In this document: positions 1 through 64,000 of the stretch, one piece after another | Layout of the letters: every line of letters begins with the position of its first letter | Numbering within the stretch: the stretch's first letter is position 1 | Assembly: GCA_963838995.1 (NCBI GenBank) | Contig: CAWITJ010000003.1 | Coordinates: forward strand, 250,000 to 313,999 | From: an uncultured Acidobacteriaceae bacterium | GTDB lineage: Bacteria; Acidobacteriota; Terriglobia; Terriglobales; Acidobacteriaceae | Length of the DNA: 64,000 bases | Direction: 5' to 3' | Translations under genes and position numbers: made by a program | Notes under the pieces: generated by a model | Told to the model about the DNA's origin: nothing | What the model saw: only the letters and a program-made list of their open reading frames with translations | Databases searched by the model: none

Positions 1-670
1 AGGTGAGCGCTTCCAAATCGGCGGCCAGGCGATCCTGTGCCGGCTGCATCAACGCGCAGTGGAAGGGAGCGCTTACCGGAAGCATGATGGCGCGCTTTGC
101 GCCGCGCTGCTTGGCCAACTCCGCGGCCCGCTCGACCGCAGCTTTGCTGCCGGAAATGACCGTCTGATCGGGGGAGTTTAGATTAGCGGCGCAGCAGACT
201 TCGCCTTGGGCCGACTCTTCGCACACCAGGTGCACTTTGTCGCTGGCCAGCGCCAGCACCGCGGCCATCGCTCCAACTCCGACCGGCACGGCTTCCTGCA
301 TGTACTTGCCGCGATTGCGTACGGTCTTCACGGCATCGCTGAACGATAGCGTTCCCGCGGCTACGTTCGCCGAATACTCGCCCAGGCTGTGTCCGGCAAC
401 GTAGGACGGGGTAATTCCCTTGGATTGCAGAACGCGCCACGCTGCTATGGAAACCGTAAGGATGGCGGGCTGGGTGATTTCGGTCAGCTTGAGCTGGTCT
501 TCGGGACCCTCGAAACAGAGCTGCGACAGCTTGTAGCCGAGGGCTTCGTCGGCTTCGTCAAAGGTCTCGCGCGCCACGGGATACAGGGCGGCCAGTTCCT
601 TGCCCATGCCAACCGACTGTGAACCTTGTCCGGGAAAGAGAAACGCAATAGGAGAGGAGTGTGAGGTCAT
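1..670 (-). CDS. fabD: malonyl CoA-ACP transacylase FabD (C-terminus runs off window)
   Basis: Not in the ORF track because it is partial. My translation from ATG at 670 gives [26 protein letters not shown]...[16 protein letters not shown]..., carrying the GQGSQ and GHSLGE FabD signatures. It lies next to plsX-rpmF. Confidence 0.9.
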
Positions 671-766
671 GACTGATCGACTTTATAAGGTGTTGATGCC
701 GAAACGGAATGCTGCGATCGCAGCGCATTTTCACGCCAGGTCTCGCTTGTGACTATTGCCGAACTG

Positions 767-1857
767 CTACAACAATCCGGTGCCCACCGGGCCGGCCTGG
801 CCGGACTGAGCGGGGCGGGCTGGGTCGTGATTCAGGCTTTTGCTGGCGCCGGCGATACGTTCTTCGATGGTGCGATTCAAACTACTGTTGGCGAATTCCA
901 TGGCCACGCGGATGGCATTCTTCATGGCATTGGCGTTTGACGATCCGTGGCTCACGATGCAAACACCCTTGATACCCAGCAGCGGTGCGCCACCGTATTC
1001 GGAGTAGTCCAGCCGCTTCTTGAAGTCGGCAAAGGCTTTCCGTGAAAGCAAATATCCCACCTGGCTGCTGATGGTGGCCTGCAGGGACTGCTTCAGCAGG
1101 AAGCGCACAGTTTCTACCATGCCCTCCGAGATCTTTAGCGCCACGTTGCCCACGAAACCATCGCACACCAGAACATCGGCCTTGCCGTTGTACAGGTCGC
1201 GGCCCTCGACATTGCCGACGAAGTTCATCGGCAGCTCCTTGATGAGCTTGTAGGCTTCCTTGGTAAGTTCGTTGCCTTTGTTCTCTTCTTCGCCGATAGA
1301 GAGCACGCCCACGCGAGGATGCTCCGCACTGGGAAACTTGCCGGCGAAGATGTTGCGGAAGTAGACGTCGCCCATGATGGCGAACTGCTGCAGATTTTGC
1401 GGCTTGGAATCGACGTTGGCGCCGACATCGATGAGGATGGTAGCGGTACCTTGCGCGGTGGGGAAAACCGCTGCCAGCGCCGGGCGGTCGACACCGGGAA
1501 TGGCTCCCAGAACCATCTTGGCCGTGGCCATGGCAGCGCCGGTGTTGCCGGCAGAAACGAAGCCAGCAGCTTTGCCGTCGCGCACCATGCGCAGTCCCAC
1601 CCGCATGGAGGAGTCGCGCTTGCTGCGCACCGCCTGGGCAGCCTTCTCCTGCATGCCGATGACTTCACGGGCAGGGACAATGCTGATGGGAAGCCTGCGC
1701 CAGAAGCGATGCAGGTCGAGCTCACCGCGAATCACGTCTTCTTTCCCGACCAGCACGACTTCCACGTCAAGTGGCGTGCGGCGAGAATGGCGCCTTCCAC
1801 TTCGGGTTTGGGCGCGCGATCGGCGCCCATGGCGTCAACAGCGATGATGGTGGGCAT
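767..1857 (-). pseudogene. plsX: phosphate acyltransferase PlsX, apparent 1-nt deletion frameshift near 1766-1770
   Basis: The 332-aa ORF 767..1765 is PlsX-like ([21 protein letters not shown]). The true N-terminus [30 protein letters not shown] starts at ATG 1857 in another frame and stops after 45 codons. Total length is 1091 nt, which is 3n+2. Confidence 0.85.
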
Positions 1858-1981
1858 GCTTGCTTGTCAGTCGCAACTTTCGCTAACCAGGAAGCCAGGA
1901 GCAGAACCGTGCTCTCTCAGCCTCCGCTGCGCACTCCGCCGCAGCCGCGGGTTGCCGGAGGATGGTCGCGGAGCAACCAAG

Positions 1982-2170
1982 CTAGCTGGTAGCCTCTTCA
2001 ATCTCGATGACTTCGCGGCCCTTGTAGAAACCGCACTTGCTGCAGGCACGATGCGGCAGCTTGCGCTCGTGACAGTTGGGACACTCGGAGAGCCCCGGAT
2101 TCGTCAGGTGATCGTGGGAGCGGCGCTTGGAAGTACGCGCCTGAGAATGACGCCGTTTCGGATTAGGCAT
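1982..2170 (-). CDS. rpmF: 50S ribosomal protein L32
   Basis: 62 aa: MPNPKRRHSQARTSKRRSH...CPNCHE..CSKCGFY. It has the typical L32 N-terminus and zinc ribbon, and sits between yceD and plsX. Confidence 0.95.
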   Translation of the reverse strand: MPNPKRRHSQARTSKRRSHDHLTNPGLSECPNCHERKLPHRACSKCGFYKGREVIEIEEATS

Positions 2171-2221
2171 GAGAACCTCACAACCAGACCGCCAGCTTTG
2201 CGGCGGTCGGAACTTTAAACT

Positions 2222-2773
2222 TTAGCTTTTCAGCTTCTTCTTAATCTCGTTCAACGCGTCCCAGCGAGGATCGCTGAGATGCTGCTCACAATTGCACTGC
2301 TCAAGATTCAGGTTGCGGCCACAAACCGGACACAAACCCTTGCAATCTTCCCGGCACAAAGCCCTCACTGGAGTGTCGAGCAGCATCTGCTCGCGCAGTA
2401 CGTCTTCCAGCATCAGGCCTTCGCCCTGATAATAGCCGATTTCGGTGTCCGCCTCGCTGATGGCGACCTCGTCCGCCCGTCGATCCACGCCCAAGGGACG
2501 GTAGATCAGGTCGAATGTCTTATCGACATCGTGCCCCACGGGGTCGAGACAGCGAGCACAGCTGAACTCGAGTTTTGCCGCTACCCGGCCCACCATCCGG
2601 ATGTCTTCCACATCCTGATTATGCCCGCGATGTTCGACGATGAGCTCGGCATGACCCACGCCGTGCAGCGGGCCAACCTGGCGAAAATCCGGTCCGAACT
2701 CGATGGCTCCTGGCTGAAAATTTTCGTCAAACTCCACCTTGTGGAGCTCTAAATCCCGAACCCGAATCAGCAT
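2222..2773 (-). CDS. YceD/DUF177 family protein
   Basis: 183 aa with a C-terminal CxxC...CxC cluster (CKGLCPVCGRNLNLEQCNCE). It occupies the conserved position upstream of rpmF. Confidence 0.85.
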   Translation of the reverse strand: MLIRVRDLELHKVEFDENFQPGAIEFGPDFRQVGPLHGVGHAELIVEHRGHNQDVEDIRMVGRVAAKLEFSCARCLDPVGHDVDKTFDLIYRPLGVDRRADEVAISEADTEIGYYQGEGLMLEDVLREQMLLDTPVRALCREDCKGLCPVCGRNLNLEQCNCEQHLSDPRWDALNEIKKKLKS

Positions 2774-3028
2774 AGCAGCACCGGCCTTAGCCCGCGCACG
2801 AACGCGCCCAACATAGCCAAACGCTCCGGCCGTAACCGGCCCTCAGCCCCATCCCATGCAGAACCGGCACGGGCCCGGGGGCCCCGTTTGGCAGGCCAAG
2901 CTCCTATAGAGAAACACTGGCAGGTACAGACGGGCGGGATCGTTCTAAAGGCAAAGATTAAGGATAAAGTTATTGCCCGGCAGTGTCAAGGTTGCAGAAC
3001 TGCCCAAACAGCAGAAAAGAGACGGGAT

Positions 3029-3062
3029 GAGCCGGTTATCTGTGGTTGCAGATAACCAGCTC
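3029..3062 (-). terminator. hairpin downstream of the 899-aa gene
   Basis: GAGCCGGTTATCTG/CAGATAACCAGCTC forms a 14-bp stem with one mismatch, 30 nt after the stop at 3092. On the minus strand a T-rich tract (tctcttttctgctgttt) follows. Confidence 0.4.
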
Positions 3063-3091
3063 ACCCCGAATTTTACACGGCGGCGACGAGT

Positions 3092-5791
3092 CTAGTGCGC
3101 CGGCGTAGTGAACGTCTGGTCGTGGTAAGCGGCCTGGTTCCCGTTCGCGTCCGTGGTCAACGGCCGCCAGTGGTACGTGGTGTTGGGAGCCAGCCCGGTA
3201 ATGGTAATGGCTTCATCGTAAATATTCGTCACGCCTTGCAGCATCGCAGTCTGATCCTGGACTCCCATCACGGCGCCGGAGTGGTTCGCATAGTTGGCGC
3301 TCAACATCTGTTGGAAGCCGAAGTTCGGATAAGCCTGCATGCAGTTCGGAGGCTGCGGGTTATTGAGATTGCACGTACCCGGCGCGCTGGTTCCGTAGTA
3401 GATGGTGACGGTAGTGTTGGGCTTGAACGTGTTGAACCAGAAGGTCGCGCTGGTAGCTTTCAAGCTGGGAGCCTGAACCGTATAGGGGTAGACCACGGGA
3501 AGGGTCGAACCAAATCCCGGCCACCACTCGAACTGCACCGGCGCGGTGTAATCCGTCCAGGGAGCATTGCACGGGTTGGTCCCGTTATCGCACGGATTGG
3601 AAGCTGCCTGTACCGTTTCCGTGGCTGGTGAGCCGTCCGGGTTATGACCGGTTCTCCAGCGCACGTAGTCGAAGCTTCCCTTGTAGACCTGATTAAACTC
3701 CTTGACCGACCAGGTCCAGCCACTGCCGACCAGAACTCCCGATCCACCCGCGCTGTCGAAGACATGGTTAAACAGATCATCGCCTTCGGTCTGATAGGTG
3801 CTGTTGTTGGTGTTGTACCAGAGCCAGGCAAAGGGGTTCGAAACCAAATCGTTCAGCTCGGAAGCCTGATACAGAGTTCCGGCCACTAAAGCCGGGTTTG
3901 CCGGCAAGTCATAGACTTGGTACGCGAATAAGTGGGTGGAGGGGATGTACTGCGTCGACTCCAGCCAGTCCAGAGTCTTCTGGATTTCCAGCGGGATTCG
4001 GGCGTCAGGAACATTGCCCTCAGCTTTATCGAGCTCATAGTAAGTGATGAGCGCTTCCATCACCAGCCCGAGCTGGAAGGGGTGGGTGTCGAACGACTGC
4101 TGGTTAGGATTATTGACGCTCAGGTTGTAGGCCTGATCCAGGTAGCCCAGCAGGATGTCGACGGTTCGGGGAACAAATGCGTTGTTGCGAGCCTCGCCAG
4201 CGATCTCCGCGGCCAGGCGATCGTCCAGCATGTAGGCAGTAACGCGCATGCTTTGGGCATAGACGCTGCCGCTATAGCTGAAGTTCCAAGTCTTGTTGTG
4301 GGCCAGCACCTCAACGGCCGCCTGGTCTGTGGGATCGCCGGTTCGCAGGTAATTCATCGCCAGCCCGTAAGCAAACTGGTTCGGCTCCAGGAGGAATCCG
4401 CCCTTGGTTGCCAATGCCGTGTCTTTGTACGGCTCCATGGCCAGTTCGGCGCAACGCTTCCAGCCTTCGCGCTCGTTCTGATTCAGGTAACCCTGCATGC
4501 CCGGCGTGTTGTAGTCATAGTCGGCGATCTGCTGATAGACGCGGCCGCCGTCGTAATTCCATCCAACGAAATAGTTGGACGACGGGATATCGAAATAACC
4601 GGTGAAGTTGCCGTTATCCAGGCTCCACCAGGGATTGGTGTCGGTGTTGTTGGAGCACCACCATTCCGCCGAGCGATAAGGCAGTCCCTGGCGCGAATAG
4701 GGGTTGAGGTTCACCATGTTGCTTTGCCATGCCGCCAGGTTCACGATCGGCGGGAACGTCGTGGGGTTGGTGGATGTGAAGGCAGCCGTAGGCAGCACGG
4801 TGAAGTTGTATTTCACCGAAACCGGATTGCCATAGTTGCTGCCGCCGTACTGCGCCTGGAACTTTCCGGTGAATTGGTAATGGCCCGGGACCGCCTGCGA
4901 GTTCACCCGCAGCCTGAGCATGGTGTTTACAGAACCAACGGTGCCGTTACTGCAAACGCTGCTGCTGGTGTAATCCCCATCCCAACCGGAAGGAGGTGGA
5001 TTAGAGGGAGCGGTTACGCTACAGAGATATTGAGACGTGATGCTGTTGTCGGTCACGACCTGGCCGGTATCGGTGTTGGTGACAACCGGGGTCTGCATTT
5101 GCACCAGCCGGTTGGCGGGGCCGCTCAACAAGTTCGGCTGCAAGGCAATGTAAAGGTCGTTGCACTCATCGGAGCTCTTCAAGACTGGCGAGCAGGCCGG
5201 AGACATCGTCGGGTTGCCCTGGTAAACGTTCTGGCCGCCGATGGGCCACATAGTGAAAACCAAGCTCCCGTTGGGATTGGTAGGAGCAGTCGGCATCGTG
5301 AACGTCTTGTAGCTCCCGCCGCAGCCAGGCGCCGGAGGAACGCCGCAAGCAGCGGTCGCGGGCCCAGGATAGCTGGCCCAAGTTCCGGTGGAGGCATGGG
5401 TAGCCACGTAATAGCCCCAGGTGGCGTATGAGCTGTAAGCCGGGAAGTGATCGACAACCACCACATGACTGGTAACGTTGTCGTTCTGTACCACTTGACG
5501 CACCGGACTGTTATTGTTCGCCCAGTAATCTACGGAATTTTCAATGATGACAATGGAATTACCCGGGTGTTGGGTGGTCCAGCGGAAGGTAACGGAGACG
5601 CCGTTGACCGGATCGAAGGTTGTTCCCACGGTCGCCGTGACGCTGCTCGGAACAATTTCTAGTCCGCCCACTGTTGCAAACAACGGTGTGGCTGCCATCG
5701 CCACGACGAGCATGCCCAAAAACGTGAGGGCCAGCTTGCTGGGCAAGATTTGTGTGCGCAGCGAAGTAAAGAACGTGCGACCGGTTGTCAT
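3092..5791 (-). CDS. secreted protein, FN3-like domains flanking a large central domain (function unknown)
   Basis: 899-aa ORF with AAGGAGG 6 nt before the ATG. It has an N-terminal TM/signal segment and FN3/purple-acid-phosphatase-N-like segments at both ends (VTFRWTT..., TTYHWRPLTTD...QTFTTP). The central region of about 500 aa is W/Y-rich and possibly an alpha/alpha toroid. Confidence 0.7.
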   Translation of the reverse strand: MTTGRTFFTSLRTQILPSKLALTFLGMLVVAMAATPLFATVGGLEIVPSSVTATVGTTFDPVNGVSVTFRWTTQHPGNSIVIIENSVDYWANNNSPVRQVVQNDNVTSHVVVVDHFPAYSSYATWGYYVATHASTGTWASYPGPATAACGVPPAPGCGGSYKTFTMPTAPTNPNGSLVFTMWPIGGQNVYQGNPTMSPACSPVLKSSDECNDLYIALQPNLLSGPANRLVQMQTPVVTNTDTGQVVTDNSITSQYLCSVTAPSNPPPSGWDGDYTSSSVCSNGTVGSVNTMLRLRVNSQAVPGHYQFTGKFQAQYGGSNYGNPVSVKYNFTVLPTAAFTSTNPTTFPPIVNLAAWQSNMVNLNPYSRQGLPYRSAEWWCSNNTDTNPWWSLDNGNFTGYFDIPSSNYFVGWNYDGGRVYQQIADYDYNTPGMQGYLNQNEREGWKRCAELAMEPYKDTALATKGGFLLEPNQFAYGLAMNYLRTGDPTDQAAVEVLAHNKTWNFSYSGSVYAQSMRVTAYMLDDRLAAEIAGEARNNAFVPRTVDILLGYLDQAYNLSVNNPNQQSFDTHPFQLGLVMEALITYYELDKAEGNVPDARIPLEIQKTLDWLESTQYIPSTHLFAYQVYDLPANPALVAGTLYQASELNDLVSNPFAWLWYNTNNSTYQTEGDDLFNHVFDSAGGSGVLVGSGWTWSVKEFNQVYKGSFDYVRWRTGHNPDGSPATETVQAASNPCDNGTNPCNAPWTDYTAPVQFEWWPGFGSTLPVVYPYTVQAPSLKATSATFWFNTFKPNTTVTIYYGTSAPGTCNLNNPQPPNCMQAYPNFGFQQMLSANYANHSGAVMGVQDQTAMLQGVTNIYDEAITITGLAPNTTYHWRPLTTDANGNQAAYHDQTFTTPAH

Positions 5792-6357
5792 GGAGAACCT
5801 CCTTCTCGACTGGAACGAACAGTTGTGGCCCTGGGGACGAGAGCCAGTCCTGTTGCCGTGCGTAGCACAATAGGATTAAGTGCAGTATCGCTTCGAGGAG
5901 GGTGGTTTTAGAATGGCAAAGTACCTTGCCAAAACACGAAGGTAATCATAATTTAGTTACTTTAGTTCATGTTACGTTTTCCATTTCGGGCTTGTTCGGT
6001 CGTGCGCCCAATTCTCCAGCTTGGCTGCATCATGAATGTCGAACGACACTTCTGGTAAAGCGGAAGCTGTAGAAAACTAAGCGTTAATCACTCTAATTGA
6101 AGAGTGTCGAGCGACTCTGGCTCCGTTCCATTCGGCTGTCAGATGACCCGTTAGGCCGGTTAGCAGGGCTGACCCAGGGCAGGCCGGTGGTATTCCGGAC
6201 CCATCACACCTTCGATTACCTTAAGACCACTCTGACTAGAGAAGGACCTAACAGGAATCTTGAGAAGGTGACCGAGTTTGCGATTCGTTGTTGACTCGGA
6301 TTCTGGCGGAAGTCTCTTACTGGAGAGTGAAAGGGCTGAAAGACGGGGATTCTGCAC

Positions 6358-6396
6358 AAAAAAAGAGAGGCACTCCTGGCGAAGTGCCTCTCTTTT
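6358..6396 (-). terminator. rho-independent (bidirectional) terminator
   Basis: Perfect 10-bp stem AGAGAGGCAC/GTGCCTCTCT with a 10-nt loop, flanked by an A7 run (T7 on the minus strand) and T4. It lies 23 nt after the stop of the 6419..7390 gene. Confidence 0.7.
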
Positions 6397-6418
6397 GCTG
6401 CTGCTGCGGGAGGAGAAT

Positions 6419-7390
6419 TTAGTAAGCGGTCACCTGCATCTTGTCCACCCACATGGAGTAATTCTGCTGGTTGTAATCGCCATCGAGCTGCACGGCGGCG
6501 TTCAGCTCAGAGACTCCTGAACTGATGGTGTTGAAGTTGCGATTGATGTAACTCTTGTTTCCATTGAGCGTGACTGAGATGAAGCTGGTCTGGGTTCCAA
6601 CGCGCTGGAACTCGAGAACCACGTGGTTCCAGGTATAGGCGGGAGGAGTGGAGCACCCGATACCGGTGTGCACCCAGTGACCGCCTGCGGTATCCCACAC
6701 GTCCCATTGCGCCCCGTTGCGGATATTGCATTGGGTTCCGAAGATGTACTTGCGGCCGTTGACGGACTGGTTCATGTCGAACTCAAGTCCTTGCGCGGCT
6801 CCGGGCGTGGTCAGATAGAAATACAGGTCGTAGACAAAATGGCTGGCGTTGGGATTCGCTCCCAGCTGCTTCCACCAGAGTGCGTTGTGGTAGGGCGCAT
6901 TGCCGCCCAGCCAATACTGCGTGGAATTGCCAGTCATCGAGGGATTGCTGATGTGCTGGGTCATGGAATGCTGGGTTGGTCCGCTGCCGGCGCAGGAATC
7001 GCAGGTGGTCCAGCCGGACATCGCCTGAATCATGGTGTAGGTGGGGTTGCCTCCCCCACCACCGCCCCCGCCATTGCCGGTCACGGTGATCTGGAACCCC
7101 GGCGCCTTGTAGACGTTGCCGTGAGAATCCCAGGCCTGCACCACGATCCAGTGATTACCGCTGCCCAGGGTGATGTTGGTGTTGATGTTGCTTGAACCTA
7201 CGCTGTATACCCCTTGGTTGTCGGAGTACACAGTCATCCAGGTAATGGGATAGCTTCCGCTGGCGGATGCGACGAAATGGACTGGAGATGAGTCCTGACT
7301 GCCTGATGTTGGTGAAGTAACGGTGACTCCGGCCAGGGAGAGTGTTGTCAGCGTGAAAAGGAACGCTGCGATCCCAACTACCTTTCTCAA
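6419..7390 (-). CDS. secreted protein, Ig-like N-domain + Gly8 linker + lectin/glucanase-like C-domain (function unknown)
   Basis: 323 aa with TTG start preceded by AGGAGG. Signal peptide MRKVVGIAAFLFTLTTLSLAG, a GGGGGGGG linker and an aromatic-rich beta-type C-terminal half. Confidence 0.7.
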   Translation of the reverse strand: MRKVVGIAAFLFTLTTLSLAGVTVTSPTSGSQDSSPVHFVASASGSYPITWMTVYSDNQGVYSVGSSNINTNITLGSGNHWIVVQAWDSHGNVYKAPGFQITVTGNGGGGGGGGNPTYTMIQAMSGWTTCDSCAGSGPTQHSMTQHISNPSMTGNSTQYWLGGNAPYHNALWWKQLGANPNASHFVYDLYFYLTTPGAAQGLEFDMNQSVNGRKYIFGTQCNIRNGAQWDVWDTAGGHWVHTGIGCSTPPAYTWNHVVLEFQRVGTQTSFISVTLNGNKSYINRNFNTISSGVSELNAAVQLDGDYNQQNYSMWVDKMQVTAY

Positions 7391-7578
7391 TACTGCCTCC
7401 TGATGAATAGTCGTGCGTACCGCACTGTTGGCAGACTAGGGATGCTTCTACTCTGAAGAAACCAGCGGTTAGGTGTAGTTTTCGCAAGGTTTTAACCTTA
7501 GACGGACCCCGGCGAAAGCCTTAGTGAAGGACTAGGAGGGCTTGCTTAGTAGCGGGCTTTGCAAAAGCTGGACACGAT

Positions 7579-7878
7579 TTAGCCGCCGGCAATGGCGCCG
7601 ATGATCAGAAACGGCTCCTTGCCCGATGCGACCTCATCGGGCAGCGGCTCGTCGGGAGATTGGTGAGAGAGGTCTTCCTCGCAGGCGAAGAAGCGCAAGA
7701 AGGCACGACGCTGCTGGGTAGTGTGGTCGCGGATGGTTCCCCGAAGCATGGGGTAGCGGGCCTCAAGGGCGTCGAGGACCGAGCGTTGGGTCACCCGGCC
7801 CTCGACTTCCACTTCGACTTCGCCGCCAAGTTGCGCCAGCGTCCGCAGATGCGCTGGCAGCACGACCCGGATCTTCAT
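7579..7878 (-). CDS. MoaD/ThiS-family ubiquitin-like protein
   Basis: 99 aa ending in ...IIGAIAGG (C-terminal Gly-Gly). Its ATG overlaps the stop of the upstream gene (ATGA). Confidence 0.8.
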
Positions 7879-9054
7879 GGCAGGGTCTGCACCTCGACCG
7901 AGAGTACCGCAGGCAGGTCGCGGACAATGGCTGACCAGTGATCACCTCCGTCGGTGGAGGCATAGACCTGCCCCCCGGTGGTGCCAAAATAAACTCCACA
8001 GGAATCCAGCCGGTCGACGGTCATGGCATCGCGCAGGACATTCACGTAGCAATTTTCCTGGGGCAGTCCCTTGGTGAGCGCCTCCCATTCGTTGCCGCCG
8101 GAGCGACTGCGGTACACGCGGAGTTTGCCGTCGGGCGGGTAATGCTCACCATCGCTCTTGATCGGGACGACGTAGATGGTCTCGGGCTCGTGGGCATGGA
8201 CATCGATCACGAAACCGAAATCGGTCGGCAGGTTTCCGCTCACCTCGTGCCACGAATCACCGGCGTTGTCGCTGCGCATCACGTCCCAATGCTTCTGCAT
8301 GAACAAAGTCTCGGGACGTGCCGGATGCATGGCGACATGGTGAACGCAGTGTCCGACTTCGGCGTCTTCGGTCTGGCAAGAACTGCGAACGTAGTCCGCG
8401 ATTGATTGGCTTCCAGGTCTTGCCACCATCGTCGGTGCGGAACGCTCCCGCGGCGGAGATCGCAATATAGATCCGCTCCGGATCTTTAGGGTCGAGGATG
8501 ATGGTGTGCAGGCACATTCCCCCCGCGCCAGGCTGCCAGCGCGGGCCGGTGCCGTGGCCGCGCAATCCCGACAGTTCGTGCCAGCTGCGGCCCCCATCCT
8601 GCGACCGAAAGAGTGCCGCGTCTTCCACCCCGGCATAAACCGTATCGGGATCGGTCAGCGACGGTTCCAGATGCCAGACGCGCTTGAACTCCCACGGATG
8701 CTGGGTGCCGTCGTACCACTGATGCGTGGTGAGCGGCGAGCCGGCCTGTTCGGACGTGTCATAGACGAACTTGTTGCTCTCGCCGGAGGGGAAACCCTCG
8801 GGTGATTTTTCCATTCCACCACCAGGCGTCTCCCAGGTCTTGCCGCCGTCGCTCGAGCGCTGGATGACCTGTCCGAACCAGCCGCTGGATTGCGACGCGT
8901 AAATCCGGTTGGGATCAGAGGGCGATCCTTTGAGGTGGTAGATCTCCCAGCCTGCGAAGTGAGGGCCGCTGATGTCCCATTTCTCGCGCTTTCCATCCGA
9001 TTCCATGATGAAAGCTCCCTTACGCGTCCCCACCAACACTCGCACTCGGCTCAT
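7875..9054 (-). pseudogene. BNR/Asp-box beta-propeller (sialidase-like fold) protein, apparent 1-nt insertion frameshift near 8366-8374
   Basis: Two overlapping ORFs read through as one protein. [21 protein letters not shown]... carries repeated SxDxGxTW boxes ([24 protein letters not shown], then [16 protein letters not shown]). AGGAG lies 8 nt before ATG 9054. Length 1180 nt, which is 3n+1. Confidence 0.8.
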
Positions 9055-9277
9055 ACGTTCACTCCTCTGGAAATTTTCCCCACCCGGCGAGACACAACTC
9101 TGCCAGGTTGGCGTCATTGTATAGACGAACGGCAAGGCTGCGAATCGACATCTCTTCCTCACCAAATTGCAAAATTTCGTCTGCTTTCCATGCACCCCGA
9201 AAGACGTATTGGGCTGGCCCTACCGTGGGATGCGGCCAAAAGTGCCCGGCGGTAGGCTGCATCCAGGAGTTAAGGTC

Positions 9278-9538
9278 ATGATTACCCAACAAACGGCCGT
9301 ATGGCGTCATAGCAATCGTTATAGTGCGGATACGGCTTGCGAACATTGTGAAGGGGTGGTTCGCCACGAAGAATGGTGTGTCACTCAAAGCGCAAACGTC
9401 CTCTACGCCTACGAAGCAGTATTGGACGCCGACAAGTTAACTGAGGGAGATAGATTGATCCTCCACGCCCTTGGAGTCAAGTGGGTTGGGAAGAAGTGCG
9501 CTGGGACGGGCCAATCAGCTAAGACGGTGAAGCAGTAA
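9278..9538 (+). CDS. small hypothetical protein (CxxC...C)
   Basis: MITQQTAVWRHSNRYSADTACEHCEGVVRHEEWC..., with AGGAG 8 nt upstream of ATG 9278. A minus-strand ORF (9059..9388) competes with it and has no comparable RBS. Confidence 0.45.
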   Translation: MITQQTAVWRHSNRYSADTACEHCEGVVRHEEWCVTQSANVLYAYEAVLDADKLTEGDRLILHALGVKWVGKKCAGTGQSAKTVKQ

Positions 9539-9574
9539 CCACGCGGGCGGGAAGGTCGCGATCTTCAACTCCGG

Positions 9575-9805
9575 TCATCCGATGACGCAACCTCTTCCCT
9601 GCCAGCCAATCTGTACGACTTTTCCTTCCTCCACCAGCACCGGTACGGTGCGTTGACCGTTTGCTAGCGCCAGCAGCCGCTCGCGGGCCTGGCTGTCAAC
9701 GTCTACGTCGTACTCCACAAATTCACATCGCTTCCACTCCAGCCACTCCCGCATTTCCTGGGTGTACGGGCAGCTCGCCGTTCCGAACAGCTCAAACTTG
9801 GCCAC
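9575..9805 (-). CDS. glutaredoxin-like protein
   Basis: 76 aa. The motif FGTASCPYT plus TVPVLV..G is the thioredoxin-fold Grx pattern. GTG start with GGAGG upstream. It is the last gene of the hydrogenase operon. Confidence 0.75.
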   Translation of the reverse strand: MAKFELFGTASCPYTQEMREWLEWKRCEFVEYDVDVDSQARERLLALANGQRTVPVLVEEGKVVQIGWQGRGCVIG

Positions 9806-10976
9806 GAGTCAGGACCTCCTGCAAATCGCGAATAATGTGGTAAATGGACGCCTGCACTTCCTGGATGCGCGGGATGTAATCGCAGTTCACCACCATGGTC
9901 AGGTCGGCAATGCCGCGCCGCTTGATTTCTCCGCCGTCATAACCCAGCAGGGCGACGGTCAACATGCCGCGACGGCGCGCTTCTTCGAGCGCCATGATGA
10001 TGTTACGCGAGCCGCCGCTGGTGGAGATTCCAATGGCAATGTCCTCCGGTTGCGCCTGGGCTATTAGCTGCCGCAGGAAGATGGCCTCCGTACCGATATC
10101 GTTGGCGACCGCGGTGATGTTGGCAGGTTCCATCGAAAGCGAAACTGCGGGGACTGGGGCGTAACCTTCAGGCGGCAGGACGCAGTCGATGGCCCAGTCG
10201 TTGGCGTCGGTGGCCGATCCTCCATTGCCAAAGAGAATCAGCTTGCCGCCGCGCTGCACCCGGTCATGGATGGCGTGAGTGGTTTCGGCGATCGCTTCGG
10301 CCTGTTCTTCGGCGACCTGGGCACGCAGTCGGGTGTCGTCCTGAACTTTCATGACAATGGAGGCAGCAACCTGTGCTGTGATATCGCCGGTCTGCTGCTT
10401 GGCATTGCCCAGGAAGGGATAGAGAAATCCCGATTCGCCCACGTCGTGGCCCAGTTCGCGATGCTCGAAAAAGACGTGTACCGTCTCCCACAGTGTGTGA
10501 TAGAGCATCTCGATGATTTCCTGGTGCGCGAAGGGATCGGAGGTGGTGGCTTCGACCGCATACGATCCCTCAGTTCCCGGCAAGGCGAACGTCATCGCGC
10601 CGCGTGCTTTGGCCTCACGTAACGTATCGATGACGTCGGTATCACCCAGAGGAGGGCCAAAGCCCATCACCATGTCGTCGGGACGAAGGATGCTGCGTAG
10701 CCAGGGACGGTAGATCAGCGAGAGATCGAGAGCAGGAAGGGCGCGCTTACCCACAATCACGGGATGAACGAATTCCACGGACACGTGCTGGGCATCGGTG
10801 CAGTAGGGGCCGCGGCCAAAGGCGAGGAGGCGTCCCCCGCGCAGGAAACGCTCCGACATCTCATGGCAGGCTTCGGCTAGACGATGGGCTTCGCGGGCGA
10901 AGAACTCTTCGCACAGGCGATTGCGGGAGAGCAGACGCTCTTCCACCAGGGTTGCGAGTTCAAGGCCGGCCGGCAT
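9792..10976 (-). CDS. tandem SIS-domain protein (GmhA/phosphoheptose-isomerase-like)
   Basis: 394 aa. The second half has the typical SIS motifs (GKLILFGNGGSATDANDWA, GISTSGGSRN), and the first half is a degenerate SIS repeat. Confidence 0.8.
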   Translation of the reverse strand: MPAGLELATLVEERLLSRNRLCEEFFAREAHRLAEACHEMSERFLRGGRLLAFGRGPYCTDAQHVSVEFVHPVIVGKRALPALDLSLIYRPWLRSILRPDDMVMGFGPPLGDTDVIDTLREAKARGAMTFALPGTEGSYAVEATTSDPFAHQEIIEMLYHTLWETVHVFFEHRELGHDVGESGFLYPFLGNAKQQTGDITAQVAASIVMKVQDDTRLRAQVAEEQAEAIAETTHAIHDRVQRGGKLILFGNGGSATDANDWAIDCVLPPEGYAPVPAVSLSMEPANITAVANDIGTEAIFLRQLIAQAQPEDIAIGISTSGGSRNIIMALEEARRRGMLTVALLGYDGGEIKRRGIADLTMVVNCDYIPRIQEVQASIYHIIRDLQEVLTRGQV

Positions 10977-10988
10977 GACAGGGTCCTG

Positions 10989-12056
10989 TCAGCAGATCCT
11001 GGGAAGAGGATCGCCCACAAGCATGTCGACAATTCTACTGCCGCCGTAGCGGGTGGTCACCAGCACCGAACCTGCCGGTTGCTGATGGACCTCGCCGATC
11101 ATCACAGCGCCTTCTCCGCCCGGCGTCTGGCAGAGAGCGTTGAACGCGACGTCTGCGTATTCCGGCGAAACGACTGCAAGGAACTGGCCTTCGTTGGCGA
11201 TATGCAGCGGATCGAGACCCAGCAACTCACAGGCGCCGCGCACGGCATCGTGAACCGGGATCTCCTCTTCGAAGAGATGGATACCGAGCCCGCAATCGCG
11301 AGCAAGCTCATTCAGAGAGGTCGCCACGCCACCGCGGGTAGGATCGCGCATCCAGCGGATACCCGGAGCGGCCTCGCGCGCCATCGCCTCAACTAGGGGG
11401 AAGACGGAGCGGCTATCGGAGCGCAAGTCGGCTTCGAAATCCAATTCTCCGCGAGCCAGCAGAATGGTGATGCCATGGTCGCCAATAGGACCGGAGAGCA
11501 GAATCTTATCGCCAACTTCGACCTTCGTGGCGTCGAGCTGAATTCCGGGCAGATAGGTTCCGACTCCGGCGGTCGAGATGTACATGCGGTCGGCTTTGCC
11601 ATGCTCGACAACTTTGGTGTCGCCGCCTACCACGGAGACGCCAGCTAGTTGCGCTGCTGCACTCATGGAGCGAACCTGCGCTTCCAGCATTTCGGTGGGA
11701 AGCCCGGCTTCGAGGATAAAGCTGACGACGACCGCCTCCGGACGGGCGCCAGAAACCGCCAGATCGTTGACGGTACCGTTGATCGCCAGTTCACCGATTG
11801 AACCGCCGGCGAAGGTTAGCGGCTTCACCACGAAACTGTCGGTGGTCATGGCCAGCCGAACACCGCCAATTTCAAGTGAGGCGGCGTCGTTCAAACTGGG
11901 ATGGGCTGAGCGATAAAGCAGCGGGGCGAACAGACCTTCTACAAGACGACGGCTGGCGATGCCGCCGGCACCGTGAGCCATCTCGATTTGCTTCTCGCGA
12001 AATCGAATCTTGGGAGTCGGACTCTCAGACACCGGGGGAGTTTTTATGCCGGCCAT
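10989..12056 (-). CDS. hypE: hydrogenase maturation carbamoyl dehydratase HypE
   Basis: 355 aa with an AIR-synthase-like fold. Ends in the diagnostic ...GDPLPRIC. Confidence 0.95.
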   Translation of the reverse strand: MAGIKTPPVSESPTPKIRFREKQIEMAHGAGGIASRRLVEGLFAPLLYRSAHPSLNDAASLEIGGVRLAMTTDSFVVKPLTFAGGSIGELAINGTVNDLAVSGARPEAVVVSFILEAGLPTEMLEAQVRSMSAAAQLAGVSVVGGDTKVVEHGKADRMYISTAGVGTYLPGIQLDATKVEVGDKILLSGPIGDHGITILLARGELDFEADLRSDSRSVFPLVEAMAREAAPGIRWMRDPTRGGVATSLNELARDCGLGIHLFEEEIPVHDAVRGACELLGLDPLHIANEGQFLAVVSPEYADVAFNALCQTPGGEGAVMIGEVHQQPAGSVLVTTRYGGSRIVDMLVGDPLPRIC

Positions 12057-13177
12057 GCCAGGTTTCCCGCCATCGCTTTGCGATGTTCGTAATTATAGTA
12101 GGCCGCGCACGATCCTTCGGACGACACCATAAGAGCTCCCACCGGCTGTTCGGGAGTGCATTCCTTGCCGAACAGCTTGCACTGCGCCGGCTTCAGAACG
12201 CCCTTCAACACCTCGCCACACTGGGCCGCCTTGGGATCGGTAACGCGGATGCCGGGGATGTTGAAGCGCTGCTCGGCGTCGAATTCGCCATAGCTGTCGC
12301 GAACCCGCAGGGCCGACTGGGAGATAAAACCCAAGCCGCGCCACTCGAAGTAAGGACGCAACTGAAAGACCTCGTTCATCGCCTTAAGGGCGGCAATATT
12401 GCCCTCCCAGGGAACGACCCGCTTGTACTGGTTCTCGACCTTCGCCTCGTTGGCGTTTAGTTGTTGCAACAGCATCACAATGGATTGCAGAAGATCCAGT
12501 GGCTCGAAGCCGGAGACGACGATTGGCTTGTGCTCGTCGGCGGCAATCCACTCATAAGGACGGCAACCGATGACGGTCGAAACGTGGCCCGGGCCTATGA
12601 ACGCGTCCAGACGCATATCCGGCGAATCAAGAATCGCACGTATGGCCGGGATGATGGTCACGTGGTTACAGAACACGGAGAAGTTGTGAATGCCTTCCGC
12701 CTTGGCGCGCATGATGGTCAGCGCGGTGGAAGGGGCCGTAGTCTCAAAGCCGATGGCGAAAAACATTACGTGCCGGTCGGGATGGGACTTGGCAATTTTA
12801 AGCGCGTCCGACGGTGAGTAGACGATGCGAACGTCCATGCCGCGCGCTTTGTGTTCCAGCGGACTGCCATTCATCCCGGGGACGCGCATCATGTCGCCGA
12901 AAGCGGTGAAAATGACATTGGGATCGTTTGCCAACGCCAAACCGTCGTCGATGCGGCCCATAGGCAGCACGCAGACCGGGCATCCGGGACCGTGGATCAG
13001 TTCGATATTTTCCGGGAGGATGTCTTTTAGACCGAAGCGGTAGATGGCGTGAGTGTGACCACCGCAGACTTCCATCATGCGGTAGTGCCGGCCGGTATCC
13101 GCCAGTCGGCGGATCTCGTCGGCGGTCTTATTAATCACGTCGGGGTCCCGGAACTCGTCTACAAATTTCATCATCAA
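12044..13177 (-). CDS. hypD: hydrogenase maturation protein HypD
   Basis: 377 aa carrying CGGHTHAI, GPGCPVCV and GFETTAP motifs. Confidence 0.95.
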   Translation of the reverse strand: MMMKFVDEFRDPDVINKTADEIRRLADTGRHYRMMEVCGGHTHAIYRFGLKDILPENIELIHGPGCPVCVLPMGRIDDGLALANDPNVIFTAFGDMMRVPGMNGSPLEHKARGMDVRIVYSPSDALKIAKSHPDRHVMFFAIGFETTAPSTALTIMRAKAEGIHNFSVFCNHVTIIPAIRAILDSPDMRLDAFIGPGHVSTVIGCRPYEWIAADEHKPIVVSGFEPLDLLQSIVMLLQQLNANEAKVENQYKRVVPWEGNIAALKAMNEVFQLRPYFEWRGLGFISQSALRVRDSYGEFDAEQRFNIPGIRVTDPKAAQCGEVLKGVLKPAQCKLFGKECTPEQPVGALMVSSEGSCAAYYNYEHRKAMAGNLAWPA

Positions 13178-13228
13178 CCTCGGAACCGTGCAGCTAGCGC
13201 CTCGTCCGGTTCAGGCGAGTTGAATCGA

Positions 13229-13528
13229 TCATGAGGGTTTGGGCTCGTCGGTAGCCTCTTCTTCCAGGCCGTAGCCGCGAACCTCCTGCATAGCCTGCTC
13301 GCTTTCGCCCAGCATGATCAACGTCTGCATCTGCTCCAGCGCATCGTGCTCGCTGATCTTGCTCATGGCAAAGCCCACGTGGATCAGCACCCAGTCGCCG
13401 GAGACCGGCATATCGCTCTCCAGCAAGCCTAGATCAACTTTGCGGCGTACGCCAGCAACTTCCACCGTCGCCAGGTAGGGCATTCCGGGGAATAGCTCAA
13501 TCACCTTGCCGGGGATCGCTAAACACAT
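13229..13528 (-). CDS. hypC: hydrogenase assembly chaperone HypC/HupF family
   Basis: 99 aa with the invariant N-terminus MCLAIPGKV. Confidence 0.9.
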   Translation of the reverse strand: MCLAIPGKVIELFPGMPYLATVEVAGVRRKVDLGLLESDMPVSGDWVLIHVGFAMSKISEHDALEQMQTLIMLGESEQAMQEVRGYGLEEEATDEPKPS

Positions 13529-13581
13529 TGTCTACCTCTTTCGCCTGCTACGGCTGTATCGGATGCTTCCGGGCACAGAAT

Positions 13582-14199
13582 TCAACCCTGTTTTCGGGCC
13601 ACAATGTCGAAGGAAAACTTTACCTCATCCTTCACCTTGAGCCCGCCGCCAACCGCGGAAACCGGCTTGATGCCGTAATCTGTCTGCCGCAGCGAAAATT
13701 CTCCAAAGGCGCGCAGCATATCTCCCGTCACCACAATCCGGGCTGGCACCTTCTGAGAATGGGTCACGCCACGCAGCGTAAGTTCGCCCTGCAATATGAC
13801 GTCGATCTGGCCGTCGGCGTTGTTCTGGACAGCGGCGCTGGACGAGTCATAGATGATCTCGCGATATTTCGAGGTTTGCAGCACGTTATCGCGCATCTCC
13901 GTCTCGATGTCGCGGCGATCTTTGTCACTGACGTTGTCGGTCAGGCTGAGGGAATCGGCTCGCACCACCAAGTGGAGGGATGACTGTTCGACGGCCGCCG
14001 GGTTGAAACGCGCCTCGCCCTTCACGTCGCGGATGGCGATCGTGGGATTGTGGCCAAAGGCCGAAAGCAGACCGCTGGCGAACGCCTTCACAGTAAACCG
14101 GCTCACCATCGGGTTAATAACGTAGAGGTCTCCGCGCGCAGTCGCCTGCGGGGCGTCCGGCGAGCCGGGATTCGGGCTGGTGCTCAAAGTTTCAGGCAA
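13582..14199 (-). CDS. YceI-like domain protein
   Basis: 205 aa. The beta-barrel YceI-like pattern (FTVKAF...GHNPTIAIRDVKGEARF, LTLRGVT) is family-level only. Confidence 0.65.
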   Translation of the reverse strand: MPETLSTSPNPGSPDAPQATARGDLYVINPMVSRFTVKAFASGLLSAFGHNPTIAIRDVKGEARFNPAAVEQSSLHLVVRADSLSLTDNVSDKDRRDIETEMRDNVLQTSKYREIIYDSSSAAVQNNADGQIDVILQGELTLRGVTHSQKVPARIVVTGDMLRAFGEFSLRQTDYGIKPVSAVGGGLKVKDEVKFSFDIVARKQG

Positions 14200-14251
14200 G
14201 CAAAAGCTCCCTCCTCAAGGAAAGCGGTGGACCAGCATTCAAGGTGCGAGC

Positions 14252-14467
14252 TTACATCGCACGCAGGCGCAGATATCGTTCGATGTCAGGAAGCGCACCT
14301 TGTGCCAGGTTTCCCACACCGAGACGGCCGAGATACTTCTGGGCCACGGGATTCGACAGAATCAGTCCCGCGCCGAAAACCATGAGGGCGATGCCACTCA
14401 ACATGAACAACGTGTCGCGATCGCTGTCGTGTCCGTTGGTTTCGCGTGCCAGCGCTGCGGTTGCCAT
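14252..14467 (-). CDS. small membrane protein with C-terminal LPDIERYLRLRAM motif
   Basis: 71 aa with one TM segment (LFMLSGIALMVFGAGLIL). Its C-terminal motif is shared with the 40-aa ORF at 25401..25523. Confidence 0.55.
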   Translation of the reverse strand: MATAALARETNGHDSDRDTLFMLSGIALMVFGAGLILSNPVAQKYLGRLGVGNLAQGALPDIERYLRLRAM

Positions 14468-14479
14468 AGTCGTGTCCTC

Positions 14480-15331
14480 CTAAGACACTGGTTTGTTGTC
14501 CGAGCCTGGCCATTCTCCTGCCAGGATCCGTTTGATCACCGACTCCACCAGGTTCACGGCCTCATCGATGGCTGCCCCAACGGGTTCGCTCAATCCCATG
14601 AGACCTTCTTCGGGGCCTAAGGTCAGAGGCTCACATCCGACCAGCAGAATGCGCTTCAGCGGGCCACCCATCGAGGCTGCCAGTCGCAGGATTTGCACCG
14701 GATCCATGCCATGGGCATCGACGGCGGCGCCTTCGGATTGCGTGGTGTTTAGCGACGCCAAGTCTGGTTCAACCACGTAAAGCGTTCCCGGCGTTTCGCC
14801 GTGGGGATAAGCGTCGATCAGGATGGTGGTTTCGTAGTTGTCCTGAAGCGCGTAAGCCAGGTCGAATCCGCGGATGCCGAAGTCGCCGACCTTCACCTCG
14901 GCCGGCAATTTACGTTCTGCCAGGCGGCGCGCGACCTCCACACCGAAGGCGTCGTCTCCCATGAAAATATTGCCGATACCCGCGACCAGGATGGTCGGCT
15001 TAACGATCACCTGGTGTTGGGCTTGCTGCTCGGGAGGTAGCAGTTCCACTTCTCCAATGTCGAAGAAAAACCGATGGCCCGGTTGACGCATGAGGCCCAG
15101 ATCGCGCCCGGGGTCGTCGTCCAGCACTACGCAGACATGGACCTTGTTCTCGTAATCCTGTTCCAGCGACTCAATGCAGGCAATTTGCCCGGCGAGGGCG
15201 AGGTCGAACACGTCACCGCCCTGCCGGGGCCGCAGGCGAACCCGATCACCAACGCGCACGGGAGTGCCGCCTACCTCCACCTGCGTCAGAGGGGACTTAT
15301 CTTCCAGAAGCTGCCACTCCCACTCGTTCAC
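14480..15331 (-). CDS. [NiFe]-hydrogenase maturation endopeptidase with ~110-aa N-terminal extension
   Basis: Residues ~115-283 match the HupD/HyaD family (ILVAGIGNIFMGDDAFGVEV, DFGIRG, ILIDA). The N-terminal 110 aa have no match I recognise. Confidence 0.85.
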   Translation of the reverse strand: MNEWEWQLLEDKSPLTQVEVGGTPVRVGDRVRLRPRQGGDVFDLALAGQIACIESLEQDYENKVHVCVVLDDDPGRDLGLMRQPGHRFFFDIGEVELLPPEQQAQHQVIVKPTILVAGIGNIFMGDDAFGVEVARRLAERKLPAEVKVGDFGIRGFDLAYALQDNYETTILIDAYPHGETPGTLYVVEPDLASLNTTQSEGAAVDAHGMDPVQILRLAASMGGPLKRILLVGCEPLTLGPEEGLMGLSEPVGAAIDEAVNLVESVIKRILAGEWPGSDNKPVS

Positions 15332-16374
15332 CGCGCCTCCTCCTTCACCGGTTTCAGCCCACGCAGGGCGCCGTGCAGCTTCATAAATTGCTCGGTCGGC
15401 ATGTTCTCCGTCCGCTCCAGCATCTGGCGGGCGCGCTCGTCGGACTCGCGCATCTCGCGCTTTTCCTCGTCGGTCATGGTCATGATGCGCAGCGAAAGAA
15501 TCTCGTCGATCTCCGTTCCGTCGAAGAGATCGCCGGCGCTTTCTGGAGCAATTTGCGGATAGTCGTACAGAATGATGGGGGAAGCCAAAATTGTGTCGCG
15601 CCGGCCTTCTTCACCGACTAGCACAGGATAGACGCCCTGGTTATGACAACCTTCTGCTGCTGCACGGAGCGTGTCAGGCGGGTCGAGCAACGAGATAAAC
15701 TCGCCACTTTCGACTCCAATAACAACGTGGGCGGAAACCAGTGAGCGTGCCAGGGCATGCTCGCGGTTCACGATCGGCGATTCTTCCGTCACGTTCTGGA
15801 CACGGACCACGATCTTGGACACGCCTTCGGAAACGGGATGGGTCGCGACATGCACTGAGCCGTCGATGGAGTACTGGCTTCTCACGATTCGGCCGCGCAA
15901 CACGCCGCTGGCGTCGTGGATCGGCTCTTCCGTGGTGCTGGTCGCCAGTTGGAAAGGACGCTGGATGGGATCGCGGGCGAGAGTCTCAAGATCGGTGGGT
16001 GCAATATCCACCTGGCACTCAACCGCCTCCTGCCAGGAGTGGAAGTTGCGATCGTCGACTGCGAGGTTTCTCACTGGGGAAAACTTGGCGCTAGTCCCGG
16101 ACGAACCGGCTACGACTTCTTCTACCGATCGCTCCACTAACTGAAGAAAGCGAACCTGGGCTTCGATTTTGCTCTGCGGATTTCCCCGGACCAGGCATTC
16201 GGTGAACATGGTCCAAGGTTCCATTCCCTTTTGTGCTTCGCTGAAAGCCTGCGGATAAACCACGCCAAAGTTAAAGCGCTGCTGATTCTTTACCGCCGAG
16301 GGCCGGTAGGGATAGAGCATGTATCCCTCGTAAAGCACAGCTTTGGCAATGCGATCGGCAGCAGCGGTGTTCAT
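15328..16374 (-). CDS. conserved hypothetical protein of hhy-type hydrogenase clusters
   Basis: I chose ATG 16374 because it overlaps the stop of the upstream gene (ATGA); the ORF-track version starts at 16428. The gene's last 4 nt overlap the GTG start (15331) of the downstream protease gene. No domain recognised. Confidence 0.7.
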   Translation of the reverse strand: MNTAAADRIAKAVLYEGYMLYPYRPSAVKNQQRFNFGVVYPQAFSEAQKGMEPWTMFTECLVRGNPQSKIEAQVRFLQLVERSVEEVVAGSSGTSAKFSPVRNLAVDDRNFHSWQEAVECQVDIAPTDLETLARDPIQRPFQLATSTTEEPIHDASGVLRGRIVRSQYSIDGSVHVATHPVSEGVSKIVVRVQNVTEESPIVNREHALARSLVSAHVVIGVESGEFISLLDPPDTLRAAAEGCHNQGVYPVLVGEEGRRDTILASPIILYDYPQIAPESAGDLFDGTEIDEILSLRIMTMTDEEKREMRESDERARQMLERTENMPTEQFMKLHGALRGLKPVKEEAR

Positions 16375-17022
16375 CGCTTCACTTCCTCGGTGGCTCCACT
16401 CAGCAGGCCTTCCATCGCTTTTTCCCACGTCGGAATGCCGCGCTCGACCTTGTACCGATTTAGTTGTTCAAAGACGCCGCGCTCCAGGCATAGCCACGCC
16501 ACACCGGGGTAATAGGTGTCCATCAGGTCTTTCCAAAGTTTCACCGGCAGGCGGAAGTGCACTTCCCTGTCCCACGGGATCGGCATCACCTGCAAGGGTC
16601 CGCCGTTCTGCGGCGTAAAAAACGGTGCCACTGAACTGGACGCACACCGGAACTTCGCCGTCGGCGAGTCCTGCGAAATACTTGGTGGCGGCAACGTTGA
16701 AATCGAAGGTGCATGGCACCGGCAGCTTGGTGTCGGTACTGCCCTGAAAGGCGGGCACGATGACGCTGGTATGCGTCCACAGGAAGGTCCGCAGCGTCTG
16801 GCCCCAACGTTCCGGAGCGCCGAAAAGATCACCAAGGTTTGCCTGCTCGGTCGAACTGTAAGCACGGCGCGGGGCTTCGATTTGCACCTGAGCACGTAGC
16901 ACAACGGTGTGAATCAATTCTTCCGGGTCGTTGTTGCTAATGCGCAGCAGAAATGACAACTGCGGAGCGATGGCGAAAGGTTCCACTTCGGCCTTGTCGA
17001 GCTGGAATTGCAGCTCAGGCAT
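16371..17022 (-). pseudogene. conserved hypothetical (hydrogenase-cluster associated), frameshift in an A6/T6 run at 16617-16622
   Basis: ORF 16468..17022 (...FSGTVFYAAE) and ORF 16371..16904 (...FFTPQNGGPLQVMPIPWDREVHFRLP...) join cleanly if the T6 run is read as T5. Length 652 nt, which is 3n+1. Confidence 0.75.
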
Positions 17023-17674
17023 TGGGCTGTCCTCCCAGCACGGTGGCCGAGTTCCGCAGGTCGCCGAAGAATTGAGCGATCTCCTGCCAAACTTCGGTGC
17101 CGCCGGAGAAACCGCGCCAGTGGCTGCGGATAAGCCCCACCAGCTTGAAGCAATGATCGATGGGCAACAGATAATATTCCGGCTTGCTGTAGCCGCGAGC
17201 GTGCCCGATGCGGTTCACCAGCAAAGCTTCCACGTCGGGCTCCATCTTTTCGAGAATTGGATTGGCGCGCGTGATGTCGTTCCAGGACTCAAGCGATAAC
17301 AGAGACTCGGTCGCTCCCGCCGGGCTGGGATACATAGCCAGCATTTTCGAATCGGGGCTGCTGTGGAAGAAGAAGGCCATGTTGATGGGAATCATGAGAC
17401 CGTCCCATTGGCCATCGGTCATCTGAAAATTCTCCAGCAGCCGCACCAGGCGAGGCACGCGCCTGAAGCGGGCATCGGCGCGACCGCTAAACAGCAGGGA
17501 GCAGGCGTCGCACGAGCAAACCAGCTTGCGTACGGTTGGATCCATGAGGTGGGGATGCACCTTGGCGACTTCGGCCCCGCACAGCTCACATCGTTCTACC
17601 GCGCGAGGCCGTCGCGCGAACTGGCGCAGCACTCCAAAGGCACTGGCGGGGGTTGAAGTTTCGTTAGTCGCCAT
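17015..17674 (-). CDS. conserved hypothetical protein with N-terminal Cys cluster (hydrogenase-cluster associated)
   Basis: 219 aa containing CELCG...CSCDAC. It overlaps both neighbouring genes, which fits an operon arrangement. Confidence 0.75.
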   Translation of the reverse strand: MATNETSTPASAFGVLRQFARRPRAVERCELCGAEVAKVHPHLMDPTVRKLVCSCDACSLLFSGRADARFRRVPRLVRLLENFQMTDGQWDGLMIPINMAFFFHSSPDSKMLAMYPSPAGATESLLSLESWNDITRANPILEKMEPDVEALLVNRIGHARGYSKPEYYLLPIDHCFKLVGLIRSHWRGFSGGTEVWQEIAQFFGDLRNSATVLGGQPNA

Positions 17675-18263
17675 AATGAGCCGCGGGCTGCGAGGCTGGA
17701 ACTTTGTGATTCGAGGTAATCGGCTGAGCGCTGGCTATTTTGTCGAGCGAGACGAAACCGTTTGCCGGTTGTCCCTCTAAGCCCATAACCGACAACGAAA
17801 CGACGTCAGGAGCGGCTTCGTAAATCGCATCTTCAACCGTCGCCTGCAACGCCTTGGTCGTCGAGCCGCAAGTGTGGGCGCCTGGCGTCACCTGAATCCG
17901 AACAGCGCCATCTTCACAAGCGATCAATTGAATCTGCGCTCCATCGCGTCGCAGCTTCGGCTCCAGCCGTTCCACCGCTTTGGCGACTCGAGTTTCCAGC
18001 GTGTCCGGATGCAGGCCGTACAACACCAGGAGGCTGCTCACTACCGAATCGCGACCCAGTTGCTCGATGAACGCCATTCCCGGCTCGCCACCGTTGGCAA
18101 GAATCTCCAGCATACGGTCAAGGCCAGTGCCATGGAGCTCCATGATGAGCTGTACCAGTTGCCGAGTGGAAGCCCGTATGGCGGGATCGGCAATGCCTTC
18201 GATCTCATCCACTAGGGCACCGATTCGTTCTACCCGCTGGCGGATGTCCTTGTCGTCTGCCAT
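17664..18263 (-). CDS. NifU-C-terminal-like protein
   Basis: 199 aa. The resemblance to the NifU-like accessory proteins that follow hhyL in group 1h loci is at domain level only. Confidence 0.65.
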   Translation of the reverse strand: MADDKDIRQRVERIGALVDEIEGIADPAIRASTRQLVQLIMELHGTGLDRMLEILANGGEPGMAFIEQLGRDSVVSSLLVLYGLHPDTLETRVAKAVERLEPKLRRDGAQIQLIACEDGAVRIQVTPGAHTCGSTTKALQATVEDAIYEAAPDVVSLSVMGLEGQPANGFVSLDKIASAQPITSNHKVPASQPAAHYGD

Positions 18264-18390
18264 AAGTACGCCGTTTCCTTAGGCTGGTTCCTTGAATGCA
18301 GAAAGGAGTGAGGTCAGGGTTGCTAAGGTACGAAATTCAACCCGTGGCTTGCAACGCTTTTCTCACTCCCACTGCGGGTTGGGACGTTCT

Positions 18391-26619: not shown

Positions 26620-29600
26620 ATGAATTGGTACAGGAACCTCCCGCAGCATTTGCTCCGTGTGCTCGCTTGCACAATCTTCCTTTTCGTCTGTGTAACCCTT
26701 GCCGCAGGACAAGGCTCGGTCACCAACGGTTCGCTTTCCGGCGTGGTGACTGACAACACGGGAGCCGTGGTTCCGGGTGCCACGATCACGATCAAGAACC
26801 CCACCACCGCCTTTTCGCAGTCGACCACCAGTGCATCCAGTGGCGAGTTTACGATCCAGCAGTTACCTCCTGGCACCTACACCGTAGCGGTCACGAAAGA
26901 AGGTTTCAAGCGTGCCGAATACAACGACGTTCAAATCAACGTCGGCACCAACCAGCAGCTCCGCTCTACGCTGGAAGTAGGACAGAACACGGAAACGGTC
27001 CAGGTGACGGGCGAGTCGGTGGCGGTGGTTGACACCGAAAAGAGCGAAGTCAGCGACGTTATCTCACAGACTCAGGTGCAACAGCTGCCTCTGAATCAAC
27101 GCAGCTTCACCTCTCTGGTGACCCAGCAGCCGGGATTGGTACAGTTGACCAATACCTCAGCTAACTCCGGCCAGACGCCTACCAACCTGGCATTCTCGCA
27201 AGGTTCTCAAATCAGCGCCAACGGTCAGAATTCGCAGTCGATGGCCTACCTGATTGACGGCGTGAACTTTGGCAACGGCGGATTCGGAGCTCCCGGCACC
27301 GCGGCCGGCGGCGACGTACCGGGTGTCGAGTCCATTCAGGAATTTCAGGTTCTTAGCGCCGATTACAGCGCGGCCTACGGCGGTTCGGCCGGCGCAGTAG
27401 TGAGTTTCGCAACCAAGAGCGGCACCAACAACTTCCACGGCAACCTGTACGAGTATCTCCGTAACGACAAGGTAGACGCAGAAAGCTATTTCGACACCGG
27501 CAAGTTCCCCTACCACCGCAACCAGTTCGGTGGCACCATCGGCGGACCGATCAAGAAAGATAAGACGTTCTTCTTCGCCAACTACGAAGGTCTGCAGCAG
27601 GCCTACACTACGACAGAAGTCGGCAACGTTCCCAGCGTCTGCGCCCGTAACGGTGGCGTGGGCGGCAGCGGCATAGGCTGTCCGGGCGGCATTCCCTTCC
27701 TGGTAACCAACAACTACCTGCCAGGCGGCCCGGTTCCGGTTCCTATCGCAGCCGGCACGCAAGCGATTTTGCCGCTGTATCCTCTGCCGAATGGACGCGA
27801 CTACGGCAACGGCATCGCTCAGTTGCTCTTCCCTGATTCGCAACCGATTAGCCAGCAGTTTGGTCTGATTCGTATCGACCAATACGTCAGCAACAAAGAC
27901 ACCATCACGGGCCGGTACTCCATCACCGACGCGTCCGGATCGAACGCTTACCAGCTGCCGACCTTCGGTTTGGTTAAGTACGACCGCCTGCAGAACTTCA
28001 TGACCAAGTGGACCCACACCTTCGGCTCCGACAAGGTCAACACCCTGAGCTTTGGCTTCAACCGCTCTTACCTGGCAACTTCGGTTTCGCCAACGGTACC
28101 CATCTCTCCCAGCCAGTACACGGGCGATCCGGCGCGGCAGGTAGTGGGAACCATTTCCGTAGGTTCGGCAACCTCCGGCAACACCAGCGGCGCTCTGTCC
28201 ACGATCGGCACTGATAACTGGGGCCCATTCGTAGCCGGCGACGACACCTACTCGGTCGTTGACGACTTCGTCTGGAGCAAGGGCAAACACACCCTGCATA
28301 TCGGCGGAGGCTGGTCATCGGTTGGTTACAACTGGTCGAAGGGCGGCCTGATTGGTGGCGGCTGGACCTTCAATAGCTTGAACGATTTGCTGGCGGGACA
28401 GGTCGGCGTGTTGATCATCCGTCAGAACAACACGGTCACGCAGTGGAACGTCACCACTCACCCCATCGACATGTACGTGGAAGACACGTGGAAAGCGCGT
28501 CGCAATCTGACCCTGACCTTGGGACTGCGTTACGGCTTCCAGGTTCCCGTACTGGAAAACAAACAGCTATTCGGAAACGTAATCAGCAACCAGGCGTCGG
28601 GCCTGACGATTGCGAAAACCCCGTACAACAACTACTCATTCAAGCAGGTCTCTCCACGGCTTGGTTTCGCGTGGGACCCCAAAGGAGACGGCAAGACCGT
28701 AGTCCGCGCCGGCGCCGGGATCTTTTACGACTTCATTCCTTTCCAGGCCGTCGCGGGCGAGCTGACCTACAACGATCCGAATCCCACCCTCAACTCGTTC
28801 TTCGGTGCGCCCGATGGCGGAGCGCCTATTCCGTGGAACCAGTCCACGCAGGTGGTGCAGCACACCAACTTCCCGGGCCTGCTGACCAGCGTCGCCGGCC
28901 CGGTGAACCCGCCCACGACCGGACAATGGAACGTGCAGTTCGCTCAGGAACTTCCCGGCAAGGTCACTATGACCCTGTCGTATGTCGGCAGCCACAGCTG
29001 GAACCTGATGGGCGGCTTTGAAGGAAACTACAACTTGCCTGGCGGCTACCTGCCGAACGGTCAACCGTATTTCATTCCTAACAGCGGCGGAGCAGCATCT
29101 GCGGCTCTTAAGGCTCAGCTGTTCAGCTTGTACTCGGTGGCTTTCAACGGCCGTTCGAACTACAACGCCGGAACTGCTGACTTTAACCGCAAATTCTCCA
29201 ACGGCTTCACCTTCGACGCCAGCTACACCTGGGCGAAGGCAATGTCGGATGTGGACACCAACAACTCCGGCGCCATCCTGTTGGGCAACGCCTCGCACTA
29301 TGAGTATCCTGCGGTGCCGATGGTGGACTGGTCCGAATCTCTGATCAGCTTCCGTAATCGTTTCGTGGCGAACATGGTGTATGACCTGCCCTTCGGCAAG
29401 AACCAGAAATACGGCGGAAACATGAAGGGGTGGGAAGACGCCATCGTCGGTGGGTGGAGCATCAACGTCCTCAACCAGGACCGCTCCGGCGCTCCGTTCT
29501 CCGTCCTGGCCGGCTTCGGCATCACGGGCGTAGGCGACAACCTGACCTTCCCGGACCGCACCAACCTGTCAACTCCTAACCCGGTCATTGGAAACGTCAA

Positions 29601-30006
29601 CAACTGGTTCAATGCCAAGGCTTACTATCTTCAGACCCCGGGCTTGCTGGGCAACGCTCCTCGCAACTCCGTCGTAGGTCCTGGCTATAACGAACTGGAC
29701 TTTGGACTTTCCAAGGCGTGGCGGCTGAGCGAGCGTTTCGGTCTGCAGTTCCGCGCCGACATGTTCAACATCTTTAATCACCCGAACTTCAACCTGCCGG
29801 CGAACCAGCTCTACACACCTGGCGCGCAGTTTATCGACGCCAACGGCAAGCCTTATCTTCCGACCCAGGCGCAGCTGAATGCGCTGCCTTGCACCCTGAC
29901 AGCGACCGAGTCCCAGACGGTCTCCTGTAACCCGCAGGCCGGCGTTATCACCAGCACCGTGGGCGCACCCCGGCAGATTCAGTTCGCGTTGAAGCTTAGC
30001 TTCTAG
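26620..30006 (+). CDS. TonB-dependent receptor with carboxypeptidase-regulatory-like N-domain
   Basis: 1128 aa with a signal peptide. CarboxypepD_reg-like segment GVVTDNTGAVVPGATITIKN...GEFTIQQLPPGTYTVAVTKEGF. A long beta-barrel ends in the aromatic terminus ...QIQFALKLSF. Confidence 0.9.
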   Translation: MNWYRNLPQHLLRVLACTIFLFVCVTLAAGQGSVTNGSLSGVVTDNTGAVVPGATITIKNPTTAFSQSTTSASSGEFTIQQLPPGTYTVAVTKEGFKRAEYNDVQINVGTNQQLRSTLEVGQNTETVQVTGESVAVVDTEKSEVSDVISQTQVQQLPLNQRSFTSLVTQQPGLVQLTNTSANSGQTPTNLAFSQGSQISANGQNSQSMAYLIDGVNFGNGGFGAPGTAAGGDVPGVESIQEFQVLSADYSAAYGGSAGAVVSFATKSGTNNFHGNLYEYLRNDKVDAESYFDTGKFPYHRNQFGGTIGGPIKKDKTFFFANYEGLQQAYTTTEVGNVPSVCARNGGVGGSGIGCPGGIPFLVTNNYLPGGPVPVPIAAGTQAILPLYPLPNGRDYGNGIAQLLFPDSQPISQQFGLIRIDQYVSNKDTITGRYSITDASGSNAYQLPTFGLVKYDRLQNFMTKWTHTFGSDKVNTLSFGFNRSYLATSVSPTVPISPSQYTGDPARQVVGTISVGSATSGNTSGALSTIGTDNWGPFVAGDDTYSVVDDFVWSKGKHTLHIGGGWSSVGYNWSKGGLIGGGWTFNSLNDLLAGQVGVLIIRQNNTVTQWNVTTHPIDMYVEDTWKARRNLTLTLGLRYGFQVPVLENKQLFGNVISNQASGLTIAKTPYNNYSFKQVSPRLGFAWDPKGDGKTVVRAGAGIFYDFIPFQAVAGELTYNDPNPTLNSFFGAPDGGAPIPWNQSTQVVQHTNFPGLLTSVAGPVNPPTTGQWNVQFAQELPGKVTMTLSYVGSHSWNLMGGFEGNYNLPGGYLPNGQPYFIPNSGGAASAALKAQLFSLYSVAFNGRSNYNAGTADFNRKFSNGFTFDASYTWAKAMSDVDTNNSGAILLGNASHYEYPAVPMVDWSESLISFRNRFVANMVYDLPFGKNQKYGGNMKGWEDAIVGGWSINVLNQDRSGAPFSVLAGFGITGVGDNLTFPDRTNLSTPNPVIGNVNNWFNAKAYYLQTPGLLGNAPRNSVVGPGYNELDFGLSKAWRLSERFGLQFRADMFNIFNHPNFNLPANQLYTPGAQFIDANGKPYLPTQAQLNALPCTLTATESQTVSCNPQAGVITSTVGAPRQIQFALKLSF

Positions 30007-30014
30007 CTGTCATC

Positions 30015-30040
30015 GGGAGGCGGAGAACCTGCCGCCTCCC
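30015..30040 (+). terminator. GC-rich hairpin after receptor gene
   Basis: GGGAGGCGG/CCGCCTCCC stem lying 9 nt after the stop. No strong T-tract follows, so it may only be an attenuating structure. Confidence 0.35.
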
Positions 30041-30078
30041 CTCCCCTTTCACCCTTACCGAAGCAGAAGGTCAAACAA

Positions 30079-31134
30079 ATGCGGGCAGCGCGGTGGTACG
30101 GCCAGCGGGATATCCGAGTAGAGGAAGTCGACCCGCGTCAGCCCTCCGCTGGTGAAGTTCGCATCCGCGTCGATTGCGCGGGCATTTGTGCCACCGACCT
30201 GCACGAGTACACTCACGGACCACAATTCATTCCGACCGTTCCTCACCCGCGAACCGGTCGCAGCGCTCCCGTAACCATGGGGCATGAATTCACCGGCGTG
30301 GTTGATGCCGTCGGAGCGGATGTCAAAGACTTTCGCGAAGGCGACCGCATTGTCAGTGAAGCCAGCCTGCCCTGCGGCAACTGTGCTTATTGCGCGAGCG
30401 GACAATACATCCTGTGCCGCAATCCGGCTTACTTGGGATTTGCGTGGGATGGCGCCTTTGCCGACTCGTGTACCGTTCCGGCGGCAATCTGCCACAAGAT
30501 TCCCGATCACCTGAAGAGTCAGGACGCAGTGCTGATCGAGCCATTGGCTTCCGCGATGCACGCTGTCCGGCGCGGACGCGTGGAAGTAGGACAAACCGTC
30601 GCCATCATAGGAACGGGAACGATCGGCCTGTCGACCCTGCTGTGTGCCCGCGCAGCAGGAGCCACTCACGTTTATACCGTCGATCGGGTTGCGACCAAAC
30701 GTGAGAAAGCTTTGGCAATGGGTGCCGCAATGGCCATCGACCCAAGTGATGGAGATCCGGCGGAAAAGATCAAAGAAGCCACCAACGGCAAAGGTGTCGA
30801 CGTGGCGTTTGAGTGTGTGGGCAGCACGAACACGGTTGCGATCGCCACCCGTTCCACTCGAGTCCAGGGACGTACCGTCGTGGTCGGAGTCAGTGTTGAG
30901 CCTCAACCCTTCAGCTTCCTCGACATCCTGCTGAACGAGCGTGAGATCTGCGGAACCGCCGGCTATTTCGGCGAATTCGAGATTTGCATGGATCTGGTTG
31001 CAGACGGGCGTATCAACGCGCAGCCACTGATCACCTCGCGCATTGAACTGGAAGACATCGTTTCCCGGGGCTTCGAGCCGTTCTCTTCGCCGGAAAACCA
31101 AAACATCAAGATTGTCGTCAACGTTGGCAATTGA
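30079..31134 (+). CDS. Zn-dependent medium-chain alcohol dehydrogenase (butanediol/sorbitol/threonine DH family)
   Basis: 351 aa with the catalytic Zn motif GHEFTG, the structural Zn cluster CGNCAYCASGQYILC and the Rossmann motif IIGTGTIG. Confidence 0.9.
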   Translation: MRAARWYGQRDIRVEEVDPRQPSAGEVRIRVDCAGICATDLHEYTHGPQFIPTVPHPRTGRSAPVTMGHEFTGVVDAVGADVKDFREGDRIVSEASLPCGNCAYCASGQYILCRNPAYLGFAWDGAFADSCTVPAAICHKIPDHLKSQDAVLIEPLASAMHAVRRGRVEVGQTVAIIGTGTIGLSTLLCARAAGATHVYTVDRVATKREKALAMGAAMAIDPSDGDPAEKIKEATNGKGVDVAFECVGSTNTVAIATRSTRVQGRTVVVGVSVEPQPFSFLDILLNEREICGTAGYFGEFEICMDLVADGRINAQPLITSRIELEDIVSRGFEPFSSPENQNIKIVVNVGN

Positions 31135-31144
31135 ATTGAGAGTT

Positions 31145-31642
31145 ATGCCTGCCCGTGATTCAAAAACTCGTTTCGCTGCCCCGCCCGTCAATGCGGACGC
31201 CATGTTGGTTGAGTTGCAACATCGGGGCCAGCTTCGCGAACTGATTCACTTGCTGAACTGGTTGAGCGACGACAATCAACTCGACGAGTTGCTGGCCCAG
31301 TACACAGACGAGCTTTTCTATGAAGTGGAAGGCATGGCGGTGTTCCACGATAAGCCAGCTCTGCGGAAGTTTTACGAAGAGGTGGTGGGAACTTTCAGCA
31401 TGAGGATGCACCGCAGCAGCAACGAAATGATTCAGGTCAAAGGCGAGCGAGCCTCGGCGCGCTGCTACTGGAGAGCCGACCTGGAGTTGCGAGGCAAGTC
31501 GCTGGTAAGCGCGGGACGATATTTTGACGAGTTCGTGCTGGTGGATAGCGTTTGGAAAGTCACATCACGTAAAGCAACACTCACCTATATTTCTCCGCTG
31601 GATGAGGGTTGGGCGAAGACTCGTTTCTTCAGCCTGGCCTAG
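31145..31642 (+). CDS. NTF2/SnoaL-like protein
   Basis: 165 aa counted from ATG 31145, which lies 11 nt after the ADH stop. The assignment is a fold-level resemblance only. Confidence 0.65.
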   Translation: MPARDSKTRFAAPPVNADAMLVELQHRGQLRELIHLLNWLSDDNQLDELLAQYTDELFYEVEGMAVFHDKPALRKFYEEVVGTFSMRMHRSSNEMIQVKGERASARCYWRADLELRGKSLVSAGRYFDEFVLVDSVWKVTSRKATLTYISPLDEGWAKTRFFSLA

Positions 31643-31669
31643 AACAGCGCCGTCAGGAAGAACGCGCCC

Positions 31670-33053
31670 ATGATTCACGGTGAAGAGCAAGCGGCAACCA
31701 CCAGTCCGATCGAGCAGTTGGGCACCCGGCTGAGAGGCAAGGTTTTACAACCGGATTGCACCGCCTACGATCAGTCGCGCACGGTTTGGAATGGCAGCAT
31801 TGATCGGCGTCCAGCACTCATCGTGCAGTGTGCCGGCGTGTCGGACATCCGGCAGGCGCTGGAATATGCGCGACATCATGACCTGGTTGTCTCCGTGAAA
31901 GGCGGGGGGCACAATGTCGCCGGCAATGCCGTGTGCGATGGCGGCCTGATGATCGACCTGGCGCTGATGAAAGGCATCAGGGTCGATCCCAGGGAACAAG
32001 ACGGCGCAAGCGCAAGCCGGCTGCATTTGGCGGGAGTTTGACTTGGAAACCGCCGCGTTCGATCTGGCAACCACGGGCGGTACAGTATCGATGACCGGCG
32101 TGGCGGGATTGACGCTGGGCGGCGGCTTCGGCTGGTTGATGCCGAAGTACGGGCTCACCTGCGACAACCTGATTTCGGCTGACGTTGTGCTGGCCGACGG
32201 TAGCTTTGTCACGGCGAATGAGCAAGACAATTCAGACCTTTTCTGGGCCCTGCGCGGCGGCGGCGGCAACTTTGGAATCGTCACTTCGTTTGAGTTCAAG
32301 CTTCATCCGGTGAAAAACGTCACGGCCGGATTCGTGGTGTACCCGCAGTCCAAGACGCACGAGCTTCTGCACTTTTATCGTGATTACACCGCGACTGCCA
32401 ACGATGATCTGACCGTATATGCGGTTCGTATGTGCCTTCCCGACGGCACGCCGGCGATCGTGCTGGTGGTGTGCTACCTGGGCCCGAAGAAGGATGCGGA
32501 GGCGATTCTGAAGCCGATTCGGGATTTTGGTACTCCTCTGGCGGACACGGTCGGACCCATGCCCTACGTCGACTTCCAGAAATATTTTGACGCGGGAAGT
32601 CCGTCGGGTATGCACCAGTACTGGAAGACCAACCTGATGCCGGAACTGAGCGATGGAGCTCTTGCCATCGTGGAAGAAGCGTTCGAAGGAATGACCTCGC
32701 CTTATTCCTTCGTGTTTCTCGAGCATCTGCACGGCGCCGTCAATCGTGTGCCGAACGACGCTACGGCGTTTCCGCATCGCGATGCCAAGTTTAATTTCAC
32801 CACCATGTCGACCTGGGTGAATCCGCCGGAAGCCGCGACTCACATCGAGTTTGCGCGCAAGCATTGGAACTCTATGCTGCCGCACTCTTCCAGCGGCGGC
32901 TACGTCAATTATCTGAGCAACGATAGCGACGATGAACTGATCCGCGGGACTTTCGGGAATAACTACCAGCGGCTGGCGGCGGTGAAAGCGAAGTACGACC
33001 CGACCAACTTCTTCCACTTCAACCAGAACGTTAAGCCGGCGGCGAGGAAGTAG
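31670..33053 (+). pseudogene. FAD-linked oxidase (PCMH/BBE-like), apparent 1-nt insertion frameshift near 31997
   Basis: The N-terminal part (...VKGGGHNVAGNAVCDGGLMIDL...IRVDPRE) is in ORF 31670. The remainder (KTAQAQAGCIWREFDLETAAFDLATTGG...GGGGNFGIVTSFEFKLHP...YVNY) is in the frame of ORF 32043, which is open from about 31998. It ends with a BBE-like C-terminus. Length 1384 nt, which is 3n+1. Confidence 0.85.
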
Positions 33054-33055
33054 CG

Positions 33056-33472
33056 ATGGAATTCGAACCACACAACGACGACGCCCTGATCCGGCAGCTC
33101 CTGGACCGATATGCCCTGGGATGGAGAACAGCGGACGTTCCCGTACTGATCAGTACGTGGGATCCGGACTACAACAGCATGTATCTGGCGTCGGAAAAGC
33201 CGGCACCGCTGCGAGGATACTCTGCAATCGAAAGTTATTACAAGGATGCACTGGCAGTGTATCCGATTACCAAGATGGAAATCAGCAACGTTGAGATCGA
33301 ACTGTTTGGAGACGTTGCATCGGCGTTCTGCGATATCGAGATCGGCTTCAAAGTAGCAGGCAACGAATACATAGTTTTCCCTAGAGCCACCTTCCTGCTT
33401 CGCCGCACTGGAGGGGCCTGGCTCTGCATTCAGTATCACGAGTCGATTAAGTACGAGGTTCCCCAGGGGTAG
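33056..33472 (+). CDS. NTF2-like (DUF4440/SnoaL-type) protein
   Basis: 138 aa starting 3 nt after the upstream stop. Fold-level call only. Confidence 0.65.
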   Translation: MEFEPHNDDALIRQLLDRYALGWRTADVPVLISTWDPDYNSMYLASEKPAPLRGYSAIESYYKDALAVYPITKMEISNVEIELFGDVASAFCDIEIGFKVAGNEYIVFPRATFLLRRTGGAWLCIQYHESIKYEVPQG

Positions 33473-33495
33473 CGAGAGTTCATTTCGCTTTTACT

Positions 33496-34227
33496 ATGAT
33501 CAAGCTCATTTATTGCGTTCGTCGCTTACCGCACTTATCCATGCCTGAGTTCCAGCAGCACTGGCTGGAGCACCACTCGCAATACGGGCCGAGAGTGAGG
33601 GCCATTCGGCGTTACGTGCAATATCACGTGCTGGTCGACGATCCCATTCGCGAAGCCATGGCGCAGGCGGGCGTCAGCAAGGTGGATCCCTTCGACGGCA
33701 TTGCGATCGCGTGGTTCGACGATCTGCAATCGTTGAAGAGCGGGTTGGCCGAGGATCCGCACGTGAAAGCCGCGTTGGAGGACGAGAAATACTTTATCGA
33801 TCACTCCCGCACCACGGCGTGCATTGCTGATGAGCACATCGTGGTCGAACCGGTGGCGCCGGGCAATTACGTTCTACTGGAATGCCTGAAACGCCGTGCC
33901 GATATCGATCGCAAGCGCTTCTCGGAGCTGTGGTCACATCATGCGCACATTGGCCGCAAAGCGCACGAGATGGGTTTGCTCATGGGATACATCCAGAACC
34001 ACACCCTGATCGGTGACGAAGGTACAGCTGAGGGTCTGGGTGATGGGAGCGAACCCTTCGACGGTGTGGTCACCGCGTACTTCGATAGCGTCGCCAAGTT
34101 CAAGGCCCTGGTGATGTCTCCCCTGGCCTCGCAGGAATCGTACGAAGACGAGAAAAAGTTCATCGACCATTCGCAGTCGGTGGACATGCTCTCTCGCCGG
34201 CACGTGATCAAAGAACTAGTTCGGTAG
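33496..34227 (+). CDS. tandem EthD-domain protein
   Basis: 243 aa made of two repeats, each ending in the pattern EDEKYFIDHS / EDEKKFIDHS typical of EthD-like dimeric alpha/beta barrels. Confidence 0.7.
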   Translation: MIKLIYCVRRLPHLSMPEFQQHWLEHHSQYGPRVRAIRRYVQYHVLVDDPIREAMAQAGVSKVDPFDGIAIAWFDDLQSLKSGLAEDPHVKAALEDEKYFIDHSRTTACIADEHIVVEPVAPGNYVLLECLKRRADIDRKRFSELWSHHAHIGRKAHEMGLLMGYIQNHTLIGDEGTAEGLGDGSEPFDGVVTAYFDSVAKFKALVMSPLASQESYEDEKKFIDHSQSVDMLSRRHVIKELVR

Positions 34228-34238
34228 GAGAAGTTGTC

Positions 34239-35591
34239 ATGCTGTTGAATTGGGATCGCGCCGTCAAGAAGATGGATGAATACGGGCTGGACGCGGTAAT
34301 TGCCGCCGCGCCACGCAACGTCTATTACGCCTCGGGCTATTGGACCCGCATGTCCGAGTGGTTCTTTCAGGAAAATTTTGCCGCCGTACTTCTGACCCGC
34401 GATCAGAAACAGGCCACGCTTCTGATTCCCGACTGGTCGATTGTGGCATTGCTGGAGCAGCCCACATGGGTCCCGCAGATCAGGCCCATCGAATTTCTGA
34501 ACATGTCATACATCGGCAATGCGCCGGAGTCGGTACGCCTCGACCCATTGCAGGCCGATGCCGAGAAACTCTACAGCGAGAAGGTCGTCGCCAAGATGGC
34601 CGACAACTTGATTGTTGCGCTCGGCCAGGCACTGACCGACCTGGGGCTTTCCGGCGCTCGTGTCGGCTTTGATGATTTGCGGCTGGCGCAGCACGTTCAG
34701 AAAGGCTTTCCCAAGCTTACGGTCGCCGATGCGCACGACTATTGGCTCGATGTGCGCAAGGTGAAGTCGGCCGAGGAGCAAAAGATTCTGCGGCACGGTG
34801 CCATGATCAATGAGACGGCGCTACGCGAGATTACCCCGCTGATCAAGCCTGGCGTGGTTTGGCGTGACGTCATCGACCGCTTCCGCGAATCGGTAATGCG
34901 CCAGGATGCTGTGTTGCTGGCCTCACAGAAAGGCTTGCAGTTCGGTGCGGAGTACGGCGGCGAGTACTTCCCCGACCTGATGTTCCGCGACAACGACTGG
35001 ATTGTCCGCGATCAGCAGATCATCATTTACGAGTCTTGGGGTGCGTACCAGAATTACACGTTCGATTGCTCGCGTACCGTGCATGTTGGCAAGCCCAGCC
35101 AGGCTTATGCCGACCAATGCGCACGTATTTACGAAATGCAGCAGGAAACCGAGGCCATGCTGCGCGCCGGCGTCTCCACTCACGACATTTTCAAAGCGGG
35201 CAGCAAGATCATTAAGAAGAGCGGGATCGAAACTCCCGATAAACTGCTGATCTTCTTCCACAGCATCGGGCTCGACATCATCGAGTTGCCTTCGGGCTAT
35301 CCGTCGTTCGGTCTGATCAAGAATTTCGATCTGGAGCCGGGCATGATCATGAACTTCGAGTTCCTCTACTTCGGACACGTGGTTGGACCGTTCCACATCG
35401 AGAGCAGCTATTTGATCAAGGAGAACGGGGCCGAATGCCTGCACACCTTGCCCAAGCAACTGGAAGTCGTAGCCGATGGGGCGCACGCTGAAAGCTTCCG
35501 TAGGGGCAGCGTAGCTGGTTTCTTATGGCGGAGGAAAAGCAGTCACGTCCGATCTGGTGGACTCGGCAGTATCTTGAACCGTACTCCATGA
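34239..35591 (+). CDS. M24-family (creatinase/Xaa-Pro peptidase-like) hydrolase
   Basis: 450 aa with a creatinase-type N-domain and a pita-bread C-domain. Its stop overlaps the next ATG (ATGA). Confidence 0.75.
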   Translation: MLLNWDRAVKKMDEYGLDAVIAAAPRNVYYASGYWTRMSEWFFQENFAAVLLTRDQKQATLLIPDWSIVALLEQPTWVPQIRPIEFLNMSYIGNAPESVRLDPLQADAEKLYSEKVVAKMADNLIVALGQALTDLGLSGARVGFDDLRLAQHVQKGFPKLTVADAHDYWLDVRKVKSAEEQKILRHGAMINETALREITPLIKPGVVWRDVIDRFRESVMRQDAVLLASQKGLQFGAEYGGEYFPDLMFRDNDWIVRDQQIIIYESWGAYQNYTFDCSRTVHVGKPSQAYADQCARIYEMQQETEAMLRAGVSTHDIFKAGSKIIKKSGIETPDKLLIFFHSIGLDIIELPSGYPSFGLIKNFDLEPGMIMNFEFLYFGHVVGPFHIESSYLIKENGAECLHTLPKQLEVVADGAHAESFRRGSVAGFLWRRKSSHVRSGGLGSILNRTP

Positions 35592-36040
35592 GCGATGAGG
35601 AGTCGTGGCAGTTGATCAATAGCCCGCCGTGGTATTGCGTGATTGCGTGGGTGACCAGGAATTGCGAGCCGGTGGCGTGTGCTGCCGCCTACGCCATGCT
35701 GAACGGCAAGGTGATGTTGAGTTCGACCGAAAACCGCGATAAGGTTCGCGCGTTTCGCCGTAATCCTGCGGCGTCGTTGTGCTTCGAAGGCAAAGGGATG
35801 AAGCAGGTGACGGCCCGCGGCAAGATCGAAATTAGCGCCGATGCAGAGTTGGTGCGCCGCTGGGCAGTGGAACACATGGCGACTTTCGAGCGCAGCATGA
35901 CCGAACAAGAGCGCGCTTTGTCGCTGCAGCGCTATTTAAGTCCGGATCGGGTGGTGCTCATCGCCCACATCGACCGGCTGCGAAGTTTTGACGGCGGAAA
36001 GATGTTTCGCGCAGAAAGACAGGAGCAGCCAGCACAATGA
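35588..36040 (+). CDS. pyridoxamine 5'-phosphate oxidase-family (split-barrel flavin-binding) protein
   Basis: I prefer ATG 35588 (MSDEESWQLIN...) because of the ATGA overlap with the M24 gene; the ORF track starts at 35525. Family call is by general sequence pattern. Confidence 0.6.
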   Translation: MSDEESWQLINSPPWYCVIAWVTRNCEPVACAAAYAMLNGKVMLSSTENRDKVRAFRRNPAASLCFEGKGMKQVTARGKIEISADAELVRRWAVEHMATFERSMTEQERALSLQRYLSPDRVVLIAHIDRLRSFDGGKMFRAERQEQPAQ

Positions 36041-36447
36041 GCAACACAGAACAGAAGTCGAAGACCGCAACCGAGGTGGTACAAGCCGCTATCGACGCGT
36101 TGAACAAGGGCGATGCTGAGGGCTTCCTCGGGGCGTTCTCAGATGACTTGCACTTTCGCATGCCGGGCACCACGCCGGTCTCGGGCGAAACCAAAGGTTT
36201 AGATAACTTCGTCAAGGTCGTCACCGGGGTAGCCGAATACCTGGACGTGCTGATCACCATCCGCGTCACGAACTTCATTTCGTGCGGCGACTGGGTGGTC
36301 ACCGAGGCTGATGGACACGGCGTTACCAAGAAAGGCCAGGACTACAACAATCACTATTGCCACTTGTGGCACGTGAAAGACGGGAAGATCGATAAATTCA
36401 CGGAATACAACGATACCGACCTGATCATGCGGGTATTGTGCGCGTAA
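36037..36447 (+). CDS. SnoaL/ketosteroid-isomerase-like NTF2 protein
   Basis: 136 aa with an ATGA overlap to the upstream gene. It has the typical ...HYCHLWHVKDGKIDKFTEY ending. Confidence 0.7.
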   Translation: MSNTEQKSKTATEVVQAAIDALNKGDAEGFLGAFSDDLHFRMPGTTPVSGETKGLDNFVKVVTGVAEYLDVLITIRVTNFISCGDWVVTEADGHGVTKKGQDYNNHYCHLWHVKDGKIDKFTEYNDTDLIMRVLCA

Positions 36448-36486
36448 CGCCGGGCACGTCTTACCTAGCAGCCTGAAGGGATTTTG

Positions 36487-37560
36487 ATGATTAAGCAATA
36501 CAACGCGATCGGCTTGCAGTGCAGGCAATTCTGTGATGTAGCGACCAACCTTCGCCATCTTTCCAATTGCATTGATATGGCCCACACGCTGGCCTCGCAG
36601 GAGTTGCCGGTGAAGCTGGTGTGCCTGCCTGAATCGGCGATCCAGGGATTTCCACTGGGCGATCCGCCAATCACCACCATCCCCGGTCCGGAGACCGATT
36701 TCTTCGGGGCTAAAGCCAAAGCGCTCAAAACTTACATCATCGGGCAGTTGCTGTTTGTGAAGCTGAAAGGCATACCCGATGACCGTGTCTTCAACTGTTT
36801 GTTCATCGTCAACGATGAAGGCGAAGTTATTTATTGGCGCGCTAAGACGCAACTGGAGCGCATTGAAGCGCAATGGACGACCGTTCCCCATGATGTCTGG
36901 GACCTGTGGGTGAAGGAATACGGCGATGATCTGGACGCCTTCTACCCCGTAGTCGACACCAGCATCGGGAAGCTTGGTTGCGCGGTTTGCATGGAGCGCG
37001 GCTATCCCGAGGTGACGCGTGGCCTGGCAATGAACGGCGCCGAGGTCATCTACATGGCCACCTACCATGAGCCATATGTGGGGACCGGCATATACGAGTC
37101 GATCGTTCGCACTCGTGCGTTCGAGAACACCACGTACCTGATTAGTCCCAATTCCGGATCATACAAGTTTCCTTCTTTTGACGCCCCCTTCGACATTTGC
37201 GGGGGAGTGAACCTGATTGCCGACTACAAGGGCAACATCATCGGACGCCACCAGACGACAGATGACTCCTTCGTGGGGGCGACTATCGATATCGAAGCAC
37301 TGCGCCAGTATCGCGAGAACAACCTCGGCATTGGCAACTTCCTGAAGGACCTGCGAACTGAACAGTATCGACTGATTTACGAAGATCCTATCTATCCCAA
37401 GAACAAACGCACCAAGGGGAAAATGCCGTCGGCGGCGCAGCTCTACAACACGGAAGGCGAAATTCTGCGCGGGACGATCGAGAGCCTGCAGCAGAAAGGC
37501 GTCTACACCCCGCCAACGCATACTGATCGGAAACCGAGCAGCAAACGCGGGAAACGTTAG
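36487..37560 (+). CDS. carbon-nitrogen hydrolase (nitrilase-superfamily) protein
   Basis: A candidate Glu-Lys-Cys triad is visible: E in VCLPESAIQG, K in YWRAKTQL and C in GCAVCMERGYPE. Confidence 0.8.
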   Translation: MIKQYNAIGLQCRQFCDVATNLRHLSNCIDMAHTLASQELPVKLVCLPESAIQGFPLGDPPITTIPGPETDFFGAKAKALKTYIIGQLLFVKLKGIPDDRVFNCLFIVNDEGEVIYWRAKTQLERIEAQWTTVPHDVWDLWVKEYGDDLDAFYPVVDTSIGKLGCAVCMERGYPEVTRGLAMNGAEVIYMATYHEPYVGTGIYESIVRTRAFENTTYLISPNSGSYKFPSFDAPFDICGGVNLIADYKGNIIGRHQTTDDSFVGATIDIEALRQYRENNLGIGNFLKDLRTEQYRLIYEDPIYPKNKRTKGKMPSAAQLYNTEGEILRGTIESLQQKGVYTPPTHTDRKPSSKRGKR

Positions 37561-37604
37561 CGCATACAAGTTTGGTCGCGGTGTCACAGAAGTGGGTCAT
37601 CAGA

Positions 37605-39485
37605 ATGTATCGAATTCGTAGAGGCAACCAACTCGAAGCATGGGCTGCCGCGCTGACGGTGATGGCTGTCATTCTCCTCACGCCTGGAGTTGGCACGTGT
37701 GCGGTGCCATCGCAGAACCCGAACGGGGAAACGCTGTTCACTAGCAAGTGCATGATGTGCCACGCGACGGGAAGCCGCGCTCCGCAAATCGAAATGCTGA
37801 AGAAGCTGACGGCGCAGCATATCTACGAGGTGATGACAACCGGGGAGATGAAAGTGCAAGCTATTTCCCTTTCCGATGCCGAGAAGCGTGCGATCGCCGA
37901 TTACCTGGGCATGGACAAAAGCAAGCCCGCACAGCGCGCAGACACGAATCCTTGCTCGGCACGACCCGCGGCGACTGGCGGTGCGTCGTGGACGGGCTGG
38001 TCTCCGGATGAACGCAACGCTCGCTTCCAACAGGCCCAAGCTGCGGGCCTGACCGCAACCGATGCCTCCAAGCTGGCGCTGCGCTGGGCGTTCGTGTTTC
38101 CGGGAGTCAATACTGCGGCTAATCAACCGACCATCGCCAACGGTCGGCTCTACATCGGAAGCTGGGACGGGGCGGTGTACGCGCTGGACGCCGCCTCCGG
38201 GTGTTCGTACTGGAGCTTCAAGGCAGATGCCGGAGTGAGAACCGCGGTCGTGCTTGCGAAGGGATTGGGGATTTTTGGCGACTTCAAAGGCACCGTGTAT
38301 GCAGTGAATCTCCAGAACGGCAAGTTGTCGTGGAAAACCAAGGTGGAGGATCATTCCCAAACTCGCCTTACCGCTGCCCCCACGGTGTGGGAGGACAAGG
38401 TCTACGTGCCGGTTTCCTCGCTGGAAGAAGGCACGGCTGCCGATCCCAACTATGAATGCTGCACTTTCCGCGGAAGTATCGTGGCGCTAAGTCTGTGGGA
38501 CGGCAAGCAGATATGGAAGGGATTCACCATCGAAACCGAACCCAAGCGCATCGGGGCCAATAAATTGGGTACCGCGCAATTTGGTCCGTCGGGCGGCTCG
38601 GTGTGGAACACACCCACCGTCGACGCCAAACGAGGAACTCTGTATGTTGCGGATGGAAACAACTACAGCGATCCTCCCGACAAGAATAGCGATGCCATCC
38701 TGGCTTACGACTTGGCTACCGGCAAGAAGAAGTGGACACGGCAACTGCATATTAACGACGCCTGGAATGCGGGGTGTATGAAAGGCCAGGAAGTTGCCAA
38801 CTGCCCCATAGAGAACGCTCCCGACTACGATTTCGGTGCGTCTCCTGTGCTGGTGACGGGACCGGACGGACGTGACCTGGTGCTGGCCGGGCAGAAGTCG
38901 GGAATGTTCTTTGCCTTGGATCCCGACAACGGAAACATCCTGTGGCAACTACGGCTGGGAGCAGGCGGATCGTTTGGCGGTATTCAGTGGGGACTCGCCG
39001 CCGATGGCAAGCGTGCCTATGTTCCCATCTCTGATCGCAACGTGGACAGCTTTGACGCGAATGGCTCGATGACTGCCGTCGATCTGGGCACCGGGAAACT
39101 GGTCTGGAGAACTCCCGATCCGGCGGACGCCTGCAGCCAGCATCATGAATTCTGCTCGATGGCGGAGACAGCGCCGGCCACGCTGGTTCCCGGAGTGGTC
39201 TTCAGCGGATCGTTCGACGGACACCTGCGAGCCTACGACACAGAGACCGGAAAGATTCTTTGGGATTTCGATACCGATCGCGCCTACGACGGCGTCAATC
39301 GCATCAGCGGACACGGTGGCTCTCTCAGTGGCTCAGGGCCGACGGTGGCGAACGGCATGGTGTATCAGACCTCGGGCTATGCAGCCTTCGGATTGGGCAT
39401 GCCAGGCGATGTTTTGCTGGCTTTTGGGCCGTCCGACAAAGCAGGCGCAGCGACCGCGAAGGCTGCGCCTACTGCGAAGAATTAG
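37605..39485 (+). CDS. quinohemoprotein-type dehydrogenase: N-terminal cytochrome c + PQQ-like beta-propeller (polyvinyl-alcohol-dehydrogenase-like architecture)
   Basis: Signal peptide and heme motif CMMCH. At least seven repeats of the xxYAxDxxxGxxxW type follow (VYALDAASGCSYW, VYAVNLQNGKLSW, LAYDLATGKKKW, FFALDPDNGNILW, LRAYDTETGKILW). Confidence 0.8.
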   Translation: MYRIRRGNQLEAWAAALTVMAVILLTPGVGTCAVPSQNPNGETLFTSKCMMCHATGSRAPQIEMLKKLTAQHIYEVMTTGEMKVQAISLSDAEKRAIADYLGMDKSKPAQRADTNPCSARPAATGGASWTGWSPDERNARFQQAQAAGLTATDASKLALRWAFVFPGVNTAANQPTIANGRLYIGSWDGAVYALDAASGCSYWSFKADAGVRTAVVLAKGLGIFGDFKGTVYAVNLQNGKLSWKTKVEDHSQTRLTAAPTVWEDKVYVPVSSLEEGTAADPNYECCTFRGSIVALSLWDGKQIWKGFTIETEPKRIGANKLGTAQFGPSGGSVWNTPTVDAKRGTLYVADGNNYSDPPDKNSDAILAYDLATGKKKWTRQLHINDAWNAGCMKGQEVANCPIENAPDYDFGASPVLVTGPDGRDLVLAGQKSGMFFALDPDNGNILWQLRLGAGGSFGGIQWGLAADGKRAYVPISDRNVDSFDANGSMTAVDLGTGKLVWRTPDPADACSQHHEFCSMAETAPATLVPGVVFSGSFDGHLRAYDTETGKILWDFDTDRAYDGVNRISGHGGSLSGSGPTVANGMVYQTSGYAAFGLGMPGDVLLAFGPSDKAGAATAKAAPTAKN

Positions 39486-39510
39486 GAGAAATTCAAATTG
39501 GGGGACACGA

Positions 39511-39750
39511 ATGGCAGTTGAAGTAACCATCCCGAAACTCGGCCTCACGATGCAGGAAGCCACGGTGGTTAAGTGGCTGAAGCAGCCGGGCGACACCGTC
39601 ACGTTAGGCGAGGCGTTGCTGGAGATCGAGACCGAGAAGATTACCTGCGAAGTGGAAGCTCCGGCCAGCGGCACCTTGCGCGAGATCGTTGTGCCCGAGG
39701 GCACAGTTGCTGCCGTGGCCGCAGTCATCGGATACATCGATCCAGCGTAG
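39511..39750 (+). CDS. stand-alone lipoyl-attachment domain protein
   Basis: 79 aa: MAVEVTIPKLGLTMQEATVVKWLKQPGD...LLEIETEKITCEVEAP. This is an E2-type lipoyl domain with its lysine in ETEK, but no catalytic E2 domain follows. Confidence 0.8.
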   Translation: MAVEVTIPKLGLTMQEATVVKWLKQPGDTVTLGEALLEIETEKITCEVEAPASGTLREIVVPEGTVAAVAAVIGYIDPA

Positions 39751-39786
39751 AACCCTCAATCAGTATTTATGCCCAGAGGAGAGAAG

Positions 39787-40551
39787 ATGAACCGGCTAGA
39801 AGGAAAAACTGCCATCGTTACCGGCGGGGGTCAAGGAATTGGTCGCGGCATAGCTTTGGCATTTGCCCGCGAAGGAGCTACGGTGTGGATTGCCGACTAC
39901 TTCCCCGAGCGCGCCAAGTCAGTCGCTGATGAGATCACCAAAGAAGGCGGCAAGGCGTTCGGCGACAAGGTCGACGTAACCAAAGAAGACAGCGTGAAAG
40001 CCATGTTCGACAGCGCCGTCAAGCAGTTCGGCGGTAAGCTCGACATCCTGGTGAACAACGCCGGCGTGGAGGTCCTTAAGTCGATCGAAGAAACCGAAGT
40101 GGAAGACTTCGAGCGGGTGTTTGCGGTGAACGTCAAAGGTGTCTTCCTGTGCTGCAAGCACGGCGTTATCCAGTTCAAGAAGCAGGCCAAAGGCACCATC
40201 GTCAACATGGGATCTTCGGCCGGCTATATCGGCGCGCCGTTCCAGACGGTCTACTGTGCCTCCAAGGGTGCCGTGCATCAGTTGACCAAAGCGCTGGCGG
40301 TGGAATGTACCTCGTCCAACATCAGGGTGAACGCTATCGCTCCCGGTGGGGTGCAGACGGCGATGCTCGACTACCTGACCGAAGAGTTCGGCAAGCGTGG
40401 TATCGATATCGCGGCGTTCAGCAACATGCATCTTGGCGGCTGGTGCAAACCGGAAGACATTGCCCTCATGGCGGTGTACCTCGCCAGTGACGAATCGCGT
40501 TCCGTGCACGGAACGGCACTGCTAATTGATGGCGGCCTGACCGCTTCCTAA
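39787..40551 (+). CDS. short-chain dehydrogenase/reductase
   Basis: TGGGQGIG cofactor motif, NNAG, and the catalytic YCASKGAV. AGGAGA lies 5 nt before ATG 39787. Confidence 0.9.
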   Translation: MNRLEGKTAIVTGGGQGIGRGIALAFAREGATVWIADYFPERAKSVADEITKEGGKAFGDKVDVTKEDSVKAMFDSAVKQFGGKLDILVNNAGVEVLKSIEETEVEDFERVFAVNVKGVFLCCKHGVIQFKKQAKGTIVNMGSSAGYIGAPFQTVYCASKGAVHQLTKALAVECTSSNIRVNAIAPGGVQTAMLDYLTEEFGKRGIDIAAFSNMHLGGWCKPEDIALMAVYLASDESRSVHGTALLIDGGLTAS

Positions 40552-40578
40552 CCGGTTCTACTTAGAGAGGATTTGTAT

Positions 40579-41562
40579 ATGGACAACGCATTGAAGAAAA
40601 CTTTACTGAAACGCATGATGCTGGTGCGTGCCTTCGAAGAGACCATCGGGAAACTGTTTTACAAGGGCCAGATTCCCGGCTTTCTCCATCTCTCGTCGGG
40701 GCAGGAAGCCACCTCAGTTGGGGTTTGTGCAGCTCTGAAAGACAGCGACTACATCGGCACCACTCACCGCGGCCACGGGCACATTATCGCCAAGGGCGTC
40801 GATCTGAATGGCATGATGGCCGAAATCTTCGGCCGCGTCGACGGCTTCTGCAAAGGCAAGGGCGGCTCGATGCACGTCTTCGACAAGAAGAAGGGCGTAC
40901 TGGGGGCCAATGGAATCGTAGGTGGTGGCATCCCGATCCTCACTGGCGGAGCGTTATCAGCGAAGTTTGACGGCAAGGGTGGCGTGGCCGTCGCTTTCTT
41001 CGGCGATGGCGCTACCAACGAAGGTGCCTTCCACGAGTCGTTGAACCTGGCTGCGGTGTGGAAGTTGCCTGCCGTCTACGTTTGCGAGAACAACCAGTAC
41101 GGTGAATTCACGCCCATTGCCGAGTCCACGGCCCAGCCGGTTATTGCCAAGCGTGCTGCCGCATACAACATGCCGGGCGTCACGGTCGACGGTAACGACA
41201 TTGAAGCCGTTTACGATGCCGCCAGCCAAGCGGTTGCTCACGCTCGTGAGGGAAATGGGCCGACCCTGCTGGAGTGCCTCACGTATCGCCATCATGGTCA
41301 CTTCCACGGCGAAGAGGCCATGCTGGGTACTCAGGCCTACCGCGATAAAGCCGAAATCGATAAGTGGAAGGACGTTTGCCCCATCGCCCGCTTCACAAAA
41401 AAACTGGTGGACGACAATGTACTTACTATCGAGGAAGCTGAAGCGTTGCGCGACGAAGCTCAGGCCGAAGTAGACGCAGCGGTCGCGTTCGCTAAGGCCA
41501 GTCCATTTCCCAAGCCGGAAGCTGCGCTGGACGATGTCTACGCTCCCGCTGCAAGCGTTTAG
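40579..41562 (+). CDS. TPP-dependent 2-oxoacid/acetoin dehydrogenase E1 alpha subunit
   Basis: TPP-binding motif GDGATNEGAFHESLNLAAVWKLPAVYVCENNQY. RBS AGAGAGGA. Confidence 0.9.
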   Translation: MDNALKKTLLKRMMLVRAFEETIGKLFYKGQIPGFLHLSSGQEATSVGVCAALKDSDYIGTTHRGHGHIIAKGVDLNGMMAEIFGRVDGFCKGKGGSMHVFDKKKGVLGANGIVGGGIPILTGGALSAKFDGKGGVAVAFFGDGATNEGAFHESLNLAAVWKLPAVYVCENNQYGEFTPIAESTAQPVIAKRAAAYNMPGVTVDGNDIEAVYDAASQAVAHAREGNGPTLLECLTYRHHGHFHGEEAMLGTQAYRDKAEIDKWKDVCPIARFTKKLVDDNVLTIEEAEALRDEAQAEVDAAVAFAKASPFPKPEAALDDVYAPAASV

Positions 41563-41612
41563 TTCCTAACTTTGAATCGCCGCTTCGGCAGGCACAACGA
41601 ATTGGAGTCATT

Positions 41613-42611
41613 ATGCGAGAAATTACGTTTCTGCAGGCAATCAACGAAGCTATCGCAGAAGAGATGGCACGTGACGAGAAGGTGTTCGTCATGGGTGAGG
41701 ACGTCAAACTGTCGGCCTTCGGCACCACGGGAGGACTGGCTAAGCGCTTTGGGGTGGAGCGGGTACGCAACACGCCCATCAGCGAAGAAGGCTTCGTGGG
41801 CGCCGGGATCGGCGCAGCGATTACCGGCTACCGGCCGGTAGTCGAGGTCCAAATCGCTACATTCTTCTGGGTCGCCATGGACCAGATTTGCAACCAGGCC
41901 TCTAAGCTCCGTTACATGTCGGGCGGACAAGCCTCCCTGCCGATCACGCTGCGCACCGTATGCGGAGCCATTGGGTCCGGCGCGGCGCAGCACTCGGAGA
42001 CGATGTACGCCAACTTTCTAAACACGCCGGGATTGAAGATCATCGCAGCCAGCACACCGTATGACTGTAAGGGAATGCTGAAGTCGGCTATTCGCGATAA
42101 CAATCCTGTCCTGGTATTTGAGCACCTCAAGTTGGGCGGCAAGAAGGGCGAAGTCCCCACCGAGGAATACCTGATTCCGCTTGGCAAAGCCAACATAGTG
42201 CGCGAGGGCAAAGACGTCACCATGGTCGGCATTTCGTGGACCGTAGACGTCGCTCTGCAGGCGGCCGAAAAGCTTGCGGCAGAAGGTATCTCTGCGGAAG
42301 TCATCGACCTGCGCACGATTGTTCCGTGGGACAAGGAAGCTATTCTCAAATCCGTGAAGAAAACCGGAAGGCTGGTCATCGTTGATGAGGCTCACAAGAC
42401 TGGTAGCGTCGCCTCGGAGATTTCGGCGACGGTTGCGGAAGAGGCGTTCGAAGCTTTAAAAGCGCCCATCCGCCGGGTTTGCAGTCTGGACGTTCCCATT
42501 CCCTTCAGCCCTGCGATGGAGAACTACGTCATTCCCGACGTAGACAAAGTGCTCTCGGCCACACGTGAGGTCATGAGCGGAGCGGCCGTTCCCGCAAACG
42601 CGCGAGCCTAG
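41613..42611 (+). CDS. 2-oxoacid/acetoin dehydrogenase E1 beta subunit
   Basis: 332 aa showing a transketolase-like pyrimidine-binding and C-terminal domain pattern (VFVMGEDV, NTPISEEGFVG, VVFEHLKL). Confidence 0.9.
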   Translation: MREITFLQAINEAIAEEMARDEKVFVMGEDVKLSAFGTTGGLAKRFGVERVRNTPISEEGFVGAGIGAAITGYRPVVEVQIATFFWVAMDQICNQASKLRYMSGGQASLPITLRTVCGAIGSGAAQHSETMYANFLNTPGLKIIAASTPYDCKGMLKSAIRDNNPVLVFEHLKLGGKKGEVPTEEYLIPLGKANIVREGKDVTMVGISWTVDVALQAAEKLAAEGISAEVIDLRTIVPWDKEAILKSVKKTGRLVIVDEAHKTGSVASEISATVAEEAFEALKAPIRRVCSLDVPIPFSPAMENYVIPDVDKVLSATREVMSGAAVPANARA

Positions 42612-42630
42612 TTCCGTAATAGCTGTATCT

Positions 42631-42679
42631 GGGCGAGTCACCTTCTGTCCCGCAATAAGGGCATAGGTGGCTCGCCTTT
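42631..42679 (+). terminator. hairpin + T-tract after operon
   Basis: GGCGAGTCACC...GGTGGCTCGCC forms an 11-bp stem with one mismatch and a large loop. TTTTACTTT follows, 20 nt after the E1 beta stop. Confidence 0.4.
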
Positions 42680-42891
42680 TACTTTGCGCCGGTGAAAGTC
42701 CGATTCAAGGCTGCCAGATGCCCGACGGCACACTCATAACCGTCTACAACGCCTGACCAGGAACTCACATCATTCCAAGGCGGAGCTCCCTAAATCTGCA
42801 TTTCAAAATAAACAGAGTGCCGGTACAAACCGCAATTCGAGAGCCGCATCTACCCACATAGTTATGAGACTACTATCGGGCTGGAGGCTGA

Positions 42892-43300
42892 ATGCAATTG
42901 AGTGGATGTAAAGAGCTGCGCCGATGCTTGGGCGTGTCTCTGCTCTTTCTGTCGGTAATTCCGGTCTGGGCACAAAGTACATCGCCCAGCGCCCAAGCGA
43001 GCGGGGACAACTCGAAGACCAACCAGATGGACCGCCAACCGTCAGCAACCACGGCAGATCAACAAAAGAACAACACTTCCGATCTCGCTCTGACCCGGAA
43101 TATTCGGCGTTCCCTGATGGCAGACAAGTCGATGTCGACCTACGCCCACAACGTGAAGATCATCGCTCAAAATGGCAAGGTCACCTTAAAGGGACCCGTC
43201 CGTTCCGTATGACGAAAAGAGCGCCATTCTGGCCAAAGCCACAAGCGTGGCTGGGCAAGGAAATGTCAGCGACGAAATGACCGTCGTTCCCAAGAATTAG
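42892..43300 (+). pseudogene. BON-domain secreted protein, apparent 1-nt insertion frameshift near 43205-43210
   Basis: Signal peptide, then ...AHNVKIIAQNGKVTLKGPVRS, followed in the +1 frame by YDEKSAILAKATSVAGQGNVSDEMTVVPKN. Together these make a canonical BON domain. Length 409 nt, which is 3n+1. Confidence 0.7.
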
Positions 43301-43334
43301 ATCACTTAACCGAGACAACAAAAAGGAAACCACC

Positions 43335-43907
43335 ATGGCAGGCAAGAACACAGCAGTTTACGGAATTTATCGCAATCTATCCGAGTTAGAGCGGGGCGTA
43401 GATCAACTCAAGGCCTCTGACTTCCGAAATGAGGACATTTCCGTTCTGTTCTCTGACAACGAGGGCTCAAAAGAATTTGCTCACGAGAAGAACACCAAGG
43501 CTCCGGAAGGCGCGGCCACCGGTGCCACTACCGGAGCAGTCGTGGGCGGCGTTATGGGATGGCTGGTCGGAATTGGAGCGCTGGCGATTCCCGGTGTCGG
43601 CCCCTTCATTGCGGCTGGTCCCATCATGGCGGCCTTGGCAGGCGTGGGCGCAGGTGGCGCGTTAGGCGGATTGACGGGCGCGCTGGTTGGCGTCGGCATC
43701 CCGGAGTACGAAGCCAAGCGTTATGAAGGAAGAATCAAAGACGGCGGCACTCTGCTGTCGGTTCACTGCGACAACTCCGACTGGACGAAGAAAGCCAAGC
43801 TGATTCTTGAACAGACTGGCGCTCAGGATATCGCATCAACCGGGGAGGCGAGTGCAGACTTCGAAAAGTCTGATCGTCCTATCCCTATGGGCAGTGAACG
43901 ACTGTAG
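43335..43907 (+). CDS. stress-type membrane protein with Gly-zipper segment
   Basis: 190 aa with a central segment GAVVGGVMGWLVGIGALAIPGVGPFIAAGPIMAALAGVGAGGALGGLTGALVGVGIPE between soluble domains. Confidence 0.7.
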   Translation: MAGKNTAVYGIYRNLSELERGVDQLKASDFRNEDISVLFSDNEGSKEFAHEKNTKAPEGAATGATTGAVVGGVMGWLVGIGALAIPGVGPFIAAGPIMAALAGVGAGGALGGLTGALVGVGIPEYEAKRYEGRIKDGGTLLSVHCDNSDWTKKAKLILEQTGAQDIASTGEASADFEKSDRPIPMGSERL

Positions 43908-43984
43908 TTGACGATAGGGCTAACCAGATTGGGCAAACCGATCTAGGAAGCCCTTGGAATAAAACAATTAAGCTAGAGGTGAAT

Positions 43985-44563
43985 ATGGTAAAGCGCAACA
44001 ATTCAGTGAAGCGGGGTGTGGGTACTCTGCTCGTTGCCGTTTGCATGTTGGGTCTCATCGCGCTCGCCGGTTGTAACCGCGATGCCCAGCACCCTGACGT
44101 CAAGGATGACGTAAACAACGCCATGACCCGCAACAATCTCGGCGTGGTTAAGGTAGCGCAAGACCGCGACAAGGGTGTGATTACGCTAAGCGGTGACGTC
44201 GAAAACGCGGATCAGAAAGCCCAAGCCGAAAGTGTTGCTAAGCAAGCTGCACCGGGTTACGCGATCTCCGACGAGATTGGTGTTCGCCCGATCGGAGCTG
44301 AAAGCCAGGCAAAGGCGGTCGATTCCAACCTCGACAGCGCAATACAGGACAACTACAAGGCAGCCCTAAAAGCGCACAAGAGCTTGGACGACCAGAGCAT
44401 TTCTTACGACGCTAAGAATGGAACCCTGGTACTTAAAGGTAGCGTAAAGACTGCAGCTCAGCGGAACGAAGCTAATACGCTCGCCAAGAACATTCCCAAC
44501 GTCAAAGAAGTTGTTAACGAGATCGAAGTTAAGTCCGACAAGCATTCCACCGCTAATCCATAG
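43985..44563 (+). CDS. BON-domain lipoprotein (two BON repeats)
   Basis: Lipobox LIALAGC. Repeats GVITLSGDVENADQKAQAESVAK and GTLVLKGSVKTAAQRNEANTLAKNIPNVKEVVNEIEV. Confidence 0.8.
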   Translation: MVKRNNSVKRGVGTLLVAVCMLGLIALAGCNRDAQHPDVKDDVNNAMTRNNLGVVKVAQDRDKGVITLSGDVENADQKAQAESVAKQAAPGYAISDEIGVRPIGAESQAKAVDSNLDSAIQDNYKAALKAHKSLDDQSISYDAKNGTLVLKGSVKTAAQRNEANTLAKNIPNVKEVVNEIEVKSDKHSTANP

Positions 44564-44714
44564 TGCTCAAACTTCTAGCCAGAGCTCGGTTTGCCCTGAT
44601 GAACATTACATGGGCAAGCCGACTCTCTGGCTGGATTCCAGCTATAGTTACCCATCCTTCATCTTGATTCATTAGCTGATGCCCGCCATTTGGCCGACTT
44701 GTCGTTCTTCTCTA

Positions 44715-44936
44715 TTATTTGCCAGCGTCTCTCCGCACGCTCCTTTGCGAATAAATCTGGTGAGTAGAGGGTCCGGTCACTTCGCAAGTATGCGACTCTT
44801 CCCACGTTTGGACCGAACCATCTGCTGCTGAACACCGCGCCTGGGACCGGCAGTTCATGCAAACCGAGAGAATCATGGTGCGGTCGCCTTCACGAATGAT
44901 TTGGTGATAGAACTTAGCCTCAGGCAGCACCGACAT
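44715..44936 (-). CDS. small hypothetical protein (CxxC...HxC)
   Basis: AGGAGG lies 6-7 nt before ATG 44936. An overlapping ORF in another frame (44659..44862) could be its continuation if yet another indel exists, so the end point is uncertain. Confidence 0.4.
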   Translation of the reverse strand: MSVLPEAKFYHQIIREGDRTMILSVCMNCRSQARCSAADGSVQTWEESHTCEVTGPSTHQIYSQRSVRRDAGK

Positions 44937-45790
44937 CGCACACCTCCTACGGGCCCAACGGCGGGAGAAGTTAGCATATTAGTTCTTTTGGGTCTGTCTG
45001 GAGACAGACAATGGCGAGTGTAAGATTTCTGAGCACTCGCGACGACACAGTCGATCCGATCACAGCTTGGAGGATCGAGCCGTTTTCCAGCAGGCTTCTC
45101 ATATCCGATGAGTCTCCGGGCTCGTTTGCGGCTCGGACTAAGCGGTTGGAATGCTACGGTGAAGGCTCAACCAATATTCGGCCGCCACCAGGTCCAGTGA
45201 CTTGGTCCAATATGCAAAGCGTAAACATCCACCCGGATCTAAGCTACGGCTTCCCCGGCTAAACCCAGGACGGCAACCGACCTCCAAAAGCCAGCCACCT
45301 TACACAGATCATCTACCCATCTATCGGGGTCTTCCCAACTTTAAGCCATCCGGGAAACCCTTAAGATTTGTACCGGGACTATCCATTCATGAATGGTTAC
45401 TAGTCATCTGTATTCAACACTTTCCGCAGAATAGCGTTCGCTTCCTATTCACCCTCTCATACCACAAAGTGGCATTGAGTTGCACTTCTCACTTCGACAG
45501 CAGCAGTTATCTCCATTGATGAGTACGAAGTTCTCTTGGTAGGTCGATTGCACTATTAGGAAGTATGTTCACGACCCGTCGATTGCAGAAACTTGATATG
45601 CGCCATCCATCGACGGGTACCAAAACAGCCTTCGGCTGTTGTTGCTGCCCCCCGGCGACACCGCAGCCTCAACCAATCACTCGTAACTCACAAGCCTCGT
45701 ACACGAGGTGCTCTGGCGGTCGGTCAAGGCGCCGCCTCAACTTGCGTGTCGAGTCCGGGGTCCTTTTTTCAAAAAAAGGGAGGAAAAAGA

Positions 45791-47095
45791 ATGTTGCGAA
45801 CAACTGGAACTATGTCTGCCCGCCAATCGGCTTTTCGTTTTCTCAGCACAGCCAGTGTCTTGCTGGTTCTGATAGCAGTGGTCACATCGGCCAATAGCTA
45901 TGCCAGCAGCGTTGATACCCAGACGTACCTGGGCACGGCTTATGGAACCTACGCTTTCGTAGGCAATACCATACTGGTCAATCAAACCGCACCAGTCTCA
46001 CTGGGCGGGACTTGCGGCACTTCACGGCAACCTCTCCAGGTGTCCGGAACCGCCGCCGGAGTGAACCTGCCTCCCATTATCACGGGAGGCGCCGTCAATA
46101 CGGTGGTTTCCAGTTCTACCAATACAGCCCAGTCGGTCTCCGACACAGCCAGCGTAAGCCTGATTGCCGGGCTGATTACCGCCCAGGAGATCAAGGCCGT
46201 CAGTACTACCACCATCGATAGCAATGGAACATTCCACGTGAGCTCGGCTGGCTCAACGTTCAACAACCTGAACATCCTCGGCCACATTTACAACGGGTCG
46301 GTACCCGCCAACACCCGCGTGAGCCTGCCGTTACTGGGATATGTGGTGCTCAATGAACAAACCTCAAACCTGACCAACGCGATGGCCAACCTCACGGTTA
46401 ACATGATTCACATCCACGTCACCGGACTGAACATTCTCGGGCTCCAGGTCGGCACAGACATAACAGTTTCGAGCGCGACCAGTGGCATGATTCATGTATT
46501 TGCTCCTGCTATTCTGAGCGGCCAATCGTTTGGAACCGAGGTGCTGGGGCCCATCCTGTCGTCCAGTCCCACCGCGCCGGAAGTCTTGCCGTGCCTGGGT
46601 ACGGGTGGTGCGGTGCGTACCGCGACGCTGGGTAGCGTCAACCTAGCCGGCATCCTCAATTCAGGAACGGTCACGGATACGGTGGAATCGAACCTGACCA
46701 TTCCCATGTCCTCTGGGCAAAACACCTCAACGGTCCAAGGCCTGAACCTGCTAAACGGATTAGTCACAGCCAGCGTAATCCGGGCGCAGGTCAACGCAGC
46801 AGTTAACGATAGCTATAACTACATCCTGAACGGCTTCGATACGTTTGTTGGTATATCGGTCGCGGGCCATCCGGAGATCACCGATCAAGTACCCAATAAC
46901 ACCAGCATCTCGCTTGCCGGTCTGGGAACTTTGTACGTAAAGCGGATCATTAATAACTACCCGAATCCGCATTCGGTCGAAGTTCGCAGCCTGGAGCTGG
47001 TCGTTAATCAGAACAATACCTATGGCCTACCCATCGGATTGGACATCATCGTGGGAGATGCTCAGGTTCAACTCATCGGGAACTCCGCTCCTTAG
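45791..47095 (+). CDS. secreted protein with internal tandem duplication (function unknown)
   Basis: GGGAGG lies 7 nt before ATG 45791, and there is a signal/TM segment. Two repeats share the pattern L(I/L)xGL(I/V)TAxxI(K/R)A...GH...VPxNTx(V/I)SL. The ORF-track start at 45593 is unlikely. Confidence 0.75.
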   Translation: MLRTTGTMSARQSAFRFLSTASVLLVLIAVVTSANSYASSVDTQTYLGTAYGTYAFVGNTILVNQTAPVSLGGTCGTSRQPLQVSGTAAGVNLPPIITGGAVNTVVSSSTNTAQSVSDTASVSLIAGLITAQEIKAVSTTTIDSNGTFHVSSAGSTFNNLNILGHIYNGSVPANTRVSLPLLGYVVLNEQTSNLTNAMANLTVNMIHIHVTGLNILGLQVGTDITVSSATSGMIHVFAPAILSGQSFGTEVLGPILSSSPTAPEVLPCLGTGGAVRTATLGSVNLAGILNSGTVTDTVESNLTIPMSSGQNTSTVQGLNLLNGLVTASVIRAQVNAAVNDSYNYILNGFDTFVGISVAGHPEITDQVPNNTSISLAGLGTLYVKRIINNYPNPHSVEVRSLELVVNQNNTYGLPIGLDIIVGDAQVQLIGNSAP

Positions 47096-47313
47096 GTGTT
47101 GTCGGATTACGAACTGTCTACGAGTGAGGGAAGCTGGAGACTGGAATCCAGCTTGCCTTTGACATCGGAACTGGCCAGCCATGCGCGTGAGTGAACCAAT
47201 GCTTATGCGCATGGCAATTTTTCCATCCGCCACGTTTCCCTTGCAGACATGCCCGCGTTGTGACCAACAAAGTTTGTGGGGGCTCCGCAGATGGGGCTCA
47301 GCAAAGGCCAACC

Positions 47314-47697
47314 ATGTTGTCATCGCATACCATAATCGAATTAAGCGCTCGCGAGGCGTTTGACTTTCTACATATGCTAATCAACAAGATGACGACCGTA
47401 CAGGTGGTGATGTCGGTCGGGGGAAGTCCAAGTCTGTCGGCGACGGTCGAGGGGAAATTGCACTTCGCGGCTGACGGGACAATCTGGGTAGCCGGCGGCG
47501 GCGACAGAATATCGGGTCACGTCACCTTTAAACCATCCTTGGCGATTTTGCGCCGGCCCGGCAATGACCACACGTACCCGTTCGGACGCGTTCAATCCTC
47601 ATCTTCCGAGGAGATACCGTACGCGTCGACGGCCATGACGTTCGTCTTTGCGGACCGTTCGCAAGTCAGCGTGACGGAGATGGAAAACTACTGCTGA
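47314..47697 (+). CDS. hypothetical protein
   Basis: The ORF has a plausible protein-like sequence from MLSSHTIIELSAREAF.... It has no clear RBS and no recognised domain. Confidence 0.3.
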   Translation: MLSSHTIIELSAREAFDFLHMLINKMTTVQVVMSVGGSPSLSATVEGKLHFAADGTIWVAGGGDRISGHVTFKPSLAILRRPGNDHTYPFGRVQSSSSEEIPYASTAMTFVFADRSQVSVTEMENYC

Positions 47698-47813
47698 TAA
47701 AAGCGGTGCTTCGAGAAGGATGGCGGCGCACAGTCTCACGCCGAGCTCTGCCTTCAAACTGTCCTGCCATGCTGCTATCCTCAAAGCTACTTCGCCAAAG
47801 GACGTTTGTGTAA

Positions 47814-49616
47814 TTGCCTCCAATCCTTAATGCCCAAGGCCTCTCGAAGACGTACGGGGTCGCTCCGCTCTTCAATGACGTCGCGTTCACTGTGTCCGAC
47901 GGTGACCGCATCGGGCTAATCGGACCGAATGGCTCAGGTAAATCGACATTGCTGCAGATCCTTGCCGGCGAGGTCGCGCCGGATGAGGGAGAGGTGGCCG
48001 CCAAAAAGAGAGCGCGACTCAGCCTGGTTCGGCAGGAATCGGAATTCCCTGCCGGGCAGACAGTCGGCGCGGTGATGGACAGCGCCCTGCAGCGCGCCGG
48101 CATCCCCGAGGCCGACCGGCAAGCGCTCGCCGCTGAAACCCTGGGCAAAGCCGGCTTTGAGGATTTCAACGCGCAGGCCAGTTCCCTGTCCGGTGGCTGG
48201 CGAAAGCGTCTGGCCATTGCCGAAGCCCTGGTGCAAAAACCCGATGTCCTGCTACTCGACGAGCCCACCAACCATCTTGATCTCGCCGCCATCGAGTGGC
48301 TGGAGGACTTGCTGGAATCCGCGTCGTTTGCCTCGATCGTGGTGAGCCATGACCGGTACTTTCTGGAGAACTTCGCCACCGCCGTGGTTGAGCTGAACCG
48401 AGTCTATCCCGACGGGCTGCTGCGCGTTGAGGGCAACTACAGCAAGCTGCTGGAAGAGAAAGGGGCGTTTCTGCACGCTCAGCAGCGCCGGCAGGAGGCG
48501 CTGGAGAACCGCGTGCGCACCGAGATTGACTGGCTGCGCCGCGGACCCAAGGCTCGCACCACGAAGTCGAAGGCACGGATCCAGAATGCGAATAAGCTAA
48601 TCGGCGAACTGGCGGACATCAAGACGCGCAGCCGCACGGCCGATGCCGGCATCGACTTCGCCGCGACCGATCGCCAGACCAAACGATTGGTGGAGATTGA
48701 ACATCTCTCGTACGCTATCGACGGCCGAATGCTCTTCCAGGATTTGGATTTCAACATCACCGCCGGCATGCGGGTTGGGCTGGTAGGCGCGAACGGAAGC
48801 GGCAAGACCACTCTGCTGCGTATCCTGTCTGGCGAACTCGTACCGGCTTCCGGCGAGGTTCGCACGGCCGACTCGCTGCGAATTGTCCATTTCGATCAGG
48901 ATCGGGTTCTCGATCCCAACGTCACCCTGCGACGAGCGCTCGCGCCTGATAGCGATTCGGTCATCTACCAGGACCGCGTCATCCACGTGGCCTCGTGGGC
49001 TTCGCGATTTCTGTTTAGCGGCGAACAGCTCAATCAGCCCGTGGGCAGCTTGTCGGGAGGTGAGCGGGCGCGCGTGCTGATCGCCAAGCTTATGCTGCAA
49101 CCTGCCGACCTGCTGTTGCTAGACGAGCCCACCAACGACTTGGACATCCCAACTCTGGAGGTGCTGGAGGAGAGCCTGCTGGAATTTCGAGGAGCACTGT
49201 TACTGGTGACCCACGACCGCTATCTTCTCGATCGGGTATCCAACATAGTTTTAGGACTGGATGGCGAAGGCGCCATCGGCAGCTTTGCCGATTATTCGCA
49301 ATGGGAAGTTTGGCAGCGGGAACGCAGAGAAGCCCCGAAGCCCGAGGCCCCAAAGACTCGTCAGCGCGAAATCGCAGCAAGTGCACCGGCGAAGAAGAAG
49401 CTGTCTTACATGGAATCGCGCGAGTACGCCACCATCGAGCAGCGGATTGCTGAGGCCGAGAAGACGCTTCGCCTGAAGCGCGAAGCTCACGAGGATCCTG
49501 GCATCGCCAGTGACGGCGCGGAGCTGTTGCGTACGCAATCTGCGTTGGAAGAAGCACAGCGCCAAGTGGACGAACTCTACGCGCGTTGGACAGAGCTGGA
49601 GTCGAAAGTCGAGTAA
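47814..49616 (+). CDS. ABC-F family ATPase (Uup/EttA-like, no TM domain)
   Basis: Two ABC cassettes: GPNGSGKST with LSGGWRKR, and GANGSGKTT with LSGGERAR. A coiled-coil C-terminal tail follows. Confidence 0.9.
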   Translation: MPPILNAQGLSKTYGVAPLFNDVAFTVSDGDRIGLIGPNGSGKSTLLQILAGEVAPDEGEVAAKKRARLSLVRQESEFPAGQTVGAVMDSALQRAGIPEADRQALAAETLGKAGFEDFNAQASSLSGGWRKRLAIAEALVQKPDVLLLDEPTNHLDLAAIEWLEDLLESASFASIVVSHDRYFLENFATAVVELNRVYPDGLLRVEGNYSKLLEEKGAFLHAQQRRQEALENRVRTEIDWLRRGPKARTTKSKARIQNANKLIGELADIKTRSRTADAGIDFAATDRQTKRLVEIEHLSYAIDGRMLFQDLDFNITAGMRVGLVGANGSGKTTLLRILSGELVPASGEVRTADSLRIVHFDQDRVLDPNVTLRRALAPDSDSVIYQDRVIHVASWASRFLFSGEQLNQPVGSLSGGERARVLIAKLMLQPADLLLLDEPTNDLDIPTLEVLEESLLEFRGALLLVTHDRYLLDRVSNIVLGLDGEGAIGSFADYSQWEVWQRERREAPKPEAPKTRQREIAASAPAKKKLSYMESREYATIEQRIAEAEKTLRLKREAHEDPGIASDGAELLRTQSALEEAQRQVDELYARWTELESKVE

Positions 49617-49657
49617 ACCATCCTCGAACCGACAACTCCAGTCCATCCTTACCGTCG

Positions 49658-51946
49658 TTACGAGTCCTGCTTGGTGATCAGCTTCCGCAACGCAACCCGA
49701 TCCGGGTTAAGTAGCTCGGCGATACGGGCCGCGCTCACGCCCGCCACAATGATCAGGTCGGCTTCGGTATTCACCGTGTTGAAAATTCCCAGCCGCTTCA
49801 TCTTCAGCGCCTGGTGCTGATTGTCGTCCGTCGGGCTCAGGTAATGCACCAGGCTGGTCTTGTAGCGGTGAATCAGGAATAAATGCGCCAGGGTCATTAG
49901 GCGCTTCTTCTGAAGCGACGGATCGTAAGTATTCATGTCGCGGATGGACAGCAGCTTGTGTCCGTGGCGATCATGCACATCGGCAAAGATGACGTTGCCG
50001 ACCTTCTCTTTCGATTCGTTCCAGATGCTCAGCTCCAGGAAGTCAGAGCCCGAAGCCACAGGACGCAACTGAACACGGTAGTCGAGCGGCAGGCTGTTGT
50101 GCTCCGCCCAGATTTTGAGCCAGTCTTCCAGCACCTTGGGCGGGACCTCGGTCTGCGCCAGGTGTTGATGCTGCGTCGACCCTTTGCCCATCGCCTTGGT
50201 CGTCGCGATTCGCCCAGAAACCGCCATGAGCGCGGCATCCAGCCGTGGGCCACCCACCAGCGTCTGCGGCGTGCGATAGGGAGATTCCAACAGACGGAAC
50301 TTGCGTTGCAACCGTGCCAGCGACAACATGCCGTCCTGCCGGAGAGCTGAGGCGAACTCCTCCGCAGCCAGACCGTCAATCTGATGGCCGCCGTAGGTGA
50401 TGAAGTTGAAGACAAAGCCGAGCTTGCCCAACTCCTCCGGAAACTGCTTCATCTGCTCGTCGGTCATGCCGGTGGTGTCCCAACTGAACGACGGCGACAA
50501 GTTGTAGGCCAGCATTTTGTCGGGAAAGACCGCGTGAATGGCTTCGGCGAATTCCCTGGCTTCCTCCAGGTTCGCAGTTGCCGTTTCCATCCACAGGATG
50601 TCGGCGAATGGCGCGGCTGCCAGCGACTTCGCTACGGCAAACTCCAATCCGCCTTGGACCTGGTAATAGCCTTCCGTGGTCTTTGCCAGCTCGCAATCCC
50701 ACTCGACATCGATTCCCAGCGACAGCGCTTTCTCGCGTGCCTTGTACCACGATGCGCTCTTGGTGGCAGCCAGCCATTCCTCGGCGGTCATGTCGAACGA
50801 CTCACCTCCGCTCACGCGGAAGACAATGGCATCGGCAACCGTCTGGCGATAGGTTTTTAGACCGGCCGCTTCCTGCCATGCGTCGAGGAACTTCGACATG
50901 GCTTTGTCCAGTACGCTCTCCACCACTCCCTCAGAGCTCTTCTTGAACTTGCCGGCGGTTTCTTCGAATACCGGCATCAGGCCGGTTCCTTCGAACCAAG
51001 CATCTGCTGCGGCGTACTCCTCTTCGGACATGGCAAACATCAGGTGGCCGCGGATCTCTTCGACTCCCGCGTTGTAGAACCGGCGATGCAACGACAACAC
51101 GACGGCCTTGTAGCTGGGCACGTCGAGGTTTGTAACTCCCAGGATGAAGGGCTGATCGCGCTCGTCGGCACATCCGTCGAGCAGGCTGGCAGCCTCGGCG
51201 TCGGTGCGAGCGACGATGATGCCCGGAACCCGCATCACATCGAGTTGGAAGCGCGCCGCGTTGAGCCGTTGTACCTGCTCGTTCTCAGATACCAGCACTT
51301 TCCCGCCCTGGTGGCCGCACTTCTTCACGCCGGGCTTCTGGTCTTCGATGTGGTATCCCGGGACACCGGCTTCCACGAAGCGGCGAATCAGGTTGCGGAC
51401 GTGGGCATCACCTCCATGTCCGGTATCAGCGTCGGCGATGATGAACGGGCGGTAGTCGACCTCCGGGGTCGAGCTCAACTGCTCCGCCGTCATGCGCGAA
51501 CGTGCGAAATGCTGGTTGCGGTCGGCAGTTAACAGGGCGCGGACGATGGTTTCTGCCTCATCCGGCACTTGGCTCAGCGGGTAGCTGGCCAAATCGGCGC
51601 CCGGATCTTCCGTGATGCTCCCCTTCGCCGACGTTGCCCACCCCCCGAGATAGATGCCTTCAATCCCAAGGCGCTTGATGGTCACCGCCTGGCCAGGCGA
51701 GTAGGGGCCAAAGGTAGTGATGGACTTGCCACTATCAAACAATTCTCGCAGCCGTGCGTAAAAACCTTCGGCAGCCTGGCGCGCCACCGGATAGTCGGTG
51801 GTGATGGTGCCGCGTTGCTCGACCACTTGCCGGGGGGAGTACAGGCGAATGATGCCCTTGAACCGGCTGCCGTCAAACCAGTCTTTTACCTCTCGAACTC
51901 TTTCTTCGAAGGAACTCATCGTCAGGTCCTGCAACAGCGATTTCAT
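49658..51946 (-). CDS. aceA: isocitrate lyase, long (ICL2/AceAb-type) form
   Basis: 762 aa carrying the catalytic motif [12 protein letters not shown] and DADTGHGG. A large insertion and C-terminal domain match mycobacterial and fungal long ICLs. Confidence 0.9.
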
Positions 51947-52344
51947 GGAGTCCGTCTCCTTGTCAGGCTATTAAGGATGAGCGAAAACACCTATCGTTCC
52001 TCGGCTTGCCGAATGAGGCCCGAGGACCAATCGCTAAAATCCTTTGCGTTCGAATATGGCTGAAAACTTTGGCTGGCGCCGTAAGCGGGCCACGGCTGGC
52101 TGCAATCTACCCGCGGTTTGTTGCCTCAACCGGGGCTCATACGCCATTACAGTTACCTTCGAAATGTAACATTATTGACACCCAACCTTCCACGTTAATT
52201 CACACTCCGGCGGGAGGAAATAGGGTAGGCCTGTTTCGGGAAAGTCGTCGCCGGAGTCTGCTGGCGGCTGCTGGGCTGAGGACGGTGACGTAGGGCGAGT
52301 TGCGATCGGAACGGCGGAGGATTGTTCCCGAGTTTAGGCTGGAG

Positions 52345-53563
52345 CTAGGCCTGTGTTTTCTTCATGATCGTCCAGCAGTCCCGAGCGATCTCCCAGTCTT
52401 CCCCGGCGGCGATGATGAGGATTCGCACCGGCGACGCGGGATCGGAGATGTCCTGGTCGGGGGGAGATTGCGCGTTGCGTCCGGGATCGAGTTTGACGCC
52501 TGCGTAAGCCAAGCTTTCGCAGGCCGCCGCGCGTACATCCGCCGAATTCTCCCCAACGCCAGCGGTGAACACCATCGCGTCGATGCCGCCCAACACTGCG
52601 ACCATGGACCCGATGCCAGCGCGTAGCCGGTGAACGTAGATGTCGAAAGCCAGCTTGGCCCGTTCGGTTTTCGTTTTTTACGGCGGCCAGAATTTCGCGC
52701 ATATCGCCCGATACGCCCGAAATTCCCAGCAGGCCCGACTTTTGGTTCAATATGTCGTCGAGTTGCTCTCCGGTGACACCGTTTTGGCGCATTAGGTACG
52801 TCAGAATTCCCGGATCGACGGAACCGGAGCGGGTACCCATCATCAATCCTTCTAAGGGAGTGAATCCCATGGTGGTATCGACGCTTCGTCCATTTTGAAC
52901 CGCAGCCAGCGAACAGCCATTGCCAAGGTGGCAACTCACCAGCTTCAACTCCTTCGTGTCACGCTTCAGCAGGTGCGCCGCGCGCCGCCCGCAGTACTTG
53001 TGATTGATGCCGTGGAACCCGTAACGCCGGATGCCCGCCGCATACCACTCATATGGTCCGGGATAGACCGCGGCAGCAAGCGGCATTTTCTTGTGGAAGC
53101 CGGTATCGAAGACGGCCACTTGGGGAACGTCGCCTAACAACTTGGCAACGGTCTCCATTCCTTCCAGCTCAGCTCGGTTGTGTAAAGGGGCAAAGGCGGA
53201 GACGCCGGCGATTGCCTTCTTCACGTCCGCAGTAAGCAGCACCGGATCTTCATAGTCCGGTCCACCGTGCACTACGCGATGACCAACGACATCAATGTCA
53301 GACGGAGAGTTGATCGCGCGTTGATCGCCCTTCCACAGCGTGTCCAGCAGATGCGATGTGGCATCGGCCCGGGAAGAGAACTTGATCTGCTCCTTACGCG
53401 CCGGCATTTGAGCAGACTTAATTTCCTCTTTCGCCGTCTCGCCTTCCCACTCAATCTTGCCCTGCCACAGACAAGCGGGTGGATTATCAGGCAGCGCATC
53501 ACCGATTTCGTACACGCAGCTCTTCTGGCTGCTGGAGCCTGAGTTCAGAACCAGTATCTTCAT
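52345..53563 (-). pseudogene. ackA: acetate kinase, apparent 1-nt insertion frameshift near 52666
   Basis: MKILVLNSGSSSQK...GFHGINH...MGTRSGSVDPG runs to ...REILAAVKNEN. The +1 frame then continues ERAKLAFDIYVHRLRAGIGSMVAVLGGIDAMVFTAGVGENS.... Length 1219 nt, which is 3n+1. Confidence 0.9.
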
Positions 53564-53566
53564 AGG

Positions 53567-55969
53567 CTAATACGGCCATGTCCAGTCACGCACCTCGGGA
53601 ATATCGTCGCCGTGCTCGTGCACGTATCGAGTGTGCTCCACTAGCTTATTGCGAAGCATCTGCTTGAAGTGCGCGCCCACGCGCTGCAGGCGCGGCACGC
53701 GGTCAACCACATCGCCGGCGAGGTGATAGCGGTCCAACTCGTTCAGCACCGTCATGTCGAACGGCGTGGTCGTGGTGCCCTCTTCCTTGTAGCCGTGAAC
53801 GTGAAAATTGTCGTGGTTCGTGCGACGGTAGGTCAGCCGGTGAACCAGCCACGGATAGCCGTGATAGGCGAAGATGACCGGCTTGTCCGCGGTAAACATC
53901 GAATCGAACTCGCGATCTGAGATGCCATGGGGGTGCTCCGACGGGGTTTGCAGCGTCATGAGATCCACGACGTTTACGAAGCGTATCTTGATGTCGGGAA
54001 AATGCTGGCGCAACAGGTCTACGGCAGCCAGCGCCTCCAGCGTTGGAACATCACCGGCACATGCCATCACCGCGTCGGGCTCGTTGTCGCCATCGGTACT
54101 GGCCCAACCCCAAATGCCCAGACCGTCGGTGCAATGCTCTATGGCGGCGTCCATATCGAGGTACTGCAAAGCAGGCTGCTTACCGGCCACGATCACGTTG
54201 ACGTAATTCTTGCTACGCAGGCAGTGATCCGCCACTGACAACAACGTATTGGCATCGGGCGGAAGATACACGCGCACGATGTCCGCTTTCTTATTCATCA
54301 CGTAATCGATGAATCCGGGATCCTGGTGGCTGAAGCCATTATGGTCCTGTCGCCAGACATGCGACGTCAGCAGATAATTCAGCGATGCGATGGGTCGCCG
54401 CCACGGAATATGCCGCGTCACCTTTAGCCACTTGGCATGCTGGTTGAACATGGAATCAACCACGTGGATGAACGCCTCGTAGCAAGAGAAAAGGCCGTGT
54501 CGCCCGGTCAGCAGGTATCCCTCGAGCCAGCCCTGGCACATGTTCTCGCTTAGGATCTCCATCACACGGCCGCTCGGCGACTCATTCTCATCGGTAGGCA
54601 GAACCGGCTCCATCCAAACTTTGCCGGTTACCTCGTACAGCGCGTCCAAACGATTCGATGCAGTCTCGTCCGGCCCGAAGACACGGAAGTTCTTGCTGTC
54701 CATGTTCCGCTTCATGATGTCGCGCAGGAAGGTGCCCAGGATGCGAGTAGCTTCGGCCGATTCCGTACCCGGCTTGGGCACTTTGATCCCGTATTCGCAG
54801 AAGTCCGGCATCAGGAGATTCTTCAGCAGCAGGCCGCCATTGGCGTGTGGATTAGCGCCCATGCGGCGATCGCCCTTCGGCGCCAGTTCGGCAAGATCGG
54901 CCCGGAATGTGCCGTTCTCGTCAAAGAGCTCTTCGGCATGGTAGCCCTTCATCCAGTCTTCCAGGATTTTCAGATGGCCGGGCTTGGTTGCCAGGTCGGT
55001 CACAGGAACCTGATGCGCGCGCCACGTCCCTTCCACCGGCTTTCCATCGACGACCTTCGGGCCGGTCCAGCCCTTCGGCGTACGCATCACCATCATGGGC
55101 CACTGCGGCCGCTCCATATCGCCACCCGAGCGCGCCTTGGCCTGAATGGCCTTGATCTCTACCAGGATTTCTTCCAGTGTCGATGCCATCAACTGGTGCA
55201 TCAGCTCAGGCTCGTGGCCTTCGACGAAGTACGGCTTGTAACCATACCCGTTGAACAGGTGGGTCAGTTCCTCATCGCTCAGGCGACCAAGAATCGTCGG
55301 GTTGGCTATCTTGTAGCCGTTCAAATGCAGAATGGGCAGCACCGCGCCATCGCGCGCCGGATTCAGGAACTTGTTGGAATGCCAGCTGGTGGCGAGGCTG
55401 GCCGTCTCCGACTCGCCATCCCCCACAACACAACAAGCCAGCAGGTCGGGATTGTCGAACACCGCTCCGTACGCATGCGCCAGAGAGTAACCTAGCTCTC
55501 CGCCCTCGTTGATCGATCCCGGCGTCTCCGGGGCAGCGTGGCTGGGAATCCCACCCGGAAAAGAAAACTGCTTGAACAGCTTCTGCATGCCTTCTTCATT
55601 CTGCTGAATGTCTGGATACAGTTCGGTGTACGTGCCTTCGAGGTAAGTGTTGGCAACTATGCCTGGGCCGCCGTGCCCCGGCCCCGTGATATTGATCACG
55701 TTCAAGTCGTACTTCTTAATCAGCCGGTTGAAGTGCACATAGACAAAATTGAGTCCAGGGGTGGTGCCCCAATGGCCTAACAGGCGCGGCTTCACATGCT
55801 CGATCTTGAGCGGCTCGCGCAGCAGCGGATTCCTGTAAAGGTAAATTTGTCCCACGGACAAATAGTTCGCGGCACGCCAGTAGGCGTTAATCTTCTGCAA
55901 CTCTTCGGCAGTTAATGGCTGGCTGGAAGCTTTGGCGTTAGCGACATCGGCGGAGGCGACAGAACTCAT
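53567..55969 (-). CDS. xfp: xylulose-5-P/fructose-6-P phosphoketolase
   Basis: 800 aa counted from ATG 55969, with AGGAGA 9 nt upstream. Motifs [16 protein letters not shown] and GPGHGGP. The ORF-track start at 56173 adds 68 Arg-rich residues and is unlikely. Confidence 0.95.
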
Positions 55970-56184
55970 AAGGATGGCTCTCCTGTAGCGTTCTACAATC
56001 CTATTCTCTTGAAACGGCGAGTGCCGGGCTCGCCTAGATGAATTTCTGGTTACGGCAGGACGACGGCCCCTTGCATCGGCAGCGGCAGCCGCGAACGTGG
56101 TCTGGAGCTCTGGGTTTGAATTCCGACGACCCCGATGACCGATACCGGGGTGGAATCCGATGTCCAAAAACAATTGCGGAAGTT

Positions 56185-57759
56185 CTAGAAGCGGTAAACG
56201 TACGACGTCGATACCTGCAGATTGCCCTGGGTCACGATGTATTGGGTCGAAAGAAGACTGCCAAGCGGATACTGCACGTGATCGGGATAGTCGCTGAGGT
56301 AGCGCACCAGCGTTGTTCCTACGTCAAATCGTACGGTCGAATTCCGCGCTGGATAAAGCTCGACGATTCCGCCAAAGTCGGCCGCGAAACGGGTAAGACT
56401 GGTCGGAGTTGTCGACCCTCCACCCGGCATGGCGCTTTCATAATAAATGAACCCAGGACGGACTTTGCCGAAGATACCGAAGTGCTGATAGCGTTCGCCG
56501 ATGCGTATTCCGAAGAGGCCCTCTGCCATGGCCTTGCTGCCCTGCTGGCCGGGGATGAGATTCATGGTGCTGTCGAACGCGATCAGCCGGGTGAAGTTGT
56601 AGTCAAAATTGAATCCGGCACCCGACAGGTTCTTGCGACAGCCTCCGCTCTCGCAGCTATTGCTAAGCACCGGCAAGCTGACGTTGGTGTATTGCGTACC
56701 GATTTCCCAGCGAGGAAGCGGGGGCCGAGTGTCAGGCGGCTTGGGCGGATGCGCTTTGGCAGCCACAACAAAATTGTTCTCCGCAGCTGGCAACTGCCAT
56801 GGGAACCTCCCCGAGAACAGCGCAGCAAAGCTGCGGCTGGGCTCCAGTGCAGAACGCAAAATTCTGCCCCCAAGAATCTTATGGTTCACGGCCACGGGAG
56901 AAACGATGTACTTATCAATCGTATCCTCACCCAGAATCCAGGCCGTACCGACCAGTGGCGTCACCACGAAATCGGTCCAGCCGGTGTTGTTAGTAGGCGG
57001 CTTGTGGTACTTGGGGTTGTTCAGACAGGACAACGCCAGGCCGCAACCTGGAAGGTAGGTGTATCCGCCCTGGTTGCCGAAGTCCGTTTCGCTGATCGGA
57101 CCAATCTCCAACTGGGTAGACCAGGCGGCTGCCCATCCCAGCCCCTTGAGTCGGCTCATCCAATAGCGGCGGTTCTTACCAATGACGACCCAGCTCTTGG
57201 GATCGTTCATCAGGTAGGTCCGTCCAAACACCGCACCTTCCAGCGGATGGCCGACGTCATTCACGATAAAGTCGTCACCATCACCCCAGCGGTGCATGTC
57301 ATAGCCGCCGTATGACGCAAACCAATCGTGAAAGAACGGCTTGTGCGACAGGTTGTAGCGCATGAAGGGATCGAAAGCGACCCGCCACACGTCGAAGAAC
57401 AAGTTCTCGTTGAAAGTCTGAATGAAAGCGCGCTTAAAGTTAAATTTTTCATCGTCCGGATTGTGAGAGCTCGACGTTCCGGTAGAGGTAGACGCAACCG
57501 CGGGAGGACGACTGGAGGACTCGGACGGCAGAGCAGGAACGGCCGCGGTTAGGTGGTTGGTGTCAGCGGGCTTGCTGCCCTCCGCCAATCCGGAGTCGAG
57601 AAGGTTGCTATCTTGATGGGCCAACAGGGCCGCATTCGGCGGGTCAGGTTCAGCAGCCTGGCTCCAAAGGCATGCGCAACCGGCAAACAAGAAAACAGCA
57701 CAGCACAGCGTCCGATACGAAGGACGGCAGCGCCCAAGTCTGACAAGAAAACAAGACAC
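56185..57759 (-). CDS. outer-membrane beta-barrel-like protein (function unknown)
   Basis: 524 aa with a signal peptide and a S/P-rich linker. The C-terminal alternating beta pattern ends in ...STSYVYRF, the aromatic terminal residue typical of OMPs. Confidence 0.65.
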
Positions 57760-58111
57760 ACCAAACTCCCATTCACCAAGTAGAACTCGACGGCGACCTC
57801 TGTCTTCTCACCGGCGGTGGTTTCCCGTGGCCCGGGCTGTTTCGTCCAGCGTTGCCGGCGCTACGGATCTCCGCTGCCCCGGCTTGGTTACATCCTCTGC
57901 CTGGTTCACCTCCGCCGGTGCTCGCAAACTCAACCTGGTTGAGTCGCGTTTCACCTACGCATCGCGGCGGCAATAATCCAACCGCAAGCGATGATCGATC
58001 ATTTGGGCGCCGGGCATGGAGCGATGAAGAAGACCCGGTGCTTCACCTGAACCGTGACATCTCGCGATAAAGCAAACAAATTGTCGGTGGTCGGAGGTCG
58101 CCCCCCGGTCG

Positions 58112-58685
58112 CTAAAGTTTATCTGAGAGATCAGCGGACTGGAAGCCTCTTCGTTCAAGATCTCCTGTGTTTTCCGGTACCAGCGCGTCCTTGCCCCATA
58201 AGTAACACCTCGAACGTTGGTTATGTTTAATGTCCGCTACCAAAAAGTGCCATCCGCACTTCGTTTCGAGCCTCCAGATTTGTCTGACGCAAGACATAGC
58301 GACCAATCGGTATCTTGATTGGTGCCTTGTGTAGTGTGCGTTCTCTTACTTGTGCAGGAGCGGCCTGCGCCGCCTCCTTCGTCGCTTTCTTCTTTGGCGC
58401 CGGAGGATTGCGCGCCTGTCCCTTTACCTGGATCTCGTCGATCACTTCGCTCTGCTCGCTAGAGGTCATACTCTGAGGGACGAAGTGAATGTTCGCGCAC
58501 TTCTCCTTTATTTCGCCGCCAGTGCGAACATCGCTGCGGGTAGCATCAATCTTGCTGCCGCCTTCGCCGTTCACAGGTTGATTCTTCTTCTGCCGTGAAA
58601 TTCCACCCATGCCGCCCCGCTGCAATGGTGGACCTGTGGATCGCCCGGACAACGGAGCGCGGCCAAGCTGGCAGCACTCCGCCAT
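58112..58685 (-). CDS. hypothetical K/A/P-rich protein, possibly frameshifted near 58290
   Basis: ORF 58227..58685 (...NPPAPKKKATKEAAQAAPAQ...PIGRYVLRQ) overlaps ORF 58112..58306 (..VRQIWRLETKCGWHFLVADIKHNQ...) with a +1 offset. No domain recognised, and the start is uncertain. Confidence 0.3.
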
Positions 58686-58870
58686 CTCATGGTCACCCCC
58701 CCACTGGTTCGACGCTACCAGGAAAAATCCTAAGAGTGTGCCAATTCCCGAAATGGTCTAACTATGAGAGGCAACTAGGTGAAACCGAAAAGTTTGACCA
58801 CGTGGAGAGAACTGAGTGGTCGCCGTGCTCGCAACACGACCCTGGAAGTTAGCCCGCGCACTTCCGTCGC

Positions 58871-59755
58871 CTACCGGTTAATTCCGTACTTGTCCCTGAG
58901 AAAAGTCTGCAATGTGCCAGGTAGCGTGGCAGCCAACTCCTGCCAGGTCAGTAGGGCCAGCCTAGACCGCAGTTCCGCGCTTCGTACCGCACGAAGAACG
59001 TGATACCAAGCTTCGACCAGGTCGGCGCGTCGGCCATCGCACAACACAACAAAACGGCGCTGCCGGTGATGGGCCGCGATCACTCCCCGGATGAGTTGGT
59101 AGGAGTAGTATTTGCCGTTGGAAGAAGGAAGGTCCTCGGTTTCGAAAACCGCTTCGAAATCCGCATAACGGCAGACCAAGTCCCGCCGGGCACTCTGAAA
59201 CCCGCTTTCGGTGAGCTTCGCTTCCACAAACAGTTCGCCTACGCTCATGTCAACTTCGGTTCGATCGACGTGTCCGTTGATCAGCGGCGCATTCGGCCGA
59301 ACCCCAAACTCGGGATTCAACCCGTGCTCTATCCCCAAAAGATCGCAAACCTGCTTCCGCTTCAGCACGCCGGGATAGCAGAAAACATTCATCAGCAATG
59401 CATCGGAACTGTTAGCGCAGTCCAGTTCTCGGCGAGTCCGATCTAGGGAGCGAGCCACACGCCGGCTGGAGCTGTAGCGCTTCAGAAGTCGGCGCTTCCA
59501 CTCCGGATGAGCGCAGATGCGACGATACGATGCCGGCAGGAAGTTGCCGTGCCCACCATCGGCGTCTTGATATAGGACGCTGGGCGTTACGCCGAACGTC
59601 GATTCGTGGGCCAACCCTTCCGCAAGCAGAAGATTACGCGCGCTGATTTCCCGCCGCAGCGCCGCGGAATTCAACGTCTCTTTCGGGATTTCCCAGCCGC
59701 CCATCGAAGGCGAAGATAACACGAAACCGTCAGCGCGAGAAGAGTTCCAGCCCAA
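58871..59755 (-). CDS. PD-(D/E)XK nuclease-fold hypothetical protein
   Basis: 294 aa. The segment HVDRTEVDMSVGELFVEAKLTE fits the D...(D/E)xK restriction-endonuclease-like core. No adjacent methyltransferase. Confidence 0.6.
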   Translation of the reverse strand: MGWNSSRADGFVLSSPSMGGWEIPKETLNSAALRREISARNLLLAEGLAHESTFGVTPSVLYQDADGGHGNFLPASYRRICAHPEWKRRLLKRYSSSRRVARSLDRTRRELDCANSSDALLMNVFCYPGVLKRKQVCDLLGIEHGLNPEFGVRPNAPLINGHVDRTEVDMSVGELFVEAKLTESGFQSARRDLVCRYADFEAVFETEDLPSSNGKYYSYQLIRGVIAAHHRQRRFVVLCDGRRADLVEAWYHVLRAVRSAELRSRLALLTWQELAATLPGTLQTFLRDKYGINR

Positions 59756-59863
59756 TACTCAGACTTAGAGGTGAATCGTGTCGCCAGGTCCTGGGGCAAT
59801 CTGATGAGGCCACCGCAAGGTGGCAGCGCCCCGCCTCGTTCCACAACGTGTTAGGCACGACCG

Positions 59864-60454
59864 CTAGCTGACCGGAAGCACTCCCTGGGCACGAAAGAAG
59901 ACCAGCACGTCATCCCAGTTGTGCACGCGGTGTATGACATCGGAGACCTTCCGATTGTGCGGCGAATCGAACAGTATCTTTTCTCCCTCAAATCGCCTCA
60001 GGTGGTAGATGTTGTCGTCGATCATGTATTCGGCGCGAATGATTGACTTGTCGCCACACAGCACAATCTGTCGCCAGTCGATGAACGGGAAATTCGCGGC
60101 CAGCCAGTCATACTTCTCGCATAAGGAGTTGGGATATTCAGTCGCTGCGCTAACGATGTAGATCCGGCAGTGTTGCGCCAGCAACTCAAGCGCCGTGCGG
60201 CTCCCTTCGATCATCTTGAGGCTGGCGAAGAAACCGGGTGTGCGCGGAATTCTGCTGATGAATTCCTGGTGCTCGGTCGGCACGCACTCGCGCAATCGCT
60301 TCCCTTCCGTCGCCGGAACGTCTACCTCAACGCCGCTCCATGCTTGATAGCGGGCAAGCTGTTCGCCGAAGTAGTCGGCAATCACCTCGTCCATATCGAC
60401 GGCGACTCTGACGAGGTTGTTACCGGAAAGATCATCAAGGTCGCGTGGCATCAT
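59864..60454 (-). CDS. 5'(3')-deoxyribonucleotidase (HAD superfamily, NT5C/YorS-like)
   Basis: HAD motif I VAVDMDEVIAD and motif IV YMIDDN. AGGAG lies just upstream of the ATGATG at 60454/60451. Confidence 0.75.
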   Translation of the reverse strand: MMPRDLDDLSGNNLVRVAVDMDEVIADYFGEQLARYQAWSGVEVDVPATEGKRLRECVPTEHQEFISRIPRTPGFFASLKMIEGSRTALELLAQHCRIYIVSAATEYPNSLCEKYDWLAANFPFIDWRQIVLCGDKSIIRAEYMIDDNIYHLRRFEGEKILFDSPHNRKVSDVIHRVHNWDDVLVFFRAQGVLPVS

Positions 60455-60628
60455 GCTCCTACTATAGAGCCCCGCTCGGCTGCAGGAGCTTCCAGTCAAC
60501 GCGCGTTAGGCGAAGACCGTGGGAGTAGTGAGCGAAGTATCGAAACGCAAACCACGGAGCACTGGACGCGCTCCACTTCGATGGCCTGGAAGAAATAATG
60601 CTCTTCCTCCGGAACTTGTTGATTTGAT

Positions 60629-60673
60629 TGGTGGCGGCGGTAGGACTCGAACCTACGACCTACGGATTATGAG
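60629..60673 (-). tRNA. tRNA-Met (CAU) 3' half only: anticodon loop to CCA, 5' half absent
   Basis: The reverse complement reads CTCATAA-TCCGT-AGGTC-GTAGG-TTCGAGT-CCTAC-CGCCGCC-A-CCA. That is a perfect anticodon loop, 3' anticodon stem, variable loop, T-arm and 3' acceptor strand. The preceding bases (..tcattt) cannot form the 5' anticodon stem, D-arm or acceptor. Confidence 0.65.
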
Positions 60674-61421
60674 AAATGAAACCAATGTTGAGCCTAAAGA
60701 AAATAAAGGGCTTAGCTCGGAAGAAGACGGCAGAATCAAGCAGGATTCGCAACCCCCGCGCAAGACGAAACCGCGTTGATAGCCACAAAGCGCTATGTAA
60801 GGATTTGCATACCTTCAATCCCCGTTCCCACTTCGATTCAACAGTGCCAAGAGATTCTCTATACGTCTTGTCCGCTTTTTGTCTGCCCCTCTAGCTCGGG
60901 TTCTCACGGCAGACTCGCACAGGTTTCTGGGGCACTTGCCGGGGATAGCAAATCATCTGCTCTAACGGATGGCCGCTCGCCCAATGGGCATCCCTGGACG
61001 CTGCCGCGCTGGCCGGTACCGGTCCGGCCAGATCTCCCAGAAGCGGGCTTCCAGGGAGTCAGGGCTGCACTTCTACGACTCGGGCGTTATACGGCCAAGT
61101 GGGGGTGCCAATGCGGTTGCCGGAATGCTGGCCGACTCCCGAGGAACATATTCCATCCGGTTCAGATAGGGTGCGAGTTTGCCTGATTACAACAGTTACA
61201 GCGCAAACAGCTCCAGTCGGAGCTTCTTGTGCCAGACCGCCTGTTCACCGCTTTGAAGCGAAAGGGTACGGAGTCCTCGCTGACGCGGCATGTCCCCATC
61301 GCAGGCTGCGTCGTTTTGGCGGGTGGGGCTTCCATCCCCACCCTGGGGATCGGCTCCCGATATATCAGGCCGCACGATTTGGTTGACCAACAGGAGCAAT
61401 CGCCCCACGTCTGCTTAAATC

Positions 61422-63206
61422 TCAGTAATCGTAAAGCGGGTGTACCGCTGGAAACACCGTGTTATTCGCACAAATCGGTTTCACGTAGGCACTCACCACA
61501 CTTAATACGCCGGTGAAATCGGCAGTTGACACCATGGATAGCTTGTTTAGTGAGTCTGCGTACCCGTCGCTGTTCAGCGCCAGAAGCAGGTGCCGGACAC
61601 CCCACTGCCGCTTCACCTGATAAGCCCCTACCGGTCCGAAACGCTGGTCAATTTGGGCGGCGATCTCAGGGCTGGTTAGCTGGTCGAAATTATCAGCGTA
61701 CTCCCTGGAATAGAGGTCAATCTGCTTGTTGGCGTCTGTGCCAAGAGTGAAAATTTGGCCGCCCGCCTTCATCGCCAGCCGCTGCCCCGTTAGCTTAGCC
61801 AGACTTTCTGCGTCGACTACCTTCGCAAAATCCCCTTTCCCGATCGCTTTCAGTGAACCCTGCAAATTTCCGTAGGCGTCCTTCAGCTTTGCGGCGGCTT
61901 TTGCGATCCTGGCAGCAGCGGCTCCCATCTCTCCAGCTTTCACAGAAGTCTCGACAGCCGCGGTAGCGCCGTGTGCGGCCCCGGCTATTTCCCCGGCATA
62001 CGGAATCAGGCTTGCCGCCAGCTCAATCGGCGCAAGCACCATGTCGAGCGTTCCAGTAGCGCACTCCTTCTGGTTCATCGAACAACCCACGCCACAGTCG
62101 AATTGTTGTTGGGAGGGACAATTCTGCCAGCAAACCGGTCCCACCATATGGAAGTCAGCCTTGCAAGGTGGGTAGCAGAGCGCTCCGGTCGGGTCTTTTT
62201 GCAGACCAGGCGCGCATACGCCCATTTCAAGCGGCTCGCCCGCGCCACGACCATAGCTAGGCTTTTGACAAGAGACGCCAATGTCGTTCATGCCCGACGG
62301 ACAATCGGGAGAACAGACACAACAACCGGCGGCGTGGAAGTTAGGCTTACACTTGGGATACCACATCGCCGCACTTTGCTCGCAACCTTGAGGATTGTCT
62401 TTGTTGCATTGGTCGCCTTGCCAAATCACGTACCCCCCGCCTCTTCCATAGGAGCCTGGTTTGCCGCAGTAGCCTCCGTCATCACGGAAGTCCGCCGGAC
62501 AAACTCCCCAGCATACGGGCCCATTTCCGGCAAATCCATCTCGACATTTGGGATAACAGAGCAGGCCGTTCCTGTCGTAGCCGTCCCTGCAGGTGTAAGG
62601 TTCGCCGGCGCCGTTTCCGTAGCTTTGCCTGTAACAGTAGGGCAAATTGATAGCGGCAACTTGGGCGGCGATCCATGTCATCACGGCATTCATTTCATCC
62701 GGAGACAGTGGGGAAGCGCCCAGGTCAATCATCCCCGGCGGAGCCGACTGGTTCCCGGCGGCAACGTTGGAAGTTGAGGGGCTGGGTTGGGGATTTGCAG
62801 CGGGTTGGGATGTTTCTTGTGGCGCTTGGGCTGGGGCCGGATTTGTTCCCTGGTTGCCCGCTGCCGATCCATCTCCCTCTGCCACTTCAAGCGAGACCGG
62901 CAGATTAGAGGTGGACCCATCCGTTACCTGGATATCGGCTTCTTCGTCGGCTTGGAAACCCTGTGCCGTAAAGGTGACCGTGTAGCTCCCCACCGGAAGG
63001 TTCTGGAAAGAATACTGGCCATCACCGCTGGTTGTGACAGTGTTCTGGAGACCTGTGTCCTGATTGACGGCCTGCACCTGGACGTTGGCAACGGCTGCTC
63101 CGGATGGGTCTGCCACCGTACCCTGAATGGCGCCGCTGGGAGCTTGTGCACTCACGAAGCAGGCGAAAATCGCCATAAAAACTAATCCCAAGGTCTTGCG
63201 CATCAT
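61422..63206 (-). CDS. secreted Cys-rich repeat protein with carboxypeptidase-regulatory-like N-domain (function unknown)
   Basis: 594 aa with a signal peptide. CarboxypepD_reg-like GTVADPSGAAVANVQVQAVN...YSFQNLPVGSYTVTFTAQGF, then a P/Q/A linker. Three CYPxC(K/R)xxFxxxGxxC...CP repeats precede an Ala-rich C-terminal domain. Confidence 0.8.
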   Translation of the reverse strand: MMRKTLGLVFMAIFACFVSAQAPSGAIQGTVADPSGAAVANVQVQAVNQDTGLQNTVTTSGDGQYSFQNLPVGSYTVTFTAQGFQADEEADIQVTDGSTSNLPVSLEVAEGDGSAAGNQGTNPAPAQAPQETSQPAANPQPSPSTSNVAAGNQSAPPGMIDLGASPLSPDEMNAVMTWIAAQVAAINLPYCYRQSYGNGAGEPYTCRDGYDRNGLLCYPKCRDGFAGNGPVCWGVCPADFRDDGGYCGKPGSYGRGGGYVIWQGDQCNKDNPQGCEQSAAMWYPKCKPNFHAAGCCVCSPDCPSGMNDIGVSCQKPSYGRGAGEPLEMGVCAPGLQKDPTGALCYPPCKADFHMVGPVCWQNCPSQQQFDCGVGCSMNQKECATGTLDMVLAPIELAASLIPYAGEIAGAAHGATAAVETSVKAGEMGAAAARIAKAAAKLKDAYGNLQGSLKAIGKGDFAKVVDAESLAKLTGQRLAMKAGGQIFTLGTDANKQIDLYSREYADNFDQLTSPEIAAQIDQRFGPVGAYQVKRQWGVRHLLLALNSDGYADSLNKLSMVSTADFTGVLSVVSAYVKPICANNTVFPAVHPLYDY

Positions 63207-63388
63207 CGAAGACCGCCTTTCATGCGGGATTGCCGTTGAATTGGGTTCAGGTTCGAACTGGGGCCGGGTCAGAGAGACCTAACAAAGGAGAATTATGCCG
63301 TCCTGAAAGATCAGGAACATGAAGAGATATTTGGTTTTCGCTCAGAGCAGAGAAGTGTACCTACTTTCGTCGGGATGTCAAACAAATG

Positions 63389-63434
63389 CTGTCGCAGGTA
63401 GTGCGTCAGTTAACTGACGCACTACCCTGTCGCA
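63389..63434. repeat. 30-bp perfect palindrome flanked by 8-bp direct repeats
   Basis: GGTAGTGCGTCAGTT|AACTGACGCACTACC occupies 63397-63426 as 15+15 nt with a GTTAAC centre. It is bracketed by CTGTCGCA at 63389-63396 and CTGTCGCA at 63427-63434. Confidence 0.85.
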
Positions 63435-64000
63435 TGACTACTATTGGTTACGACGCAGTCCTGCACCGTACTAGCTTTGGCTTTCTTTTTATTCTTGGTC
63501 GTGACGGGCAACGTCATGCTGACCTGATTACAATGGGTCCTTATCCTGTGCTGGAAGTCCGCCATACATGGCAACTTACGCGTTAGCATGGCCCGGCGAA
63601 ATTCGTTCATTTTCCCTGGAACCCTCGGGTCATCAGAGCACTCTCTGCGGTGCTCGTCCTCGGCCCGTTCCAAACCCGACCCTTTTAGCTTTGACGGTGC
63701 GGAAGCAAGACAAGCAAATACTCTGACCTGTTCTGTCGGTCCGGCGATAGAACCGCTGCAGTAACACCACTCCCCGGGTAGCTGGGCGCGTTCTTGCAGT
63801 CTTCATAAAACGATGGCATATAGCGATAGTTGGCTGCGTACGGCACCGTCATGAGTAGCGAACGGAACGTGCGGTCGTTGCACGTCCCGTTTGGCGGATG
63901 CCATCCTAGTCGTCGGCCGCCGGTGTGGCCTTCGGCATGTTTTTTGGATTCAGCAGGGGAGCCGGGTTATCAGGATTTTGAAGATTAGGAATAAGGTCTG

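Follow-up and report, generated by a model that had tools for sequence, protein, structure and literature searches.

The window analysed here is a stretch of 64 kb (positions 250000–313999 of contig C3) from the genome G000, a 94%-complete assembly of 5.3 Mb. The features near its right end are listed in table 1. They centre on a 45-nt piece of a tRNA-Met(CAT) gene on the minus strand. Read along that strand, the piece consists of the anticodon loop CTCATAA with its anticodon CAT, the 3' strand of the anticodon stem (TCCGT), a variable loop of 5 nt, the T arm (GTAGG-TTCGAGT-CCTAC), the 3' strand of the acceptor stem (CGCCGCC), a single A and the terminal CCA. ARAGORN detects no tRNA gene in the 64-kb window, and the piece is therefore without a 5' half. 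Rfam gives a single weak, partial match on it, covering the T arm and the acceptor end. The original prediction, made from the letters of the window, had described a tRNA-Met 3' half running from the anticodon loop to CCA and lacking its 5' half; the architecture and the ARAGORN result both agree with this description.

Table 1. Features at the right end of the window. Positions are those of the window; C3 coordinates refer to the contig.
Feature	Position	Strand	Basis
K/A/P-rich ORF, REase-ARP nuclease and NT5C nucleotidase; flank on the chromosome side	57760..60628	-	Pfam
About 25 nt reading PPELVDLI in the int frame, on the chromosome side	60604..60628	+	71-nt repeat, 97%
Perfect direct repeat of 56 nt shared with attL (C3 349362-349417)	60619..60674	-	base-by-base extension, alignment
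Displaced 3' 45 nt of tRNA-Met(CAT), anticodon loop to CCA; attR core	60629..60673	-	sequence, second copy
Part of the island inside the window	60675..64000		repeat spacing of 38,744 bp, GC profile, Pfam
P' arm of the att site, distal island end; int frame open for 35 codons	60675..60779	+	ORF 60519-60779
Two (C)GCAAC/G repeats, candidate arm-type sites of the P' arm	60748..60764	+	spacing of about 10 bp
Gene for a CarboxypepD_reg/Cys-rich secreted protein	61422-63206	-	Pfam

The 45-mer occurs exactly twice in the 5.3 Mb of the genome. The minus strand carries both copies, at a distance of 38,744 bp: one is that of the window (C3 310628–310672), and the other (C3 349372–349416) forms the 3' portion of an intact tRNA-Met(CAT) gene of 77 nt, placed by ARAGORN at C3 c[349372–349448], to the right of the window and outside it. 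The prediction had reported no second copy in the window, had expected an intact tRNA-Met beyond it on this side and had proposed a search for the direct repeat; the search, once run, gave a second copy outside the window and on the same strand, and the gene found by ARAGORN has an identical 3' half.

Base-by-base extension of the two copies yields the perfect repeat of 56 nt, which ends 1 nt past the anticodon loop on the stem side and 10 nt past CCA. With two mismatches allowed, the repeat comes to 71 nt (97% identity) and extends about 25 nt beyond CCA. An exact duplicate of 56 nt cannot be due to chance in a genome of 5.3 Mb, and the strand exchange must fall inside it. It had been predicted that identity stops at the 5' edge of the anticodon loop. 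This is so in 10 other genomes (see below), but in G000 identity continues for 1 nt on the stem side.

The two copies enclose 38.7 kb of unique DNA (C3 310674–349361), which runs on for 35.4 kb past the end of the window. In the orientation of the tRNA, the intact gene comes first, followed by the 38.7 kb, the displaced 3' half and the flank. This is the canonical product expected of an element whose attP carries the 3' part of a tRNA. For most of this interval the GC content is 0.52–0.55, lower than the genome value of 0.59. The prediction had placed the island from 60674 onwards and had named the Cys-rich secreted protein as one of its products; GC is lower on that side, and the gene lies in the part of the island inside the window.

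An ORF for a tyrosine integrase (C3 348146–349429; PF00589, E = 8.8e-14, with SAM-like domains) abuts the intact tRNA gene, and an integrase had been expected there, beyond the window. Its scores with the Xer and integron models of NCBIfam are far under their cut-offs, and it has an extra N-terminal region before the SAM-like core-binding domain. Directly upstream, overlapping the start of int, is an excisionase-type (xis) gene coding for 100 aa (C3 347844–348146; HTH_17, TIGR01764). A gene of the HTH_17 excisionase family is kept upstream of int in 22 related loci.

The fragment is very probably the attR scar of a 38.7-kb integrative island in tRNA-Met(CAT). According to the mechanism that we propose, the tyrosine integrase would recombine the attP of the island, which would carry the tRNA sequence from the anticodon loop onwards, up to its 3' end, with an elongator-type tRNA-Met(CAT) gene; we infer that strand exchange took place in the anticodon loop. 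Because such an attP carries the 3' part of the tRNA, integration would rebuild an intact tRNA at attL, composed of the chromosomal 5' half and the 3' half of the island, and would displace the previous 3' half to the opposite end of the island, where it would now be the fragment in the window. The xis–int module would then sit against the intact tRNA, and the int gene of the excised form would read on into positions 60675–60779.

The repeat, the intact tRNA, the integrase and the GC shift all agree with an att-type scar at an island boundary, as originally proposed. A decayed tRNA pseudogene, left by local duplication or deletion with no mobile element involved, would also lack a 5' half and might also have an accessory-looking flank on its left. 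Such an origin is, however, hard to reconcile with 56 nt that are 100% identical to the intact gene, in direct orientation, with an integrase and an excisionase gene lying against that gene and with the same truncation point in 10 other genomes that carry related integrases; we give it practically no weight.

Three tRNA genes with the anticodon CAT are present in the genome. One has a GGG/CCC anticodon stem, which we take to be the mark of the initiator type, and another has a C4, C5 acceptor pattern, presumably that of tRNA-Ile2. The island-bearing tRNA-Met(CAT) looks like the elongator, and we assume it to be the sole gene of this kind in the 94%-complete assembly. ARAGORN also lists some odd tRNAs in this genome: one with a 4-nt anticodon (tggg), a tRNA-Ser(act), and a tRNA-Ile(tat) and a tRNA-Cys(gca) of 87–88 nt (loci C9:152006–152100, C9:63564–63640, C9:301378–301464 and C4:36915–37002). 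These may be false positives or unusual genes.

The same geometry is found in relatives. A scan for the integrase (one genome per species; one distant match left out of the 38) gave 38 related integrases, mostly of 60–77% identity and nearly all from Acidobacteriaceae or Terriglobales MAGs. In 30 of the 38, a tRNA-Met(CAT) lies on the opposite strand, 200–230 nt after the end of the N-terminal match, as in G000. The tRNA was used as a query against 15 of these genomes, and displaced fragments starting at tRNA nt 28–33 were found in most. Where attL and attR are on one contig, their spacings are 14.7, 23.7, 24.8, 28.2, 28.6 and 30.6 kb. Alignment of attL with attR in 10 other genomes shows that identity ends in each at the 5' edge of this loop, with ...GGATTATGAG (anticodon loop); the end ...TTATGAG is common to G000 (plus 1 nt) and these 10 genomes. 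The other end of the identity is the 3' end of the tRNA in most of the 10.

Among the 24 other species genomes of the same genus that were searched, three contain the integrase family, and one of them (G015) has it at the same locus. The flank to the right of the island, with an oprB-like porin and mfd, is conserved across the genus. In two genomes of the genus, G012 and G004, the orthologous site beside the porin/mfd flank contains a tRNA-Met of 100% identity, with no such integrase and no fragment within 18 kb of it. The fragment is therefore not kept in all relatives, and the patchy presence within the genus, together with G012 and G004, argues for mobility. Neither the 40 relatives compared nor the 5 closest genomes show synteny of the left flank. 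An empty site bounded by both flanks of G000 was not found, the DNA downstream of the tRNA in G012 and G004 being unlike the left flank of G000.

Searches of metagenome contigs for the attB or attR of this strain by exact pattern gave no match. A composite pattern (int 3' end, core and start of P'), with which free attP sites and tandem arrays look alike, gave no match in viral contigs; in the metagenome it matched 19 contigs, all of them attR sites with a short relic int 3' end and no catalytic domain upstream. Neither search yielded a free attP. One IMG/VR contig has a related int at its very end and is uninformative. Genome G044 has two tRNA-Met genes at one hotspot: a second full tRNA-Met, 87% identical (C12:26558–26634), is located 2.4 kb beyond its attR fragment (29073–29117).

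In 15 relatives with an intact int, the ORF continues after the block with the catalytic Tyr and a variable linker, and reads antisense through the 3' half of the tRNA. It follows that the attP core, with the crossover region, is inside the ORF, and the strand opposite the target tRNA codes for about 20 residues of the integrase. The C-terminus in these 15 is ...DLIGGGG(R/W)TRT.DLRIMRPSL, and the stop is located in 15 of 15 cases 57 nt into the tRNA, as the complement of D-loop nt 20–22. The frame and stop of the G000 int are those of the relatives, and the integrated form ends in ...RIMRPSL*.

At attR, both in G000 and at 11 further sites, the same int frame stays open for 35–45 codons of the distal island end. 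The consensus of this distal tail is roughly S.P..DSK.LQQ..SA.SGKV.QNPQPPRN; in G000 it reads RNETNVEPKENKGLSSEEDGRIKQDSQPPRKTKPR* (window positions 60675–60779). Other genomes have homologues of the segment at 11 attR sites, and it is conserved in 19 metagenome contigs as well. Judging from the junctions, integration would change the 3' end of int, replacing a tail of 35–45 codons by 4 codons.

In pairwise comparisons of the tail, the three codon positions differ equally often (0.354/0.332/0.358); the corresponding values for the catalytic domain are about 0.2/0.13/0.58. The equality argues against a conserved protein function of the swapped tail. A conserved peptide, considered as an explanation of the tail, is rejected as the main reading in view of these values and of the co-varying GCAAC repeats. 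The P arm has three copies of the unit (C)GCAAC, inside the int linker, and the P' arm has two, with a spacing of about 10 bp; on the two arms, the copies are no further than about 80 nt and about 135 nt from the core. G042 and G054 have GCAAAC in all five places, that is, the two arms vary together. The conservation of the P' tail thus looks to be at the level of DNA, and the repeats are probably arm-type sites bound by the N-terminal domain of the integrase. Since DNA-level repeats explain the conserved segment, the ‘gene-less’ 750 bp beside the scar is the P' arm of the att site.

By analogy with Mx8, the exchange of the tail might act as an integration-dependent switch, the integrated and excised forms of Int of the Terriglobales tRNA-Met islands differing in activity or stability. 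We regard this as unlikely; if true, the switch would be a directionality control like that of Mx8.

The int frame of G000 changes twice, at the G runs C3 349145–349154 and 349332–349343, and the GHSSIQVTVDTYGHL block with the catalytic Tyr is out of frame owing to the two changes. The island also codes for PDC-M61A and PDC-M61B, each split into two ORFs, and for hsdM and hsdR, which are split as well. These observations, together with the many relatives that retain int remnants alone beside the tRNA, are what one would expect if the island were a dead, immobilized relic in which int, hsdM, hsdR, the PDC-M61A/B genes and the RHS genes are truly broken. Yet the two frame shifts in int compensate each other, and the core gene mfd of the same assembly is frameshifted too (C3 ~353,770); its orthologues in several relatives are also split into more than one ORF. 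Since core genes are also affected, indel errors in homopolymers are at least as likely as real decay of the island. A dead relic is a real possibility, slightly less likely than not. The mfd (TRCF) homologue to the right of the island changes frame relative to its orthologues at C3 ~353,765–353,777; the mfd splits suggest assembly-level indel errors in this group of MAGs.

The tRNA-Met site may have a longer history of occupation. On the chromosome side of the scar, about 25 nt within the 71-nt repeat read PPELVDLI, which resembles the C-terminus of the integrase and is probably a relic of the int 3' end of an earlier occupant. The attR of G054 and the 19 metagenome contigs keep longer relics of this kind. 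Many of the matches in the genome scan are only C-terminal int remnants beside tRNA-Met, which fits repeated use of the site with decay of the older elements. The left flank is accessory-looking and without synteny in relatives, and its NT5C, REase-ARP and K/A/P-rich genes could be what is left of the cargo of an older island.

This tRNA-Met might have been occupied first by another element of the family, which decayed to a few int codons and some cargo before the present island arrived. The scar would then be a boundary inside a larger accessory region and not the edge of the core chromosome; this adds to the attR interpretation and does not replace it. The relics at the attR of G054 and in the 19 metagenome contigs favour such a history. 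In G000, however, no second or degenerate tRNA fragment that would mark a tandem array was found further left on the contig, the GC content of the left flank (0.565–0.58) is nearer the genome value, and G012 and G004, which have no integrase, have a similar sequence of ~20 nt after the tRNA, possibly the native 3' flank of the gene. For the G000 site we regard an earlier occupation as possible but less likely than not. The 19 JGI metagenome contigs show a relic int 3' end, a tRNA-Met 3' fragment and then the conserved P' arm, and they speak for successive elements having occupied tRNA-Met in Acidobacteriota of peat and soil.

Islands in tRNA genes (tDNA islands) with an anticodon-centred attP (site A) were reportedly described by Williams in 2002. 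In the site A class the block of identity extends from the anticodon loop to the 3' end of the tRNA, and the G000 island agrees with this. Islands of the Islander type have a full-length tRNA at one end and a displaced 3' fragment in direct orientation at the other, which is the arrangement in G000. Islander looks for a fragment that is not internal to another tRNA gene, and for a PF00589 integrase, not of the Xer or integron type, inside or overlapping the island; the G000 fragment lies outside any other tRNA gene, and the integrase is of this kind, with its frame broken twice. The length of the G000 island is within the 2–200 kb range of Islander and close to the 39.9-kb peak in island size (Hudson et al. 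2015, PMC4383910). Displaced fragments and anticodon-centred attP sites of tDNA islands have been published (PMC4383910, PMC6070905), and none of the papers found names a Terriglobales or Acidobacteriota host clade or this integrase subfamily. There is no essential difference between the G000 island and Islander-type (site A) islands: as a tDNA island it is ordinary, and the anticodon-loop class to which it belongs is a common one. The extension of int across attP is a less common detail.

In the intP/attP system of the myxophage Mx8, attP is within the int coding sequence, and int acquires a different 3' end when the phage integrates into a tRNA gene, likewise the arrangement here. The target of Mx8 is the 3' end of tRNA-Asp genes, and the C-terminal segment that it loses is much longer. 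The target in G000 is in contrast the anticodon loop of tRNA-Met, and the swapped tail is short, 35–45 codons being replaced by 4; moreover, the tail in this family is without coding-level constraint, and no phage genes are found among the island ORFs scanned. An attP of the lambda type has a core and arm-type sites, with Xis as directionality factor. The G000 island has repeats in both arms and xis beside int; it differs from lambda in that the P arm is inside the int ORF, and the arm sites here are candidates proposed from their repeat pattern. Integrases that extend across attP are documented for Mx8 (Tojo et al. 1996 and Magrini et al. 1999, as summarized in PMC6070905 and PMC4383910) and for SSV (PMC4383910, PMC6070905), and Islander allows for them. 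In the SSV-type integrases of archaea the recombination site is inside the int ORF (PMC7253208, PMC8371274), as it is here; the SSV gene is split into two non-functional parts, whereas in the present family a short tail after the catalytic Tyr would be exchanged.

A xis–int–attP module specific for tRNA-Met, in which the core and the candidate arm sites have been located, is thus widespread among Terriglobales of soil. To our knowledge, no mobile-element biology has been worked out in the little-studied phylum Acidobacteriota. For Acidobacteria, in which genetic manipulation is difficult, the module might be of use as a tool for site-specific integration.

Among about 40 scanned ORFs of the island, no Pfam families for virion structure, packaging or lysis were detected, which speaks against a prophage. 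PHROGs, run on 10 unknown ORFs, gave one weak ParB-like match. Neither relaxase nor coupling protein nor type IV secretion genes were detected by Pfam among the island ORFs of at least 90 aa, and the identity of an ICE was rejected on this ground. The element is best called an integrative genomic (defence/accessory) island, neither prophage nor ICE.

The cargo includes a serine resolvase, a HAD hydrolase and a sulfatase. A type I restriction–modification (R-M) system is encoded at C3 331514–337570, with hsdR, hsdM, two hsdS genes and a YgjP-like protein. With one boundary of the 38.7-kb accessory region now fixed, the genes for the Cys-rich secreted protein, the sulfatase, the R-M system and PDC-M61 are marked as horizontally acquired cargo. 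The PDC-M61 A and B genes, candidates for anti-phage defence, adjoin the type I R-M system (C3 337776–340981). At C3 321359–326329, a C39-peptidase-like protein is followed by three RHS-repeat/YD-shell fragments, apparently a polymorphic-toxin locus that is broken and forms part of the island's cargo.
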